Shown: positions 1 through 64,000 of the stretch, piece by piece
Layout: each line of letters starts with the position of its first letter
Numbering within the stretch: position 1 is the stretch's first letter
Source: Arcobacteraceae bacterium
GTDB lineage: Bacteria > Campylobacterota > Campylobacteria > Campylobacterales > Arcobacteraceae
DNA: 64,000 bases
Direction of reading: 5' to 3'
Assembly: GCA_963662945.1 (NCBI GenBank)
Contig: OY759974.1
Coordinates: 2,368,001 to 2,432,000 of the forward strand
Program-made: the position numbers and the translations under genes
The notes under the pieces: generated by a model
Told to the model about the DNA's origin: nothing
The model's database searches: none
What the model saw: the letters and a program-made list of their open reading frames with translations, nothing else

Positions 1-343
1 CACCTTCTTGGATTCCAGCTTGAAAGATATTAAATAAGCTGTGTTTTGCACCAACACTTACAATTACCTCAGATGGATCGTAGTTTAGATTATTGTCTCT
101 TTTTAGTTTACCACATATAGCTTCTCTACAAAGAGGAGTTCCCTCAACAGCTGTATATCGAGTATCGTTATTCTCCATAGCTTTAATTGCTGCATCTTTT
201 ATAATTTGAGGTGTACCAAAATCTGGTTCACCTGCACTAAAACTTAGCACATCTTTTCCTGCTGCTTTTAATTCTCTTGACAGTGTAGTGATAGCTATTG
301 TAATTGACTCAGAAAGCCTATCCATTCTACTTGCAATTTCCAT
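1..343 (-). CDS. PLP-dependent aminotransferase, class I/II (aspartate aminotransferase-like), 3' end cut by window edge
   Basis: Hand translation from ATG at 343: MEIASRMDRLSESITIAITTLSRELKAAGKDVLSFSAGEPDFGTP; GEPDF motif; AAGGA RBS upstream; absent from the ORF track. Confidence 0.9.
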   Translation of the reverse strand, partial: MEIASRMDRLSESITIAITTLSRELKAAGKDVLSFSAGEPDFGTPQIIKDAAIKAMENNDTRYTAVEGTPLCREAICGKLKRDNNLNYDPSEVIVSVGAKHSLFNIFQAGIQEG

Positions 344-571
344 ATATTGTTCCTTTTGAGAAGTTCATTTTATTTTGTGGCGAATTATACATAAATATTA
401 ATCAATATTTTATTAAATTTAAGATAGCCTAATATAAAAATTTTAGGAATTTAAATGAGATTAATTATAATTGGATTATTAGTAAGTTTGATTTTTATAG
501 GATGTGGTTATAAAGCAGATCCAATTTATGTTGATAATGATAAAACTGAACAAAAGGTAGAAAAGTAATAT

Positions 572-2026
572 ATGATATATGATTATTTAATTGTAGGTAC
601 AGGGGTTGCTGGATTAAATGCAGCAAGACTTGTTCCAAAAGATAAAAAAGTATTAGTAGTATGTAAAAAAACACCTTGGGAATGTAATACATTTTGGGCA
701 CAAGGTGGAGTTGTACGAGCTAGAGACAAAAAAGATATACCACTTCATATCCATGATACCATGGTTGCAGGGGTCAATTTAAATGACCTTAAAGCTGTTG
801 AAACATTAAGTGAACACTCAATAGAAGCTATAGACAATCTTATGGCAAATGGTTTTGTATTTGATAAAAATGCAAAAGGTGAATTAGCTTTTACAAAAGA
901 AGCAGCACATAGTACAAGCAGAATTTTACATGCTGATGGAGATGCAACTGGACGTATGTTACATATGTTCTTATTACAACAATGTCCCCATGAAGTTGTG
1001 ACAGATTCTATAGTAATTGATCTTTTGTATGAAGATGGAATATGTTATGGAGCACATTTAATAGCTAATGGAAAAGATAAAATAGTATATGCGCACAATA
1101 CAATTCTTGCAAGTGGTGGAGTAGGTTCTATTTATAGATATCATACGAACTCAGTTACAATTGCTGGTGATATTCAAGGTATTTGTATTGAAAAGGGTAT
1201 AAAACTAAAAGATATGGAAATGATGCAATTTCATCCAACAGTATTTATTGAATCAGATTTACCAAGAAAACAGCTTTTAACAGAAGCATTAAGAGGTGAG
1301 GGTGCAATTATTGAAGATGAAGATGGTTATGCATTTTTAAAAGACTATCATGAAGATGCAGAGTTAGCACCAAGAGATGTTGTTAGTCGAGCTTTATTTG
1401 ATTATCACAAAAAAACGGGTTCTAAAATATATCTTTCATTTAGAAATTTTGAAAAAAATGTATTTAAAAAAAGATTTCCAAATATTTATAAAAATCTTAT
1501 GGATATTGGATATGATCTTCCTTTTGAAAGAGTTCCAATTAGTCCTGCATTTCATTATAGTATGGGTGGAATTGAAGTTGAACTTAACTCAAAAGTAAAA
1601 AATAGTAAAAATCTTTATGCTGTAGGTGAAGTTGCTTGTACCGGTGTACATGGTGCCAATAGATTAGCATCAAATTCATTACTAGAAGGACTTGTTTTTT
1701 CTAAATTAGCAGTTGAAACAGCTGAAAAAGAAAATTTTAAAATTGATTTGAAAAATTTTAAAAATAAAGACAATCAACCACACTATGAATTACAAAAAAC
1801 TACAGATAAAGCAATAAAAAATGCTTTAAGAAATTTGATGTGGACTAGTGTTGGTATTGTGAGACAAAGACAAGACTTAATTGATGCTTTAGAAGAGATA
1901 GATAGCTTTTTAAGTGAGAATGTAGGCCGATTACTTTTTTTAAGGTTACTTACGGCAAAATCCATTATTCAAAGTGCCTTGGATAGAAAAAAATCTATAG
2001 GTGCGCATTATATTAAGGAGAAATAA
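572..2026 (+). CDS. nadB: L-aspartate oxidase
   Basis: GTGVAG FAD motif, WAQGG, EAAHS, QFHPT, EALRGEG, ELAPRD, HGANRLASNSLLE. Confidence 0.95.
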   Translation: MIYDYLIVGTGVAGLNAARLVPKDKKVLVVCKKTPWECNTFWAQGGVVRARDKKDIPLHIHDTMVAGVNLNDLKAVETLSEHSIEAIDNLMANGFVFDKNAKGELAFTKEAAHSTSRILHADGDATGRMLHMFLLQQCPHEVVTDSIVIDLLYEDGICYGAHLIANGKDKIVYAHNTILASGGVGSIYRYHTNSVTIAGDIQGICIEKGIKLKDMEMMQFHPTVFIESDLPRKQLLTEALRGEGAIIEDEDGYAFLKDYHEDAELAPRDVVSRALFDYHKKTGSKIYLSFRNFEKNVFKKRFPNIYKNLMDIGYDLPFERVPISPAFHYSMGGIEVELNSKVKNSKNLYAVGEVACTGVHGANRLASNSLLEGLVFSKLAVETAEKENFKIDLKNFKNKDNQPHYELQKTTDKAIKNALRNLMWTSVGIVRQRQDLIDALEEIDSFLSENVGRLLFLRLLTAKSIIQSALDRKKSIGAHYIKEK

Positions 2027-3408
2027 TGGTTAAACTACTTTTAGTTAGTTTAGCAAGTGTATTTGCATTTGCAAGTGGTGGAGGAGCCTCTACAGGTGTT
2101 GAGATACCTGATTTAACAATGACATGGGTAGGTATTGCTTCTTTGATTATTTTTGTTGTTGGGTATTATTTTGTTGCAATGGAAGAAAAATATCATATTG
2201 ACAAAGCAAAACCAGCTTTATTAACAGGTACTTTCCTTTTTATGATGATTGCTGCATATTATGCATTTAATCATATGAATATGGATTTAGTTCATACACA
2301 AGTACAACATCTTATTTTAGAGATAGCGGAAATCTTCTTCTTCTTATTTGTTGCTATGACATATATTGAGTCTATGATTCACATGGGTGTATTTGATAGA
2401 TTAAAATATAATTTAGTATCAAAAGGATATACATATAGAAAATTATTTTGGGTAACAGGATTTTTAGCATTCTTTATCTCTCCTGTTGCAGATAACTTAA
2501 CAACAGCGTTAATTCTTTCAACCGTTTTAATTACAATTGAAAGAGAAAAGAAAGAGTTTTTAGTACCAGGTGCTATAAATATTGTTGTTGCTGCAAATGC
2601 AGGTGGTGCATGGTCTCCATTTGGTGATATCACAACACTTATGGCTTGGACAGCAGGAAAAGGTGCTTTCTCAGATTTCTTATTTTTATTTCCAGCTGCA
2701 ATTTTAGGGTATCTTGTAACTGCATATTTATTATCTAAAATTGTACCAAACACAACACCAGAATTTGATGCTTCTACAGAAAAAAAACCTGAATTAATGA
2801 AAGGTGCAAATGTTGTTATTGGATTAGGTGTATTTACAATTTTTTGTGCTGTTATAGGACATCAAGTTTTACATGTACCAGCTATGTGGGGTATGATGTT
2901 TGGTTTAGCATTATTAAAAATGTATGCATACAGAATGAAAAAAGTTCATAAAACAGAATTTAATATTTATCATTCTATGGCAAAAATAGAAAATAATACA
3001 TTATTATTTTTCTTTGGTATTTTAGCTGCAGTTGGAGCATTATATTTTATTGGTTGGTTAGCATTAGCAGCACATGTTTATTCTCCAGATGTATTTGGTC
3101 CAACAGCATCTAATATTGGTGTTGGTTTTTTATCTGCTATTGTTGATAACGTTCCTGTTATGTCTGCCGTATTAAAAGCAAATCCAGATATGGTTCACGC
3201 ACAATGGATGTTAGTAACACTTACAGCTGGTGTTGGTGGTTCATTAATCTCTTTTGGATCAGCAGCTGGTGTTGGAGTTATGGGTAAATTACCAGGAGTT
3301 TATACTTTTGGATCTCATATGAAATATGCTTGGACAGTGTTAATAGGGTATATTGTTTCTGTAGCTGTATGGTATGGACAATTTATTGTATTAGGAATTG
3401 GTGCATAA
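2026..3408 (+). CDS. nhaD: Na+/H+ antiporter, NhaD family
   Basis: Polytopic membrane protein; ADNLTTAL, AANAGGAWSPFGDITT, SAIVDNVP, GGSLISFGSAAGV. Confidence 0.9.
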   Translation: MVKLLLVSLASVFAFASGGGASTGVEIPDLTMTWVGIASLIIFVVGYYFVAMEEKYHIDKAKPALLTGTFLFMMIAAYYAFNHMNMDLVHTQVQHLILEIAEIFFFLFVAMTYIESMIHMGVFDRLKYNLVSKGYTYRKLFWVTGFLAFFISPVADNLTTALILSTVLITIEREKKEFLVPGAINIVVAANAGGAWSPFGDITTLMAWTAGKGAFSDFLFLFPAAILGYLVTAYLLSKIVPNTTPEFDASTEKKPELMKGANVVIGLGVFTIFCAVIGHQVLHVPAMWGMMFGLALLKMYAYRMKKVHKTEFNIYHSMAKIENNTLLFFFGILAAVGALYFIGWLALAAHVYSPDVFGPTASNIGVGFLSAIVDNVPVMSAVLKANPDMVHAQWMLVTLTAGVGGSLISFGSAAGVGVMGKLPGVYTFGSHMKYAWTVLIGYIVSVAVWYGQFIVLGIGA

Positions 3409-3424
3409 CTAATTCTTACTTTCT

Positions 3425-3458
3425 AAAAGGCTAAGGAGAAATCCTTAGCCTTTTTTTT
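3425..3458 (+). terminator. Intrinsic terminator after nhaD
   Basis: GGCTAAGGA-gaaa-TCCTTAGCC followed by a T run. Confidence 0.9.
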
Positions 3459-3509
3459 ACCTTCTTTTTGGTATAATCTGCCTAATTATAGTATTTTAAA
3501 GGATTTTAT

Positions 3510-5048
3510 TTGAAACATGTGCCAATATTAGTTTTAGACTTTGGGAGTCAATATACACAACTTATCTCAAAAAGATTGAGAAATAGTGGATTTTATTCTG
3601 AAATAGTTCCATATAATGAATCAATCGAAGATATAAAAGCAAGAACTCCTAAAGGGATAGTTTTGAGTGGAGGACCTGCTTCAGTTTATGCAGATGATGC
3701 ATATAAAGTAGATGAAGCTATTTTTGATTTAGGATTACCAGTATTAGGTATTTGTTACGGTATGCAAACAATTGCACATTATTTAGGTGGAAGTGTTATA
3801 CCTGCTGATCATCATGAATATGGAAAAGCAAAGTTAAAAGTTGAAGATGCTAGTTGTCCTATATTTAAAGATGTAACAGATGAAGAAGTTGTATGGATGT
3901 CTCATGGTGATAGAGTAGAGTCTTTACCAACTGGATTTAAAGTAATTGGTACAAGTGAAAACTCACCTTATGCAGCTATTGCAAATGAAGAAAAAAATAT
4001 TTATGCATTTCAATATCATCCAGAAGTAACACATAGTGTTGAGGGTGCACATATGCTTACAAATTTTGCAAAGTATATTTGTGGATGTGAAAAAAACTGG
4101 AATATGGGAAATTTTGCTAAAGAGCAAATTGAAAAAATTAGAGCACAAGTAGGTGATAAAAAAGTTCTTTGTGGTGTAAGTGGTGGCGTTGACAGTTCTG
4201 TTGTTGCTACACTTTTAGCTGAAGCAATTGGAGATAAATTAGTACCAGTATTTGTAAATAATGGACTTTTAAGAGCCAATGAAGTTCAAGATGTTCAAAA
4301 TATGTTTGTAACAAGAGGAATTAATCTTATTACTGTAGATGCATCAAATGAATTTTTAAGTAAATTAGCAGGTGTTACAGACCCTGAAACTAAAAGAAAA
4401 ATAATTGGTGAAACATTTATTGAAGTATTTGATAAAGAAGCTAAAAAACATGATGGTATAGAATTTTTGGCACAAGGTACTTTATATACAGATGTTATTG
4501 AATCTGTTTCAGTTAAAGGACCTTCTAAAACTATTAAATCTCATCACAATGTAGGTGGACTTCCTGATTGGATGACATTTGAACTTATTGAACCATTAAG
4601 AGAAATTTTTAAAGATGAAGTACGAACTTTAGGACTAGAACTAGGATTACCTTCTCAAATGATTGGAAGACATCCTTTTCCTGGACCAGGACTTGCTATT
4701 AGAATTATGGGTGAAGTTAATGAAGCAGATTTAACAATCTTACGACAAGCAGATACGATTATGTTAGAAGAACTACGAGCTAGTGGTTGGTATGATAAAA
4801 CATGGCAAGCTTTTACAGTACTTTTAAATGTAAAATCAGTTGGTGTTATGGGAGATAATCGAACTTATGATAACACAGCTTGTATAAGAATTGTTAACGC
4901 AATCGATGGGATGACTGCGACATTTGCATATATTCCACATGATATATTGGAAGTTATGAGTAGAAGAATTATTAATGAAGTTGATGGAATCAATAGAGTA
5001 GTATATGATATCTCTTCAAAACCACCAGCAACAATAGAGTGGGAATAA
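3510..5048 (+). CDS. guaA: GMP synthase (glutamine-hydrolysing)
   Basis: [43 protein letters not shown] start after AAGGA. Confidence 0.98.
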
Positions 5049-5151
5049 AAGTTAAAATTTTACTTCATTTTGTACTCAGCCCAAGTTTGAAGTACTAATA
5101 GTACATCTTCACTTGGACTGTGCAACAATCTAAAGCAAACTCTTAACTTTT
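5047..5151. repeat. 105-bp imperfect inverted-repeat element
   Basis: Ends AAAAGTTAA/TTAACTTTT; inner pairs CCAAGT/ACTTGG and GTACT-aat-AGTAC. Confidence 0.7.
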
Positions 5152-5176
5152 CAGTATTTTAGAAATTCCTTATTTT

Positions 5177-5210
5177 TGTGACACTAGATGTGACATTTAT
5201 TTGATATAAT
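5177..5210 (+). promoter_or_regulatory. Extended -10 promoter preceded by a TGTGACA direct repeat
   Basis: TGTGACA at 5177 and 5189; TGaTATAAT at 5202-5210; AAGGA RBS before 5233. Confidence 0.55.
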
Positions 5211-5232
5211 TTAATTATATTAAAGGAACTCA

Positions 5233-5640
5233 ATGAAAAATAATTTAAAACTACAAAAAGCTTTTTCACTTATTGAACTTATTTTTGTTATTGCTATTTT
5301 AGGTATCATTGCAACTATTGCGGTCCCAAAACTTTTAAATTCTAGAAGTAGTGCAGTTGTTACAACAATCAAGCAAGATATTAGTACAATAACAACAGCA
5401 ATACAATCACAATATATGTTAAATGGTAATATTGATAAAATTACAGACTCAGTAACAATAAATGAAAAAAATTGGAAAGTCGAAGATAAAAAATTAGTGT
5501 ATGATATTGATGGTAAAGATTGTGTAACCATTGAAGTAACAACAAATAGTTTAGTAGTAACAATAAAAGAAAAATCTAGTAGTTTGTGTCAAAAACTTTA
5601 TGATGCAGGTATTAAAAATACAACATATGATTTAATATAG
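5233..5640 (+). CDS. Prepilin-type N-terminal cleavage/methylation domain protein (pseudopilin)
   Basis: KA/FSLIELIFVIAILGIIA type IV pilin signal; C-terminal Cys pair. Confidence 0.88.
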   Translation: MKNNLKLQKAFSLIELIFVIAILGIIATIAVPKLLNSRSSAVVTTIKQDISTITTAIQSQYMLNGNIDKITDSVTINEKNWKVEDKKLVYDIDGKDCVTIEVTTNSLVVTIKEKSSSLCQKLYDAGIKNTTYDLI

Positions 5641-5646
5641 GATAAC

Positions 5647-6171
5647 ATGGATAAAGTAGTTTTTTTAGACAGAGATGGTGTGATAAATATTGAAAAGAAT
5701 TATCTTCATAAGATTGATGATTTTGAATTTATTGATGGTGTTTTTAGCTCATTACAATATCTTCAAAAACTTGGATATAAGTTTGTTATTATTACAAATC
5801 AATCAGGAATTGGAAGAGGATATTATAATCCTAAAGACTATGATATCCTAACACACTGGATGAAAGAACAATTTAGAAAAAATAATATTGAGATTGTGGA
5901 AGTCTTCTGTTGTCCGCATGCCCCAAATCAAAATTGTAATTGTAGAAAGCCGAATACCGGGATGATTGAAGAAGCATCTAAAATATTAAATATTGATTAT
6001 TCTAATTCATGGCTTATTGGAGACAAAGACTCAGATATCCAAACAGCAATTAATGCAAATATAAAAAATACTATTCAAGTTCGTTCTGGACATAAGTTTA
6101 ATGAAAAGCAATCAAGGGCAGACTTTATCATAGATTCTGTTAAAGATATACCAAATATTATAAAAGAGTAA
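5647..6171 (+). CDS. gmhB: D-glycero-D-manno-heptose 1,7-bisphosphate phosphatase
   Basis: FLDRDGVIN HAD motif, TNQSGIGRG, CPH...CNCRKP zinc site. Confidence 0.93.
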   Translation: MDKVVFLDRDGVINIEKNYLHKIDDFEFIDGVFSSLQYLQKLGYKFVIITNQSGIGRGYYNPKDYDILTHWMKEQFRKNNIEIVEVFCCPHAPNQNCNCRKPNTGMIEEASKILNIDYSNSWLIGDKDSDIQTAINANIKNTIQVRSGHKFNEKQSRADFIIDSVKDIPNIIKE

Positions 6172-6219
6172 AGTTATTTTAGATAGAATCTTACAAATTT
6201 AAAAAATATTGGATAAAGT

Positions 6220-6783
6220 ATGTTAGAAACTATAAAAAAAGAGTTTGAATCTCATCTTAAAATTATTCAAACTGTTCAAAATAATATGGAAAGTGCTATT
6301 CAAGATGTTTCAAAGATTGTTGTAGAAACATTAAAAAATGGTAATAAAATTTTAATTTGTGGAAATGGTGGTAGTGCTGCGGATGCACAACATTTTGCAG
6401 CGGAGTTAACTGGAAGATATAAAACAGAAAGAAAAGGACTTCCTGGAATCGCTCTGACAACAGATACTAGTGCATTAACAGCAATTGGAAATGATTACGG
6501 ATATGATAGGGTTTTTGATAGACAAACAGAAGCTTTAGCTAATAAAGGTGATCTTCTTATTGGTATTAGTACAAGTGGAAATAGTAAAAATGTTATAAGT
6601 GCTTTACAACTTGCAAAAGAGATGGGATGTAAGACAATAGGTCTTAGTGGTAGAGATGGTGGAGCTATGAATGATGTTTGTGATATAAATCTTGTAGTGC
6701 CAAGCGATAATACACCTAGAATACAGGAAATGCATATACTTTTTATACATACAATATGTCAAATAATTGATGATAATTTTTAA
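6220..6783 (+). CDS. gmhA: Sedoheptulose 7-phosphate isomerase
   Basis: [29 protein letters not shown]. Confidence 0.96.
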
Positions 6784-6792
6784 GGAATATTA

Positions 6793-7341
6793 ATGAAAAT
6801 TTTAACTGAAGAACAAAAAAATATTTTATTGGAAAGTATTAGAGATATACCTGATTTCCCAAAACCTGGAATAATTTTTAAAGATATTACAACTTTACTA
6901 AATAATAAAGAGGCATTTAAATTATTGATGGATCATTTAGAAGCTAGATATAAAGATATGAATTTAGATTATGTTGCTGGACTTGATGCCAGAGGTTTTA
7001 TATTTGGTGCTACATTAGCAGATAGATTAGGTATTGGGTTTGTTCCTATTAGAAAAAAAGGAAAACTTCCTAGTGCTACAATTTGTGAAAAATATGAACT
7101 AGAATATGGTTTTGACGAAGTTGAGATTCATCTTGATGCTTTTCATAACAATGAAAATGCAAATGTATTGGTAATAGATGATTTATGTGCAACAGGTGGA
7201 ACAGCTACAGCTGCTGCAAAACTCGTACTTGATGCAAAAGCAAATTTAATTGAAACATGTTTTTTAATGAATTTAAAATTTTTAGCAGGGGATGAAAAAG
7301 TAAAAAAATATTCACCTGTTTATAGTGTACTAGATATTTAA
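6793..7341 (+). CDS. apt: Adenine phosphoribosyltransferase
   Basis: [34 protein letters not shown]. Confidence 0.96.
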
Positions 7342-7354
7342 AGGATAATTTTAT

Positions 7355-8563
7355 ATGGCAAATTATATACCAAAAGCAAGTATTTATGATCCTGATTCAA
7401 ATGGTCATTTTGGAATGTTTGGAGGACGATATGTTCCTGAAACATTAATGCCAATACTATTAGAATTAGAAGAAGAATATAAAAAGTATAGATTCAACAA
7501 AAAATTTTGGGCAGAAGTAAATCATTTGCTAGAAGAATATGTTGGTCGACCAAATCCATTATATTTAGCTCAAAATATTAGTGATGAAATAGGCGCAAAG
7601 GTATATTTAAAAAGAGAAGATTTAAATCATACAGGTGCACATAAAGTAAATAATGTTATTGCACAAGGTTTATTAGCAAAAAAACTTGGAAAAACAAAAG
7701 TTATAGCTGAAACAGGTGCTGGACAACATGGTGTTGCAACTGCAACTATTGCTGCATTAATGGGATTAGAGTGTACTATATTTATGGGTGCAAAAGATGT
7801 TGCAAGGCAAGAGTTAAATGTATTTCGTATGAAACTTTTGGGTGCAAAAGTTATCCCAGTAGAATCAGGAAGTCAATCATTAAAAGATGCTATGAATGAT
7901 GCCATAAGATATTGGGTTACAAATGCAAGAGATACGTTTTATATTATAGGTACTGTTGCAGGTCCACATCCTTATCCTATGATGATAAGGGATTTTCAAG
8001 CTATTATTGGATGGGAAGCACGAGGGCAAATTCTTGAAAAAGAAGGTACATTACCTGATTATGTATTAGCTTGTATTGGTGGTGGTTCAAATGCCATTGG
8101 AATGTTTAGTCATTTTCTTGAGGATAAAAAAGTAACTTGTATAGGTATTGAAGCTGGTGGATTGGGAATTGATACAGATAAACATGGATGTAGTTTAAAA
8201 AAAGGAAGTCCTGGTATTTTACATGGTCAATGTTCATACTTACTTCAAGATGAAGACGGACAAGTTCAAGAAGCGCATAGTATAAGTGCAGGACTTGATT
8301 ATCCAGGAATTGGTCCTGAACATTCATATCACAATGATTTAGGAACAGTTGAATATGACCATGTAACTGATGATGAAGCATTAGAAGCTTTTGTTTGGTT
8401 AAGTCAAAAAGAGGGAATTATTCCTGCTTTTGAATCAAGTCATGCTATTGCTTATCTTAAAAAAGCAAAAGAAAGATTTCAAGGAAAAACTGTAATTGTA
8501 AATTTATCTGGTCGAGGTGATAAAGATATGATACAAGCAAAAAATATTTTAAAATTTGACTAG
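7355..8563 (+). CDS. trpB: Tryptophan synthase beta chain
   Basis: [44 protein letters not shown]. Confidence 0.97.
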
Positions 8564-8571
8564 GTAGAATT

Positions 8572-9261
8572 ATGGATTTTTTACAAAAAAACTCAGGGAA
8601 GATTGCTACAGTTTTTTTTATATTCTTTTTTTCATATTTAGGATATAACCTTTACCATGCACCAGTTGTTGGGCTAAACGAAAAGTTTTTATATCTTATG
8701 AAAGAACATGGATATGTTATTCTTTTTGCTTGGAGTATACTTGAAGGTGAAATGGGACTTATCATGGGAGGACTATTGTGTCACACAGGTGATATGTGGT
8801 TGCCATTTGCCATTTTTATAGCAGGACTTGGTGGGTTTGTAGGAGATCAAATATATTTTTATATTGGAAGATATAATAAATCGTATGTACATAAAAATTT
8901 TAAAGGACAAAGAAGAAAATTTGCATTAGCGCATTTACTTCTTAAGAAATATGGGTGGCCTATAATATTCGTACAAAGATATATGTATGGTATGAGAACA
9001 GTTATTCCTATATCTATTGGGCTTACAAGATATAGTGCCAAAATGTTCGCATTTATTAATCTTTTAAGTGCTTGGGCTTGGGCAGCTATGACAATTGTTC
9101 CTGTATGGTATTTTGGAGATGAAATACTTAAAGTGTTAGAAATTGCAAAAGAGTATTGGTATGTTGCTGTTCCATTTGGAATTTTAATTGCAGTTAGTAT
9201 TTTATATTATTTCTCTACTGCAACAAAAAAAGAGAAGAAAATTCGGCAAAAGGAAATATAA
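8572..9261 (+). CDS. DedA family membrane protein
   Basis: LEGE..., GDQIYFYIGR, RYMYGMR DedA/VTT motifs. Confidence 0.88.
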   Translation: MDFLQKNSGKIATVFFIFFFSYLGYNLYHAPVVGLNEKFLYLMKEHGYVILFAWSILEGEMGLIMGGLLCHTGDMWLPFAIFIAGLGGFVGDQIYFYIGRYNKSYVHKNFKGQRRKFALAHLLLKKYGWPIIFVQRYMYGMRTVIPISIGLTRYSAKMFAFINLLSAWAWAAMTIVPVWYFGDEILKVLEIAKEYWYVAVPFGILIAVSILYYFSTATKKEKKIRQKEI

Positions 9262-10655
9262 TGAATTTAAATTTAACAACAAAAAAAATAGAAACAGATA
9301 TTGAGATAATATTCGTTAAAAATAAAAAAATAAAAACAGATAAAGAGATATTAGAGCTATTGGATTTTAAGGGAGAAGAGGAACAATCTGTTTTACTTCC
9401 AGAATTAAAAAAACTATATGTTGGTTTACCACAAACTGATAATGAAAGTATTAAAATAGCAGTATCAAGTGCAATAAAAAAACTAAAAACTACAAATTAT
9501 AAATCAGCTTCAATAAAATGTAAAGAGAGTTTACCAGCTTTTATAGAAGGATTTGAATTAGGGAACTATAGTTTTGATAAATACAAATCTAAAAAAGATG
9601 ATAAAGAAGAGATTAATATTTATATTGAAGTGAATGAAATAGATAAAGATATACAAAATAAATTTGAGAAGCATGTTGCAATTTGTACTTCAGTAAATAT
9701 GGCTAGAGATTTTGTTAATACAGCACCTGATGATTTTTATCCAGCTGTTATGGCACAAGAAGCTATCAAGATTGCTACAGATAATGAGTTAGATTGCAAA
9801 ATTCTTGATGAAGATTATTTAGAAGAAAATAAAATGGGTGCAATGTTAGCTGTAGGTCGAGCTAGTCGTCATAAATCCAAGCTAATTCATCTTACATACA
9901 AACCAAAGAAAAAAGCGAAGAAAAAAATTATTTTAGTAGGAAAAGGTCTTACTTATGATAGTGGTGGTTTAAGTTTAAAACCAAGTGATTTTATGGTGAG
10001 TATGAAAAGTGATAAAAGTGGTGGTTGTGCAGTATTAGGTGTAATGAATACTATTGCATCACTTAATTTACCTTTTGAAGTTCATGGAATTATTGGTGCT
10101 GTTGAAAATATGATAGGTGGAAATGCTTATAAGCCAGATGATATTTTAACAGCTAGAAATGGTACAACAATAGAGGTAAAAAATACAGATGCAGAGGGTA
10201 GATTGGTTTTAGCTGATTGTTTATGTTATGCACAAGATGAAATTGAAGATATTGATTATATTTTAGATTTTGCTACATTAACAGGCGCTTGTGTTGTTGG
10301 AGTTGGAGAATATACTAGTGGTGTTATGGGAAATAATTGTGAGTTAAATGATACCTTTGTAAAGTATTCAAATGAAGCTGGAGAACTGGCTACAAAATTA
10401 GATTTTAATAGATATTTGAAAAAAACACTTAAAAGTGAAGTTGCAGATGTGTGTAATATTTCAAATACAAGATATGGCGGAGCCATAACTGCTGGAATGT
10501 TTTTAGATAAATTTATAAAAGAAGAAAATAAACAAAAATGGGTACATATTGATATAGCAGGACCTGCATTTGTAGATAAAGCTTGGGGTTATAATAGTGC
10601 TGGTGCAAGTGGTGCTGGTATTAGGATGACAATAAACTTTTTAGAGAATTTATAA
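9261..10655 (+). CDS. pepA: Leucyl aminopeptidase (M17)
   Basis: VGKGLTYDSGG, NTDAEGRL, ATLTGA, HIDIAG. Confidence 0.95.
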   Translation: MNLNLTTKKIETDIEIIFVKNKKIKTDKEILELLDFKGEEEQSVLLPELKKLYVGLPQTDNESIKIAVSSAIKKLKTTNYKSASIKCKESLPAFIEGFELGNYSFDKYKSKKDDKEEINIYIEVNEIDKDIQNKFEKHVAICTSVNMARDFVNTAPDDFYPAVMAQEAIKIATDNELDCKILDEDYLEENKMGAMLAVGRASRHKSKLIHLTYKPKKKAKKKIILVGKGLTYDSGGLSLKPSDFMVSMKSDKSGGCAVLGVMNTIASLNLPFEVHGIIGAVENMIGGNAYKPDDILTARNGTTIEVKNTDAEGRLVLADCLCYAQDEIEDIDYILDFATLTGACVVGVGEYTSGVMGNNCELNDTFVKYSNEAGELATKLDFNRYLKKTLKSEVADVCNISNTRYGGAITAGMFLDKFIKEENKQKWVHIDIAGPAFVDKAWGYNSAGASGAGIRMTINFLENL

Positions 10656-10656
10656 A

Positions 10657-11136
10657 ATGAACATCAATGAAAAAATTCATGATGATGCACACCTCGATTT
10701 AGAAGAATTAGCCAATAGAAGAGCAGAAGTTTATCTGACTGAACAGTTTCAGAAACTTATTTTAGAAGCAGAAGCGTATGTAGAACAAATTCAGCCAGAA
10801 CAATTAGATTTAAATGACAAAAATATTTTGCTACTTGATGTTCGTGAGCCTGAAGAGTTTGCAAGTGGGTATTTAAGAAAAGAGAATCATCTTACAATTC
10901 CACGAGGAAAGCTAGAATTTGTTGCAATTAAAAAAATACATGAACAATATGGTCATGATGTTTCAATTGTGACATATTGTTTTAAAGGACCAAGAGGACT
11001 TTTAGCAGCTTATCAGTTGAAAAAAATGGGTTTTAAGAATGTAAAAAATTTAAAAGATGGTCTTGTAAACTGGTTAGCTTCAGGACGAACTCTAAAAAGT
11101 TATTTTGGTGAGATTACTTTAGTAAAATCAAAATAA
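10657..11136 (+). CDS. Rhodanese-like domain protein
   Basis: LLDVREPEEF, active loop YCFKGPRG, LKDGLVNW. Confidence 0.85.
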   Translation: MNINEKIHDDAHLDLEELANRRAEVYLTEQFQKLILEAEAYVEQIQPEQLDLNDKNILLLDVREPEEFASGYLRKENHLTIPRGKLEFVAIKKIHEQYGHDVSIVTYCFKGPRGLLAAYQLKKMGFKNVKNLKDGLVNWLASGRTLKSYFGEITLVKSK

Positions 11137-11152
11137 TAGATACACAAGATTT

Positions 11153-12451
11153 TTAATCTTGTGCATTCTCATCTAAAGTCATACAATCATCATGGTCAAT
11201 GTACGCCATGGTTCTTAGATGACATCTATACTTTTCAATATCGAAATGTTTGATATTTGTTACTCCATCTTCGATAGCAGCTTGTGCTACAGCAGAAGCT
11301 ACCCATACAAGAACTTCTTTGTTAAATGGTTTTGGGATAATATGGTTTTTCCCATATTCTAAAGTCTGATCATTATAAGCAGCTTTTACATAATACGGTA
11401 TTGGTTGTTTTGCTAAATTAGCTAATGCAACAGCTGCAGCCATTTTCATACCTTCAGTTATCTTTTTAGCTTGTACATCTAGTGCACCTCTAAAAATAAA
11501 AGGGAATCCAAGGACATTATTTACTTGGTTTGGATAATCACTTCTTCCTGTTCCTATAATGGCATCATCTCTTACTTCCATAATTTCTTCAGGTAATATT
11601 TCAGGAGTAGGGTTTGCTAATACAAGTATAATTGGATCTTTAGCCATAATTGAAACCATTTTCTTAGATACAGTACCAGCAACACTTAATCCAAGTAATA
11701 CATCAGCATCTTTAAGTGCATCTTCTAAAGTTTCATCTTCAGTTTGAATTACGAATTCTTGTTTATATTTATTTAAATCTTCTCTTTTGTGATTTAACAC
11801 ACCTGTACTATCACACATTATAATATTTTTTGCACCAAGTTTTTTATACATATTAGCACAACTCATTGCAGCACCACCAGCACCACTAATAACAATTTTC
11901 ATATTTTTTATTTTTTTATTTACAAGTTCACTTGCATTTATAAGTGCAGCAGTTGTAATTATAGCAGTTCCATGTTGATCATCATGCATAACAGGTATAT
12001 TGACTCTTTTTTGGAGTTCCTGTTCTATTTCAAAACATTTTGGTGCTTTAATATCTTCTAAGTTGATTCCACCAAAACTAGGAGCAAGGGCAGCACAGAT
12101 ATCAACAATTTTTTTAGGGTCATGTTCATCAAGTTCTATATCTACTCCATCTACGTTTGCAAACTTTTTGAATAATACAACTTTCCCTTCCATTACAGGT
12201 TTTGCGGCAAGTGGCCCAATATCACCTAGTCCAAGTACAGCTGTACCATCACTTATGACAGCTACTAAATTTCCTTTTGCAGTATATTTATATGCAAGTT
12301 GTGGGTCTTTTTCTATTTCTAAACAAGGAACAGCTACTCCTGGAGAATATGCTATTGATAAATCTTTTTGTGTTTCACAATCTTTTGTTACGTGCGTACT
12401 TATCTTTCCACCAAGATGGTAGTGGAGTATCTCTTCATCTGTAATTTTCAT
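11153..12451 (-). CDS. NAD(P)-dependent malic enzyme (no PTA domain)
   Basis: AYSPGVA, GLGDIG, MEGK, NLEDI, HDDQHGT, GRSDYPNQVNN. Confidence 0.93.
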   Translation of the reverse strand: MKITDEEILHYHLGGKISTHVTKDCETQKDLSIAYSPGVAVPCLEIEKDPQLAYKYTAKGNLVAVISDGTAVLGLGDIGPLAAKPVMEGKVVLFKKFANVDGVDIELDEHDPKKIVDICAALAPSFGGINLEDIKAPKCFEIEQELQKRVNIPVMHDDQHGTAIITTAALINASELVNKKIKNMKIVISGAGGAAMSCANMYKKLGAKNIIMCDSTGVLNHKREDLNKYKQEFVIQTEDETLEDALKDADVLLGLSVAGTVSKKMVSIMAKDPIILVLANPTPEILPEEIMEVRDDAIIGTGRSDYPNQVNNVLGFPFIFRGALDVQAKKITEGMKMAAAVALANLAKQPIPYYVKAAYNDQTLEYGKNHIIPKPFNKEVLVWVASAVAQAAIEDGVTNIKHFDIEKYRCHLRTMAYIDHDDCMTLDENAQD

Positions 12452-12506
12452 TATTAACCTTCAGTTTTTTTAAATTATATCAAAAAAACTATAAATCAAT
12501 ATTACA

Positions 12507-13103
12507 TTACTGTCCTGATTCCTCTGTTGATTGAGTATTTCCTTTAAGTTCAGCAATTTTAGCATCTATTAGTTCAAGTGTTTTAGCTTGAGTGTCATAA
12601 GATATTTGAGGTAGTTCTCCTCCCCACATCTCTTGAGCCTCTTCAAATCCTTTTATAATACCTTCTCTTCCTTTTTCTAGTTTCTCTAAGTCATCTCCTG
12701 AAAAACTAAGAACAAAGTCTGCAACTCTTTGAGAAGTTTGAGTTACACCAAAGAATCCATTTTCACTTATTAAAGCTGTTGCTTCATCAGTTGAGAGTTC
12801 AGTGATAGGTTTCCCTTCATAACCGGTATTTGATAGATTAAAAGACTTATCATTACTTTTGCCAGATAAAAAGTCTAGAATACTTTTTTGAGCATCAGTA
12901 TTATTTTTAATTTTATCACTTGCATCCATAGAAAATAGTATAATCTGTGCATTCATCGATAAAGATACTTCTATAGCTGATTTTTCAAGTTGTTCTTCTA
13001 ACGTAAGTTCTTTACTTTGTGTATGTTTAGAGTTTTGTTGAATCGTAGCATTTTGTAAGGCTTTTTCATTTGCTTGAGCGTAGCCATTTGAATTAATCTG
13101 CAT
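12507..13103 (-). CDS. Conserved hypothetical protein (DUF5610-like)
   Basis: GFFGVTQTSQRVADF...GFEEAQEMWGGELP resembles this family as recalled; GGAGG RBS. Confidence 0.6.
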   Translation of the reverse strand: MQINSNGYAQANEKALQNATIQQNSKHTQSKELTLEEQLEKSAIEVSLSMNAQIILFSMDASDKIKNNTDAQKSILDFLSGKSNDKSFNLSNTGYEGKPITELSTDEATALISENGFFGVTQTSQRVADFVLSFSGDDLEKLEKGREGIIKGFEEAQEMWGGELPQISYDTQAKTLELIDAKIAELKGNTQSTEESGQ

Positions 13104-13188
13104 AATTTATTCCTCCAATTTAAGTTATACAGTAATTATAAGATGATTAAATTTAAACTAATATTAAGAAAAGTGATTATATTTGAAA

Positions 13189-13215
13189 ACGTTTTTACCT
13201 TTATAGTAAAAACGT
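13189..13215 (-). terminator. Hairpin downstream of ychF, probable terminator
   Basis: ACGTTTTTAC-ctttata-GTAAAAACGT. Confidence 0.6.
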
Positions 13216-13240
13216 CTTTTCTGGAAGCTATTTTAAGAGG

Positions 13241-14341
13241 TTATACATTAAATCGGAAATGCATTATATCTCCATCTTGAACAACATAATCTTTCCCTTC
13301 AAGTCTAAGTTTTCCAGCTTCTTTACACTTAGCTTCACCACCTAAGCTTACAAAGTCTTCATAAGAGATAACTTCAGCTTTGATGAAACCTTTTTCAAAG
13401 TCATTGTGTATTACAGCTGCTGCCTGTGGGGCTTTTGTCCCTTTTCTAATTGTCCAAGCTCGTACCTCTACTTTACCAGCTGTAAAGTATGATTGTAGAC
13501 CTAATTTATCAAAAGCTGTATGTATGATTTTTTCTAGTCCTGATTCTTCTACACCAAGATCATTTAACATCTCTTTTGCTTCATCATCTTCCATACCTAC
13601 AAGTTCTTCTTCTATTTTTGCACAAAGCATGATTAAATCAGCATTAACACTTGTAGCATGTTCCCTTAACACATCAACAAAAGCATTTCCCTCTACTAAA
13701 CTATCTTCATCTACATTTGCACCATAGATAACATCTTTGTTTGATAAAAATCTTAACTCTTTATCTAATGCTATGAAATCTTCATTTTCTAAATCATCAA
13801 ATGTTTTTACAGGTTGAAGTTGATCAAGATGTTCTGCAACTTTTGTAGCTACATCTAAAATAGCAGCAGCTTTTTTATCAAATTTTGCTTGTTTTTTAAG
13901 TCTTTCTATTTTTTTCTCTAACTGAGTAATATCTGCATAGATAAGTTCAGTTTCAATAATTTCAATATCTCTTAATGGATTTACATCACCCTCAACATGA
14001 GTGATATTTCCATCCTCAAAACATCGTACCATATGTAAGATAACTTCAACTTCTCTAATATTTGATAAAAACTGATTACCAAGACCTTCACCCTTAGAGG
14101 CACCACGTACTAGACCTGCAATATCTACAAAGTCAATTGTTGAGTGTTGAATTTTATCAGGAATAACTATCTTTGCCAATGCATCAAGTCTTTTATCTGG
14201 AACTGGTACTATCGCTTTATTTGGTTCAATAGTACAAAACGGATAGTTTTGAGCCTCCGCATTTTGTGCTTTTGTTAAAGCATTAAAAGTTGTACTTTTA
14301 CCTACGTTTGGAAGTCCTACTATACCTACACCTAATCCCAT
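13241..14341 (-). CDS. ychF: Redox-regulated ATPase YchF
   Basis: GLPNVGKST, NYPFCTIEPN, DIAGLV, C-terminal TGS-type domain ending HFRFNV. Confidence 0.97.
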   Translation of the reverse strand: MGLGVGIVGLPNVGKSTTFNALTKAQNAEAQNYPFCTIEPNKAIVPVPDKRLDALAKIVIPDKIQHSTIDFVDIAGLVRGASKGEGLGNQFLSNIREVEVILHMVRCFEDGNITHVEGDVNPLRDIEIIETELIYADITQLEKKIERLKKQAKFDKKAAAILDVATKVAEHLDQLQPVKTFDDLENEDFIALDKELRFLSNKDVIYGANVDEDSLVEGNAFVDVLREHATSVNADLIMLCAKIEEELVGMEDDEAKEMLNDLGVEESGLEKIIHTAFDKLGLQSYFTAGKVEVRAWTIRKGTKAPQAAAVIHNDFEKGFIKAEVISYEDFVSLGGEAKCKEAGKLRLEGKDYVVQDGDIMHFRFNV

Positions 14342-14403
14342 ATCAAACCTTTTATATTATAATTTATTTTCGCGATTATACTTTAATTTTGGTTAATAGA
14401 TTA

Positions 14404-15642
14404 TTATATTTGTTTTCCAGCTAAATAACCACTACTAAAAGCCCATTGAAGATTGTATCCTCCGCAAGGTCCATCTAAGTCTACAATCTCTCCTGCAAAA
14501 TAAAGTCCGCTAATTATTTTGCTCTCCATTGTTTTTGGGTCAATCTCTTTTAAACTTACACCACCTCTTGTAATCATAGCTTTATCAAAACCATCATGCC
14601 CATTTATTGTAAAAGGTGTCCAAGCTAATAGTTTGACAAGTTTGTTTTTTGCACTTCCATTGATAGTTTTAAAAGTTTGTGAAGGGTTTATTTCACATAT
14701 TTTACATATTTCGATGATAACACTTGTTGGTAAAAGTTTTTTTAATTGTTCCTCTGTGGAATTTTGTGGATTTTTTGTAATTTCATTTTTAATATGCTGT
14801 AGAATATCATCTTCATTCATACCTTTTGTAAGATTAATAAGTATTGGTACCTCTTTGTATGTATCTAAATAAGGTGTTATCTCTCTTGCAAAATCAAGTA
14901 TTACAGGACCTCTTAATCCTTTTTTTGTAAATATTAAATCACCAGTAGCTTTGAGCTTTTTGATTTTATTTTCATTAGAATCAACTTTAATAGTGACTTT
15001 CGCAATAGTATCAGCTGTACAGTTTTCCTGCCATCTTTCAACTGTATGTAGAGGCATCATTGCTGGATAGATATTGGTAATAGTGTGACCTAATTTTTTT
15101 ACGATCTCATATCCATCACCAGTTGAACCAAGAGTAGGGTAGCCTAGTCCACCTGATGCTAAAATTATTTTATTTGTATGAAATAGATTATTTTGAGTTC
15201 TTATAGCTTTGATTTGATTTTGTTTTGTAATAATCTCTTCCACTTTTTGATTGGTTTGTATTGATACATTGAGTTTAAGAAGTTCATTTTTTAAAGCATC
15301 AATAATGGTATTTGAATTGTGTGTAGTAGGAAAAATACGAAAACCATCTGGTATATGAGTTTCAACACCAATCTCTTTAAAAAACACAATAAGTTGGTTA
15401 TAGTCAAGTGTCTCTAAAGCATCTCTCATAAATCTTCCATTTTTTCCAAATGACTTCATAAAAGTTTCATTATCCAGTGTATTACTTAGATTACATCTAC
15501 CTCCACCAGTAGCTTTTAGTTTTGAAGCTATTTGAGGAAGTTTTTCTAAAAGTAGGGTAGTTTTGTTGTTTCTTGCTGATTGAATTGCTGCAATAAGACC
15601 TGCTGCACCACTACCAACTACAATAACATCATAATGTGTCAT
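14404..15642 (-). CDS. HI0933/BaiN family flavoprotein
   Basis: GSGAAG, KATGGGRCN, TRGGV, GEIVDLDGPCGGYNLQWA. Confidence 0.9.
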   Translation of the reverse strand: MTHYDVIVVGSGAAGLIAAIQSARNNKTTLLLEKLPQIASKLKATGGGRCNLSNTLDNETFMKSFGKNGRFMRDALETLDYNQLIVFFKEIGVETHIPDGFRIFPTTHNSNTIIDALKNELLKLNVSIQTNQKVEEIITKQNQIKAIRTQNNLFHTNKIILASGGLGYPTLGSTGDGYEIVKKLGHTITNIYPAMMPLHTVERWQENCTADTIAKVTIKVDSNENKIKKLKATGDLIFTKKGLRGPVILDFAREITPYLDTYKEVPILINLTKGMNEDDILQHIKNEITKNPQNSTEEQLKKLLPTSVIIEICKICEINPSQTFKTINGSAKNKLVKLLAWTPFTINGHDGFDKAMITRGGVSLKEIDPKTMESKIISGLYFAGEIVDLDGPCGGYNLQWAFSSGYLAGKQI

Positions 15643-16547
15643 TTTTTTCTTGCTTTTAAGTAAGCTCTTTTTGGTGCTGGATACCCTTCAATAGTTTTAT
15701 TTTTATCATTTGGATCAAGGAAGTTATCTAAACTTTGTTCAAATGTCCAAGGTGTAACTCTTTGTTCATTTGCATCTGTTTTAGTAATCTCTATAAGTTC
15801 TATATCTTTAAATCCTGCGCGATGAAGCCAATTTTTAAAGCAATTGACTGTTGGGATAAAATAGATATTTGGAATCATCGCATATCTTTCTTTTGGAACT
15901 AAACACACTTCATCAACTCCCTCTATCATAAAACTATCAACAATGATTTCTCCATCTTTATTTAAAGCTCTATTTAAAGATTTTAAAGAAGCAATTGGAT
16001 CACTTCTATGATAAAGAACACCAAGCATAAAAATAAAATCAAATTTATGTTCATAATATTCAAGATGTTCAACACCTAACATCTCATATTTTATATCACT
16101 TTTGACAAAATGGTTTACTATATCAAATTGTGTTTTAAATACAGCAGATGGATCAAAACCTACAAGTTTCTTTGGTTTTTGAGAAAGCATTCTAAACATA
16201 TAATATCCATTATTACAACCTACATCAGCAACAATTTTATCTTTTAAGTTAAAATGTTTTTCTAGCAAATTATATTTTAAATTACTTTGCCATTCGCTAT
16301 CAATTTTTATATCACACAGAGTAAATGGTCCCTTCCTCCAAGGGATAAGTGCTCTAAGATTTTCATATAAAAACTGTGTTTCTTCTTGTGATAAGTTTTT
16401 ATGAACAGTGACCCAGTCATTTTCTATAATAATATCAGCATTATTTGCATCAATTGTTTGAATATTTGTTAAAGCTTCTCTCATGGGAACTATGTTTTTC
16501 CATTGAAGCCATTTTTCCCGTTCTTGTCGTATCATATCTAAATTCAT
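15639..16547 (-). CDS. cmoB: tRNA U34 carboxymethyltransferase
   Basis: PWRKGPF, IDSEWQS, DVGCNNGYY, GVLYHR, TIEGYPAPKR. Confidence 0.94.
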   Translation of the reverse strand: MNLDMIRQEREKWLQWKNIVPMREALTNIQTIDANNADIIIENDWVTVHKNLSQEETQFLYENLRALIPWRKGPFTLCDIKIDSEWQSNLKYNLLEKHFNLKDKIVADVGCNNGYYMFRMLSQKPKKLVGFDPSAVFKTQFDIVNHFVKSDIKYEMLGVEHLEYYEHKFDFIFMLGVLYHRSDPIASLKSLNRALNKDGEIIVDSFMIEGVDEVCLVPKERYAMIPNIYFIPTVNCFKNWLHRAGFKDIELIEITKTDANEQRVTPWTFEQSLDNFLDPNDKNKTIEGYPAPKRAYLKARKK

Positions 16548-16621
16548 AATGTAAGTTTACTTTAATATTCTTAAAGTTGATTTTAACTATAATCACAAAA
16601 AAAATAAAATAAGGATAAATT

Positions 16622-18505
16622 TTGAGTAAAATAAGATTTTCTTATATTTTTATTGCTTCAATTTTTTCTTTTTTATTATTAACATTCACTTATTATCAAA
16701 AAACACATGATATGGCTGTTGAAAATGCTAAAATTAAAATAAATGAGCTTTTATTAAATTATGAAGCAGTTCGGGCATATGTAAGTAAAATACAAAAAGA
16801 AGAAGTATATTTATTACAGAAAAAAGGGATTGTTGATAAAGAGTATTTTAGTCCAGCATTATTATCTTCAACTTTTAGTGCCAAAAATGTTAATATTTTT
16901 TATAATGAATTTAAATCCAAACTTCATCAAAGTCCAATCACAATTCGATTTGCTAGTGATAATCCAAGAAATATTGGAAATAAAGCTACTAAAAAAGAAT
17001 CAAAAATCTTAGAACAGTTTAATAAAAAAGAGATTCAAGAGTTTAGTGAAATCATAGATAAAGATGGTGAACCGATTTTATATTATGTTTTACCAACAAA
17101 ACCAACTACTGACAAATGTATGAAGTGTCACTCTGATCCAAGTTTAGCGCCAAGAGGATTAATAGAAATCTATGGAGATAAAAATGGATTTTATGAAAAA
17201 GTTGGAACAATTAGAGCAGCATTATCTACAACTTATCCTTTAAAAAATGATTTTCAAAGTGCAAATCGTACATTTTCTATCTTGACTTTAGTAACTTTTA
17301 TAATATTTACTGGATTACTTATTTTAGTATATTTTTTTACAAGAAAAATTCATGAGGCAAATGTTACTTTAGATAAAAAAGTTATTCAAAGAACAAAAGA
17401 ACTTAAAGAAGAGCAAGAACATATGAAAGCTATTTTGGACATTAATCCAAATATTATTATAGTGATGAATAATGATAAAATTATTAGTGCAAATAAACAG
17501 TTTTTTAAGTTTTTTCAATGTAAATCAATCGAAGAATTTACTAATAAATATAAATCTATTAATAATTTTATAGTTGAAATTGATAAAAAAGTTTTACCTG
17601 ATAATAATCAAATTGATGGGATGGTTTGGTATGAATATTTAGCCAATGTAGAAAAAAAAATACATCATGTTGCCATAGATTTTAATGGGGTTAGAAGTTG
17701 TTTTCTTACAAGCGCAACACATTTTAGTAATCAAGGAGATATATTAATAACTTGCAATGATATAACAGAGCAAATTAACAAAGATAAACTTCTTCATGAG
17801 CAAACAAAGTTAGCTGCTATGGGTGAAATGATAGGAAATATTGCTCATCAATGGAGACAACCATTATCTGTAATATCAACAAGTTCTACAGGAATGCAAC
17901 TTCAAAAAGAGCATAATATGTTAGATGATGATAAATTTTATGAATATTGTGAGATTATAAATGATAATGTTCAATATCTTTCAAAAACAATAGATGATTT
18001 TAGAGATTTTATTAAAACAGATAAAGAGAAAACAAATTTTATATTGGCTGATAGTGTGAATAGTTTTTTAAAATTAGTAGATGGCTCTATTAAAAGTGAT
18101 AATATTAATGTAGTATTAGATATTGATAAAGATATTGAACTATTTGGTTATCCAAATGAGTTAGTACAATGCTTTATGAATCTTTTTAATAATTCAAAAG
18201 ATGCATTAGAAAATATTCTTGAAGAGGAACGATATATTTTTATAACAATTAAAAAAAGTACTAATCAAATAATTATTTATTTTAGAGATAGTGCAGGGGG
18301 AATTGCTCCAAATATTCAATCAAAAATATTTGAACCGTACTTTACTACAAAACATCAATCACAAGGTACAGGACTTGGTTTGCATATGGTATATACTATG
18401 ATAGTAGATAGTATGAATGGAACAATTGAACTAAATAATGTAGATTATGAATATGAAAATAAAAACTTAACAGGTGCGGAGTTTATTATTAGATTTACTC
18501 TGTAA
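16622..18505 (+). CDS. Sensor histidine kinase with periplasmic c-type heme (DUF3365-like) domain and PAS-like region
   Basis: Two TM segments flanking SDNPRN...CMKCH; H-box IAHQWRQPL; FEPYFTTK, GTGLGL. Confidence 0.88.
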   Translation: MSKIRFSYIFIASIFSFLLLTFTYYQKTHDMAVENAKIKINELLLNYEAVRAYVSKIQKEEVYLLQKKGIVDKEYFSPALLSSTFSAKNVNIFYNEFKSKLHQSPITIRFASDNPRNIGNKATKKESKILEQFNKKEIQEFSEIIDKDGEPILYYVLPTKPTTDKCMKCHSDPSLAPRGLIEIYGDKNGFYEKVGTIRAALSTTYPLKNDFQSANRTFSILTLVTFIIFTGLLILVYFFTRKIHEANVTLDKKVIQRTKELKEEQEHMKAILDINPNIIIVMNNDKIISANKQFFKFFQCKSIEEFTNKYKSINNFIVEIDKKVLPDNNQIDGMVWYEYLANVEKKIHHVAIDFNGVRSCFLTSATHFSNQGDILITCNDITEQINKDKLLHEQTKLAAMGEMIGNIAHQWRQPLSVISTSSTGMQLQKEHNMLDDDKFYEYCEIINDNVQYLSKTIDDFRDFIKTDKEKTNFILADSVNSFLKLVDGSIKSDNINVVLDIDKDIELFGYPNELVQCFMNLFNNSKDALENILEEERYIFITIKKSTNQIIIYFRDSAGGIAPNIQSKIFEPYFTTKHQSQGTGLGLHMVYTMIVDSMNGTIELNNVDYEYENKNLTGAEFIIRFTL

Positions 18506-18607
18506 AACTTTATTTTAGCTTCCCTGAGAAGACTAATCTCTATAAATTACTGCTAAAGATAAACTTCTTTTGTTATAATCTCCCATTATTTTTATATAAG
18601 GATTTTT

Positions 18608-21349
18608 ATGGGTTTAGTAGTAAAAAAAATTGCTGATATATTGTTCTCTTATTGGACAATGTTAGGTCTGTTTGTACTTTTAGGTGCGGGAGCTGGTGTT
18701 GCAACATTTATAGAAAATGATTTTGGAACATCAACTGCGAGAGTTTTAGTTTATAATCATATATGGTATGAAATTGTTATGACACTTGCTGCTATCAATT
18801 TATTAGGTATCATATATAGAAGAAAAATGTGGAGACAAAAGGCAAAATTTATATTTCATATTTCATTTGTAATTATGTTAATAGGTGCTGGAATAACTCG
18901 ATATGTTGGATATGAAGGTATTATGCATATTAAAGAGGGACAAACACAAAATGAGATGATATCTTTAGAGCCTTATTTACAAATAACTATTAATGACAAT
19001 GGAAAAATCTATTATGCAGAATTTCAAAAAGAGTTTAGTGCAATAGGGAGTAACTATTTTAATCATAATATTGAATTTGGTAATAAAACTCTAAATGTAC
19101 AATTAGATAGTTATAAGTTTGCTAAAAAAGCAAAAGCTACTATGAACCTTATTGGAACTAAGTTTACAATCGATGGGGAAGAAAAAGTAGAAAAACTTGT
19201 TGGTCAACGTGGAAGTCAAGGATTAACAAGAGAGATTAACTTTAAAAATAATATTCAAGTAATAGCAACATATGGTTCAAAACCTTTAACAGTACCATTT
19301 GCAATAAAACTGAATGATTTTCAATTAGAAAGATATCCAGGAAGTATGTCTCCATCATCATACGCTAGTGAAGTAACTCTTATAGATAAAGCAAATAATG
19401 TACAATTTGATTATAGAATATTTATGAATTCAACACTTAAATATGGTGGTTTTCAATTTTTTCAAAGTTCTTATGACCCAGATGAAACTGGAACAATTCT
19501 TTCTGTGAATAATGACCCAGGAACTATCCCTACATATTTAGGATATTTTTTACTAGCTTTAGGACTTTTAATGAACATGTTTGATAAAAAATCAAGATTT
19601 GCAAAACTTATTAACTATACAAAACAGTTTAATAGTATTGCTTTAGTATTAATGGCAACAGTTTTTCTTTCAAACACATCTTATGCTACAGAAACACAAA
19701 ACCCAACTATTAGTTATTTAGAGAAATATAAAGTTGAGTCTGTTGAAACGGCAAAATTATTTGGTAATTTAGTAACTCAATCAAGTATGGGAAGAATGAA
19801 ACCAGTGGATTCACTTAATAGAGAAATACTGAATAAATTAGCAAGAAAAAGTTCATTTTTAGGGATGAATCCCAATCAAGTAGTACTAGGTATGATAACA
19901 CGACCAGAAATTTGGAGAGATTTAAAAATGTTAAAAATAACAACTCCAAAACTTAAAAAAGAATTAGGACTTGATGAGAGTAGAAAATATGTAGCTTTCT
20001 CAGAAATGTTTACTCCAGAAGGAGAATATAAATTAAAAAAATACATTAATGATGTAAATGCAATGAATCCAAACCAAAGAGGTACCTTTGAAAAAGATAT
20101 TTTAAAACTTGACGAAAGATTAAATATTGCCTATATGGTATATTTTGGAAATTTATTTAATATATTTCCACGACCTGATGATGGACATAATCATGATGCT
20201 ACTAAATGGTACACACCAATAGATGCTATGGACCAGTTTCATGATAAAGATAAAGAAATTGTGCAGCTTATGGTAAGAGGCTTTATTGATAATGTTGTAG
20301 CTCAAAAGTATGAAGATGCAAATAAATATATCGGTTTGATTGGGCAATATCAAAGAAAAATAGGAAAAGATATAATACCATCGGAAGATGTAATAAATAG
20401 TGAAATTTTATTTAATGAACTTTCAGTATTTTCTCAATTAACATTAGCTTATATACTTCTTGGTGTAGTTTTATTTATTGTTTCATTTTTAACAGTATTT
20501 AATAAAAATTGGTCTTCGAAAAAATTGAATACTGCTATATTTGTAATACTTGCAGTATTATTTGCAATACATACTTTTGGTATGGGACATAGATGGTATA
20601 TAAGTGGTCATGCACCTTGGAGTGATACTTATGAATCATTAGTATATATAGCTTGGTCTGTTATGTTTGCAGGGGTAATTTTCTTTAGAAAATCGCTTAT
20701 GGCATTAAGTGCTACGGTTGTGATGGCTGGAGTGTTTATGTTTACAGCACATTTAACAGGTATTGATCCTCAAATAACAAATCTAGTGCCAGTACTAAAA
20801 TCATATTGGCTTACAATTCATGTATCTATTATCACAGGTTCTTATGGATTTTTAGCAATTGGGGCAATGCTTGGATTTATGTCTATGGTGTTATTTATAT
20901 TTAGAAGTCCAAATAAACCACATATAGATCAAAATATTAATCATATCACAGCTATAAATGAAGCAGCCTTGATTTTAGGACTTGCAGCTTTAGTAGTTGG
21001 AAACTTTATAGGTGGAGTTTGGGCAAATGAATCTTGGGGAAGATACTGGGGCTGGGATCCAAAAGAGACTTGGGCTTATGTTGCTATAGTGTTTTATGCT
21101 TTTGTAATACATCTTAGATTTATTCCAAAATTAAATACACCATATGTATTTGCAGTTGCTTCAACTTGGGTTTTCTCAACTGTACTTATGACATATTTTG
21201 GAGTAAACTTCTATCTTAGTGGTATGCACTCTTATGCAACAGGAGATCCAGTACCAATTCCTACTTGGGCTTATGTATTGACAACTATAGTCTTTATAGT
21301 TACAGTACTTGCAGGTAGAAAAAGAGATTTACCAAAATTAAAAGTATAA
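18608..21349 (+). CDS. ccsA: Fused cytochrome c synthase CcsBA (system II)
   Basis: ResB-like N-terminal half; LKSYWLTIHV; WWD domain WANESWGRYWGWDPKETW; GMHSYA. Confidence 0.93.
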   Translation: MGLVVKKIADILFSYWTMLGLFVLLGAGAGVATFIENDFGTSTARVLVYNHIWYEIVMTLAAINLLGIIYRRKMWRQKAKFIFHISFVIMLIGAGITRYVGYEGIMHIKEGQTQNEMISLEPYLQITINDNGKIYYAEFQKEFSAIGSNYFNHNIEFGNKTLNVQLDSYKFAKKAKATMNLIGTKFTIDGEEKVEKLVGQRGSQGLTREINFKNNIQVIATYGSKPLTVPFAIKLNDFQLERYPGSMSPSSYASEVTLIDKANNVQFDYRIFMNSTLKYGGFQFFQSSYDPDETGTILSVNNDPGTIPTYLGYFLLALGLLMNMFDKKSRFAKLINYTKQFNSIALVLMATVFLSNTSYATETQNPTISYLEKYKVESVETAKLFGNLVTQSSMGRMKPVDSLNREILNKLARKSSFLGMNPNQVVLGMITRPEIWRDLKMLKITTPKLKKELGLDESRKYVAFSEMFTPEGEYKLKKYINDVNAMNPNQRGTFEKDILKLDERLNIAYMVYFGNLFNIFPRPDDGHNHDATKWYTPIDAMDQFHDKDKEIVQLMVRGFIDNVVAQKYEDANKYIGLIGQYQRKIGKDIIPSEDVINSEILFNELSVFSQLTLAYILLGVVLFIVSFLTVFNKNWSSKKLNTAIFVILAVLFAIHTFGMGHRWYISGHAPWSDTYESLVYIAWSVMFAGVIFFRKSLMALSATVVMAGVFMFTAHLTGIDPQITNLVPVLKSYWLTIHVSIITGSYGFLAIGAMLGFMSMVLFIFRSPNKPHIDQNINHITAINEAALILGLAALVVGNFIGGVWANESWGRYWGWDPKETWAYVAIVFYAFVIHLRFIPKLNTPYVFAVASTWVFSTVLMTYFGVNFYLSGMHSYATGDPVPIPTWAYVLTTIVFIVTVLAGRKRDLPKLKV

Positions 21350-21378
21350 AAAAAGGTGGTCATTTGACCACCTTTTTT
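21349..21378. terminator. Bidirectional intrinsic terminator
   Basis: A run, GGTGGTC-attt-GACCACC, T run, between convergent genes. Confidence 0.88.
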
Positions 21379-22255
21379 ATTTCCCTATTTTTATAACACT
21401 TTTTAAAAGCTGATAGAGTAAAAATAAAAATATAAGTGGAAAAAAGATAGTTTTAAAGCTAAATGCAATAATAAGATTTAAAATATAATCACTTGTTTTC
21501 TCTGTTGTATCTTGATACTCTTTTACTTTTGTTTTATAATAGTCTAAATTAAAAATATTATTTGTTACACTATTAAATGATTGTTTTACAGAATCGTACA
21601 AGCTTTCATTTTTAGGAGAAATAGTTTCTTTATCTGTAATAGTTTTATTTGTAATATTATTTATATCTTTTGAAGATTGCTCAATGAGATTTTTACTTAT
21701 CTCTATATTATAATCATTTTTAACATAATGTTCATAGACAAAACTATTTAGCATAGACATTATAGGTATACTAAATCGTAAAAATATTAAAACTATTGTG
21801 ACTCGAAAAAATATATCTCTAATTTTTATATCATTTGAAAATCTCACAAACATCCAGATGTTCAGAATAATAATAGCTATGACAACTATTAAGGTAAAAA
21901 TATCTCCAGTAACGAAATTTAAAAGTATTTTTTGAATTCCTAAAGATGTTATACTAGCTAACATTATCCAAGAAAATTGCTCGACTAAATCGTTGATGGG
22001 ATCTAATACTTCACCAATACTAATAGTGAGTAATGGAGCATTTATCTCTGTACCTTGGGCTAAAGAGATAGCACCATTGAGACCTTTTGCAACTGCAAAT
22101 ACTTTAATTGCATTACTTAAAGAGTCCTCAACTATTGTTTCACCTTTTTTATCTATATCAATGCTATATGATACGAAAACAATAATAAATGAGAGTAGAA
22201 CAATGAATATTTTGTTGAGATTTGATGATTGATATTTTGTGACTTCTTGTAGCAT
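21377..22255 (-). CDS. Hypothetical membrane protein
   Basis: 292-aa ORF with several hydrophobic segments and AGGA RBS; no function recognised. Confidence 0.75.
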   Translation of the reverse strand: MLQEVTKYQSSNLNKIFIVLLSFIIVFVSYSIDIDKKGETIVEDSLSNAIKVFAVAKGLNGAISLAQGTEINAPLLTISIGEVLDPINDLVEQFSWIMLASITSLGIQKILLNFVTGDIFTLIVVIAIIILNIWMFVRFSNDIKIRDIFFRVTIVLIFLRFSIPIMSMLNSFVYEHYVKNDYNIEISKNLIEQSSKDINNITNKTITDKETISPKNESLYDSVKQSFNSVTNNIFNLDYYKTKVKEYQDTTEKTSDYILNLIIAFSFKTIFFPLIFLFLLYQLLKSVIKIGK

Positions 22256-22315
22256 AGTTTATTCCTATATCGCATTTGTATTAATTATACTGAAAGTATA
22301 TAATAAAGAAGATAT

Positions 22316-22348
22316 AAAAAAAGGTTGTCAATTATGACAACCTTTTTT
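22316..22348 (-). terminator. Intrinsic terminator after sucD
   Basis: A7-GGTTGTCA-atta-TGACAACC-T6. Confidence 0.88.
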
Positions 22349-22367
22349 ATCCTATTTATAAGAAAAA

Positions 22368-23240
22368 CTATTTAGATAAAACTTCTTTTACAGCTTTACC
22401 AATCTCAGCTGGACTTACAACAACTTTAACACCAGCAGCTTCAAGAGCAGCCATTTTTTCAGCAGCTGTACCAGCACCGCCACTTACGATAGCACCAGCA
22501 TGACCCATTCTTTTGCCCTTAGGAGCAGTTTGACCAGCAATAAATGCTACAACTGGTTTAGTGATATTTTCTTTAATAAAAGCAGCAGCTTGTATCTCTA
22601 AATCTCCACCAATTTCTCCAATCATAACAATAGCTTCAGTCTCTGGATCTGCTTCAAACATAGGTAGTAATTGTTTATATGAAAGTCCAATAATCGGATC
22701 CCCTCCAATACCAACAGCAGTAGTAATACCAAATCCCTCTTTACATACTTGGTTTGCACCTTCATAAGTAAGTGTACCAGATTTAGAGATAAGTCCCACA
22801 TTTCCTTTTTTGAAAATTGCACCTGGCATAATACCAATTTTACACTCTTCAGCAGTAATAATTCCAGGACAGTTAGGTCCAATAGTCATCATACCATGTT
22901 TAACTGCATATGCTTTTGCAGCTTGCATATCTCTCACTGGAGCACCTTCTGTGATAATAACAGCAAGTTTGATTCCAGCATTAGCAGCTTCCATTACAGC
23001 ATCTGCAACAAATACAGGTGGTACAAATATCATAGATACAGTTGCACCTGTAGCTTCTACAGCACATCTTACAGTATTAAATACTGGTTTTCCTAAATGC
23101 TCTTGACCACCTTTATTTGGAGTAACACCACCAACAATATTTGTTCCATAAGCTATACATTGCTCTGCATGGAAAGTTCCCTCTTTCCCTGTGAAACCTT
23201 GAACGATTACTTTTGTATCTTTATTTACTAAAATTGACAT
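22368..23240 (-). CDS. sucD: Succinyl-CoA synthetase alpha subunit
   Basis: [33 protein letters not shown]. Confidence 0.98.
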
Positions 23241-23253
23241 TTACTATACTCCC

Positions 23254-24426
23254 TTATTGTGCTGCCGCAGCTTCAACTGCTTTTCTTGCACCATCACCTA
23301 AATCTGTTGCACTTATAACATTATCAATACCTGCATTTTTTAATATTTCTGCAGCTTCTGGTGCGTTTGTTCCATCAAGTCTTACAATAACAGGAACTCT
23401 TACATCTACCATTTTTGTAGCTTCTAATATACCATTTGCAATTCTATCACATCTTACAATTCCACCAAAAATATTAACAAAAATTGCTTTTACTTTTGGA
23501 TTCTTTAAAATTATTTCAAAACCTTTTGCAACTGTTTCTGCATTTGCTTTTCCCCCAACATCAAGGAAGTTTGCAGGTGTTCCACCCATATAGTTAATTG
23601 TATCCATTGTACCCATAGCAAGTCCAGCACCATTTACCATACATCCAATCTCACCATCTAATGAAATATATGATAAACCATATTGACTCGCTTCTCTTTC
23701 ATCTGGATCTTCTTCACTAATATCTCTCATATCTTCAATATCAGGATGTCTTCCTAAAGCTGAATCATCAAATCCCATTTTTCCATCAAGTGCTAAAAAG
23801 TCACCACTTCCTGTTTTTATAAGTGGATTTATTTCTATCATTTCTGCATCATTTTCCATATATACTTTATATAAAGCTGCTGCAAATTTTATAAATTTAG
23901 ATTGTTCATTTTTATCAGTGATACCAAGTCCAAATACTAATTCTCTACCGTGAAAACCTTGAAAACCTATAGCTGGGTCAATCGCAACTTTAACAATCTT
24001 TTCAGGAGTCTCTTCTGCTACTTTTTCAATCTCCATACCACCTTCAGTTGAAGCCATAATAATTGGCATTTCTTGTGCTCTATCTAAAACAACACCAAGA
24101 TAAAGTTCATCTCTAATATCAGCACCTTCTTCTATATATACTTTATGTACTTCTTTTCCCTCTGGTCCTGTTTGGTGAGTAATAAGCGTCATATGTAAAA
24201 TTTCACTTGCTAGTTGTTCAACTTCTTCAATAGAACGTGCTAGTTTTACTCCCCCTCCAAGTCCTCTTCCACCTGCGTGGATCTGAGCTTTTACAACCCA
24301 AAGATTTCCACCTAACTCATGTGCAGCGGCAACTGCTTGAGCTGGTGTATTTGCAACGATACCTCGAGGTGTTGGTACATTGTATTTAGCAAAAATTTGT
24401 TTCGCTTGATATTCGTGAATATTCAT
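23254..24426 (-). CDS. sucC: Succinyl-CoA synthetase beta subunit
   Basis: MNIHEYQAK, KAQIHAGGRG, NGAGLAM, NFLDVGG, NIFGGIVRCD. Confidence 0.98.
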   Translation of the reverse strand: MNIHEYQAKQIFAKYNVPTPRGIVANTPAQAVAAAHELGGNLWVVKAQIHAGGRGLGGGVKLARSIEEVEQLASEILHMTLITHQTGPEGKEVHKVYIEEGADIRDELYLGVVLDRAQEMPIIMASTEGGMEIEKVAEETPEKIVKVAIDPAIGFQGFHGRELVFGLGITDKNEQSKFIKFAAALYKVYMENDAEMIEINPLIKTGSGDFLALDGKMGFDDSALGRHPDIEDMRDISEEDPDEREASQYGLSYISLDGEIGCMVNGAGLAMGTMDTINYMGGTPANFLDVGGKANAETVAKGFEIILKNPKVKAIFVNIFGGIVRCDRIANGILEATKMVDVRVPVIVRLDGTNAPEAAEILKNAGIDNVISATDLGDGARKAVEAAAAQ

Positions 24427-24555
24427 CGTTTCTCCTATGTAAGATTTGAATTTAAAAAATTATAGCTAGTTAGTGATTTAACTATTTTTATATCTAAATT
24501 ATAAATGTATTTTTAGGTAAAATAAGTTACAAATTGTATCAAAATTGCAAAAAAA

Positions 24556-24861
24556 CTAGTTTTTTAACTTATAATATGTTTCGTTTAGATACTTTGTTAC
24601 CTTCTCTTGTTCTTCTGGAAACCATCCAATATGTAGAGAATTGTCACATGTACTTACCCATGATGCTAAGTTTTGAATATTTTGAACTTTTTCATTCATT
24701 TTATCAAAGTCACCATCTACAATATGACATTTTTTGCAATTTGCTTCATCAAATAGTTTCTTACCTTCTTTAGCTTCGTTACTCAAAGGTGAAGCATATA
24801 CAGTTATACTACAAGTAGTAATCAATAGAGACTTATAAATTATCTTAGTTACATTAATCAT
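24556..24861 (-). CDS. Small exported monoheme cytochrome c
   Basis: Signal peptide, EGKKLF, CKKCH, C-terminal helix YLNETYYK. Confidence 0.85.
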   Translation of the reverse strand: MINVTKIIYKSLLITTCSITVYASPLSNEAKEGKKLFDEANCKKCHIVDGDFDKMNEKVQNIQNLASWVSTCDNSLHIGWFPEEQEKVTKYLNETYYKLKN

Positions 24862-24952
24862 TTTAAATCCTTTCTATTAATATTAAAGTTTATAAGAAAT
24901 TACGTTAAATGATGATTAATTTTTAGAGATAGTTAGTTATTTTAGAGTGATT

Positions 24953-24983
24953 AATAAACCAATACCTAGTATATTGGTTTATT
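24953..24983 (-). terminator. Hairpin downstream of the fumarase beta gene
   Basis: AATAAACCAATA-cctagta-TATTGGTTTATT. Confidence 0.6.
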
Positions 24984-25007
24984 TTATTTCATAAAAGTAA
25001 GATTAAC

Positions 25008-25565
25008 TTACTTTACTTCATATTGTTCTCTACCCATTTGATATAGGTCAGCACCATATGTATCGTTAATAACTGTTACAGGAAAGTTTTCAACTGTAAG
25101 TTTTCTTACTGCTTCTGGACCTAATTCTGGGTAAGCAATAATTTCTGCTGATTTTATTTGTTTTCCTAGAAGTGCACCTGCACCACCAGTTGCACCAAAA
25201 TAAATCCCACCATACTCTTTACAAGCATCTTTTACTTCTTGGTTTCTTTTCCCTTTTCCTATCATACCTTTTGAACCATGTTTTAACATAGTTGGAGAGT
25301 AGCTATCCATTCTGTATGATGTTGTTGGTCCAGCACTTCCTATTGGATCACCTGGTTTTGGTGGAGTTGGTCCGACAAAATATATTACACTTCCCTCTAA
25401 ATCAAAAGGAAGTTCTTCACCAGCTTCTATTAAATCAACAAGTCTTTTATGTGCAGCATCACGTGCAGTATAAATAACTCCACTTAAATATACGATATCA
25501 CCAGCTCTTAACTCTCTTGTTTGTTCTTCTGTTAATGGTGTTGTTAAATTATATGTTTTTGACAT
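25008..25565 (-). CDS. Class I Fe-S fumarate hydratase, beta subunit
   Basis: TARDAAHKR, GPTTSYRM, IGKG. Confidence 0.92.
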   Translation of the reverse strand: MSKTYNLTTPLTEEQTRELRAGDIVYLSGVIYTARDAAHKRLVDLIEAGEELPFDLEGSVIYFVGPTPPKPGDPIGSAGPTTSYRMDSYSPTMLKHGSKGMIGKGKRNQEVKDACKEYGGIYFGATGGAGALLGKQIKSAEIIAYPELGPEAVRKLTVENFPVTVINDTYGADLYQMGREQYEVK

Positions 25566-25582
25566 TTTACTTCCTCTAAAAC

Positions 25583-26434
25583 TTATATAGTGATATGTGT
25601 ATGTCTTGAACTATGACATTGAACATTTACAGATACTGGTAAACTTGCAATATGGCAAGGGTTTGATTCTATATGAACTGCAAGTGCTGTTTTTGTTCCA
25701 CCCATTCCCATAGCTCCGATACCAAGATTGTTTATTTCAGTTAAAATTCTTTGCTCTAATTCATCCATTTCTGGGTCTTCATTTTTTGTCCCAAGTGTTC
25801 TAAAAAGTGCGTGTTTTGAACTAATAGCAGCTTTTTCAAATGTACCACCAATACCAACACCAACGGTAATAGGAGGACATGGATTTGGTCCAGCATTTGA
25901 AATAACTTCTTTAACATAAGCAACAATTCCATCTTTACCAGCAGCTGGTGGGAATACAGTGGCTCGTGATACATTTTCACTTCCACCACCTTTTGCAGCA
26001 TACTCAATATCTATTTTATCTCCAGCAACTATATCGAAATGTATAATTGCAGGTAAGTTATATCCAACTGTATCTTTTAGATTTGCTCTACTAAATGGTT
26101 CACAAGTTGAAGCTCTAAGATATGCATCTTGATAACCTTGTTCTGTACCTTTGTTGATTGCATCTTTTAAAAGACCACCATTGATTTTTACTTCATCACC
26201 AACTTTTACAAAAAACACAGCTAAACCTGTATCTTGACATAAAGGTCTTTTTTCATCTTTTGCTATATCCGCATTTTCTAAAATTTGTTTTAATACCTCT
26301 TTAGATACAGGTGATTTTTCCTCTTCCATAGCTTTTTTTAAGGCATCATACGCATCTTGTGGTAAATCTGTACCACAATGTACAATGATATCTCTAACAG
26401 CTTTAACCACATCGTCAAACTCTATTACTCTCAT
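25583..26434 (-). CDS. Class I Fe-S fumarate hydratase, alpha subunit
   Basis: CQDTG, KGGGSEN, CPP, HIASLPV, QCHSSRH. Confidence 0.92.
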   Translation of the reverse strand: MRVIEFDDVVKAVRDIIVHCGTDLPQDAYDALKKAMEEEKSPVSKEVLKQILENADIAKDEKRPLCQDTGLAVFFVKVGDEVKINGGLLKDAINKGTEQGYQDAYLRASTCEPFSRANLKDTVGYNLPAIIHFDIVAGDKIDIEYAAKGGGSENVSRATVFPPAAGKDGIVAYVKEVISNAGPNPCPPITVGVGIGGTFEKAAISSKHALFRTLGTKNEDPEMDELEQRILTEINNLGIGAMGMGGTKTALAVHIESNPCHIASLPVSVNVQCHSSRHTHITI

Positions 26435-26500
26435 GTAAACTCCATATTACTAAAATCTTTTATAAGTCTATCTTATCATCAAACTATTTAATAAATTCTA

Positions 26501-26535
26501 AAAAAAAGGATAAGCCCAAAAGCTTATCCTTTTTT
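26501..26535 (-). terminator. Intrinsic terminator after mdh
   Basis: A7-GGATAAGC-ccaaaa-GCTTATCC-T6. Confidence 0.88.
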
Positions 26536-26557
26536 GTGTAAATTTGATACTTTCTAT

Positions 26558-27499
26558 TTAGAAAAAATTATTTGTTGTTAATACTGCAATACCTTTTTTG
26601 ATTGTTGCAACAGATTGATCAAATTTATTTTGAAGTTCATCATCTAAATCTAGTTGAATGATTTTTTCTACACCATTTTTTCCAACAATAATTGGAACAC
26701 CCACAGATACATCTGTATGCCCATATTCTCCATTGAGTAAAACTGATGATGGAATGATAATTTTACTATCATTTAAAATAGCCTCAACTGTCACTGCAAC
26801 ACATCGTCCAGGTGCGTAATATGCACTAGTTCCAAGATGTTTTACAATCGCAGCTCCACCTGTTTTTGTTCTTGCAATAATTTGTTCCATATTCTCTTTA
26901 GAAATGATTTCTGTAATAGGTACACCACCAATAGAAGAAAGAGAAGGTACAGGTATCATATTTTCTCCATGATCACCTATAACCATAGCTCTTGTTTGTG
27001 CTCTTCCATATCCTAAATGATTGTTGATTTGATAAGCCATTCTTGAACTATCTAAAGCCCCAGCCATACCAATTATTCTATTACTTGCCCATCCTGTAAT
27101 TTTATGACAAACATAACTCATAACATCTAGAGGATTTGATACACAAATAATGATTGCGTTTGGTGAATAAATTTTAATGTTTTCTACTACCTCTTTTGTA
27201 ATTTTTGCATTTATTAGAAGTAAATCTTCTCTAGTCATTTCACCTGTTCTTGGAACACCTGCAGTTATAACTACTATATCACAATCTTTTATATCAGAAG
27301 GTTGAGTTGCTCCAATTACTTTTGTACCAGAAGGAGAATAAGATGTTGCTTGTTCTATATCGATAGCTTTTCCTATAGCAATATCTGTATTTATATCATA
27401 AAGAATTATTTCGTTGCAAGCGCCTGTCATACTTAAGCTAAATGCTGCTGTTGCACCAACCGCACCTGCACCAACAATTCCAACTTTTCTATTTGTCAT
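26558..27499 (-). CDS. mdh: Malate dehydrogenase (LDH-like)
   Basis: GAGAVG, TAGVPRTGEMTREDLL, SNPLD, LDSSR, GDHG; next to TCA genes. Confidence 0.9.
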   Translation of the reverse strand: MTNRKVGIVGAGAVGATAAFSLSMTGACNEIILYDINTDIAIGKAIDIEQATSYSPSGTKVIGATQPSDIKDCDIVVITAGVPRTGEMTREDLLLINAKITKEVVENIKIYSPNAIIICVSNPLDVMSYVCHKITGWASNRIIGMAGALDSSRMAYQINNHLGYGRAQTRAMVIGDHGENMIPVPSLSSIGGVPITEIISKENMEQIIARTKTGGAAIVKHLGTSAYYAPGRCVAVTVEAILNDSKIIIPSSVLLNGEYGHTDVSVGVPIIVGKNGVEKIIQLDLDDELQNKFDQSVATIKKGIAVLTTNNFF

Positions 27500-27717
27500 A
27501 TTGTATCCCTAAAGTTATTCATATTTTAATTATCTAAATTAGCATAATTAAGATTATAAAATTTACTTGATTAGTTTATTTTGTAGTTGAGTATTAAAAA
27601 GTGTAACCTTTTGACACTTTACTGAATAATCCACAATTCATAGTTTTCATTGTTACTTTGAATTATATTTATTGTATATAAACTCTTCTTAAAAGATATT
27701 TAATTATAATATAACCT

Positions 27718-27894
27718 ATGGATAAAAGAATTATATGTCAACGATGTAAATCCTACTATGTGACTTGGGAAAAAAATAAACCGCATGGTTGTCGTGCTTA
27801 TGGGTTTAAGTCACAAGCTTTACCGTCTATTGTTGTGAAACAAAGTAGTGGTGTAGAGTGTAGTTTTTACGAACCAAAAAATAAAAATTTATAA
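27718..27894 (+). CDS. 58-aa four-cysteine microprotein (not in ORF track)
   Basis: Hand translation MDKRIICQRCKSYYVTWEKNKPHGCRAYGFKSQALPSIVVKQSSGVECSFYEPKNKNL; TATAAT 7 nt before the ATG. Confidence 0.8.
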   Translation: MDKRIICQRCKSYYVTWEKNKPHGCRAYGFKSQALPSIVVKQSSGVECSFYEPKNKNL

Positions 27895-27955
27895 GTACTA
27901 TTATTAAAGAAAATGATTGTATCATAATTGAAGAAGAATATATTAGGAGAAAGAA

Positions 27956-28891
27956 TTGTTATATGAAGAGTTAAAAACAACTGTTAAAAATCTAGGTTTT
28001 TCTACAATTGAAAGTTTTGCTAACTATGTAGGTGTTACACCTAGTGATATATTAGACTGGGAACAAAAAGATGAGATACCTTATACAATAGCTCTTATAG
28101 TACATCTACTTCAAGGTGAACAAGAGGTTCCAGGAGAAAATAATTCCTTAGATCTTTTAGTTGAAGAGTGTTTGCCACTAGCAGCGTTACTTGAAGAATC
28201 ATCAAGTTTTCCTGCAAAGTTAGAAGAGATGTTTGTATTACAAAAAAAATTAAATGATGATACAAATGGAACAAATTGGGAATTAGGTATCAATAAATAT
28301 GATAAAGAGATTAATTGGTTAAGATGTATCCATATGGAAGTTGCAGAACTAATTGATTCTACACCTTGGAAGCATTGGAAAAATATCAGTGAGCAACCAG
28401 ACTTAAATAATCTTCATGTGGAACTTGTAGATGTATGGCATTTTTTAATGAGTTATATTTTACAAGAAACAAATATCCCAAAAGCTGTATCCTTAGTAAA
28501 TACACATTGTATCTATGAAGCAGTAGAAATACAAGATATTGATGTAAAACTTATAGTAAAAGAAGCTGAAAAACTTTCTTATATAGCATTTGCAATTGAA
28601 ACTGGAAATATGCCACAGTTTAGTGGAGTTGAAAGATTTATTGATCAGTTCTTTAGATGTTGTAAACTTTCAGGACTTAGTTTCTCTTGGCTACAAAAGC
28701 TTTATATAGGTAAAAACTCTTTAAATAAATTCAGACAAGACAATGGATATAAAGAGGGTACTTATATAAAAGTATGGAATGGACAAGAAGATAATGTAGT
28801 GATGATAGAGATATTAGAAGGATTGGAAAATGCTTCTTATAATACTGTATATAAAGAGCTACAAATAAAATATGATATGTTGGATTCTTAA
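27956..28891 (+). CDS. Dimeric (all-alpha) dUTPase with N-terminal HTH-like extension
   Basis: EVAELIDSTPWKHWK, VELVDVWHF, LYIGKNSLNKFRQDNGYKEGTYIKVWNGQEDN; TTG start after AGGAG. Confidence 0.88.
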   Translation: MLYEELKTTVKNLGFSTIESFANYVGVTPSDILDWEQKDEIPYTIALIVHLLQGEQEVPGENNSLDLLVEECLPLAALLEESSSFPAKLEEMFVLQKKLNDDTNGTNWELGINKYDKEINWLRCIHMEVAELIDSTPWKHWKNISEQPDLNNLHVELVDVWHFLMSYILQETNIPKAVSLVNTHCIYEAVEIQDIDVKLIVKEAEKLSYIAFAIETGNMPQFSGVERFIDQFFRCCKLSGLSFSWLQKLYIGKNSLNKFRQDNGYKEGTYIKVWNGQEDNVVMIEILEGLENASYNTVYKELQIKYDMLDS

Positions 28892-29313
28892 GAATTCGTA
28901 AAAAACTTATAACTTATTATTAGAAAAAGGTATCGACTAGCTTTTGCTATAACAACTAAAAAGATAAATTTTTTTAAGTTGTACCTTAACATACCAGCTA
29001 CAAATGTTATTGGGTCGCCAATTATTGGTACCCACGACAACAACAATGAATATCCCCCAAATCTATCAAAATAATTTTTTGCTTTAGTGATATGTTTTTC
29101 CTTCACGACTTTGTGATTAACTAAATACTTTTCACCCTTTAAACCTAGCCAATAATTTATCAATGAACCTAATGAGTTACCAAAAGTAGCAAAAAAGAAG
29201 AGTAAGTAAAGATTTAAGTTAATGGAAATATCATATAAAAGTAATGCTTCACTTCCCATGGGAAAAATTGTTGCAGATATTAATGAGATAAAAAATAGAT
29301 AGATGTAATTCAT
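28888..29313 (-). CDS. YqaA family (DedA/VTT) membrane protein
   Basis: SATIFPMGSE, GNSLGSLINYWLG, LLSWVPIIGDP. Confidence 0.9.
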   Translation of the reverse strand: MNYIYLFFISLISATIFPMGSEALLLYDISINLNLYLLFFFATFGNSLGSLINYWLGLKGEKYLVNHKVVKEKHITKAKNYFDRFGGYSLLLSWVPIIGDPITFVAGMLRYNLKKFIFLVVIAKASRYLFLIISYKFFTNS

Positions 29314-29384
29314 GTGGTATAATAACTAATTAATATTTAAGTAGTCTATAACTATAATTAATTTATACACACAAAGGTTTTTTT

Positions 29385-29858
29385 ATGAATAATATTATTT
29401 TTGCATTACTGTTTAGTATGACGTCTTTATTTGCTGTTGACATGGATAATGATTTAGTTCAGGATAATGTTGATAGTTGTCTTGATACACCAGCTGGTGT
29501 GTTTGTTGATATGCAAGGGTGTACTAAAGAGATAGAAAGAGTTGTTCATTTTGATCATAACTCTTATATGCTTGATATAGAGAATATGCAGTTATTGCAA
29601 GAATATACACAGTTAGCAAGTGAGGCTTTTGGATATGATATCGTATTAAAAGGGCATACAGACTCAACAGCTGATTATAAAACAAATCTAATCCTTTCAA
29701 AAAAGAGGGTGTATACAGTTATGAAGCATTTGGAAGAAGCAGGTATTGATACAAAAAGAATATCTGTTAAGTGGTATGGGGAAACTATGCCTATTGCTAC
29801 AAATGTAACACCAGAGGGTAGAGCAATCAACAGAAGAGTTGAAATAATCTTAAAATAA
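29385..29858 (+). CDS. OmpA-family peptidoglycan-binding protein
   Basis: Signal peptide; DxDxD...C-x-DTP...GC repeat; GHTDS, LSKKR, NRRVEI. Confidence 0.88.
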   Translation: MNNIIFALLFSMTSLFAVDMDNDLVQDNVDSCLDTPAGVFVDMQGCTKEIERVVHFDHNSYMLDIENMQLLQEYTQLASEAFGYDIVLKGHTDSTADYKTNLILSKKRVYTVMKHLEEAGIDTKRISVKWYGETMPIATNVTPEGRAINRRVEIILK

Positions 29859-30026
29859 AAAATTATAGAATAGTATATGTGCTTCAAATAGTAACATTAA
29901 AACATTATATGGAAAAATCTATATAACTATTAAAAACTATATTAAACATTATACGATATGATATCTTCAGTAATGTATGAGAATCATATATTCTATTTAA
30001 TTTAATTGAATAATGAAGGGGAAAAT

Positions 30027-30359
30027 ATGTCTTTAATGAAAGCACCTGAAAATACTCCAGTATGGGTTGATACAAGCCGATGTAAAGCATGTGATATATG
30101 TGTTTCAGTTTGTCCTGCCGGAGTGTTATCAATGAAAGCAGAACCGTCGTCTACTTTAGGAGCGATGATAGATATTGTTGCAATTGATAGTTGTATAGGT
30201 TGTAATGACTGTGAATTAAACTGTCCAGATTTCGCAATATATGTTGCAGATAAAAAAGCAGATAATATTAAATTTGCAAAATTAACAGATGAAGCAAAAG
30301 CAAGAGCTGCTGCAATTATAGAAAATAACTATAGATTACCTGAAAATTACGGGAAATAA
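30027..30359 (+). CDS. oorD: 2-oxoglutarate:ferredoxin oxidoreductase delta subunit
   Basis: Two CxxCxxCxxxCP motifs; start moved to ATG 30027, which follows a GAAGGGGA RBS. Confidence 0.92.
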   Translation: MSLMKAPENTPVWVDTSRCKACDICVSVCPAGVLSMKAEPSSTLGAMIDIVAIDSCIGCNDCELNCPDFAIYVADKKADNIKFAKLTDEAKARAAAIIENNYRLPENYGK

Positions 30360-30370
30360 GGAGAAAATTA

Positions 30371-31513
30371 ATGGCAACTAGAGAAATAATATCTACTGGT
30401 AATGACTTGGCTGCAATTGCAGCTGTTGATGCTGGTTGTGAATTTTTTGGAGGGTATCCAATTACTCCTTCAAGTGAGGTAATGCATACTATATCAGATC
30501 TTTTACCAAAAAATGGTGGAGCTGCAATTCAGATGGAAGATGAGATAGCAGGTGTTGCATGTGCTATTGGTGCTTCTATGAGTGGTGTAAGAGCTATGAC
30601 TGCAACTTCTGGACCAGGGATTTCACTAAAAGCTGAAAACTTAGGACTTGCTCAAATGGCAGAAGTACCTTTAGTAGTAGTAAATGTTATGAGAGGTGGA
30701 CCTTCAACTGGTTTACCAACAAGGGTATCTCAAGGGGATGTTGCACAAGCGAAAAATCCTTCTCATGGTGATTATAAATCTATCACATTATGTGCAGGTA
30801 GTTTAGCTGAGTGTTATACAGAAACAGTAAGAGCTTTTAATCTTGCAGATAGATTTATGCAACCAGTTTTTGTGTTACTAGATGAAACACTTGGACATAT
30901 GCATGGAAAAGCTATGATACCTACAAAAGAAGAGGTAAAAGCAGGAATTGTACCAAGAAAAAAATTCGAAGGCGCACCTGAAGATTATAGACCATACGGT
31001 GTTGCACAAGATGAGCCAGCTGTATTAAATCCAATGTTCCAGGGGTATAGATACCACTTTACAGGATTACACCATGATGCAAAAGGTTTTCCAACTGAAG
31101 AGATTACTACTTGTAGATTATTGATTGAAAGATTATTTAATAAAATTGAAGCTCATGAAGATGAATTAGAATCTTATGAAGAATATATGATGGATGATGC
31201 TGATTTTATGATCATAGCTTATGGTTCAGTATCACTAGCAGCAAAAGAAACAATTAGACACTTAAGAAAAGATGGTATTAAAGCTGGTTTATTTAGACCA
31301 ATCACTTTATGGCCAAGTCCAGCTAAAAAAATCAAAGAATGGACAAGTAAAATTCAAGATGTATTATGTGTTGAGTTAAATATTGGTCAATATAGAGATG
31401 AGATTCAAAGAGCTTCTGGAAGACTTGATATTGAAGGACTATTTAAAGTTAATGGTAGAGCGTTATCTCCATATGAAATAGTTGAAAAAGTGAAAGAGAT
31501 GAGAGGTAACTAA
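30371..31513 (+). CDS. oorA: 2-oxoglutarate:ferredoxin oxidoreductase alpha subunit
   Basis: GYPITPSSE, QMEDE, TSGPG, RGGPSTGLPT. Confidence 0.95.
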   Translation: MATREIISTGNDLAAIAAVDAGCEFFGGYPITPSSEVMHTISDLLPKNGGAAIQMEDEIAGVACAIGASMSGVRAMTATSGPGISLKAENLGLAQMAEVPLVVVNVMRGGPSTGLPTRVSQGDVAQAKNPSHGDYKSITLCAGSLAECYTETVRAFNLADRFMQPVFVLLDETLGHMHGKAMIPTKEEVKAGIVPRKKFEGAPEDYRPYGVAQDEPAVLNPMFQGYRYHFTGLHHDAKGFPTEEITTCRLLIERLFNKIEAHEDELESYEEYMMDDADFMIIAYGSVSLAAKETIRHLRKDGIKAGLFRPITLWPSPAKKIKEWTSKIQDVLCVELNIGQYRDEIQRASGRLDIEGLFKVNGRALSPYEIVEKVKEMRGN

Positions 31514-31515
31514 CA

Positions 31516-32373
31516 ATGGCATTTAATTATGATAAATACTTAAGATTAGAAAAAATGCCAACACTATGGTGTTGGGGATGTGGTGATGGTGTTATTTTAA
31601 AAGCCGTTATCAGAGCGATAGATAAATGTGGTTGGAAACAAGATGATGTATGTGTGGTTTCTGGTATTGGATGTTCTGGAAGATTTTCTTCTTATGTTGA
31701 TTTTAATACAGTACATACAACTCATGGTAGAACAGTAGCATTTGCAACAGGTATCAAACTAGCAAATCCAGATAAACATGTAATTTGTGTTGCTGGAGAT
31801 GGAGATGCACTAGCGATTGGTGGAAATCATACAATTCATGGTTGTAGAAGAAATATTGATATTAACTTTATAGTTATCAATAACTTTATCTATGGTCTTA
31901 CAAATTCACAAACAAGTCCTACAACACCACAAGGTATGTGGACTGTATCTCAAAAAGCTGGTAATATTGACCCAACTTTTGATGCTTGTAAGTTAGCTAT
32001 TGCTGCTGGTGCTTCATTTGTAGCAAGAGAAACTATGCTTGATCCTAAAAAACTAGAAAGAACTTTAGTTAAAGGTTTTGAACATAGAGGATTTAGTTTC
32101 TTTGATGTTATGTCTAACTGTCATATTAATCTTGGTAGAAAAAATAAAATGCAATCAGCTATGGAAAACTTAGACTGGATTGATTCTATTACAACTCCAT
32201 TAAGTAAATATGAACAATTATCTCCTGAAGAGCAATTAAATATGTTCCCAACAGGTGTTTTAAAACATGATACAAATGTAAGAGAATACTGTGATATGTA
32301 CGAAGATATTAAAGCTGTACAACAAGGTAAACGAAAAGTTATTACTCAAGATGACTTTGAGAAAAAAATATAA
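31516..32373 (+). CDS. oorB: 2-oxoglutarate:ferredoxin oxidoreductase beta subunit
   Basis: WCWGCGDG, SGIGCS, HGR, GDGD TPP motif. Confidence 0.95.
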   Translation: MAFNYDKYLRLEKMPTLWCWGCGDGVILKAVIRAIDKCGWKQDDVCVVSGIGCSGRFSSYVDFNTVHTTHGRTVAFATGIKLANPDKHVICVAGDGDALAIGGNHTIHGCRRNIDINFIVINNFIYGLTNSQTSPTTPQGMWTVSQKAGNIDPTFDACKLAIAAGASFVARETMLDPKKLERTLVKGFEHRGFSFFDVMSNCHINLGRKNKMQSAMENLDWIDSITTPLSKYEQLSPEEQLNMFPTGVLKHDTNVREYCDMYEDIKAVQQGKRKVITQDDFEKKI

Positions 32374-32382
32374 GGAGACACT

Positions 32383-32946
32383 ATGGCTAGAACATTAATG
32401 AGATTTACAGGTGTTGGTGGACAAGGTGTTCTTCTTGCTGGTGAGATTTTTGCAGCTGCAAAAATCAAAACTGGTGGACACGGACTAAAAACAGCTACAT
32501 ATACATCACAAGTAAGAGGTGGACCAACTGTTGTTGATATCACTTTAGATGATGAAGAGATTTTTTACCCTTATGCAAATGATGGAGAGATTGACTTTAT
32601 GCTTTCTGTTGCACAAGTAAGTTTTGACCTGTTTAAAGGTGGGGTATCTGAGGGTGGTACAATTGTTATTGAACCAAACCTTGTAAAAGCTACAGAAGAA
32701 GATAGAAAAAAATGGAATATCGTAGAGATACCAATTATTACTATAGCAAAAGAAGAGGTTGGTAATGTTATTACTCAATCTGTTATTGCTCTTGCTATTG
32801 CTAATAACTTTATGAGTGCTATTGATAAAGACGTTCTTAGAGAAGTTATGCTTTCTAAAGTACCTGCAAAAGTACATGATGTAAATATTAAAGCGTATGA
32901 TTTAGGATATAAATATTCTGATGAAGCAAAAGCTGCAATGAAATAA
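32383..32946 (+). CDS. oorC: 2-oxoglutarate:ferredoxin oxidoreductase gamma subunit
   Basis: GVGGQGV, YTSQVRGG. Confidence 0.95.
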   Translation: MARTLMRFTGVGGQGVLLAGEIFAAAKIKTGGHGLKTATYTSQVRGGPTVVDITLDDEEIFYPYANDGEIDFMLSVAQVSFDLFKGGVSEGGTIVIEPNLVKATEEDRKKWNIVEIPIITIAKEEVGNVITQSVIALAIANNFMSAIDKDVLREVMLSKVPAKVHDVNIKAYDLGYKYSDEAKAAMK

Positions 32947-32963
32947 TTTTCTTTTATAGATAT

Positions 32964-32998
32964 AAAAAAAGGGTGCTATGTTTATAGCACCCTTTTTT
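32964..32998. terminator. Bidirectional intrinsic terminator
   Basis: A7-GGGTGCTAT-gttt-ATAGCACCC-T6. Confidence 0.9.
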
Positions 32999-33013
32999 AT
33001 TGTTTGCTAGTAG

Positions 33014-33154
33014 TTAATTATCATTTTCATAAAAATCTTCGTCATCATCCTCATTTTCATCGTCAAAACCATTAATCCCATATAAATCATCTTCGTAGTC
33101 TGGGAAATAATCGTCTAAAATATCATCTTCATCTTCAAAATCATCATCATACAT
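33014..33154 (-). CDS. 46-aa highly acidic peptide (not in ORF track)
   Basis: Hand translation MYDDDFEDEDDILDDYFPDYEDDLYGINGFDDENEDDDEDFYENDN; AAAGGAG RBS 6 nt before the ATG; terminator just past the stop. Confidence 0.8.
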   Translation of the reverse strand: MYDDDFEDEDDILDDYFPDYEDDLYGINGFDDENEDDDEDFYENDN

Positions 33155-33275
33155 AGGTTACTCCTTTGAGGTTATAATTTAATATTCAAAATATATCATT
33201 TTTGAGATAAAAAAAGAGTCTGTATGATGTTTAATATTAATACCCAAAAATCTTCATAAGTATTTTTGATATACA

Positions 33276-33376
33276 CCCAAACTGCAAGTTGGGGATGAGG
33301 GAAGTATTTGTGTTTGGTTGGAGTGATGAGTTTTTAGTATGTATCCCCAACTACAAGTTGGGAACGAGGGAAATAT
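33276..33376. repeat. Pair of 32-bp palindromic REP-like direct repeats
   Basis: 33276-33307 and 33345-33376 match at 27/32; core CCCAACT-aca-AGTTGGG; 37-nt gap. Confidence 0.75.
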
Positions 33377-33392
33377 GAGGGAGAATATTTAA

Positions 33393-34274
33393 TTATATTC
33401 CTTCATTGTCAAAAAAATCATTATCTAATATTTTAACTTCGTAATAACTTTGAACTTGTACACCTACATTGTACTTATGCATTAAATCTACTAGTTTAGA
33501 GCCACTAATTAAAATAATTGTATGGTGTGCTTCTTTTGCTTTAATTTTAGCATTTTCATCAAAAGAAGATGTTGTAACAAAAATACCTTTTCTTGTGTCT
33601 CCGCTCATTGCACCAATAAAGTTTCTTATATCAGTTTCTCTTACTTTATTTTCACTATATCTTTTAGCTTGAATATATATTTTTTCTAATCCTAGTTGAT
33701 CTTCGTTAATTATACCATCAATTCCACCATCTCTTGATTTAGTTGTTTCAACAAAATCTCCATACCCCATTTTTTTCAAAAGTATTAAAATGATTTTTTC
33801 AAAGGCATAAGGATCCACCTCTTTAAGTTTTGTAAGTAATTCATCTTTAATTTCACTTTCAATTTTAGCAATTCCTGAATCAATTAAATCTTGAGGAGTA
33901 GCATTGTTTTGAACATCTATATTTGAAGTATTACTTGGTTGCTCTGGTTCATAAAATGATATAACATTTGATTCAATTTGTTGTAAAGATAAATTGTTAG
34001 GATTAACCTTTTTACCTTTTTCAGTAATTTGAATGTGCCCTCTTTGCGGATAATGAACTAGTCCACCTTTTTTTAAATAAGATTTCCCCCAAGCTATTCT
34101 ATTTTCAATTAATCTACCACCACTCTTTGTCGTTTGTGATAATAATTCACTAGGTAAATTTTTATAGTATTTTTCTTCAACTTTTTTAATTAAATCTCTA
34201 CTTTTTAATATTTGACCATCTTTTAAGATTTCAAGTATAGGTAAAAAAGTTTCATTAAATTTTGGTATTTCCAT
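33393..34274 (-). CDS. mrr: Mrr family type IV restriction endonuclease
   Basis: N-terminal wHTH (ENRIAWGKSYLKKGGL); catalytic DGGIDG...YIQAKRY; FVTTSSF. Confidence 0.92.
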   Translation of the reverse strand: MEIPKFNETFLPILEILKDGQILKSRDLIKKVEEKYYKNLPSELLSQTTKSGGRLIENRIAWGKSYLKKGGLVHYPQRGHIQITEKGKKVNPNNLSLQQIESNVISFYEPEQPSNTSNIDVQNNATPQDLIDSGIAKIESEIKDELLTKLKEVDPYAFEKIILILLKKMGYGDFVETTKSRDGGIDGIINEDQLGLEKIYIQAKRYSENKVRETDIRNFIGAMSGDTRKGIFVTTSSFDENAKIKAKEAHHTIILISGSKLVDLMHKYNVGVQVQSYYEVKILDNDFFDNEGI

Positions 34275-34314
34275 TATTTCTCCGATATTTATTATTTGTG
34301 CAATAATTTATATT

Positions 34315-36129
34315 TTATACAATTCCCCAATAATCAATAAACTCATCATCCACATCTATAATCTTTCTCTTTCTCAAATCCTCAATCACACTTGTTGTAC
34401 ACACAACATCATCTGGCCATCTTCGCTGAAAGTTATCATGTGAGTTTTTATTTGTAGCATCTATACTTATTGTATGCCCATCTATATAGATATCTCTATT
34501 GCTATCTATATTGTTTACAACTCTCCATACTAGCATATATGGATTGTCTAAAGTATTGTTTTTCTCATCTACTATTGCTAATATTTTGATATGTGAGAAT
34601 AGGGGTTTTAGTTCCTCTATGAGGTACTTTTGACTTCTGTTTTTTTCTACACTTATTACTACTATTGGATTCTTTGTATTTGTGTAGTATTGTTTTAAAC
34701 CTTTGATATCTTTTGAGATATTTTGCATCTTTTCTAAGAGTAGGGTATCTTCTAAAACGTCAATACCAAGTTCCTCTATCTCATCCCCTGTACAATCAAC
34801 TCCAAGCTTTCCACCAATAGCAAACTTAGGACTACTATGGTCAAGTGCATCTACTACACCTTTTGTGATAAGGAGTTCTTCTGCATTTACTCTATTTAAG
34901 ATATATGGGATAATCTCATCACTAGATAACTCTGGTGCATCTTGATTTACGAAAATTGCATGTTTTACAAAACTCATCTGACCTACACCCCAAAATGCAT
35001 GCATAATTTGTTGTGCGTGACCTGGGTAGGCTGTTTTTATTTTTCCTAAGATAAGGTTGTGAAATACACCATTTTCAGGCATATAGTAATCACATAAATC
35101 AGGGGCTGTAGTTTGAAGTAGTGGAAGGAATATTCTCTCTGTAGCATGACCCATATATTTATCTTCTAAAAGCGGTTTCCCTACAACAGTTGCTGCAAAT
35201 ACTGGGTTTTTCTTAGATGTGATGGCTGTTACTTCTAAAAATGGATACTCCTCTTCTAGGGTATAATATCCAGTATGATCTCCAAAAGGTCCTTCAATTC
35301 GCATATTCTCAACATCTACAAACCCCTCTATTACAAAGTCCACATCGTGTGGTACATAGATGTCATTAGTTATAGATTTTACAAGTTTTGCATTTTCTTT
35401 TTTTACAAAACCATAAAGCATGAGTTCAAATACACCAATAGGAAGTGGAGCTTGTCCACACCAAATATACATAGGATCACCACCGATACCAATACTTACA
35501 GGCATTTTTTTGCCAGCTTTTTTATACTCGTGGAAGAAGTGGTTTGAGTCTTTATGGATTTGCCAATGCATCCCTAAAGTTTGGTCATCATACACTTGCA
35601 GTCTATACATCCCTACATTGTGCATCTTTCCATCTAAGCTTGTTGTATACACTTGCCCCATAGTGATGAATGGACCTCCATCTTGCTCCCAAGTAGTAAG
35701 GATTGGTAAGTCACTAAGTTTTGCTTCACTTCCTGTTTTTATAATCTGTTGACATTCCCCTTTCCCACTTAATCTTTTTGGAAATACCGATTTGAGATTG
35801 AAAAGTTGCCCAAACATAGAGAGCTTATCCATAAAACCACTTGGTGGTTTCATCTTCAATAGGCTTTGAATCTCAGCTGCTATTGTATCCCCATCTCCTA
35901 TGAAAAGCTCTACCGCTTCTTCATTACAAAAAACATTCATTAAAACAGGTGTTGTAAACTCTTTATGATTTTTTTTATCTATAGGATTTGTAAAAAGAAG
36001 CGCTTTGCTATCCTCTTTTTTTACTTCTATATAGGCAATATGTGGAATCTCTAAGTAAATATCAAGAGGTTCATCGATAACTTTTAGTAAATTGTGTTGT
36101 TTTAATTGTTTTATTATTTTATCTTCCAT
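34315..36129 (-). CDS. UbiD-family decarboxylase, menaquinone (futalosine pathway) type
   Basis: NVGMYRLQ, EGPFGDHTGYY, DALDH; start moved to ATG 36129, 7 nt after TGaTATAAT. Confidence 0.9.
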   Translation of the reverse strand: MEDKIIKQLKQHNLLKVIDEPLDIYLEIPHIAYIEVKKEDSKALLFTNPIDKKNHKEFTTPVLMNVFCNEEAVELFIGDGDTIAAEIQSLLKMKPPSGFMDKLSMFGQLFNLKSVFPKRLSGKGECQQIIKTGSEAKLSDLPILTTWEQDGGPFITMGQVYTTSLDGKMHNVGMYRLQVYDDQTLGMHWQIHKDSNHFFHEYKKAGKKMPVSIGIGGDPMYIWCGQAPLPIGVFELMLYGFVKKENAKLVKSITNDIYVPHDVDFVIEGFVDVENMRIEGPFGDHTGYYTLEEEYPFLEVTAITSKKNPVFAATVVGKPLLEDKYMGHATERIFLPLLQTTAPDLCDYYMPENGVFHNLILGKIKTAYPGHAQQIMHAFWGVGQMSFVKHAIFVNQDAPELSSDEIIPYILNRVNAEELLITKGVVDALDHSSPKFAIGGKLGVDCTGDEIEELGIDVLEDTLLLEKMQNISKDIKGLKQYYTNTKNPIVVISVEKNRSQKYLIEELKPLFSHIKILAIVDEKNNTLDNPYMLVWRVVNNIDSNRDIYIDGHTISIDATNKNSHDNFQRRWPDDVVCTTSVIEDLRKRKIIDVDDEFIDYWGIV

Positions 36130-36365
36130 GGAAATTATTATATCAAAGTGAGGCACGAAACTTCCTGAAAACGAGCTGGAATTTTCCTGAAAAACAACTA
36201 TAAATTAATATGATTTTAGTATCTCTTAATAGTATTTTTTGACAAATTCAAAAAAAGAAAACAATTCAGATTAACTCAGTAGTACCTAACAATGAATATG
36301 TAATAATATTCGAAAGTAAATAGTATTCATTATGGCGTAAAATTAGAAATAAGGTTTTTTTAGGT

Positions 36366-38342
36366 ATGATAGATAGGATAAATAAGTTACATGTAGATTC
36401 TGCAGATATTAAGATGTTGTATGTAGAAGATGACTTAGTAGCACAAGAACAAACTTTAGAATTTCTAAAAAAAATATTTGATAATCTTTATATTGCCAAT
36501 GATGGAAAAGAGGGTTTAAATAAATTCCAAGATAATGAAATAGATATGGTTATTACAGCCATAGATATACCAAAATTAAATGGAATGGAGATGCTCAAAA
36601 AGATAAAAAAGCAGAATCAAAACTGTCATACTATAGTTTTATCCAAACACAATGAAGCTGATATATTACTTCAATCTATCCAACTTAATGTAGATGGATA
36701 TATTTTAAAACCTCTTGATTTTGAGCAACTCCTTGATACTATAGAAAAAGTGGTTGAAAAATTTAAATTTGAATACGAAGCAAAAAATCACGAATATTAC
36801 CTTGAACAATATTTATCGCTTCTTGATAAAAGTGGTGTTATCTCTAAAACAGATACAGAAGGTGTTATCACTTATGTAAATGATAGTTTTTGTAAGATAA
36901 GTGGATATAAAAGAGAGGAACTCATAGGGCAAAAACATAGTATCACAAGACATCATGAAAATACAAATGACATATATGAAGAGATGTGGAATAATATAAA
37001 AATTAAAGAGGAGCCTTGGGAAGGGGTTGTTAAAAATAAATCAAAAAGTGGAAGTTCCTACTATGTAAGAACCATTATTACCCCTATTAAAGATATTAAA
37101 GGTGAAGTTGTAGAGTATGTGGCTGTTAGAGATAATTTAAATGCTATTATAGATGATAAAAAATACCTTTTTGAACAAATAGAGGAAAATCACCTCTCAA
37201 TTTTAGTTTTACTCCAAATAGATGAATTTGATATGCTAGAAAAATTTTATAATGCTGCGACAGTTGATCAAGTGGAGAAAAATTTTGCACTTAACCTTTT
37301 GTCGTATCTTCCTCAAGAATATAGATTTGAAAATGTTTATGCAATGGGGAATGGGGCTTTCGCTTTATTGACAGAGTTTAATGATTTTCATGATACGAAA
37401 CTTAATATTGATGAGTATCTTAATAAATTTGTGGATAATGTAAAAAATTCTCATTTAGAATTTGATGATATAGAGTTTGATATTCATATTACTGTAAGCT
37501 ATGCTATTGGGAAGTTTATGCTTTATGAAGATGCAAAAGAGGGACTAGATAATGCTTTAAAAGCAAAAACAAAAGTGAATTTTTCAAATGACTCTTCTAT
37601 TGTTGCTTCACAAGAAGCAAAAGAAAATTTAGAGATGATTAGAACTGTAAAAATTGCACTGGATAACTATAATGTAGTCTCATACTTTCAACCAATTATA
37701 AATAACAAAACAAAAGAAGTTGAAAAATATGAATCATTGGTGAGACTGATTGATGAAAGTGGGGAGATACTTTCTCCATTTCATTTTTTACATATCTCTA
37801 AAAAAGGGAACTATTACAGTAAAATAACCCAAAGGGTGTTAGAAAATTCTTTTAAAATTTTACATACTATAAATACAAAACTTTCTATAAATATCTCAGC
37901 TAAGGATATAGAAAAAGAGCAAACTAGGATACAAATATTTGCCCTTTTAGAGCAATATAAAGATGATGCACATAGAATAGTTTTTGAACTTTTAGAAGAT
38001 GAAAATGTAACTGATTTAAAGATGATCAAAGATTTTATTTACGAGGTAAAAAGCAAAGGGGTTCAAATAGCTATTGATGATTTTGGTGCAGGATATTCTA
38101 ATTTTGAAAGAATCCTTGAATTTGACCCAGATATAGTTAAAATAGATGGCTCTTTGGTAAAAAACATAGAAAATGATACTTTTAGTAGAAATATAGTTGA
38201 GACAATAGTTCTTTTTGCTAAAAAACAGAATATTGAAACTATTGCAGAATATGTGGAAAATGAAACAATTTTTAATATTCTAAATGAGATAGGAGTTGAT
38301 TATTCACAAGGATATTATTTTGGAAAGCCAGAAGAGTTATAG
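36366..38342 (+). CDS. REC-PAS-degenerate GGDEF-EAL protein (probable c-di-GMP phosphodiesterase)
   Basis: Receiver-like N-terminus; PAS/PAC; GNGAF in place of GGDEF; FQPI, ESLVRL, IDDFGAGYSN, QGYYF. Confidence 0.88.
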   Translation: MIDRINKLHVDSADIKMLYVEDDLVAQEQTLEFLKKIFDNLYIANDGKEGLNKFQDNEIDMVITAIDIPKLNGMEMLKKIKKQNQNCHTIVLSKHNEADILLQSIQLNVDGYILKPLDFEQLLDTIEKVVEKFKFEYEAKNHEYYLEQYLSLLDKSGVISKTDTEGVITYVNDSFCKISGYKREELIGQKHSITRHHENTNDIYEEMWNNIKIKEEPWEGVVKNKSKSGSSYYVRTIITPIKDIKGEVVEYVAVRDNLNAIIDDKKYLFEQIEENHLSILVLLQIDEFDMLEKFYNAATVDQVEKNFALNLLSYLPQEYRFENVYAMGNGAFALLTEFNDFHDTKLNIDEYLNKFVDNVKNSHLEFDDIEFDIHITVSYAIGKFMLYEDAKEGLDNALKAKTKVNFSNDSSIVASQEAKENLEMIRTVKIALDNYNVVSYFQPIINNKTKEVEKYESLVRLIDESGEILSPFHFLHISKKGNYYSKITQRVLENSFKILHTINTKLSINISAKDIEKEQTRIQIFALLEQYKDDAHRIVFELLEDENVTDLKMIKDFIYEVKSKGVQIAIDDFGAGYSNFERILEFDPDIVKIDGSLVKNIENDTFSRNIVETIVLFAKKQNIETIAEYVENETIFNILNEIGVDYSQGYYFGKPEEL

Positions 38343-38351
38343 CTATTCTGG

Positions 38352-39626
38352 TTAGATATTTCTTTCAATTTTTTTTTCTAATAACTCAAGATGAACAATA
38401 AGATTATAATATTCTCCTTTGTATGAAAGAGGAACTTGTGTTTTTGTTTGTATTTCATCTTTTAAAGTTTCTATCTCTTTTTTTATTTCATCTCGATTTT
38501 CATTATTGTTTATTTTTCTGTTAAGTATGTCTAGTTTTTCATACCATCGATATATTTTAGCACGTGTAGTTATAACATATAAAGGGATGATACTTTTAAA
38601 TAGAGGAATAATAAGCCAAATAAGTGGGATGATAAGAAGTTTTAGTCTATCAATATTTGAAGCCACCCAATATGGAAATATCTTTTCAAGCCAAGATTCT
38701 CCATTGAGCAAGTAAAGTTCTGCATCATCATTTATAACAGTATCTATATGTTTTGAATTTAAAAATTCATCTGCATTTTGGAAAAATGTTTTTCCTCCAT
38801 GGATTTGTTGTACTTTTTTTAAGAAGATTCTTATAAGTTCACCAGGTAGATCTGGATTACACACAAGGTTTTGTGTTGTACTTAATAGATTTACATCTTT
38901 TGATGGAAGATTTTTGTATAAATCAATACTTCCCTCATACAGTTTTAATGCAATAAGATAATCAAATTTTTGTGTATAAGCATTGATCCGTTTTAAACTC
39001 ATTAGTTCTATATCAGGGTCTGCAAGAAGTGCTTGAATATTTGGATTGTCTTTTGTAGCAAGTGTTATAAAAATATCTATTTTTTTATTTTTAAGTTGTT
39101 TTAATGCATCTTCATCATAGATATAAGTTGTATTTACATTCTCTATTAAACCATTTGATAGAGAAAGTTTTTGTGCTAAATCATAGGTACCATCATTTGT
39201 CATACTGATACCTAAATTTTTTCCTGTAGCTTCAATAAGATAATTTAAACTATAACCATCATTTCTATAAAATATCCAAAGTGGTTCATAATATACACTA
39301 GCTAGAGATTCAAAGTTATATTCTCTTTTGTTTATAAGTAATCCACTATGTACAAATCCTATATCAGCTTTTTTTGTATCTAGATATCCAATAGTGTCTA
39401 AACTACCAAGAGTAGGTATCACTTCAAGATCAACACCTTCTGGTTCTAGAAGTGCCTTATAAGAGATGGCATAAGCATAGCTATCACTCCCCACAGCACC
39501 AGTTGCAATTCTAAGTGTTTTTTTAGCTACTGGGGCAGTAAGTTGAATATATACAAAAGAGATTATTAATAAGATAATAAATATGATAATCCAAACTTTT
39601 GAAATATTGTCAAATATTTTTTTCAT
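38352..39626 (-). CDS. TAXI-family solute-binding protein with C-terminal membrane extension
   Basis: IATGAVGSDSY, TLGSLD, YYEPLWIFYR; N-terminal anchor and second hydrophobic segment LLIIPLIWLIIPL. Confidence 0.8.
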   Translation of the reverse strand: MKKIFDNISKVWIIIFIILLIISFVYIQLTAPVAKKTLRIATGAVGSDSYAYAISYKALLEPEGVDLEVIPTLGSLDTIGYLDTKKADIGFVHSGLLINKREYNFESLASVYYEPLWIFYRNDGYSLNYLIEATGKNLGISMTNDGTYDLAQKLSLSNGLIENVNTTYIYDEDALKQLKNKKIDIFITLATKDNPNIQALLADPDIELMSLKRINAYTQKFDYLIALKLYEGSIDLYKNLPSKDVNLLSTTQNLVCNPDLPGELIRIFLKKVQQIHGGKTFFQNADEFLNSKHIDTVINDDAELYLLNGESWLEKIFPYWVASNIDRLKLLIIPLIWLIIPLFKSIIPLYVITTRAKIYRWYEKLDILNRKINNNENRDEIKKEIETLKDEIQTKTQVPLSYKGEYYNLIVHLELLEKKIERNI

Positions 39627-39787
39627 AATAGTACCTTTTGTATATATAAATCGTTACAATAAAGAGAAACTATTGTACTATAATTGAATTAAATTTGATA
39701 TTAGTAATAAAATAAATGCTACAATATTTAGAAGTGAAGGTAGGTTTGAGAATAAACTTTAATATATAGTTAAGAAGGAAAATATTT

Positions 39788-41815
39788 ATGGGTGAGATGT
39801 CTATTGCAACAAAAATATTTGTTGTTGTTTTAGTTGAAATTATTATATCAACTGTTATTCTAACAACACAGTCTACGCATACCATAAAAAATATGGCAAA
39901 TGATGATATTCAAAGATATGAAACACAAGTGATTGAAGCAAAGAAACTGTCTCTTCAAAACTATGTTGAACTTGCCAAAGATGTACTTCAGTTATATAAA
40001 AATAAAGTAACTTCTACTACAACAGAAGAACAATTACTGCAAATAAAGAATGATGCAGTAAAAGCTATAGACTCAATGTTATATGGGGATGATACTGGAT
40101 ATATTTTTGTATGGACATTTGATGGTGTACCTTTAGCATACAATACACGACCAGATTTAGTTGGTAAAAATCTTTTGAATATTCAAGGGGGTGGCGGTAA
40201 ATTTGTTATAAAAGATCTTATAAAAATTGCTAAAGAAACAGATGGTGGTTTTTATGAATATCAGTGGAGAACTGTTAAAGATAGTCCTTATCAAAGAAAA
40301 ATTTCTTATGTTTATGGAGATAAAGATTGGAAATGGATGATAGGTACAGGGGAATATTTAGCCAATGAAGAATTAGAGATAGCCTATAAGAAAGAACAAA
40401 TACTGACTAATACAAAACATTTGGTTAATACAACTTTATTGAGTGCTCTAGCACTTATTTTAATAGTAGCACTTATTTTATTTATAGTAATGAAAAGTAT
40501 TATAAATAAACCACTTCAAAATTTACAAAATGGATTAGATAATTTTTTTGCATTTTTAAAGAATAAAGAAAAAAAGATTTTGCCCATAAAAATCATTTCA
40601 AATGATGAAATAGGCAATATGACACAATCAATCAATGAAAACATAAGTGTAAGTGCACAACTACATAAAGATATAGAAGAACAAAAGTTACGATTTCAAC
40701 TAGCAATAGAAGGTTCTAATGACGGTTTGTTTGACTGGGATGTGGCACATGATACTATTTATTTTTCTTCAAGATGGAAGTCTATGTTGGGATATGAAAA
40801 AGAGGAGATAGAAGATAGTTTCAATGAATGGTTAAAAAGAGTACATATTGATGATAAAGAAACTTTACAAAATGATATTACGGCACATTTTGAAGGTAAA
40901 ACAGAAGTATATGAAAATACACATAGATTACAACATAAGAATGGAAGTTGGGTATGGATACTTTCAAGAGGAAAAGCTCATAGAGATAATACAGGTAAAG
41001 TTATTCGAATGGTTGGTTCTCATTCTGATGTAACAGAGATCACAAATTATAGAAACTCTTTACAACAAAAAGTACAAGAACAATTAGAAATTATACGCTC
41101 TCAAGATCATCAATTACTCGAACAAGCAAAACTGGCATCACTTGGAGGTATGCTTTCTAATATAGCGCATCAATGGAGTCAGCCACTTCATATTATCTCA
41201 ACAAGCGTATCAAATATTATGCTTCAAAAGGAATTTGATGAATTAACGTTAGATGAAGTAGTTGAACATATGGAAATAATCACAAAACAGATTGAGTATT
41301 TATCTAATACAATAGAAACATTTAGAGGTTTTGTAAGTGAAGATGAAAATTTTAAGGAGCTTAATCTTCAAAAAGCAATAACATCAACTTTAGATATTGT
41401 TCGTTCCTCTTTTGAAAATGATTCTATAGAGATTCAAGATATGTTGGATTATAAACAAAATACGATATTAGAGTTAAGTGAAAGTGGTTTATCTCAAGTA
41501 CTTTTAAATATTTTTACAAATGCCAAAGATATTTTGATAAAAAATAAAATTAAAAATCCTTGGGTGAAAATAATCTTAGAAGATAATGAAGATGAAATAA
41601 TTCTTTCTATAGAAGATAATGGTGGTGGTATTGCACAAAATGATATTAAAAAAGTATTTGAGCCATATTTTACTACAAAACATAAGGCACAAGGTATTGG
41701 TCTTAGTCTTCATACAAGTTATAAAATAGTAACGGAAAGTTTTCATGGAAAACTTTATGTAAAAAATACAGAAAATGGAGCAAAGTTTTTTATAGAGTTA
41801 CCTAGAAAAAGATAA
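39788..41815 (+). CDS. Cache-domain / PAS sensor histidine kinase
   Basis: Cache domain (GYIFVW...WKWMIGTGEY), TM segment, PAS (DGLFDW...WILSRG), IAHQWSQPL, DNGGG. Confidence 0.9.
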   Translation: MGEMSIATKIFVVVLVEIIISTVILTTQSTHTIKNMANDDIQRYETQVIEAKKLSLQNYVELAKDVLQLYKNKVTSTTTEEQLLQIKNDAVKAIDSMLYGDDTGYIFVWTFDGVPLAYNTRPDLVGKNLLNIQGGGGKFVIKDLIKIAKETDGGFYEYQWRTVKDSPYQRKISYVYGDKDWKWMIGTGEYLANEELEIAYKKEQILTNTKHLVNTTLLSALALILIVALILFIVMKSIINKPLQNLQNGLDNFFAFLKNKEKKILPIKIISNDEIGNMTQSINENISVSAQLHKDIEEQKLRFQLAIEGSNDGLFDWDVAHDTIYFSSRWKSMLGYEKEEIEDSFNEWLKRVHIDDKETLQNDITAHFEGKTEVYENTHRLQHKNGSWVWILSRGKAHRDNTGKVIRMVGSHSDVTEITNYRNSLQQKVQEQLEIIRSQDHQLLEQAKLASLGGMLSNIAHQWSQPLHIISTSVSNIMLQKEFDELTLDEVVEHMEIITKQIEYLSNTIETFRGFVSEDENFKELNLQKAITSTLDIVRSSFENDSIEIQDMLDYKQNTILELSESGLSQVLLNIFTNAKDILIKNKIKNPWVKIILEDNEDEIILSIEDNGGGIAQNDIKKVFEPYFTTKHKAQGIGLSLHTSYKIVTESFHGKLYVKNTENGAKFFIELPRKR

Positions 41816-41817
41816 CT

Positions 41818-42255
41818 TTATATACCAATATCTTCATTCCATAGTGCAGGATTATTTTTGATAAATGTTTCCATAAGTTGGCAACATTCACTGTTATTTA
41901 CTACAGATATTTCTACACCTCTTGATTTTACATATTCTTCTGGTCCACGAAAAGTGTGGTTTTCGCCTATAATTACTTTAGGAATACCATATAGTAAAAT
42001 TGCACCACTACACATATCACAGGGAGATAATGTAGAGTAGAGTGTTGCTTTTTGATAATCAGAGGCACTAAGACGTCCAGCATTTTCTAAACAATCTATT
42101 TCGGCGTGTAGTATGGAACTTCCATTTTGTACTCGTTTATTATGTCCTCGTCCTACTATTTTATTGTCAATTACAAGTACAGCCCCAATAGGTATACCAC
42201 CTTCTTGTAACCCTTTTTTTGCTTCTTCTATGGCAGCATCTAAATATTTATCCAT
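41818..42255 (-). CDS. Zinc-dependent nucleoside/cytosine deaminase
   Basis: HAE and PCDMC zinc motifs; C-terminus WNEDIG. Confidence 0.9.
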   Translation of the reverse strand: MDKYLDAAIEEAKKGLQEGGIPIGAVLVIDNKIVGRGHNKRVQNGSSILHAEIDCLENAGRLSASDYQKATLYSTLSPCDMCSGAILLYGIPKVIIGENHTFRGPEEYVKSRGVEISVVNNSECCQLMETFIKNNPALWNEDIGI

Positions 42256-42523
42256 ATTTGTCTCCTAAACTAGTAAAATAATATTGTGAAATATAAGCTA
42301 TTTATACCACTTTACAGAATAAAAGCTTAAATTTATTCAAATAGCTTTCTTTTTAGAAATAATTGTGATATACTCCATTTACAAAAAGATGGTTCGAGTT
42401 ACATCTTTAGTCTGCATTATATTGTTTACTTTTCAGTTACAGTACATTCATCCTAAAAGAAAATCTCATATTATATTTTTACAGCCTTAGAAATTTGGCA
42501 TATTTAACAACAAAGGAATTACA

Positions 42524-42742
42524 ATGGCAACATTAGTAAACGGAACAGTAAAATGGTTCAACAGTGAAAAAGGTTTCGGTTTTATCGAACAAAAAGATGG
42601 TGGAAAAGATGTATTTGTACATTTTAGACAAATTAATAGCAATGGATATGAAAGAGCTTCATTAAATGAAGGTCAAGAGGTAACTTTTGAAATTGGTGAA
42701 GGTCAAAAAGGGCCACAAGCAGAAAACGTTACAGGTTTATAA
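42524..42742 (+). CDS. Cold-shock protein
   Basis: VKWFN, KGFGFI (RNP1), VFVHF (RNP2), KGPQAENV. Confidence 0.96.
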
Positions 42743-42762
42743 TAACTATTTTATTTAGACAT

Positions 42763-42797
42763 AAAAAAAGGGTGATGTTAAAACATCACCCTTTTTT
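42763..42797. terminator. Bidirectional intrinsic terminator (csp / valS)
   Basis: A7-GGGTGATGT-taaa-ACATCACCC-T6. Confidence 0.9.
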
Positions 42798-42814
42798 ATT
42801 AGATTTATTCAATT

Positions 42815-45430
<2,616 letters not shown>

Positions 45431-45515
45431 ATTTTCCCTAAGTGTGTTTATTTAATCGCGATTATACTGTAAAGTCACTTATTATTCACAAAAATGCAAA
45501 TGGAGTTCATGGTAC

Positions 45516-45544
45516 TTGACATTATTACTAATTAGTAATATAAT
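45516..45544 (+). promoter_or_regulatory. Consensus sigma70 promoter overlapped by an 18-bp palindromic operator
   Basis: TTGACA(45516)-17 nt-TATAAT(45539); TATTACTAATTAGTAATA at 45523-45540. Confidence 0.88.
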
Positions 45545-45562
45545 TTTATTAGGAGTTTGAAA

Positions 45563-46015
45563 ATGAAAGTAAAAACAACAAAGACATATGGAAAAACAGC
45601 TGATAAATCAATGCAAACATGGATGCAGATTTTTAGAACTTATAATAAAATAAGAGCTAAAGAAACAGCATATATTCAAGCATTTGATTTAACAATGAAT
45701 CAGTTTCAAGTTTTGGAAGTATTGTATCATCGAGGTGATTTAAATATTGGTTCCATAACACAACTTACCATGAGTACACCAGGAAATATTACAGTTGTTG
45801 TAAGAAATCTTAAAAGAGATGGGTATATTACTGCTATTGCTGATAGTAAGGATAAAAGAGCTTCAATACTTTCACTTACACAAAAAGGGAAAGATGTTAT
45901 TGAAAAGTTGTTTCCAAATCATGCCAAAAATTTTGAAAAATATTTTGAAATATTGAGTGAAGAAGAAACGGATACTTTATTTAGAATTTTAAGAAAGTTA
46001 CATAAAGCACAGTAG
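45563..46015 (+). CDS. MarR family transcriptional regulator
   Basis: LTMNQFQVLEVL, wHTH, DKRA, LTQKG; ATG 45563 fits the AGGAG RBS better than TTG 45557. Confidence 0.92.
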   Translation: MKVKTTKTYGKTADKSMQTWMQIFRTYNKIRAKETAYIQAFDLTMNQFQVLEVLYHRGDLNIGSITQLTMSTPGNITVVVRNLKRDGYITAIADSKDKRASILSLTQKGKDVIEKLFPNHAKNFEKYFEILSEEETDTLFRILRKLHKAQ

Positions 46016-46031
46016 CTTTTTTTTCAATAAG

Positions 46032-46049
46032 TAATACTAATTAGTAATA
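46032..46049. promoter_or_regulatory. Second copy of the operator palindrome
   Basis: TAATACTAATTAGTAATA, 17/18 match to 45523-45540, abutting the next gene's RBS. Confidence 0.8.
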
Positions 46050-46064
46050 AAGGATAGTATAAAA

Positions 46065-46841
46065 ATGTTACCAAGTTTATTTATATCACATGGAAGTCCA
46101 GCTTTAGTTTTAATGGAAAATGATACTACTAAGTTTTTCCAGGAGTTGTCATCTTTATTTGATAGACCTAAGTATATATTAGTAATATCTGCTCATTGGA
46201 CAACAAAAGAATTGAAAATATTGGCAAATGATGAACCTTTTTTGATATATGATTTTTATAATTTTCCAAAAGAGATGTATGAGATGGAATATCCAGCATT
46301 AAATTCTATGAAAAAAGTAGATGATATTGTAAGTTTGTTGAAAAAAAATAATATATCTATAACAAAAGATGAGGATAGATCAGGATATGATCATGGTGTT
46401 TGGTCTCCTTTAAAATTAATTTATCCAAAGGCTGATATCCCAGTTATACAACTCTCTTTACCAATGAACTATACACCAAGGGAATTAATAAAATTAGGGG
46501 AAGTTTTATTTAAACTCAGAGAAGATACTCTTATTTTGGGTAGTGGAAATATGACACATAATCTTGGTGGAGTGAATTGGAGAGATATAGAAGCTAAACC
46601 AGTAGCTTATGCACAAAAATTTAGAAATTGGGTAGTAGAAAAACTACAAATAGGTGATAAAAAGAGTTTGGAAGATTATATGAAGCAAGCTCCTTATGTA
46701 AGAGAAAATCACCCAACAACAGAGCATTTTTTACCATTGTTAGTAACTTTGGGTGCATCCAAAGATGGTATTGGAAAATCTTTGCATGATAGTTATATGT
46801 TTGGAAACTTATCTATGGATAGTATAATATTTAGGAGTTAA
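46065..46841 (+). CDS. DODA/YgiD-type class III extradiol dioxygenase
   Basis: FISHGSP, ISAHW, DHGVW, GSGNMTHNL, HPTTEHFLPL. Confidence 0.92.
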   Translation: MLPSLFISHGSPALVLMENDTTKFFQELSSLFDRPKYILVISAHWTTKELKILANDEPFLIYDFYNFPKEMYEMEYPALNSMKKVDDIVSLLKKNNISITKDEDRSGYDHGVWSPLKLIYPKADIPVIQLSLPMNYTPRELIKLGEVLFKLREDTLILGSGNMTHNLGGVNWRDIEAKPVAYAQKFRNWVVEKLQIGDKKSLEDYMKQAPYVRENHPTTEHFLPLLVTLGASKDGIGKSLHDSYMFGNLSMDSIIFRS

Positions 46842-46843
46842 AT

Positions 46844-47548
46844 ATGTTGAAAAAATTACCAAAAGAAAATATGGGAACATCAAATTTAGGTTGGTTAGAG
46901 AGTAGGTTTCATTTCTCATTTGCAGATTATGTAAACTATGACAATATGAATTTTGGAGTGTTAAGAGTTTTAAATGATGATATTATTCATCCTCAAAGTG
47001 GTTTTGATACACATCCACACAGAGATATGGAAATTATCTCTTATGTGGTGCAAGGAGAGATTACTCATAAAGATTCTATGGGAAATGCAGAAACATTAAA
47101 AAGGGGAGAAGTGCAATATATGAGTGCAGGCACAGGCGTTAGGCACAGTGAACATAATTTGCATCCCAATAAAGATTTAAGACTATTGCAAATATGGATA
47201 GTTCCATCCCAAAAAGGTTTAGAGCCTGTGTACGGTTCACATAAATTTGATGAATCAGAATCAAAAAATAAACTTCTAAATATAGTATCTTCAGATGAAG
47301 GAGATGCTAAAATTAAAATCCACCAAGATGTAAATATCTATGTATCTAAGTTAGAAAAATCGAGAAGTTTAGATTTTACTGTAAAAAAAGGGAGACAAAT
47401 ATATTTTGTTCAAATTGAGGGAATATCTAATATTAATGGTGTAATATTAGAAGATGGCGATGGAATGGAGATAGTGAATGAAACAAAACTAGATATACAA
47501 GCTTTAGAAAATTCCCATTTTTTATTTATCGAAATGAGTGATTCCTAA
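46844..47548 (+). CDS. Pirin family protein (YhhW-like)
   Basis: HFSFADY, HPHRDMEI, HKDSMGN, MSAGTGVRHSE. Confidence 0.93.
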   Translation: MLKKLPKENMGTSNLGWLESRFHFSFADYVNYDNMNFGVLRVLNDDIIHPQSGFDTHPHRDMEIISYVVQGEITHKDSMGNAETLKRGEVQYMSAGTGVRHSEHNLHPNKDLRLLQIWIVPSQKGLEPVYGSHKFDESESKNKLLNIVSSDEGDAKIKIHQDVNIYVSKLEKSRSLDFTVKKGRQIYFVQIEGISNINGVILEDGDGMEIVNETKLDIQALENSHFLFIEMSDS

Positions 47549-47550
47549 TC

Positions 47551-48480
47551 TTATTGTATAGTATCTAGAACTATAAGATATTTTCCAGCTAAATTATAAT
47601 ATGCTGGATAATCTGGTGCTTTTGCATATTTATGAAGCCATTTTGAGCCTTTGAGTACATTTTTATGAAGTACTAGATTGTTATCTAAAAATCTATTAAG
47701 TTCATCTGTTGTACGTACACAGCCATGAGAATTTGGTATTCCCATTGGCATTGATGATTTATGTGAATGTAAAGCAAAGTCTAACTTATCTCTTATAAGT
47801 CTCCATTTATCAGGATTTTGGATTTTATTTCCTTCTTTATCAAAAGTATTGTATCTTACTGTTGTATGTTTCCCAAAATAAAAAACATATCTATCTTTTT
47901 CTCCATAGCCTAAAGTAATATTATCTTCATTTTTTTTCCCATCAGAACGCCAACCAAGTTGTGTTTCAAATACTCCAGCAGGTGTTTTTAAATAATGGTT
48001 GTCTCCATATTGGATTTCTGCTTCTCTTTTAATATTTCCACTTGATATTAAATCTCTTCCAATGTATTCATATTGTTTTGATTGATTATCCCAAAGAGCA
48101 ATGATAAAATATTGATTTTCTAAGTCAATAATACTTACAAATTGACTCTCTTCAAAAGATATTTTTTTTGTCTCTAGTTTTGCTAAAATTTTATCCCAAT
48201 ACTCTTTGTCATAAAGTGTTTTAGATAGTTTTTGTTTTAGTATTCTTTGTAGTTTTTTATCTTTTTGAACACTTTCCCACGTTTTTAGTCTTTTGATTTG
48301 TTTTTTTAAACACTCATACTCTTCTTGACAATTTTTTTCAAGAAAATGGGAAAACCTTTGTTTATAACTGTTGAGTTCTAATACATTTTCTTTAAATTCA
48401 TCTTGAAGTTGTTTTACATCTATATCATTAGAAAACAGAAAATTTACAACTAAACTTATTATTAATATCAATCTTATCAT
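47551..48480 (-). CDS. Exported L,D-transpeptidase (YkuD)-like protein
   Basis: Signal peptide; TPAGVF; ALH...SHGCVR catalytic motif. Confidence 0.75.
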   Translation of the reverse strand: MIRLILIISLVVNFLFSNDIDVKQLQDEFKENVLELNSYKQRFSHFLEKNCQEEYECLKKQIKRLKTWESVQKDKKLQRILKQKLSKTLYDKEYWDKILAKLETKKISFEESQFVSIIDLENQYFIIALWDNQSKQYEYIGRDLISSGNIKREAEIQYGDNHYLKTPAGVFETQLGWRSDGKKNEDNITLGYGEKDRYVFYFGKHTTVRYNTFDKEGNKIQNPDKWRLIRDKLDFALHSHKSSMPMGIPNSHGCVRTTDELNRFLDNNLVLHKNVLKGSKWLHKYAKAPDYPAYYNLAGKYLIVLDTIQ

Positions 48481-48559
48481 AATCTTATTTTATACAATTT
48501 AAACTAAAGATATGATATTATCGCGACTATATGAATAAATTATAATAAAAGAGAGTTGA

Positions 48560-49393
48560 ATGAAAGAATATAGATTACTTATTGAGACAAGTGATACAAA
48601 AGGTTTAGTATATAATATTTCTAAGGTATTATTTGAACACAATTTAAATATTGTAAACAATTCAGAATTTGTTGATAATGAAACAGAAGAGTTTTTTATG
48701 AGAACTGTTATTACAGGTAGTTTTGATGAAAAAGTTTTAATCGATGATTTAAGAGGTGTATTACCACAAAATGCAAATATTAAGCTAACAAATAGTGATA
48801 AAAAAGATATAGTAATACTTGCAACAAAAGAGATGCATTGTTTAGGAGATCTGCTTATAAAATATATGGCAGGCGAATTAGATGCAAATATTACAGCAGT
48901 TGTATCAAATCATGATAGTTTAAGAGCATTAGTTGAAAAATTTGATATTCCATTTGAATATGTATCTCATGAAAACTTAAGTAGAGAAGACCATGAAAAC
49001 TTAATTATAAAAGCTATTAAAAAATATGATTATGAACTCATAGTATTAGCAAAATATATGAGAATTCTTACACCTAATTTTGTAAGAACATTTCCAAAAC
49101 AAGTTTTAAATATACATCATTCTTTTTTACCTGCATTTATTGGAGCAAATCCATATAAACAAGCACATGAAAGAGGTGTAAAGATTATAGGTGCTACGAG
49201 TCACTGGGTAACTGATGATTTAGATGAAGGGCCGATTATCGCTCAAGATATTACAAGAGTTGATCATAATTACTCGTGGGAAGATATGAGAGATGCTGGA
49301 AGAAATGTAGAAAAAGTTGTGTTATCAAATGCTTTGGATTTAGTTTTAAAAGACAAAGTTTTTATCTATGGTAATAGAACAGTTATTTTATAG
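48560..49393 (+). CDS. purU: Formyltetrahydrofolate deformylase
   Basis: ACT domain; LAKYMRIL, NIHHSFLPAFIGANPY, DLDEGPII. Confidence 0.96.
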   Translation: MKEYRLLIETSDTKGLVYNISKVLFEHNLNIVNNSEFVDNETEEFFMRTVITGSFDEKVLIDDLRGVLPQNANIKLTNSDKKDIVILATKEMHCLGDLLIKYMAGELDANITAVVSNHDSLRALVEKFDIPFEYVSHENLSREDHENLIIKAIKKYDYELIVLAKYMRILTPNFVRTFPKQVLNIHHSFLPAFIGANPYKQAHERGVKIIGATSHWVTDDLDEGPIIAQDITRVDHNYSWEDMRDAGRNVEKVVLSNALDLVLKDKVFIYGNRTVIL

Positions 49394-49404
49394 GTTTCAA
49401 GCTT

Positions 49405-49875
49405 ATGTTTAATATAGTTTTATTAGAACCAAGAATGCCTGGAAATGTGGGAACTATTGGAAGACTTGCTTATGTAACTGCTTCAAAACTTCATCTTATA
49501 AAACCTTATGGTTTTGGTGAAATTACAGAAAAAGAAGTAAGACGAGCAGGACTTGATTATTGGGAACATTTAGAAGTATTTGAATATGAAAATATAGAAG
49601 AATTTTGGGAAAAGAATCCAAAGACAGATAGACATTTTTTTGCCACAACAAAAACAGATAAACTCTATTTTGATGCACAGTATCAACCTGAAGATTATTT
49701 TTATTTTGGTCGAGAAGATGCAGGACTCCCTGAAGAATTATTAGAGAATAATAAAGAAACTTGCATCAATATCCCAATGACAAACAATGCTAGAAGTATC
49801 AATATCGCAAATAGTGTTTCAATAGTTGTTTATGATGCAATACGACAAAACTATGAAGCGTTTTCGAAACTTTAA
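49405..49875 (+). CDS. trmL: tRNA (cytidine/uridine-34 2'-O)-methyltransferase
   Basis: PGNVGTIGR, RAGLDYW, FGREDAGLP, RSINIANS. Confidence 0.92.
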   Translation: MFNIVLLEPRMPGNVGTIGRLAYVTASKLHLIKPYGFGEITEKEVRRAGLDYWEHLEVFEYENIEEFWEKNPKTDRHFFATTKTDKLYFDAQYQPEDYFYFGREDAGLPEELLENNKETCINIPMTNNARSINIANSVSIVVYDAIRQNYEAFSKL

Positions 49876-49885
49876 AGGATAAGTA

Positions 49886-50551
49886 TTGATAAATATTTTA
49901 CTACTAGAAGATGACGAACTTTTTAGCCTTTCTTTGATTGATTATTTAGAAGAATTTGGTGACTTTAATGTAACTCATGTAAATACATCTACTAAACTTT
50001 TAGAACTTACTTTTGAAAATAGATATGATTTATATTTACTTGACATAAATTTACCTGATATAAGTGGATTAGATTTACTAAAAGAGTTACGTTCTAGTAG
50101 TGATGAAACACCAGCAATATTTTTAACTTCTTATAAAGATAAAGAAACTTTAAAAGATGGTTTTCATAGTGGTGCAGATGATTTTTTAACTAAACCTTTT
50201 GATATGGATGAGTTGGTTTTACGAATTAACTCTTTAATCAAAAGATTTAAAAAACACTCTATAGTAAATATAGGAAATATTGAATTTAATTTTGATAATA
50301 AAACTGTCAAAAAAAATGGTGAAATTATCAAGTTTAGTTTAAAAGCTTTAGACTTATTTGAATTATTTTATCAAAATAATAATTCAATTGTTTCAAAAGA
50401 GATGATCATCAATAAGCTGTGGAATGTAAGTGAAGAGTATAGTGAAGGTTCTATTCGTGTTTATGTAAACAATATTAAAAAGCTGTTTGAAGATGAAGAG
50501 CTTTTTAATATATCAAATTTAAAAAATATTGGATATAAGATTGAATATTAA
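49886..50551 (+). CDS. OmpR-family response regulator
   Basis: LEDD, LDINLPD, GADDFLTKPF, wHTH ending GYKI. Confidence 0.92.
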   Translation: MINILLLEDDELFSLSLIDYLEEFGDFNVTHVNTSTKLLELTFENRYDLYLLDINLPDISGLDLLKELRSSSDETPAIFLTSYKDKETLKDGFHSGADDFLTKPFDMDELVLRINSLIKRFKKHSIVNIGNIEFNFDNKTVKKNGEIIKFSLKALDLFELFYQNNNSIVSKEMIINKLWNVSEEYSEGSIRVYVNNIKKLFEDEELFNISNLKNIGYKIEY

Positions 50552-51404
50552 ACAAAGAGATTTTTTAATATCAAATACAATAGTAGTAGTATTTACAGTA
50601 TTACTTACTTTGATAATATATAATTTTCTTACAGTAAAGTTTGGATTCAACCAAGATACATTTTATCCTATCACTTTTGTTTTACTTTTATTTGCAACAG
50701 TCTTTTATTATTTCTTGAGTAAATCCCTTTTACAACCATTATTTAAAAGTGAAAAAGAGATACAAAATCTTATAAAAGAGACACTTCATGAGATAAATAC
50801 ACCTGTTGCAACAATTAAGATGAATACAAAAATGTTGCAAAAAAAAGAGGAAAATCCGAAAAATCTTGAAAGATTAGAGAGAATTGAAACCTCTTGTGAT
50901 AATCTACTGAATCTTTATACTCAGATGGAATATTCACTTAAAGAAAAGATAGATAGTGTGACAGTTGAGAGTTTTGATATCAATGAGATAATCACAAAAT
51001 CTATTGAAAAATTTAAAGATATAAAAAAAGATATACAAATAAATTATCAACCACAATCATTGATGATAGAAACCGATAAAAATGGGTTTGAAAGAGTAAT
51101 AGATAATCTTATTTCAAATGGGATTAAATACAATAAACCAAATGGAAAAATAAATATATTTTTAGAAAATTATACATTAAAAATAAGTGATACAGGAATA
51201 GGAATAGACACAAAAAATCTTTTTCATGTGTTTGATAAATATTATCAAGAAAATAGTTTAAATAGTGGAATAGGGCTTGGACTTAATATAGTAAAAGCAT
51301 ATTGTGATAAGTATAAAATTGATTTAAAAATAGACTCTACAAAAGATGTAGGAAGTGAGTTTAGTTTAGATTTAAAAGGGATAATTTGGCAACAAAACAA
51401 ATAG
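50529..51404 (+). CDS. Short membrane sensor histidine kinase (start may be TTG 50541)
   Basis: Two TM helices, HEINTP, NGIKY, DTGIG, GIGLGL. Confidence 0.9.
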   Translation: MDIRLNIKQRDFLISNTIVVVFTVLLTLIIYNFLTVKFGFNQDTFYPITFVLLLFATVFYYFLSKSLLQPLFKSEKEIQNLIKETLHEINTPVATIKMNTKMLQKKEENPKNLERLERIETSCDNLLNLYTQMEYSLKEKIDSVTVESFDINEIITKSIEKFKDIKKDIQINYQPQSLMIETDKNGFERVIDNLISNGIKYNKPNGKINIFLENYTLKISDTGIGIDTKNLFHVFDKYYQENSLNSGIGLGLNIVKAYCDKYKIDLKIDSTKDVGSEFSLDLKGIIWQQNK

Positions 51405-52117
51405 ACTACTTTGATAAAAGTTTTCATATCAATTATGAGATAGTAAACAATGATAAATCAGAAGTGATAGTTTTTCTTCATGGTTGGGGAAGTAATAAAG
51501 AGATTATGAAACAAGCTTTTGGAGAGAAACTAAAAGAGTTTAAACATATCTATATAGATATGCCAGGGTTTGGGAAAAGTGATAATAACTATATCTTAAC
51601 AACGATAGATTATGCAAATATCGTAAAAATATTTTTAAACAATCTGAATATAAATCCAAATGATGTAACTATAGCTGGACACTCTTTTGGTGGAAAAGTT
51701 GCAACTACACTTATGCCAAAACTTCTTGTGTTGATGAGTAGTGCTGGAATTGTTGAAGAAAAATCTGCAAAAACTCTTCTTACAATTCGTATGGCAAAAG
51801 TTTTTAATAGATTTGGACTAGGAAAAATTACAAAGATGTTTAGAAGCAATGATGTTAATGGGATGCCTCAAAATATGTATGAGACATTTAAAAATGTAGT
51901 TGATGAAGATTTTTCTGAATATTTTAAAGGGTTTTATAAAGAGGCGTTAATATTTTGGGGAGAAAATGATACTGCAACTTCTTTAGAATCTGGAAAAACT
52001 ATCCACAGTTTTATAAAAAATAGTTTTTTCAAATCCTATGATGCAGACCATTATTTCTTTTTAAAGTATAGTGACGATATCTCTAAAGAGATAGAAAATA
52101 AACTAATAAATACTTAG
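51386..52117 (+). CDS. Alpha/beta fold hydrolase
   Basis: LHGWG, DMPGFG, GHSFGG, WGEND, DHYFF. Confidence 0.9.
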   Translation: MATKQIDYFDKSFHINYEIVNNDKSEVIVFLHGWGSNKEIMKQAFGEKLKEFKHIYIDMPGFGKSDNNYILTTIDYANIVKIFLNNLNINPNDVTIAGHSFGGKVATTLMPKLLVLMSSAGIVEEKSAKTLLTIRMAKVFNRFGLGKITKMFRSNDVNGMPQNMYETFKNVVDEDFSEYFKGFYKEALIFWGENDTATSLESGKTIHSFIKNSFFKSYDADHYFFLKYSDDISKEIENKLINT

Positions 52118-52198
52118 ATGTAAAGGAAAAATTAAAGTTTTAATAACTTTTAATTCATTATATAAGTTCATTTAAATAAAGTAAAGATATTATACATA

Positions 52199-53626
52199 AT
52201 GGTTAAAAACTCAGATATACTAAAAAATATTCCTAAAACAATTATTCTAGAATTGAAAAATAATACAATAATTGAGTGCTATGGCGATAAAAAAAACTTG
52301 TCAGATTTAAAGAACAAAAAACTACAAGATATATTTAAAAAACAAACATATGACAGTTTAAAAAAGCTTCTTGACAAAAAGTATGACAACATTTTAATCA
52401 CATGGGACAATAAAGAGTATGAGGTACATTTTAAAAATAGGATACTCTATTTTCATGATATTACACAGTATAGTAATGTTGAGTTAAAATTAAAACAAAG
52501 TTTAACTGACTTAAGATCAAAAAAAGAGGAATTACAAGCTGTATTTGATCTTGCTGCAAATGGTATATCTATTTTAGATAGAAATGGTATGTTTTTATAT
52601 GCTAATAAATTTTTTCAAAATATGATGGAATATACTATGGAAGAACTTTACAACGAATCGTGTATTTCTCTTTCTGCTCCTGAATATGCAAAACCTTCAC
52701 AAACAGCAGTGCAAAAAGCTATTCAATATGGAGCTATTGAAAAGTTTAAAAAAGTGTGTATTACAAAATCAGGTGTTCATCTTAATGCTAGTATGTCTTT
52801 ATCTTATCTAGAAAGTAGAGATGAAATTCTTATGATTACCTCGGATATAACAGAAGATATTCAATATCAAGATAAATTAAAAAAACAAGTAGAGATTGAA
52901 GTAGCTAAAAGAAGTGAACAACACGAAGTTATGTGTCATCAGTCAAGACTTGCAGCAATGGGAGAGATGATAGACTCTATTGCACATCAGTGGAGACAAC
53001 CTCTTAATAGCTTGGGAATTATTATTCAAGGCTTAAGACATATCTCTACTCAAAAAAATATCGATGTTAAATTTTTAAAAGAGATTGAAGTTGAGATTAT
53101 GGAGAAAGTAAACTATATGTCTCAAACAATTGATGATTTTAGTATGTTCTTTAGAATATCTAAACAAAAAGAGAAATTTAATGTTTTAAAAAGTATTCAA
53201 GATGCAATAAGACTTATAGATATTCAATTGAAAAATAATCATATAGTTTTTGATATAAATGTAGATGATAATCTTGATTTAAATGTACTGGGTTTTGTGA
53301 ATGAATTTCGTCAAGTAGTATTAAATATGATTCATAATGCAATGATGGCAATTGTCTCAACAAAAAAAGAAAATGGAAAGATAGAGATAATTATTAAAAG
53401 TAATAGAAAAAATTTACATATAGAGATTAGTGATAATGGTGGTGGAATTTCAAAAGAAAATATGCCAAAAATATTTAATCCATACTTTACAACAAAAGAT
53501 AAAGGGAGTGGAATAGGGCTTTATATGTCAAAAGTGATTATTGAAAATCATATGGATGGATTATTAGCAGTAAAAAATAAAAAAGATGGTGCACAGTTTA
53601 CCATTATGTTACCACAAGGAAAATAG
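52199..53626 (+). CDS. Cytoplasmic PAS sensor histidine kinase
   Basis: No TM segment; PAS (FDLAANGI...); IAHQWRQPL; GSGIGL. Confidence 0.9.
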   Translation: MVKNSDILKNIPKTIILELKNNTIIECYGDKKNLSDLKNKKLQDIFKKQTYDSLKKLLDKKYDNILITWDNKEYEVHFKNRILYFHDITQYSNVELKLKQSLTDLRSKKEELQAVFDLAANGISILDRNGMFLYANKFFQNMMEYTMEELYNESCISLSAPEYAKPSQTAVQKAIQYGAIEKFKKVCITKSGVHLNASMSLSYLESRDEILMITSDITEDIQYQDKLKKQVEIEVAKRSEQHEVMCHQSRLAAMGEMIDSIAHQWRQPLNSLGIIIQGLRHISTQKNIDVKFLKEIEVEIMEKVNYMSQTIDDFSMFFRISKQKEKFNVLKSIQDAIRLIDIQLKNNHIVFDINVDDNLDLNVLGFVNEFRQVVLNMIHNAMMAIVSTKKENGKIEIIIKSNRKNLHIEISDNGGGISKENMPKIFNPYFTTKDKGSGIGLYMSKVIIENHMDGLLAVKNKKDGAQFTIMLPQGK

Positions 53627-54322
53627 ATGGAAGCGATACATAAAAGATTACAATCCTTAACTTTACTAATAGCAGAAGATGATGAGAGTACTTTAAAATG
53701 GTTGAGTAGAGTTTTATCACTTTATTTTAAAGAGGTAAGAGGTGCAAAAGATGCTATGGAAGCATTAGAGCTTTTCAATGAAAAACCATCGGATGTGATT
53801 ATATCAGATATTCAAATGCCACAAGTTGATGGATTGCATCTATTACAAAAAATTGCATCAATTTCACCAAAAACTATTCGAGTTGTTATGACAGCTTTCA
53901 ATACTCCTGAATATATTAATAGAGCTGTGGAATCAGAGGTGCATTTTTATCTTAAAAAGCCAATAGATATAGATGAATTTTTGGTTGCAATTGCATCAAA
54001 TATCCCAAAAGAAGTTATAAAAGAGACTTTAGTATCCTTAGGTAAGGGTTATTTTTATGATACTTTACAAAAGTTAGTGGTAAAAGAAGATGCAATGATT
54101 AGACTTACTAAAAAAGAGATTTTATTTATTGAATTATTATTACAAAATAAAAAATCAATTGTAAGTATAGAACAGATTGAAAATAGTATTTGGGAAGAAC
54201 CTGTAACAGCAGATGCTATTAGAATGGTTGTTGTTGGAATACGAAAAAAACTTTACCAAGATATTATTGAAAATATAAAAGGTCTTGGATATAGACTGAA
54301 TTTAGAACAAAATCTTATATAA
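53627..54322 (+). CDS. OmpR-family response regulator
   Basis: AEDD, SDIQMP, KKP, wHTH ending GLGYRL; abuts the kinase stop codon. Confidence 0.92.
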   Translation: MEAIHKRLQSLTLLIAEDDESTLKWLSRVLSLYFKEVRGAKDAMEALELFNEKPSDVIISDIQMPQVDGLHLLQKIASISPKTIRVVMTAFNTPEYINRAVESEVHFYLKKPIDIDEFLVAIASNIPKEVIKETLVSLGKGYFYDTLQKLVVKEDAMIRLTKKEILFIELLLQNKKSIVSIEQIENSIWEEPVTADAIRMVVVGIRKKLYQDIIENIKGLGYRLNLEQNLI

Positions 54323-54395
54323 ACCTTATTAATCTCTTATAGTAATCTTTTTATTTTTAGTTACGATTGTTATGTAACTAAAAAAGGAGATACAT

Positions 54396-55586
54396 ATGAA
54401 GAAAAAAATTCTTATAGTTGGTGGTGGTACTGCTGGTACTATGACTGCAAATAATCTTGCAAAAAAATTGATGCCTGAAATTGATAGAGATGAAATAGAG
54501 ATTACAATGATTTCTAATTCAAAATATCACTATTATAGACCAGGTGCTATGTATGTTGCTTTTCATAAAGCTGAAGGACATGAGTTTGTTCGAGAACAAA
54601 GAACACTTTTAATGTCTGAAATTAACTTTGATGTAGAAGAAGCTACTGAAATTAATACAAATAATAATTTTGTAAAAACTAAAAGTGGTAAAAAATATGA
54701 TTATGATTTTTTAGTACTGGCAACAGGTTGTGAAGCTGCACCCCAAAGAATTCCTGGATTAAAAGAGGGAGGAGATTGGTTTTATACGTACGAAGGAGCT
54801 AGAAAACTTGCTGAAAAGTTTCAAAATATAAAAAGTGGAAAAGTATTAATTACGGTAAATTTCCCAAAAACACCAAATATTCCACATCAATGTGGTATTG
54901 CACCTGTTGAAACAACTATAATGCTTCATGATTATTTAACTGAAAAAGGGGTTAGAGATAATGTTGAAATAATTTATACATATCCAACAGAAGCACAAAG
55001 TGTAAAAAATGGATTATTTTTACAAGAACCAACTTCTAATGTTTTACCAGCTATTTTTGATGGAGTTGGTATAAAACATAAAACTGGTTTTACATTAAAT
55101 AAGGTTGATCCTCGAAATAAAGTAGCATATTCAGAAGAGGGTGAAGAGATTCAATTTGATATTTTAATGTCAACACCACCTTTTATAGCTACAAAACTTA
55201 TACGAGAATCTGGAATCTCAGAAGCTTTAGATGATGAAGGATGGCTTCCTACTGATAGAAAAACCTTAAAAGTAAAAGGTTTAAAGAATGTGTATACATT
55301 AGGTGATACTGTAGATTTACCCGTATCAAAAGCAGGTGGAACAATACATAACCAAACAGATATTGTTGCTGATAATATTGCTGCTGAGTTACGATATGGT
55401 TATCCAACAGAAAGTTATGATGGGCTTGTTATAGCTATAGCGCAAATGGGGCTATCTTGTGGTATGCCACTTTGGTATGATTATGAGGAAGATGTTCAAC
55501 CAACACCTTGTAGTAAGTTAGGTAGTTTTGTAAGAAAAGGTTTTAATAAAGGTATCTACTGGGCAGCTGCTCGTGGAATGGTATAG
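54396..55586 (+). CDS. sqr: Sulfide:quinone oxidoreductase-like flavoprotein
   Basis: GGGTAG, ATG, HQCGIAPVE, LGD, SKAG, further C-terminal Cys residues; followed by a DUF1641-like gene. Confidence 0.78.
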   Translation: MKKKILIVGGGTAGTMTANNLAKKLMPEIDRDEIEITMISNSKYHYYRPGAMYVAFHKAEGHEFVREQRTLLMSEINFDVEEATEINTNNNFVKTKSGKKYDYDFLVLATGCEAAPQRIPGLKEGGDWFYTYEGARKLAEKFQNIKSGKVLITVNFPKTPNIPHQCGIAPVETTIMLHDYLTEKGVRDNVEIIYTYPTEAQSVKNGLFLQEPTSNVLPAIFDGVGIKHKTGFTLNKVDPRNKVAYSEEGEEIQFDILMSTPPFIATKLIRESGISEALDDEGWLPTDRKTLKVKGLKNVYTLGDTVDLPVSKAGGTIHNQTDIVADNIAAELRYGYPTESYDGLVIAIAQMGLSCGMPLWYDYEEDVQPTPCSKLGSFVRKGFNKGIYWAAARGMV

Positions 55587-55595
55587 GAGAAAATT

Positions 55596-55949
55596 ATGAG
55601 TGAAAAAGTAGAAGTTTTAAAAACTAAAGAGATGCAAGAGTTAGAAGCTAAAATGACAATGTTGGTTCAAACAGGACGAATAGATAATCTAATTGACCTT
55701 ATGGCAGTTGTATCAGATAACATAGAGATGACAACACAACCAATGGTTGAAAAAATGATTGGAACTGTAGATAATTTGGCAACAGCAGGATTTATAACAG
55801 AAAATGCGGTACGGTATGCAAAAAGAGAAACGGCAAAAAATCCAACACCTACACTGTTTGGTATATTAAAACTGATGAAAGATGAAGAAACAAGAAAAGG
55901 TCTTAGTTTTATGCTTAATCTTACAAAAGGAATTGGTAGACAGCTTTAA
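55596..55949 (+). CDS. DUF1641-like protein
   Basis: C-terminal TLFGILKLMKDEETRKGLSF pattern. Confidence 0.75.
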   Translation: MSEKVEVLKTKEMQELEAKMTMLVQTGRIDNLIDLMAVVSDNIEMTTQPMVEKMIGTVDNLATAGFITENAVRYAKRETAKNPTPTLFGILKLMKDEETRKGLSFMLNLTKGIGRQL

Positions 55950-56018
55950 ATTAAGTTAATGTTTTGTTAATAAATTCTTGATACTATATAATTATTTTAT
56001 TCAGTTAGGAGTGTAAAA

Positions 56019-56477
56019 ATGTGTAGTATAGAAAACAAACTTAGCACGTGTTTAAATGAAGATATAGGAAAACTTCTTTTACGATTAAGTGTAGCGGTTT
56101 TGATGTTGTTTCATGGTGTAAGTAAAGCAATTAATGGAATTGATGGAATTAAATTTTTAGTTGATAGAGCAGGTTTGCCAGAGTTTGTAGCTTATGGGGT
56201 ATATTTTGGTGAGATTGTTGTTCCTTTATTATTGATTTTTGGATTATATACTCGAATTAGTGCTTTAGTTTTTGTTATTAATATGGTGTTTGCAATTCTT
56301 TTAGCGCATAGTGCAGATTTATTTGCTTTAGGGAAAACTGGTGGACTTGTGATTGAATTGCCATTATTTTATCTTTTAGGTGCATTAGTTATCTTTTTTA
56401 TAGGTGCTGGAAAATACAGCTTGGATAATAAATTAAATGTTCAAATGAGTGAAAATAAGAAGGAAAATCTTGAATAA
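56019..56477 (+). CDS. DoxX family membrane protein
   Basis: LLLRL...FHGVSK, GEIV, GLYTR, GAGKYSLD. Confidence 0.9.
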   Translation: MCSIENKLSTCLNEDIGKLLLRLSVAVLMLFHGVSKAINGIDGIKFLVDRAGLPEFVAYGVYFGEIVVPLLLIFGLYTRISALVFVINMVFAILLAHSADLFALGKTGGLVIELPLFYLLGALVIFFIGAGKYSLDNKLNVQMSENKKENLE

Positions 56478-56934
56478 AATAGTGAATAAACTGATTTTTT
56501 TATTTTTGATTTCAATTGTCTCTGTACAAGCAGAGACAATGTTTTTACTAACAAAAGTACCAAAAGTATATCTTGTAGTTGAAAACTATAGTAGTAAAGT
56601 TTCTATGGATGTTAAAAAAGAGATACTTGATGAGATGAAAACGGTTACTGATGAATTAAAAATAGATACTTCAGGATATTCACACAGAACACTTGGTTTT
56701 ATGCTTTATGATACAACTATCGATAATCACTTGACATTAAATATTGATTTAGTTTTAGGTGAAGAGGTGAAAAGATTAGATGATAATCAAGAGGTATATG
56801 CTTTAACTTATGAAAAACGAAAACAGATAAGTTTAGATAACAAAACAAAAGATGAAGTTCAAGAACAGTTACTTGATAATATATATTTACTTCTTACTGA
56901 GTTTACAGAACAATATAGAGGGGATAATATATGA
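56470..56934 (+). CDS. Hypothetical exported protein
   Basis: Signal-peptide-like N-terminus; start moved to TTG 56470 after AAGGA; overlaps both neighbours. Confidence 0.7.
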   Translation: MNKIVNKLIFLFLISIVSVQAETMFLLTKVPKVYLVVENYSSKVSMDVKKEILDEMKTVTDELKIDTSGYSHRTLGFMLYDTTIDNHLTLNIDLVLGEEVKRLDDNQEVYALTYEKRKQISLDNKTKDEVQEQLLDNIYLLLTEFTEQYRGDNI

Positions 56935-57332
56935 AGTTCTTATTTTTAATTATGCTGTTGTTTTCTCAAATATTTGCAAAAAGTTATACTGAATTTGGCA
57001 AAGAATTTTCTTATGAGTTACACTATAAAGAAGCAGTAGAAAAAGCTAAAAAAGAGAAAAAAGATATAATGCTTCTGATGGTGTCGAACTTTTGTCCTTG
57101 GTGTCAAAAACTAGAAAAAGTTGTTTTATCAAAAGAAAAAATCAATACTCAAATTCATACAAAATATATCCCATTGATTTTAAATAAAGATGAGGGTAAC
57201 TATCCAAAGCAGTTTGAAACACCAATGGTTCCTACAGTATATTTTATAGATTATAAAACTGAACAAATCAAAACGAAAGTTATAGGATATAACAATAGAC
57301 AAGATATGATAAATACAATAAATAATCCATAA
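56931..57332 (+). CDS. Exported thioredoxin-fold protein (SoxW-like)
   Basis: Signal peptide, CPWC, VPT cis-Pro motif. Confidence 0.85.
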   Translation: MKFLFLIMLLFSQIFAKSYTEFGKEFSYELHYKEAVEKAKKEKKDIMLLMVSNFCPWCQKLEKVVLSKEKINTQIHTKYIPLILNKDEGNYPKQFETPMVPTVYFIDYKTEQIKTKVIGYNNRQDMINTINNP

Positions 57333-57383
57333 TAATAAAACAACATACTTTTTGATATAATATCAAAAAATTATAGGTTAGTT

Positions 57384-58817
57384 ATGGAATATTTTGAAAT
57401 ATTTACACATGTAGTAGTCGTTATGAGTTTAGGTTGGTATATGATTACCAACCTTCAATGGTACAATTATAAACTTCAAAGAGTTATACTTAAACATCAC
57501 AAACAACAATGGCATATAGTATATTTTGCAACACCATTTGTTCTTTTTTATCTTTTACCTTTTTTATATTTTAGTATCTATTTTTATCTTTTATATCTTA
57601 CTAGTTTTGTAATGTGGAATAGAAATTTAGATAGACCACTTGTATTAACTCATAGAGTAAAAAGATTTTTAGGAATACTACTTTTTACTACATTTGCTAT
57701 AGATGCTCTTGTAATGGCTAGTACAACTAACTTTTATGGATTATTTTTACCTTTATTTTTGACATACGTTATCACTACTATTTTAGAAAAAATATTTTTT
57801 ATTGCATATAAGCAAAAAGCAAAAGGGCGACTTCATACAATTATGGGGCTTCAAACTATTGCTATTACAGCATCTTATGGAAAAACATCTATTAAAAATT
57901 ATTTGTATCAAGTATTAGATAAAAAATTCAATGTCTATATGACTCCACGAAGTGTCAATACAATGGCAGGAATTATGAAAGATGTAAATGATGATTTACC
58001 ATTAGATACACAAATCTATATTGCAGAAGCGGGAGCTAGAGAAACTGGTGATATAGAAGAGATAGTAAATTTCCTAGAACCACAGTATGCTATTATAGGA
58101 AGTGTTGGAGAGCAACATATTGAATATTTTAAAACCTTAGATAATATTATCCATACTAAAATGGAGATATTAAAATCTCCAAAACTAGTACATGGTTTTG
58201 TGCATGATAGTGTGCCTATTTTACAATATGACACTATCACAAAATATCCAAACAATTTAAACATCACACGAAGTGACTTAAATGGTATTTGGTTTGATAT
58301 AAACCTTGATGGAACAACAGAACATTTTCACGCTCCAGTTCTTGGAAGTTTTAATGCTATAAATCTAACATCAGTAATACTAATGGCAAAAAAACTTGGT
58401 ATGAGTGTAGATGATATTAAAGTAGCATTGCATAACTTAAAGCCAGTAGAACACAGACTTCATCTTAGCCGTGCAGGTGGTAAACTTATCCTTGATGATA
58501 GTTTTAATGGAAATCTTGAAGGGATGTTGGAAGCTATTCAAATAGCTTCAACACATGAGGGTAGAAAAGTTATCGTAACACCTGGTTTAGTTGAATCAAA
58601 TATGGAATCAAATGTAGAGTTAGCTCATGCTATTGAGAAAATTTTTGATTTAGTGATTATAACAGGGAGTTTAAATGCAAAACTTTTTGATAAAGTGATT
58701 AAACACACAAAACCAATTATTCTTGAAGATAAATCAAAGTTGCAAGAAGTTTTAGCAAAAGAGACACATATTGGTGATCTTATACTTTTTGCAAATGATG
58801 CACCAAACTTTATATAG
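57384..58817 (+). CDS. murF: Mur ligase (MurF-like) with N-terminal membrane segments
   Basis: ITASYGKTS P-loop, SVNT, EAGAR, DDSFNGN. Confidence 0.82.
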   Translation: MEYFEIFTHVVVVMSLGWYMITNLQWYNYKLQRVILKHHKQQWHIVYFATPFVLFYLLPFLYFSIYFYLLYLTSFVMWNRNLDRPLVLTHRVKRFLGILLFTTFAIDALVMASTTNFYGLFLPLFLTYVITTILEKIFFIAYKQKAKGRLHTIMGLQTIAITASYGKTSIKNYLYQVLDKKFNVYMTPRSVNTMAGIMKDVNDDLPLDTQIYIAEAGARETGDIEEIVNFLEPQYAIIGSVGEQHIEYFKTLDNIIHTKMEILKSPKLVHGFVHDSVPILQYDTITKYPNNLNITRSDLNGIWFDINLDGTTEHFHAPVLGSFNAINLTSVILMAKKLGMSVDDIKVALHNLKPVEHRLHLSRAGGKLILDDSFNGNLEGMLEAIQIASTHEGRKVIVTPGLVESNMESNVELAHAIEKIFDLVIITGSLNAKLFDKVIKHTKPIILEDKSKLQEVLAKETHIGDLILFANDAPNFI

Positions 58818-58821
58818 GAGA

Positions 58822-58845
58822 AGACTATAAACTAGTTTATAGTCT
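58822..58845. terminator. Perfect 24-bp palindrome between convergent murF and metE
   Basis: AGACTATAAACTAGTTTATAGTCT. Confidence 0.65.
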
Positions 58846-58856
58846 CCCTTTATCTT

Positions 58857-61172
58857 TTATTGTAACTCTTCTCTTACAATCTTTACAGCTTTCACCATAT
58901 TTTCTAAACTTGGTTTTACCTCTTCCCATTTTCTTGTTTTTAGTCCACAATCTGGATTTATCCATAATTGTTCTTTTGGTAATACTTCAAGAAGTAGTTT
59001 AATTTGTTTTACAATTTCATCTACACTTGGAACTCTTGGACTATGGATATCATAAACACCTGGTCCAACTTCTTGTTTGTAACCAACCTCTTTAAATACT
59101 TTTAGAAGTTCATTTCCACTTCGTGCTGTTTCTATAGAAATAACATCAGCATCCATAGCTTCTATAGTTTTTATAATATCATTAAACTCACTATAACACA
59201 TATGTGTATGTATCTGTGTCTCTTTATTGGCACTACTTACAGAGATTTTAAAATCTCTAACAGCCCAATCTTCATAGATTTTAATTTTTTGAGTTCTTAA
59301 TGGATAGCCTTCTTTAAATGCTGCTTCATCTACTTGAATGATTTTAATACCAGCTTTTTGTAAGTCATCAATCTCATCACTTAAAGCAACTGCAATTTGT
59401 TTTGATACTTCATCTCTTGGTTTATCATCTCTTACAAAAGACCAGTTTAGAATAGTAACAGGACCTGTTAACATCCCTTTCATGATTCTTTGTGTTTTAC
59501 TTTGTGCATAAGTTATCCAATCTACAGTCATAGGTTTTGGTCTGCTAATATCTCCATAGATAAAAGGTGGTTTTACACATCTACTTCCATAGCTTTGTAC
59601 CCAACCATTTTGACTAAAACCATATCCATCTAGTTGTTCACCAAAGTATTCAACCATATCATTTCTTTCAGGTTCTCCATGAACTAATATCTCTAAATCA
59701 CATTTTTCTTGAAACTCAACACAATCATCAATATAGAGTTTCATTTGTTTTTCATACTCTTCTTGTGTAATTTGTTTGTTTTTGAAATCTTTTCTAGCTT
59801 TTCTTACTTCTTGTGTTTGCGGAAATGAACCTATGGTAGTTGTTGCTAAATCTTCATATTTTAAAATCTCTTTTTGGATTTTGATTCTCTCTTCATATAT
59901 ACCATCTCTTTGAAGTTTTGTATGGTTTTCAACTCTTGTTTGAACCTCTTTATTATGGATACGCAAAGAAGTTTTTCTACTGTGATTCGCTTTTTTATTT
60001 TCTTCATATTCTATTTTTTCATCTGAATTTAATCTCTCGATACCATCAAAAAATATTTTTGATACAAGGGAAATCTCATCAAGTTTTTCGTATGCATAAC
60101 TTAACCAGTTTTTGATTTCTAAATCCATCTTTTCTTCATATTGTAAAGTAAAAGGTGTATGTAAAAGGCTACAAGATGAACTGATGATGATATTGTTTTT
60201 ATCTACAGACTTAGCAATTTTCTCTAAAAGCTTCACTGTTTGTTCAATATCATTTTTCCAGATATTTCTTCCATCAACAACACCAGCTATGAGTTTTTTA
60301 TCACTAGAAGCAACTGTCTGCAGTGATTCTAGATTTTCAACTCCATATAAAAAGTCTAAACCAATTCCCCAAATAGGTGTATTTACCAATACTTTTGTAG
60401 CTTCATTTGAGTGTTCAAAATATGTTGTTACTATGATTTTGATATTTTGACTTACAGTTGCTAATCTATCATATGTAAGTTTTATAAGACTTAACACTTT
60501 TGGTTCATTATCTTTTACAAAGATTGGTTCATCAATTTGTAGTGTGATATTCTCATCAAGTTGTGAAATCTCTTCTAATAACTCTTCATAAATAGGTAAA
60601 ATTTTATTTAAAAGCTCAAAAGTATCTCCTCTATCAATTCGTTTTGAAAGTGCTAAAAATGTAATAGGACCTATAATATTGATTTTTGTTTTTATCCCTT
60701 GATTTTTTGCCTCTTTATATTCTTCAATTATTTTTTTACTATTAAGTTTATATTGATCTTCTTTTGATAACTCAGGTACTATATAATGATAGTTTGTATT
60801 AAACCATTTTGTCATCTCCATAGCTACATTTGACTTATCTCCTCTTGCCATAGAAAAATACAATTCCTCATCACACAGATGTTGAAATCTTTTAGGGATA
60901 GCACCTAACATAACGATAGTATCAAGCATATTGTCATACAGACTAAAGTCATTTGAACTAATATATTCTATTCCAGCATTTTTTTGGTATTCCCAATGTC
61001 TTTTTTTGAGTTCACTTGCAACTCTTTTTACCTCTTCAAATGAACATTTTTTTGCCCAAAAACTTTCTAATACTTGTTTTAACTCTCTTTGTTCTCCAAT
61101 TCTTGGAAATCCTACGATGTAATTTTTTCGAGGAAAAATTTCTTCGAAACCGCTATTCACTTTTTTTGACAT
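58857..61172 (-). CDS. metE: Cobalamin-independent methionine synthase
   Basis: GFPRIG, MTKWFNTNYHY, HGEPERNDMVEYF, HTHMCYSE, NPDCGLKTR. Confidence 0.97.
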   Translation of the reverse strand: MSKKVNSGFEEIFPRKNYIVGFPRIGEQRELKQVLESFWAKKCSFEEVKRVASELKKRHWEYQKNAGIEYISSNDFSLYDNMLDTIVMLGAIPKRFQHLCDEELYFSMARGDKSNVAMEMTKWFNTNYHYIVPELSKEDQYKLNSKKIIEEYKEAKNQGIKTKINIIGPITFLALSKRIDRGDTFELLNKILPIYEELLEEISQLDENITLQIDEPIFVKDNEPKVLSLIKLTYDRLATVSQNIKIIVTTYFEHSNEATKVLVNTPIWGIGLDFLYGVENLESLQTVASSDKKLIAGVVDGRNIWKNDIEQTVKLLEKIAKSVDKNNIIISSSCSLLHTPFTLQYEEKMDLEIKNWLSYAYEKLDEISLVSKIFFDGIERLNSDEKIEYEENKKANHSRKTSLRIHNKEVQTRVENHTKLQRDGIYEERIKIQKEILKYEDLATTTIGSFPQTQEVRKARKDFKNKQITQEEYEKQMKLYIDDCVEFQEKCDLEILVHGEPERNDMVEYFGEQLDGYGFSQNGWVQSYGSRCVKPPFIYGDISRPKPMTVDWITYAQSKTQRIMKGMLTGPVTILNWSFVRDDKPRDEVSKQIAVALSDEIDDLQKAGIKIIQVDEAAFKEGYPLRTQKIKIYEDWAVRDFKISVSSANKETQIHTHMCYSEFNDIIKTIEAMDADVISIETARSGNELLKVFKEVGYKQEVGPGVYDIHSPRVPSVDEIVKQIKLLLEVLPKEQLWINPDCGLKTRKWEEVKPSLENMVKAVKIVREELQ

Positions 61173-61232
61173 TACTAATCCTTTAGTTTTATTATTGTTA
61201 TTATTGTTTTGAAATGATTTTATTTGTTTGAA

Positions 61233-61574
61233 TTAAAGTTGTAGTAGAGGTGGATGAACACCAGTTCTTCTAAATGCGAAGTAAGTTGTATAGTATGGAC
61301 ATCTTGGGATATAGTGATAACTAAGAAGTGCAAGTCTTGTTTTAAGTTTGTAAAAACAATTACAATGACAAGGTTTATTTTTTAGAGTAGAAGTGACTAA
61401 TAAAAGCTCACAAGGTGGTTCTTCCTCTTCCAACTCTTTTTCTTCTTGAGATATGTTTTTATGAAGTAGAGAAAATAGAGATGATACTTGACTTTGTAGT
61501 TTTTGTTCTACAGATGATGCAAGTATGGCACTTAGTGTAAAGTAGTTTTTCCCAAAACCTTTTAATAACTTCAT
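61233..61574 (-). CDS. Hypothetical Cys-rich protein upstream of metE, candidate leader peptide
   Basis: 113-aa ORF with AAAGGA upstream, co-oriented with and 60 nt before metE; PCHCNC and terminal RRTGVHPPLLQL. Confidence 0.7.
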   Translation of the reverse strand: MKLLKGFGKNYFTLSAILASSVEQKLQSQVSSLFSLLHKNISQEEKELEEEEPPCELLLVTSTLKNKPCHCNCFYKLKTRLALLSYHYIPRCPYYTTYFAFRRTGVHPPLLQL

Positions 61575-61625
61575 TTCTCTATTTTTCCTTTGATTTTTGG
61601 AATTTTATTCCTTTTATCCTTAAAT

Positions 61626-61808
61626 TTATTTAAGAGGATTGAGCTTTTGTTTAACTTTCTTTGGTATTTGTGCCATTTTTAAAGTAGTTTTTTTGATAAA
61701 ATTATCATTTTTATCAAATTGGTTTACTTCTAAAGAGTTATTTTTTTTATCAAAAGAGATAGCTTTATAGATAAAGCCATTCTCTTCAAATACAATATTT
61801 TTCAACAC
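61626..61808 (-). CDS. Small basic hypothetical protein coupled to topA
   Basis: GTG start overlaps the topA stop; 60 aa ending AQIPKKVKQKLNPLK. Confidence 0.7.
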   Translation of the reverse strand: MLKNIVFEENGFIYKAISFDKKNNSLEVNQFDKNDNFIKKTTLKMAQIPKKVKQKLNPLK

Positions 61809-64000
61809 TATTTTGTTTCTGTTTTCTTTTTAGTTGTAGTTGTTTTTTTTGCCGTAGTTTTTTTTGCAGGCACTTTTTTTGTTGTTGTTTTGCTTGCAGT
61901 TTTCTTTGCAGGTGCTTTTCGTCCACCTTTAGTTGGTTGATTTTTGATAATCTCTTGTATCTCTTTAAAATTTAAAGCTTTGATATCTTGTTCATCAAGC
62001 TCTTTAGGAAGTTTGTAGTTCTTTTTCTTTGATTTGATATAAGGACCATATCTTCCCACAAGTATTTGAGTATCTTCTTCTGGAAAGTCTTTAATTAAAG
62101 ATTTTGCTTTTGCTTCTTGAAGTTCTTTGATTACCTCTAATGCTCTTGAGTGTGTTATGGTATATGGATCATCTTCTTTTAAACTAAAAAATTCACTTTT
62201 TACTTGTAAATATGGACCAAATCTTCCAATATTTACTTTTATCTCATTCCCATTTTCATCATTTCCCAAAGCTTTAGGAAGTGTTAATAATGTTTGTGCT
62301 TCTTCAAGTGTAATACTATTTACACTTATATTTGCAGGAATTGAAGCTATTTTTGGTTTTTCTTCATCTTCTTTGTCACCTAGTTGGACATAAGGACCAT
62401 ATTGACCAACTCGTGCAGTTACAGGTTTTCCTGTTTTTTCATCAATACCAAGTTCTCGAATATCTGAAAATTTAGCACGAGGAGCATTTTCCTCTTTATC
62501 TTCAATATTTTTTACAAAAGGTTGATAAAACTCTTTCATAACATCTTCCCAAGCTATTTTACCTTCAGCTATTTGGTCAAATTCTTCTTCAATATGAGCA
62601 GTAAAACCTAAATCAACAATATGTTCAAAATGTTCCACTAAAAAGTCATTTACCACTGTACCTATCAAAGTAGGTGCAAGTTTTTTATCTTCTGTTTTGA
62701 TGATATATTCTCTTGCTTGTATAGTAGCAATTGTTGGTGCATACGTAGAAGGTCTTCCAATTCCCTCAGCTTCCATTTTCTTAACTAAACTAGCTTCTGT
62801 ATATCTTGCAGGTGGTTTTGTGAAGTTTTGTTCACAAGTTAAACTTTCAAGATTTAACACAGTTCCTTTTTTGACTGTTGGAAGGATTACATCTTGATTA
62901 TCTAAAGCTGCTTCTGGATCATCACTTCCTTCTGTATAAGCTTTCATAAATCCAGCAAATACTATTCTTGTTCCTTTAGCTTGAAATTCATATTCTTTAT
63001 TTTTTCCAGCACTGATTTTATACGTTGTATTTGCTACAACAGCTTGTGCCATTTGTGTTGCTATAGTTCTTTTCCAAATAAGACTATAAAGTCTATATTG
63101 GGCATTATCAAGATAAGGTCTTACATCACTTGGTTTTAAAGCAAGATTTACAGGTCTGATTGCTTCGTGAGCTTCTTGTGCACCTTTTGCTTTGCTTTTG
63201 TAGTGTCGTGGGCTTCCTAGTGCATACTCTTTTCCATATTCACTTGAAATCACCTCTTTTGCCATAGATGTAGCAAATGTCGAAAGATTAACACTATCTG
63301 TTCTCATATACGTAATAAGACCACCAGTATGTCCTGGAACATTTACGCTACCTTCATAAAGCTGTTGAGCCACTATCATAGTTTGTTTTACACCAAAACC
63401 AGCTTTTCTACTTGCTTCTTGTTGCAATGTTGAAGTTGTAAAAGGAGGAGCAGGGTTTCTTTTGCTTTCTTTTTCTTCTATATCTTCTAGGATATATTGT
63501 CCTTGTTTACAACTATTTTCTACAACTCTTGCTTCTGCTTCATTATTTACTTTTGCTGTTTTACCATCAATTTTTGCTAATTCTGCTCTAAATTCTGGAG
63601 TATTAAATTCTGTTTTTATTTTCCAAAATTCAACAGGGATGAAAGCTTCAATCTCTCTTTCTCTATCAACAATAATTCTAACTGCAACACTTTGAACTCT
63701 TCCAGCACTTAATCCGTATCGTACTTTTTTCCATAATAGAGGAGAAAGTTTGTATCCAACTGCTCTATCTAAAATTCTTCTTGCTTGTTGTGCATCTACA
63801 AGATGTTGATCCACATCTCTTGGGTTTTCTAGTGCTTCAAGAATTGCATTTTTTGTAATTTCGTGAAAAACGATTCTTTTTATTGGATTTTTTTGTATTT
63901 TAAGTGCTGGGATAAGATGCCATGCAATAGCTTCTCCCTCTCTATCCTCATCGGCCGCGAGGTAGATAACTGTATCTTTTGTGATCTGTTTCTTTAAGTC
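61808..64000 (-). CDS. topA: DNA topoisomerase I (type IA), 5' end cut by window edge
   Basis: Frame stays open to the edge (YLAADEDREGEAIAWH Toprim); SAGRVQS, ITYMRTDS, AHEAIRP, GIGRPSTY. Confidence 0.97.
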   Translation of the reverse strand, partial: DLKKQITKDTVIYLAADEDREGEAIAWHLIPALKIQKNPIKRIVFHEITKNAILEALENPRDVDQHLVDAQQARRILDRAVGYKLSPLLWKKVRYGLSAGRVQSVAVRIIVDREREIEAFIPVEFWKIKTEFNTPEFRAELAKIDGKTAKVNNEAEARVVENSCKQGQYILEDIEEKESKRNPAPPFTTSTLQQEASRKAGFGVKQTMIVAQQLYEGSVNVPGHTGGLITYMRTDSVNLSTFATSMAKEVISSEYGKEYALGSPRHYKSKAKGAQEAHEAIRPVNLALKPSDVRPYLDNAQYRLYSLIWKRTIATQMAQAVVANTTYKISAGKNKEYEFQAKGTRIVFAGFMKAYTEGSDDPEAALDNQDVILPTVKKGTVLNLESLTCEQNFTKPPARYTEASLVKKMEAEGIGRPSTYAPTIATIQAREYIIKTEDKKLAPTLIGTVVNDFLVEHFEHIVDLGFTAHIEEEFDQIAEGKIAWEDVMKEFYQPFVKNIEDKEENAPRAKFSDIRELGIDEKTGKPVTARVGQYGPYVQLGDKEDEEKPKIASIPANISVNSITLEEAQTLLTLPKALGNDENGNEIKVNIGRFGPYLQVKSEFFSLKEDDPYTITHSRALEVIKELQEAKAKSLIKDFPEEDTQILVGRYGPYIKSKKKNYKLPKELDEQDIKALNFKEIQEIIKNQPTKGGRKAPAKKTASKTTTKKVPAKKTTAKKTTTTKKKTETK

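Follow-up and report, generated by a model that had tools for sequence, protein, structure and literature searches.

The question raised by this locus, in a 64,000-nucleotide stretch of Arcobacteraceae DNA (the window), is by what means metE is controlled. To our knowledge, cobalamin riboswitches are the near-universal bacterial control of metE and btuB. The first-pass annotation, made from the letters of the sequence, had recognised no cobalamin or SAM riboswitch consensus here, and the Rfam models agreed: the scan of positions 60900-62100 gave no riboswitch, just two chance-level matches (E 0.27 and 7.8), and none of 61 relatives had a match to RF00174 (cobalamin riboswitch), the control being positive in 7 of 14 model genomes. 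This genome gave no match to RF01482 or RF01689, and with the Rfam models no riboswitch was detected upstream of metE or btuB. The metE product itself matched Pfam Meth_synt_1 and Meth_synt_2 (PF01717, PF08267) and NCBIfam NF003556 and TIGR01371 (1079 and 1022.8 bits, respectively).

Directly upstream of metE lies an ORF of 113 codons, which had been put forward as a ribosome-arrest leader. The features then quoted, EEEEPPC, PCHCNC, RCP, the terminal RRTGVHPP and the lack of an internal Met, are all present in the translation (residues 49-55, 68-73, 91-93 and 102-109, with Met only at M1), and the strand, which had not been given, is the minus strand for both genes, with 60 nt between the leader stop and the metE start. 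The N-terminus has a basic start followed by 13 uncharged residues, and the last proline pair is four residues from the stop codon, after LLQL. Searches of Pfam, NCBIfam, ESM Atlas and PDB with the leader returned no relative, ESM Atlas giving no usable match. The positions of the features are collected in Table 1.

Table 1. Leader ORF, its parts and the downstream gene (positions in the window).
Feature	Position	Strand	Basis or remark
metE leader ORF, 113 codons plus stop, ATG start	61233..61574	minus	ORF list, sequence, homologues, codon-position test
N-terminal motif KGFGKNYFTLSAILASSV, residues 5-22	61509..61562	minus	conservation and codon-position test
End of variable acidic linker with first proline pair, residues 44-54 (EEKELEEEEPP)	61413..61445	minus	
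Cys cluster C69-H-C71-N-C73, candidate sensor	61356..61370	minus	conservation and fixed distance to PP
C-terminal block IPRCPYYTTYFAFRRTGVHPP, residues 89-109, ending in the invariant proline pair, candidate arrest motif	61248..61310	minus	
Variable tail LLQL and stop codon	61233..61247	minus	pyrimidine-rich; pairing of its codons with the metE ribosome-binding site possible
A-rich leader-metE spacer, 60 nt	61173..61232	minus	composition A35 C7 G3 T15
metE Shine-Dalgarno AAAGGA	61179-61184	minus	sequence, inside spacer
metE, cobalamin-independent methionine synthase, presumed regulated gene	58857..61172	minus	Pfam and NCBIfam matches

The leader belongs to a family that is widespread in Campylobacteria and previously undescribed; no account of it, or of B12 control in Campylobacterota, was found in the literature searched. 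Of 401 Campylobacteria genomes sampled, 188 matched the family profile, as did 145 clusters (50% identity) at E<=0.001; 345 of 359 candidate proteins matched at E<=0.01, and tblastn confirmed 285 of 295 matches, across the genome collection, to a pattern taken from alignment A1. Conservation and linkage to metE, both anticipated by the first-pass annotation, were found: metE was the next gene in 19 of the first 20 loci, in all 80 further loci and in 22 of 35 loci of more distant genomes, the other 13 having a TonB-dependent receptor in that place. The gap to metE ranged from 4 to 454 nt across 146 metE-type loci and was below 70 nt in 90 of them.

Homologues of about 110 aa are conserved full-length across families at 30-65% identity. 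Alignment A1 has I89, P90, R91, C92, Y95, A100, R102, R103, G105, H107, P108 and P109 invariant, together with C69 and C71, and P53 at least 90% conserved; alignment A2, of 74 diverse members, keeps P108 and P109 without exception and C71 in at least 90%, and there G6, F7, Y11, F12, L14, I17 and A19 reach at least 90% or are invariant. A tblastn-type survey had been expected to return a conserved C-terminus and Cys behind a variable N-terminus. The C-terminal [ST]Gx[HAS]PP and a near-invariant Cys were indeed recovered, but the N-terminal motif (GFGKNYF..AI.A) is conserved as well, the variable parts being the acidic linker and the short tail after the last proline pair. Nor is the lack of an internal Met a family feature, several members having Met.

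All the full, short and distant forms that were read share a single element, [ST]-x-x-[H/A/S]-P-P, with the degenerate L092 as the exception. Most members carry CxC at 33-36 residues before it: among the 67 metE-type leaders having CxC, the Cys-to-PP distance is 36 residues in 47 and 33-35 in 17 more. The tail has 1-5 residues in 56 of 71 metE-type leaders and 0-11 in 66 of them, the remaining five being longer or fused frames. Short forms of 47-80 aa retain just the CxC-to-PP part, or the N-terminal motif and PP, and the CxC cluster is absent from the btuB leader of this genome and from L084. The N-terminal motif is short and sequence-conserved, with Arg in receptor-type leaders, and is missing from short forms; some TonB-dependent receptors also begin with it, as their signal peptide (P0247, P0263 and the L019 receptor). 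Since either CxC or the N-terminal motif is missing from some members, no candidate sensor is universal.

Pairwise differences at codon positions 1/2/3 were counted in 45 full-length leaders. They were 0.167/0.169/0.512 for residues 89-109 and 0.28/0.18/0.52 for residues 5-22, and the linker (0.60/0.50/0.63) and the tail (0.59/0.45/0.59) were without codon-position bias. The invariant R102, R103, G105, P108 and P109 are each encoded by four to five synonymous codons. As judged from the codons, the leader peptide is under purifying selection, and the ORF is to be regarded as a real, translated gene selected at the peptide level. An unrecognised riboswitch or other RNA element, or a chance ORF, with the peptide irrelevant, would suit a site typical of riboswitches and PP codons that are anti-Shine-Dalgarno-like. 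Such an explanation is hardly credible given third codon positions that vary three times more than the first and second in the conserved blocks, full synonymous codon spectra at invariant residues, a frame open across the 146 metE-type loci, no Rfam match, and no significant structure in the RNA of the leader 3' end and metE start (z -0.42).

Family members always come first in the operon, immediately ahead of the target and in its orientation. The target is of two kinds: metE, or a receptor resembling BtuB together with btuFCD and cob salvage genes. Twelve receptor loci were compared. TIGR01779, the B12 receptor model, was the best NCBIfam match for 8 of the 12 receptors, all of them below its cut-off. 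A BtuF-like binding protein, FecCD/ABC transporter or cob genes lie downstream in 8 of the 12 loci, with CobD/CbiB, CobQ/CobB, CobT-like or CobS families in 4, and no B12 gene was recognised downstream in 4. This genome has a second leader, of 56 aa, 37 nt upstream of a BtuB-like receptor that is followed by BtuF-like, ABC ATPase, BtuC, CobB, BluB, kinase, CobD and CbiB genes; CobB, BluB and CbiB exceed the curated cut-offs, the receptor being below that of the BtuB model. From this gene content the two target classes are read as the B12 regulon. Cobalamin riboswitches (RF00174, RF01482, RF01689) occupy the same site in the 5' leader and serve the same set of genes (metE, btuB, btuFCD and cob salvage); they are RNA sensors, whereas the conserved element here is a translated peptide. 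Zn, thiol or Met status had been suggested as the signal, but because the second target class consists of btuB-btuFCD-cob operons, the gene neighbourhoods point to B12 status as the likelier one.

The distribution of metH bears on the same point. Among 28 relatives with metE, the leader was present in all 21 that have a full metH and in 1 of the 7 without it, G042, with only a partial 146-bit metH match, being counted among the seven. The family heads BtuB-type uptake and cobamide salvage operons, cobalamin riboswitches are absent and the leader accompanies MetH, and vitamin B12 status is on these grounds most likely the signal. The same cis-acting leader might instead respond to homocysteine, SAM, methionine, or Zn or Co through the Cys/His cluster, metE and B12 acquisition being raised when methionine synthesis runs short. 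Such a signal would suit MetE as a Zn enzyme, and it explains genus g20: of 79 genomes sampled, 64 have a 47-49-aa form (HCNC..SGCHPP) ahead of metE, and none of 41 sampled yielded metH, so that B12 repression of its only methionine synthase would be senseless. The cluster is also similar to the metal or thiol ligands that CutF-like proteins have (PMC9973294). A non-cobalamin signal nevertheless seems rather improbable: it gives no account of the metH association (21/21 versus 1/7), the leader has no Met codons for Met-tRNA sensing, and the CxC cluster is missing from some btuB leaders. Moreover, btuB-btuFCD-cob operons are classic B12-controlled genes and not Met-, Zn- or Co-controlled ones.

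With 36 close sequences AlphaFold gave a model of the leader peptide with pLDDT 56.9 and pTM 0.26, and with 74 diverse sequences one of pLDDT 73.5 and pTM 0.39, in which helices 14-47 and 71-86 are predicted fairly confidently (pLDDT 82-92) and the most conserved, C-terminal block as coil. Foldseek against PDB with the better model gave no match at E<=10. In these models the leader has no confident globular fold; from the two predicted helices, however, a small helical protein is conceivable. It could be free-standing, as a corrinoid or metal escort, an exported binding protein or a trans-acting regulator, co-transcribed with metE and btuB. Full-length conservation and the helices are in keeping with this, as are four conserved potential ligands (C69, C71, C92 and H107) in the Arcobacter/Sulfurimonas type and the use of the N-terminal motif as a true signal peptide by some receptors. 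We nonetheless regard a free protein as unlikely. H107 and C92 are substituted in distant members (APP and SPP types), the pTM stays low with the best-conserved block as coil, conservation ends exactly at PP with a neutral tail after it, and the short forms dispense with much of the protein. No relative of it was found in Pfam, NCBIfam, ESM Atlas or PDB, and an exported product ahead of the cytoplasmic MetE has no obvious rationale. Finally, the leader copies within one genome differ from each other, a separate divergent copy heading each target operon, as would be expected of a cis element and not of a trans-acting factor.

Cis-acting arrest peptides offer the closest parallels. RAPP/RAGP arrest peptides include SecM and ApdA/ApdP/ApcA. 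They share with the family a C-terminal x-A/x-P-P stall-type motif, family conservation ending at the proline pair, and some members read G-[IL]-A-P-P, akin to the RAPP-type motif; unlike in these peptides, the family Arg is not at -3 and the targets are not protein-export genes, and there is no sequence relationship. The SecM motif RAGP is cited in PMC9426467, which describes CruR (Bp2923, DUF2946) of Bordetella pertussis, the uORF belonging to the operon of the TonB-dependent transporter bfrG. CruR and the leader family are both small first genes, with a constant distance between the Cys motif and a C-terminal PP near the stop, and both can head a TonB-dependent receptor operon; the export-like segment at the N-terminus of CruR has a possible counterpart in the leader. 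The ligand of CruR is the nutrient that its operon acquires, and by relieving the arrest it turns the operon off (PMC9426467); the same would hold for the leader family. CruR differs in having CXXC in place of CxCxC, a spacing of 45 instead of 33-36 residues, RAPP instead of HPP/APP/SPP, and copper where the family has metE and B12 uptake and salvage targets; the family is found in Campylobacterota and, unlike CruR, has a short intergenic gap and shows no evidence of Rho.

CutF of Rhodobacter capsulatus, also DUF2946, depends on a Sec signal peptide as well as on a stable stem-loop, with copper inducing the stall and turning the gene on (PMC9973294). The proposed leader would share its coupling, in which the stalled ribosome frees the ribosome-binding site of the next gene (PMC9973294; 10.1101/2025.02.05.636593). 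It differs in having no significant stem-loop, a weak signal-like segment, and an expected logic of repression where CutF is copper-on. The published CutF-like definition covers size and a near-stop PP (here 113 aa, with PP four residues before the stop), an N-terminal signal peptide (for which the basic start and 13 uncharged residues are a candidate here), the downstream gap (60 nt here and 4-454 nt in the 146 loci) and transition-metal homeostasis neighbours, where metE or btuB-btuFCD-cob stand instead. The leader layout corresponds to that definition, and the fixed Cys-to-PP spacing to a hallmark of CruR (PMC9973294, PMC9426467). Of the likeness to CruR/DUF2946, CutF and RAPP-type peptides drawn in the first-pass annotation, the CutF-like layout has stood. 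The kinship has not: the leader ORF gave no match to DUF2946 (PF11162) at E<=1 and 0 of 74 diverse members did so at E<=0.1, and the family motifs are C-x-C(-x-C) and [ST]-x-x-[H/A/S]-P-P, neither CXXC nor RAPP being conserved. The main text and two supplements of PMC9973294 contain no metE, cobalamin or Campylobacter, and its File S1 may list some receptor-type members.

We somewhat favour the view that the ORF is a cis-acting, CutF/CruR-like leader peptide of a new Campylobacteria-wide family that places metE under the control of B12 status. As to stalling, direction of control and ligand, we infer the following course. A ribosome on the leader would pause or arrest at the invariant C-terminal ..G-x-[H/A/S]-P-P, although we know of no HPP, APP or SPP among described arrest motifs; the only indirect signs of such an arrest are that conservation stops at PP and that the Cys-to-PP spacing is fixed. 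The CxC cluster would then be 33-36 residues earlier in the chain, a distance close to that spanned by the ribosomal exit tunnel, with the N-terminal motif already outside. The arrested ribosome would cover the tail codons, leaving the metE ribosome-binding site free, or shielding the transcript from Rho, and metE would be expressed; with the signal present the arrest would be relieved and metE expression would fall. In the simplest version the nascent Cys/His motif would bind the corrinoid directly. It is a tentative and distinctly less assured proposal that Cys/His ligates cobalt at the ribosome exit and so releases the proline-pair arrest, which would make the leader a peptide replacement of the cobalamin riboswitch for metE and B12 uptake and salvage throughout Campylobacteria. 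Several loci have a leader that runs into the start of the next gene (gap -4) or forms an in-frame fusion, and there the coupling must be other than the one proposed.

The RNA between arrest motif and metE was examined for the means of coupling. For a stem-loop masking the metE Shine-Dalgarno sequence no significant structure was found (z -0.42), and what remains is a weak tendency of the PP and tail codons to pair with it. In the minimum-free-energy fold CUACU..CUUUA, in the tail codons, pairs with UAAAG..UAGUA, in the metE ribosome-binding site. Pairing of the PP and tail codons with the Shine-Dalgarno/start region averaged -7.9 kcal/mol, where shuffles gave -5.3 and other leader windows -4.8, at a mean z of -1.6 (n=146, loci of related genomes not being independent); the signal is weak and in part trivial, GGAG being complementary to CCNCCN. 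Between leader and metE on the minus strand no terminator or promoter was found; in the scan for such sites, counts did not exceed those of shuffles. A classical attenuator of the trpL type, with its run of codons for the controlling amino acid and its alternative terminator/antiterminator hairpins, was rejected: there is no Met codon after the start, no terminator-like site and no significant structure. So was a Rho rut-like spacer: short spacers are A-rich, with G almost confined to the Shine-Dalgarno sequence, and all spacers pooled hold 12.6% G and 14.2% C; they are not C-rich and no rut site is claimed.

The ribosome-profiling census of C. jejuni (PMC11955535) has its MetL leader upstream of metB, not of metE; its passages and 12 of 13 supplements list no small ORF upstream of Cj1201, and it lends no experimental support to a metE leader. 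Two metatranscriptome runs of one study gave contigs of 151-155 nt at 61249-61398, within the leader, and no cover of the remainder of the window, metE included; DNA carry-over is possible and the contigs, which probably end where strains diverge, are uninformative on transcript ends and levels.

Among Campylobacteria are sulfur oxidisers that abound in the sea and at vents, as well as several genera that live in the gut or are food-borne. The whole class appears to be without cobalamin riboswitches and to have a conserved translated leader in the same position. If the proposed control is true, the nascent-chain-sensor principle of CutF and CruR, which concerns metals in Pseudomonadota, would extend to a vitamin cofactor and to Campylobacterota; ribosome structural work would gain a new proline-pair arrest motif, and MetE/MetH switching in Campylobacteria would be explained. 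The family would also serve as a sequence marker when B12-regulated operons are annotated in Campylobacterota, whose genomes now list leader ORFs as 'hypothetical protein' or leave them uncalled.

The leader ORF was found between topA and metE (see the table) in an Arcobacteraceae-like organism of 29% G+C, whose nearest named relatives were Arcobacter and Arcobacteraceae MAGs. Its translation agreed with the first-pass annotation in all the motifs listed, in the lack of Met beyond M1 and in the position before metE, the identity of which is unambiguous from its domain and family matches. The spacer between the leader and metE was A-rich and 60 nt long and contained the Shine-Dalgarno sequence AAAGGA, six bases 5' of the metE ATG. 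No riboswitch was detected with Rfam in the topA-metE interval, where just two matches (E 0.27 and 7.8) were obtained, in agreement with the absence of a cobalamin or SAM riboswitch consensus noticed earlier.

Features of the topA-metE region and of the leader peptide
Feature	Position	Strand	Basis
topA	61808-64000, continues past window end	-	ORF list
60-codon ORF	61626-61808	-	ORF list
Leader ORF, 113 codons, ATG start	61233-61574	-	ORF list, translation
EEEEPPC	leader residues 49-55	-	translation
PCHCNC	leader residues 68-73	-	translation
RCP	leader residues 91-93	-	translation
RRTGVHPP, then LLQL and stop	leader residues 102-109	-	translation
First proline pair, P53-P54	61413-61418		
Second proline pair, P108-P109	61248-61253		
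RNA-library contigs	61249-61398		
metE	58857-61172	-	Meth_synt_1, Meth_synt_2; NF003556 at 1079 bits
Additional MetE residues, codons 4-16	~61122-61163	-	

The 60-codon ORF abuts the topA stop and was 90-97% conserved in the three closest relatives (loci L002-L004); no counterpart was seen in L005 or beyond, and the ORF had no family assignment. The additional residues of the window MetE, ~13 in number, follow MSK (KVNSGFEEIFPRK), where relatives usually have MSKNYIVGFPRIGE. Two metatranscriptome runs of a single study yielded RNA-library contigs (151-155 nt, 95-99% identity) that mapped solely to the conserved leader half, codons ~59-109.

The leader ORF matched no family in Pfam or NCBIfam. 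Homologues of ~110 aa amounted to 345 proteins at E ≤ 0.01 (359 candidates), those with a name being annotated as "hypothetical protein" of Sulfurimonas, Sulfurovum or Campylobacterota. When 1.8 billion representatives were searched with a profile, 145 clusters (50% identity) matched; of 401 genomes sampled evenly across the class, 188 contained a match, and in a species-level genome collection tblastn confirmed 285 of the 295 pattern-matched loci. When 45 full-length leaders were aligned by codon, the mean pairwise differences at codon positions 1, 2 and 3 were 0.167, 0.169 and 0.512 for residues 89-109 and 0.28, 0.18 and 0.52 for residues 5-22, the values for the acidic linker being 0.60, 0.50 and 0.63 and for the tail after PP 0.59, 0.45 and 0.59. 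Residues R102, R103, G105, P108 and P109 are invariant, yet four or five synonymous codons are used for each. The leader frame is under peptide-level selection, and neither a chance ORF nor an RNA element can therefore be the cause of the conservation.

The general layout of the peptide consists of an N-terminal motif M-[KR]-x-P-[KR]-G-F-G-K-N-Y-F-x-L-x-A-I, a variable acidic linker usually containing a first PP, (K)PCHCNC, and a spacer leading to [ST]-x-x-[H/A/S]-P-P and a variable tail (1-5 residues in 56 of 71 metE-type leaders, those ahead of metE). In 36 closer members F7, Y11, F12, A19, C69, C71, I89, P90, R91, C92, Y95, A100, R102, R103, G105, H107, P108 and P109 were invariant; across 74 diverse members invariance was confined to Y11, P108 and P109, with G6, F7, F12, L14, I17, A19 and C71 at least 90% conserved. 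The first CxC and the final PP are separated by a fixed distance: of the 67 metE-type leaders having CxC, 47 have 36 residues between them and 17 have 33-35, and 9 of 11 receptor-type leaders (those ahead of a TonB-dependent/BtuB-like receptor) have 33, the outliers being fused or mis-delimited frames. Some short natural forms (47-86 aa) comprise the CxC-spacer-PP part only and others (56-90 aa) only the N-terminal motif and an xSPP end, and in distant members, ending in ..KTKTGLAPP, ..LTGISPP or ..NNAISPP, H107 and C92 are substituted. Thus, the proline-pair end is the sole element common to the full, short and distant forms inspected, the degenerate L092 leader, which has no PP, excepted. 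In the window's leader the first proline pair sits in a D/E-P-P-D/E context ~31 residues past the N-terminal motif, and the second 36 residues past the CxC cluster.

In every locus the leader was the first gene, directly 5' of its target on the same strand. The next gene was metE in 19 of the first 20 loci, the exception (L019) being a mere signal-peptide match within a receptor, and in all of 80 further named loci; of 35 loci from more distant genomes, 22 had metE there and the other 13 a TonB-dependent receptor (553-655 aa), one of which was fused in frame with the leader. The vitamin B12 receptor model TIGR01779 was the best NCBIfam model for 8 of 12 receptors (up to 318 bits), every receptor remaining below its 599.7-bit cut-off. 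Within 8 kb 3' of the receptor at these 12 loci, a BtuF-type periplasmic binding protein was the next gene in six, FecCD/ABC transporter genes were present in six and cobamide salvage genes (CobD/CbiB, CobQ/CobB, CobT-like or CobS) in four, and no B12-related gene was recognised in four. The window's own genome contains, outside the window (L108, G000:C1:46460-55987), a second leader of 56 aa (MKHLRGYGKRYFSLAIIAMYS...YKTSPPFLTFNY, profile E 2.8e-5), which has the N-terminal motif and the end ..YKTSPP plus six residues and is devoid of CxC. A BtuB-like receptor, scoring 286.6 bits against TIGR01779, begins 37 nt 3' of it and is followed by a 120-aa ORF, BtuF-like, ABC ATPase, BtuC, CobB, BluB, kinase, CobD and CbiB genes, with CobB, BluB and CbiB exceeding curated cut-offs. 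Elsewhere, cobalamin riboswitches control exactly metE plus btuB-btuFCD-cob.

The cobalamin riboswitch model RF00174 matched in none of 61 relatives of the order and in 7 of 14 control genomes; RF01482 and RF01689 had no match in the window's own genome, and no riboswitch was found 5' of metE in 14 loci or 5' of the own-genome btuB operon. This genome carries a metH gene, as do 53 of the 61 relatives at E ≤ 1e-20. Among the 28 relatives with metE, all 21 with a full metH carry the leader, and only one (G046) of the seven lacking metH does, G042 being counted as metH-less on a sole match of 146 bits over the first 340 profile positions; reading the upstream regions of metE in the other six revealed no leader-type ORF. 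This association is suggestive and, the genomes being related, does not constitute a statistical test. Overall, we lean slightly towards a leader that acts in cis and is linked to B12 status.

The genus of G046 (g20) is the main counter-example. A short leader of ~47-49 aa, HCNCIFKNK...SLR[KR]SGCHPP, without the N-terminal motif, precedes metE in 64 of 79 sampled genomes, and metH was found in none of 41. B12 repression is implausible there, because metE is the only methionine synthase. Sensing of a signal of methionine-synthesis shortfall by the leader family, e.g., homocysteine or SAM, is a rival explanation which would account for this leader. With B12 control, metE expression in g20 may have come to depend on the arrest module, which would then have been retained after that control was lost.

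The published relatives in kind of the leader family are CruR and CutF, leader peptides of DUF2946 (PF11162), to which the family does not belong (0 of 74 members match). In PMC9426467, CruR is described as carrying CXXC and, after 45 residues, RAPP located three residues from the C-terminus; in the absence of copper its arrest holds a TonB-receptor operon on, with copper the arrest is relieved and Rho termination follows, and RAPP mutants are constitutively off. The leader family shares the features that operationally define CutF-like proteins in PMC9973294, with the exception of neighbours related to metals and of a signal peptide that can be demonstrated, and coupling among those proteins need not be uniform according to its authors. 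Since the ligand of CruR is the nutrient whose acquisition the operon serves, we propose by analogy that the ribosome would arrest at ..G-x-[H/A/S]-P-P, that the arrested ribosome would cover the tail codons and keep metE or btuB expression on, and that B12 status would relieve the arrest and lower expression. In a ribosome positioned at PP, 33-36 residues separate the CxC cluster from the peptidyl-transferase centre, which roughly matches the exit tunnel in length; together with the ~31 residues between the N-terminal motif and the first PP, this suggests that, at a pause on a proline pair, each of the two candidate sensor modules would just be leaving the tunnel. That the nascent peptide itself binds a corrinoid is rather doubtful; if direct corrinoid sensing were shown, its sensor would be without precedent.

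The evidence for the step coupling leader and metE is thin. Between them no terminator was found, the spacer is not C-rich, and RNA structure at the leader 3' end and metE start was not significant (z -0.42). For pairing between the metE Shine-Dalgarno/start region and the codons of PP and tail, the computed mean energy was -7.9 kcal/mol, versus -5.3 for shuffles and -4.8 for other leader windows (146 loci, mean z -1.6, part of it trivial CCNCCN-GGAG complementarity); in the window CUACU..CUUUA pairs with UAAAG..UAGUA. Overlapping stop/start codons or in-frame leader fusions occur at several loci.

A free-standing small protein, acting as corrinoid/metal escort, exported binder or trans-acting regulator, is possible, and the two helices predicted by AlphaFold (14-47 and 71-86) and the conservation over the full length would fit it. 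However, each target operon has its own divergent copy, conservation stops exactly at PP, truncated forms occur naturally and the His and Cys "ligands" are replaceable. Nor was a confident fold predicted (pLDDT 56.9 and pTM 0.26 with 36 sequences, 73.5 and 0.39 with 74, the best-conserved C-terminal block being coil), and nothing was obtained from a Foldseek search of the PDB or from the ESM Atlas.

Full-text searches of a literature library found no description of the family, of peptide-based B12 control or of a leader peptide 5' of metE or btuB in Campylobacterota. The main texts of PMC9426467 and PMC9973294 contain no metE, cobalamin or Campylobacter, while File S1 of the latter could include some receptor-type members; the searched part of the C. 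jejuni ribosome-profiling census (PMC11955535) reports no small ORF 5' of its metE. The kind, a proline-pair leader peptide sensing through the nascent chain, is already known; the family, its motif, phylum and regulon are new. The first-pass annotation was right in the kind of element it proposed, a leader of arrest type that replaces a riboswitch; its Zn, thiol or Met signal is probably wrong.

The N-terminal motif PKGFGKRYFSLAAILA also opens the true signal peptide of ~650-690-aa TonB-dependent receptors (P0247, P0254, P0263, L019:1474-3165; second profile matches were open frames of 628-691 aa), and in G039 such a receptor lies directly 5' of the leader-metE pair; the leader could be descended from a receptor gene's 5' end. 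In a few genomes (L082 of G181, L078 of G178, protein P0238) the leader frame runs without a stop into metE (897 aa) or a receptor (731 and 344 aa), which could be natural fusion, a lost stop codon or assembly error. At L075, L083, L086 and L092 the leader stop overlaps the start of the next gene (gap -4), an arrangement pointing to probable termination-reinitiation coupling rather than a free spacer. A YcaO-family gene was found inside leader-btuB-btuFCD operons of three genomes (L097:3200-4837, L105:3886-5505 and L106:2553-4172), adjoining a nitroreductase (BluB-like) gene in L097.
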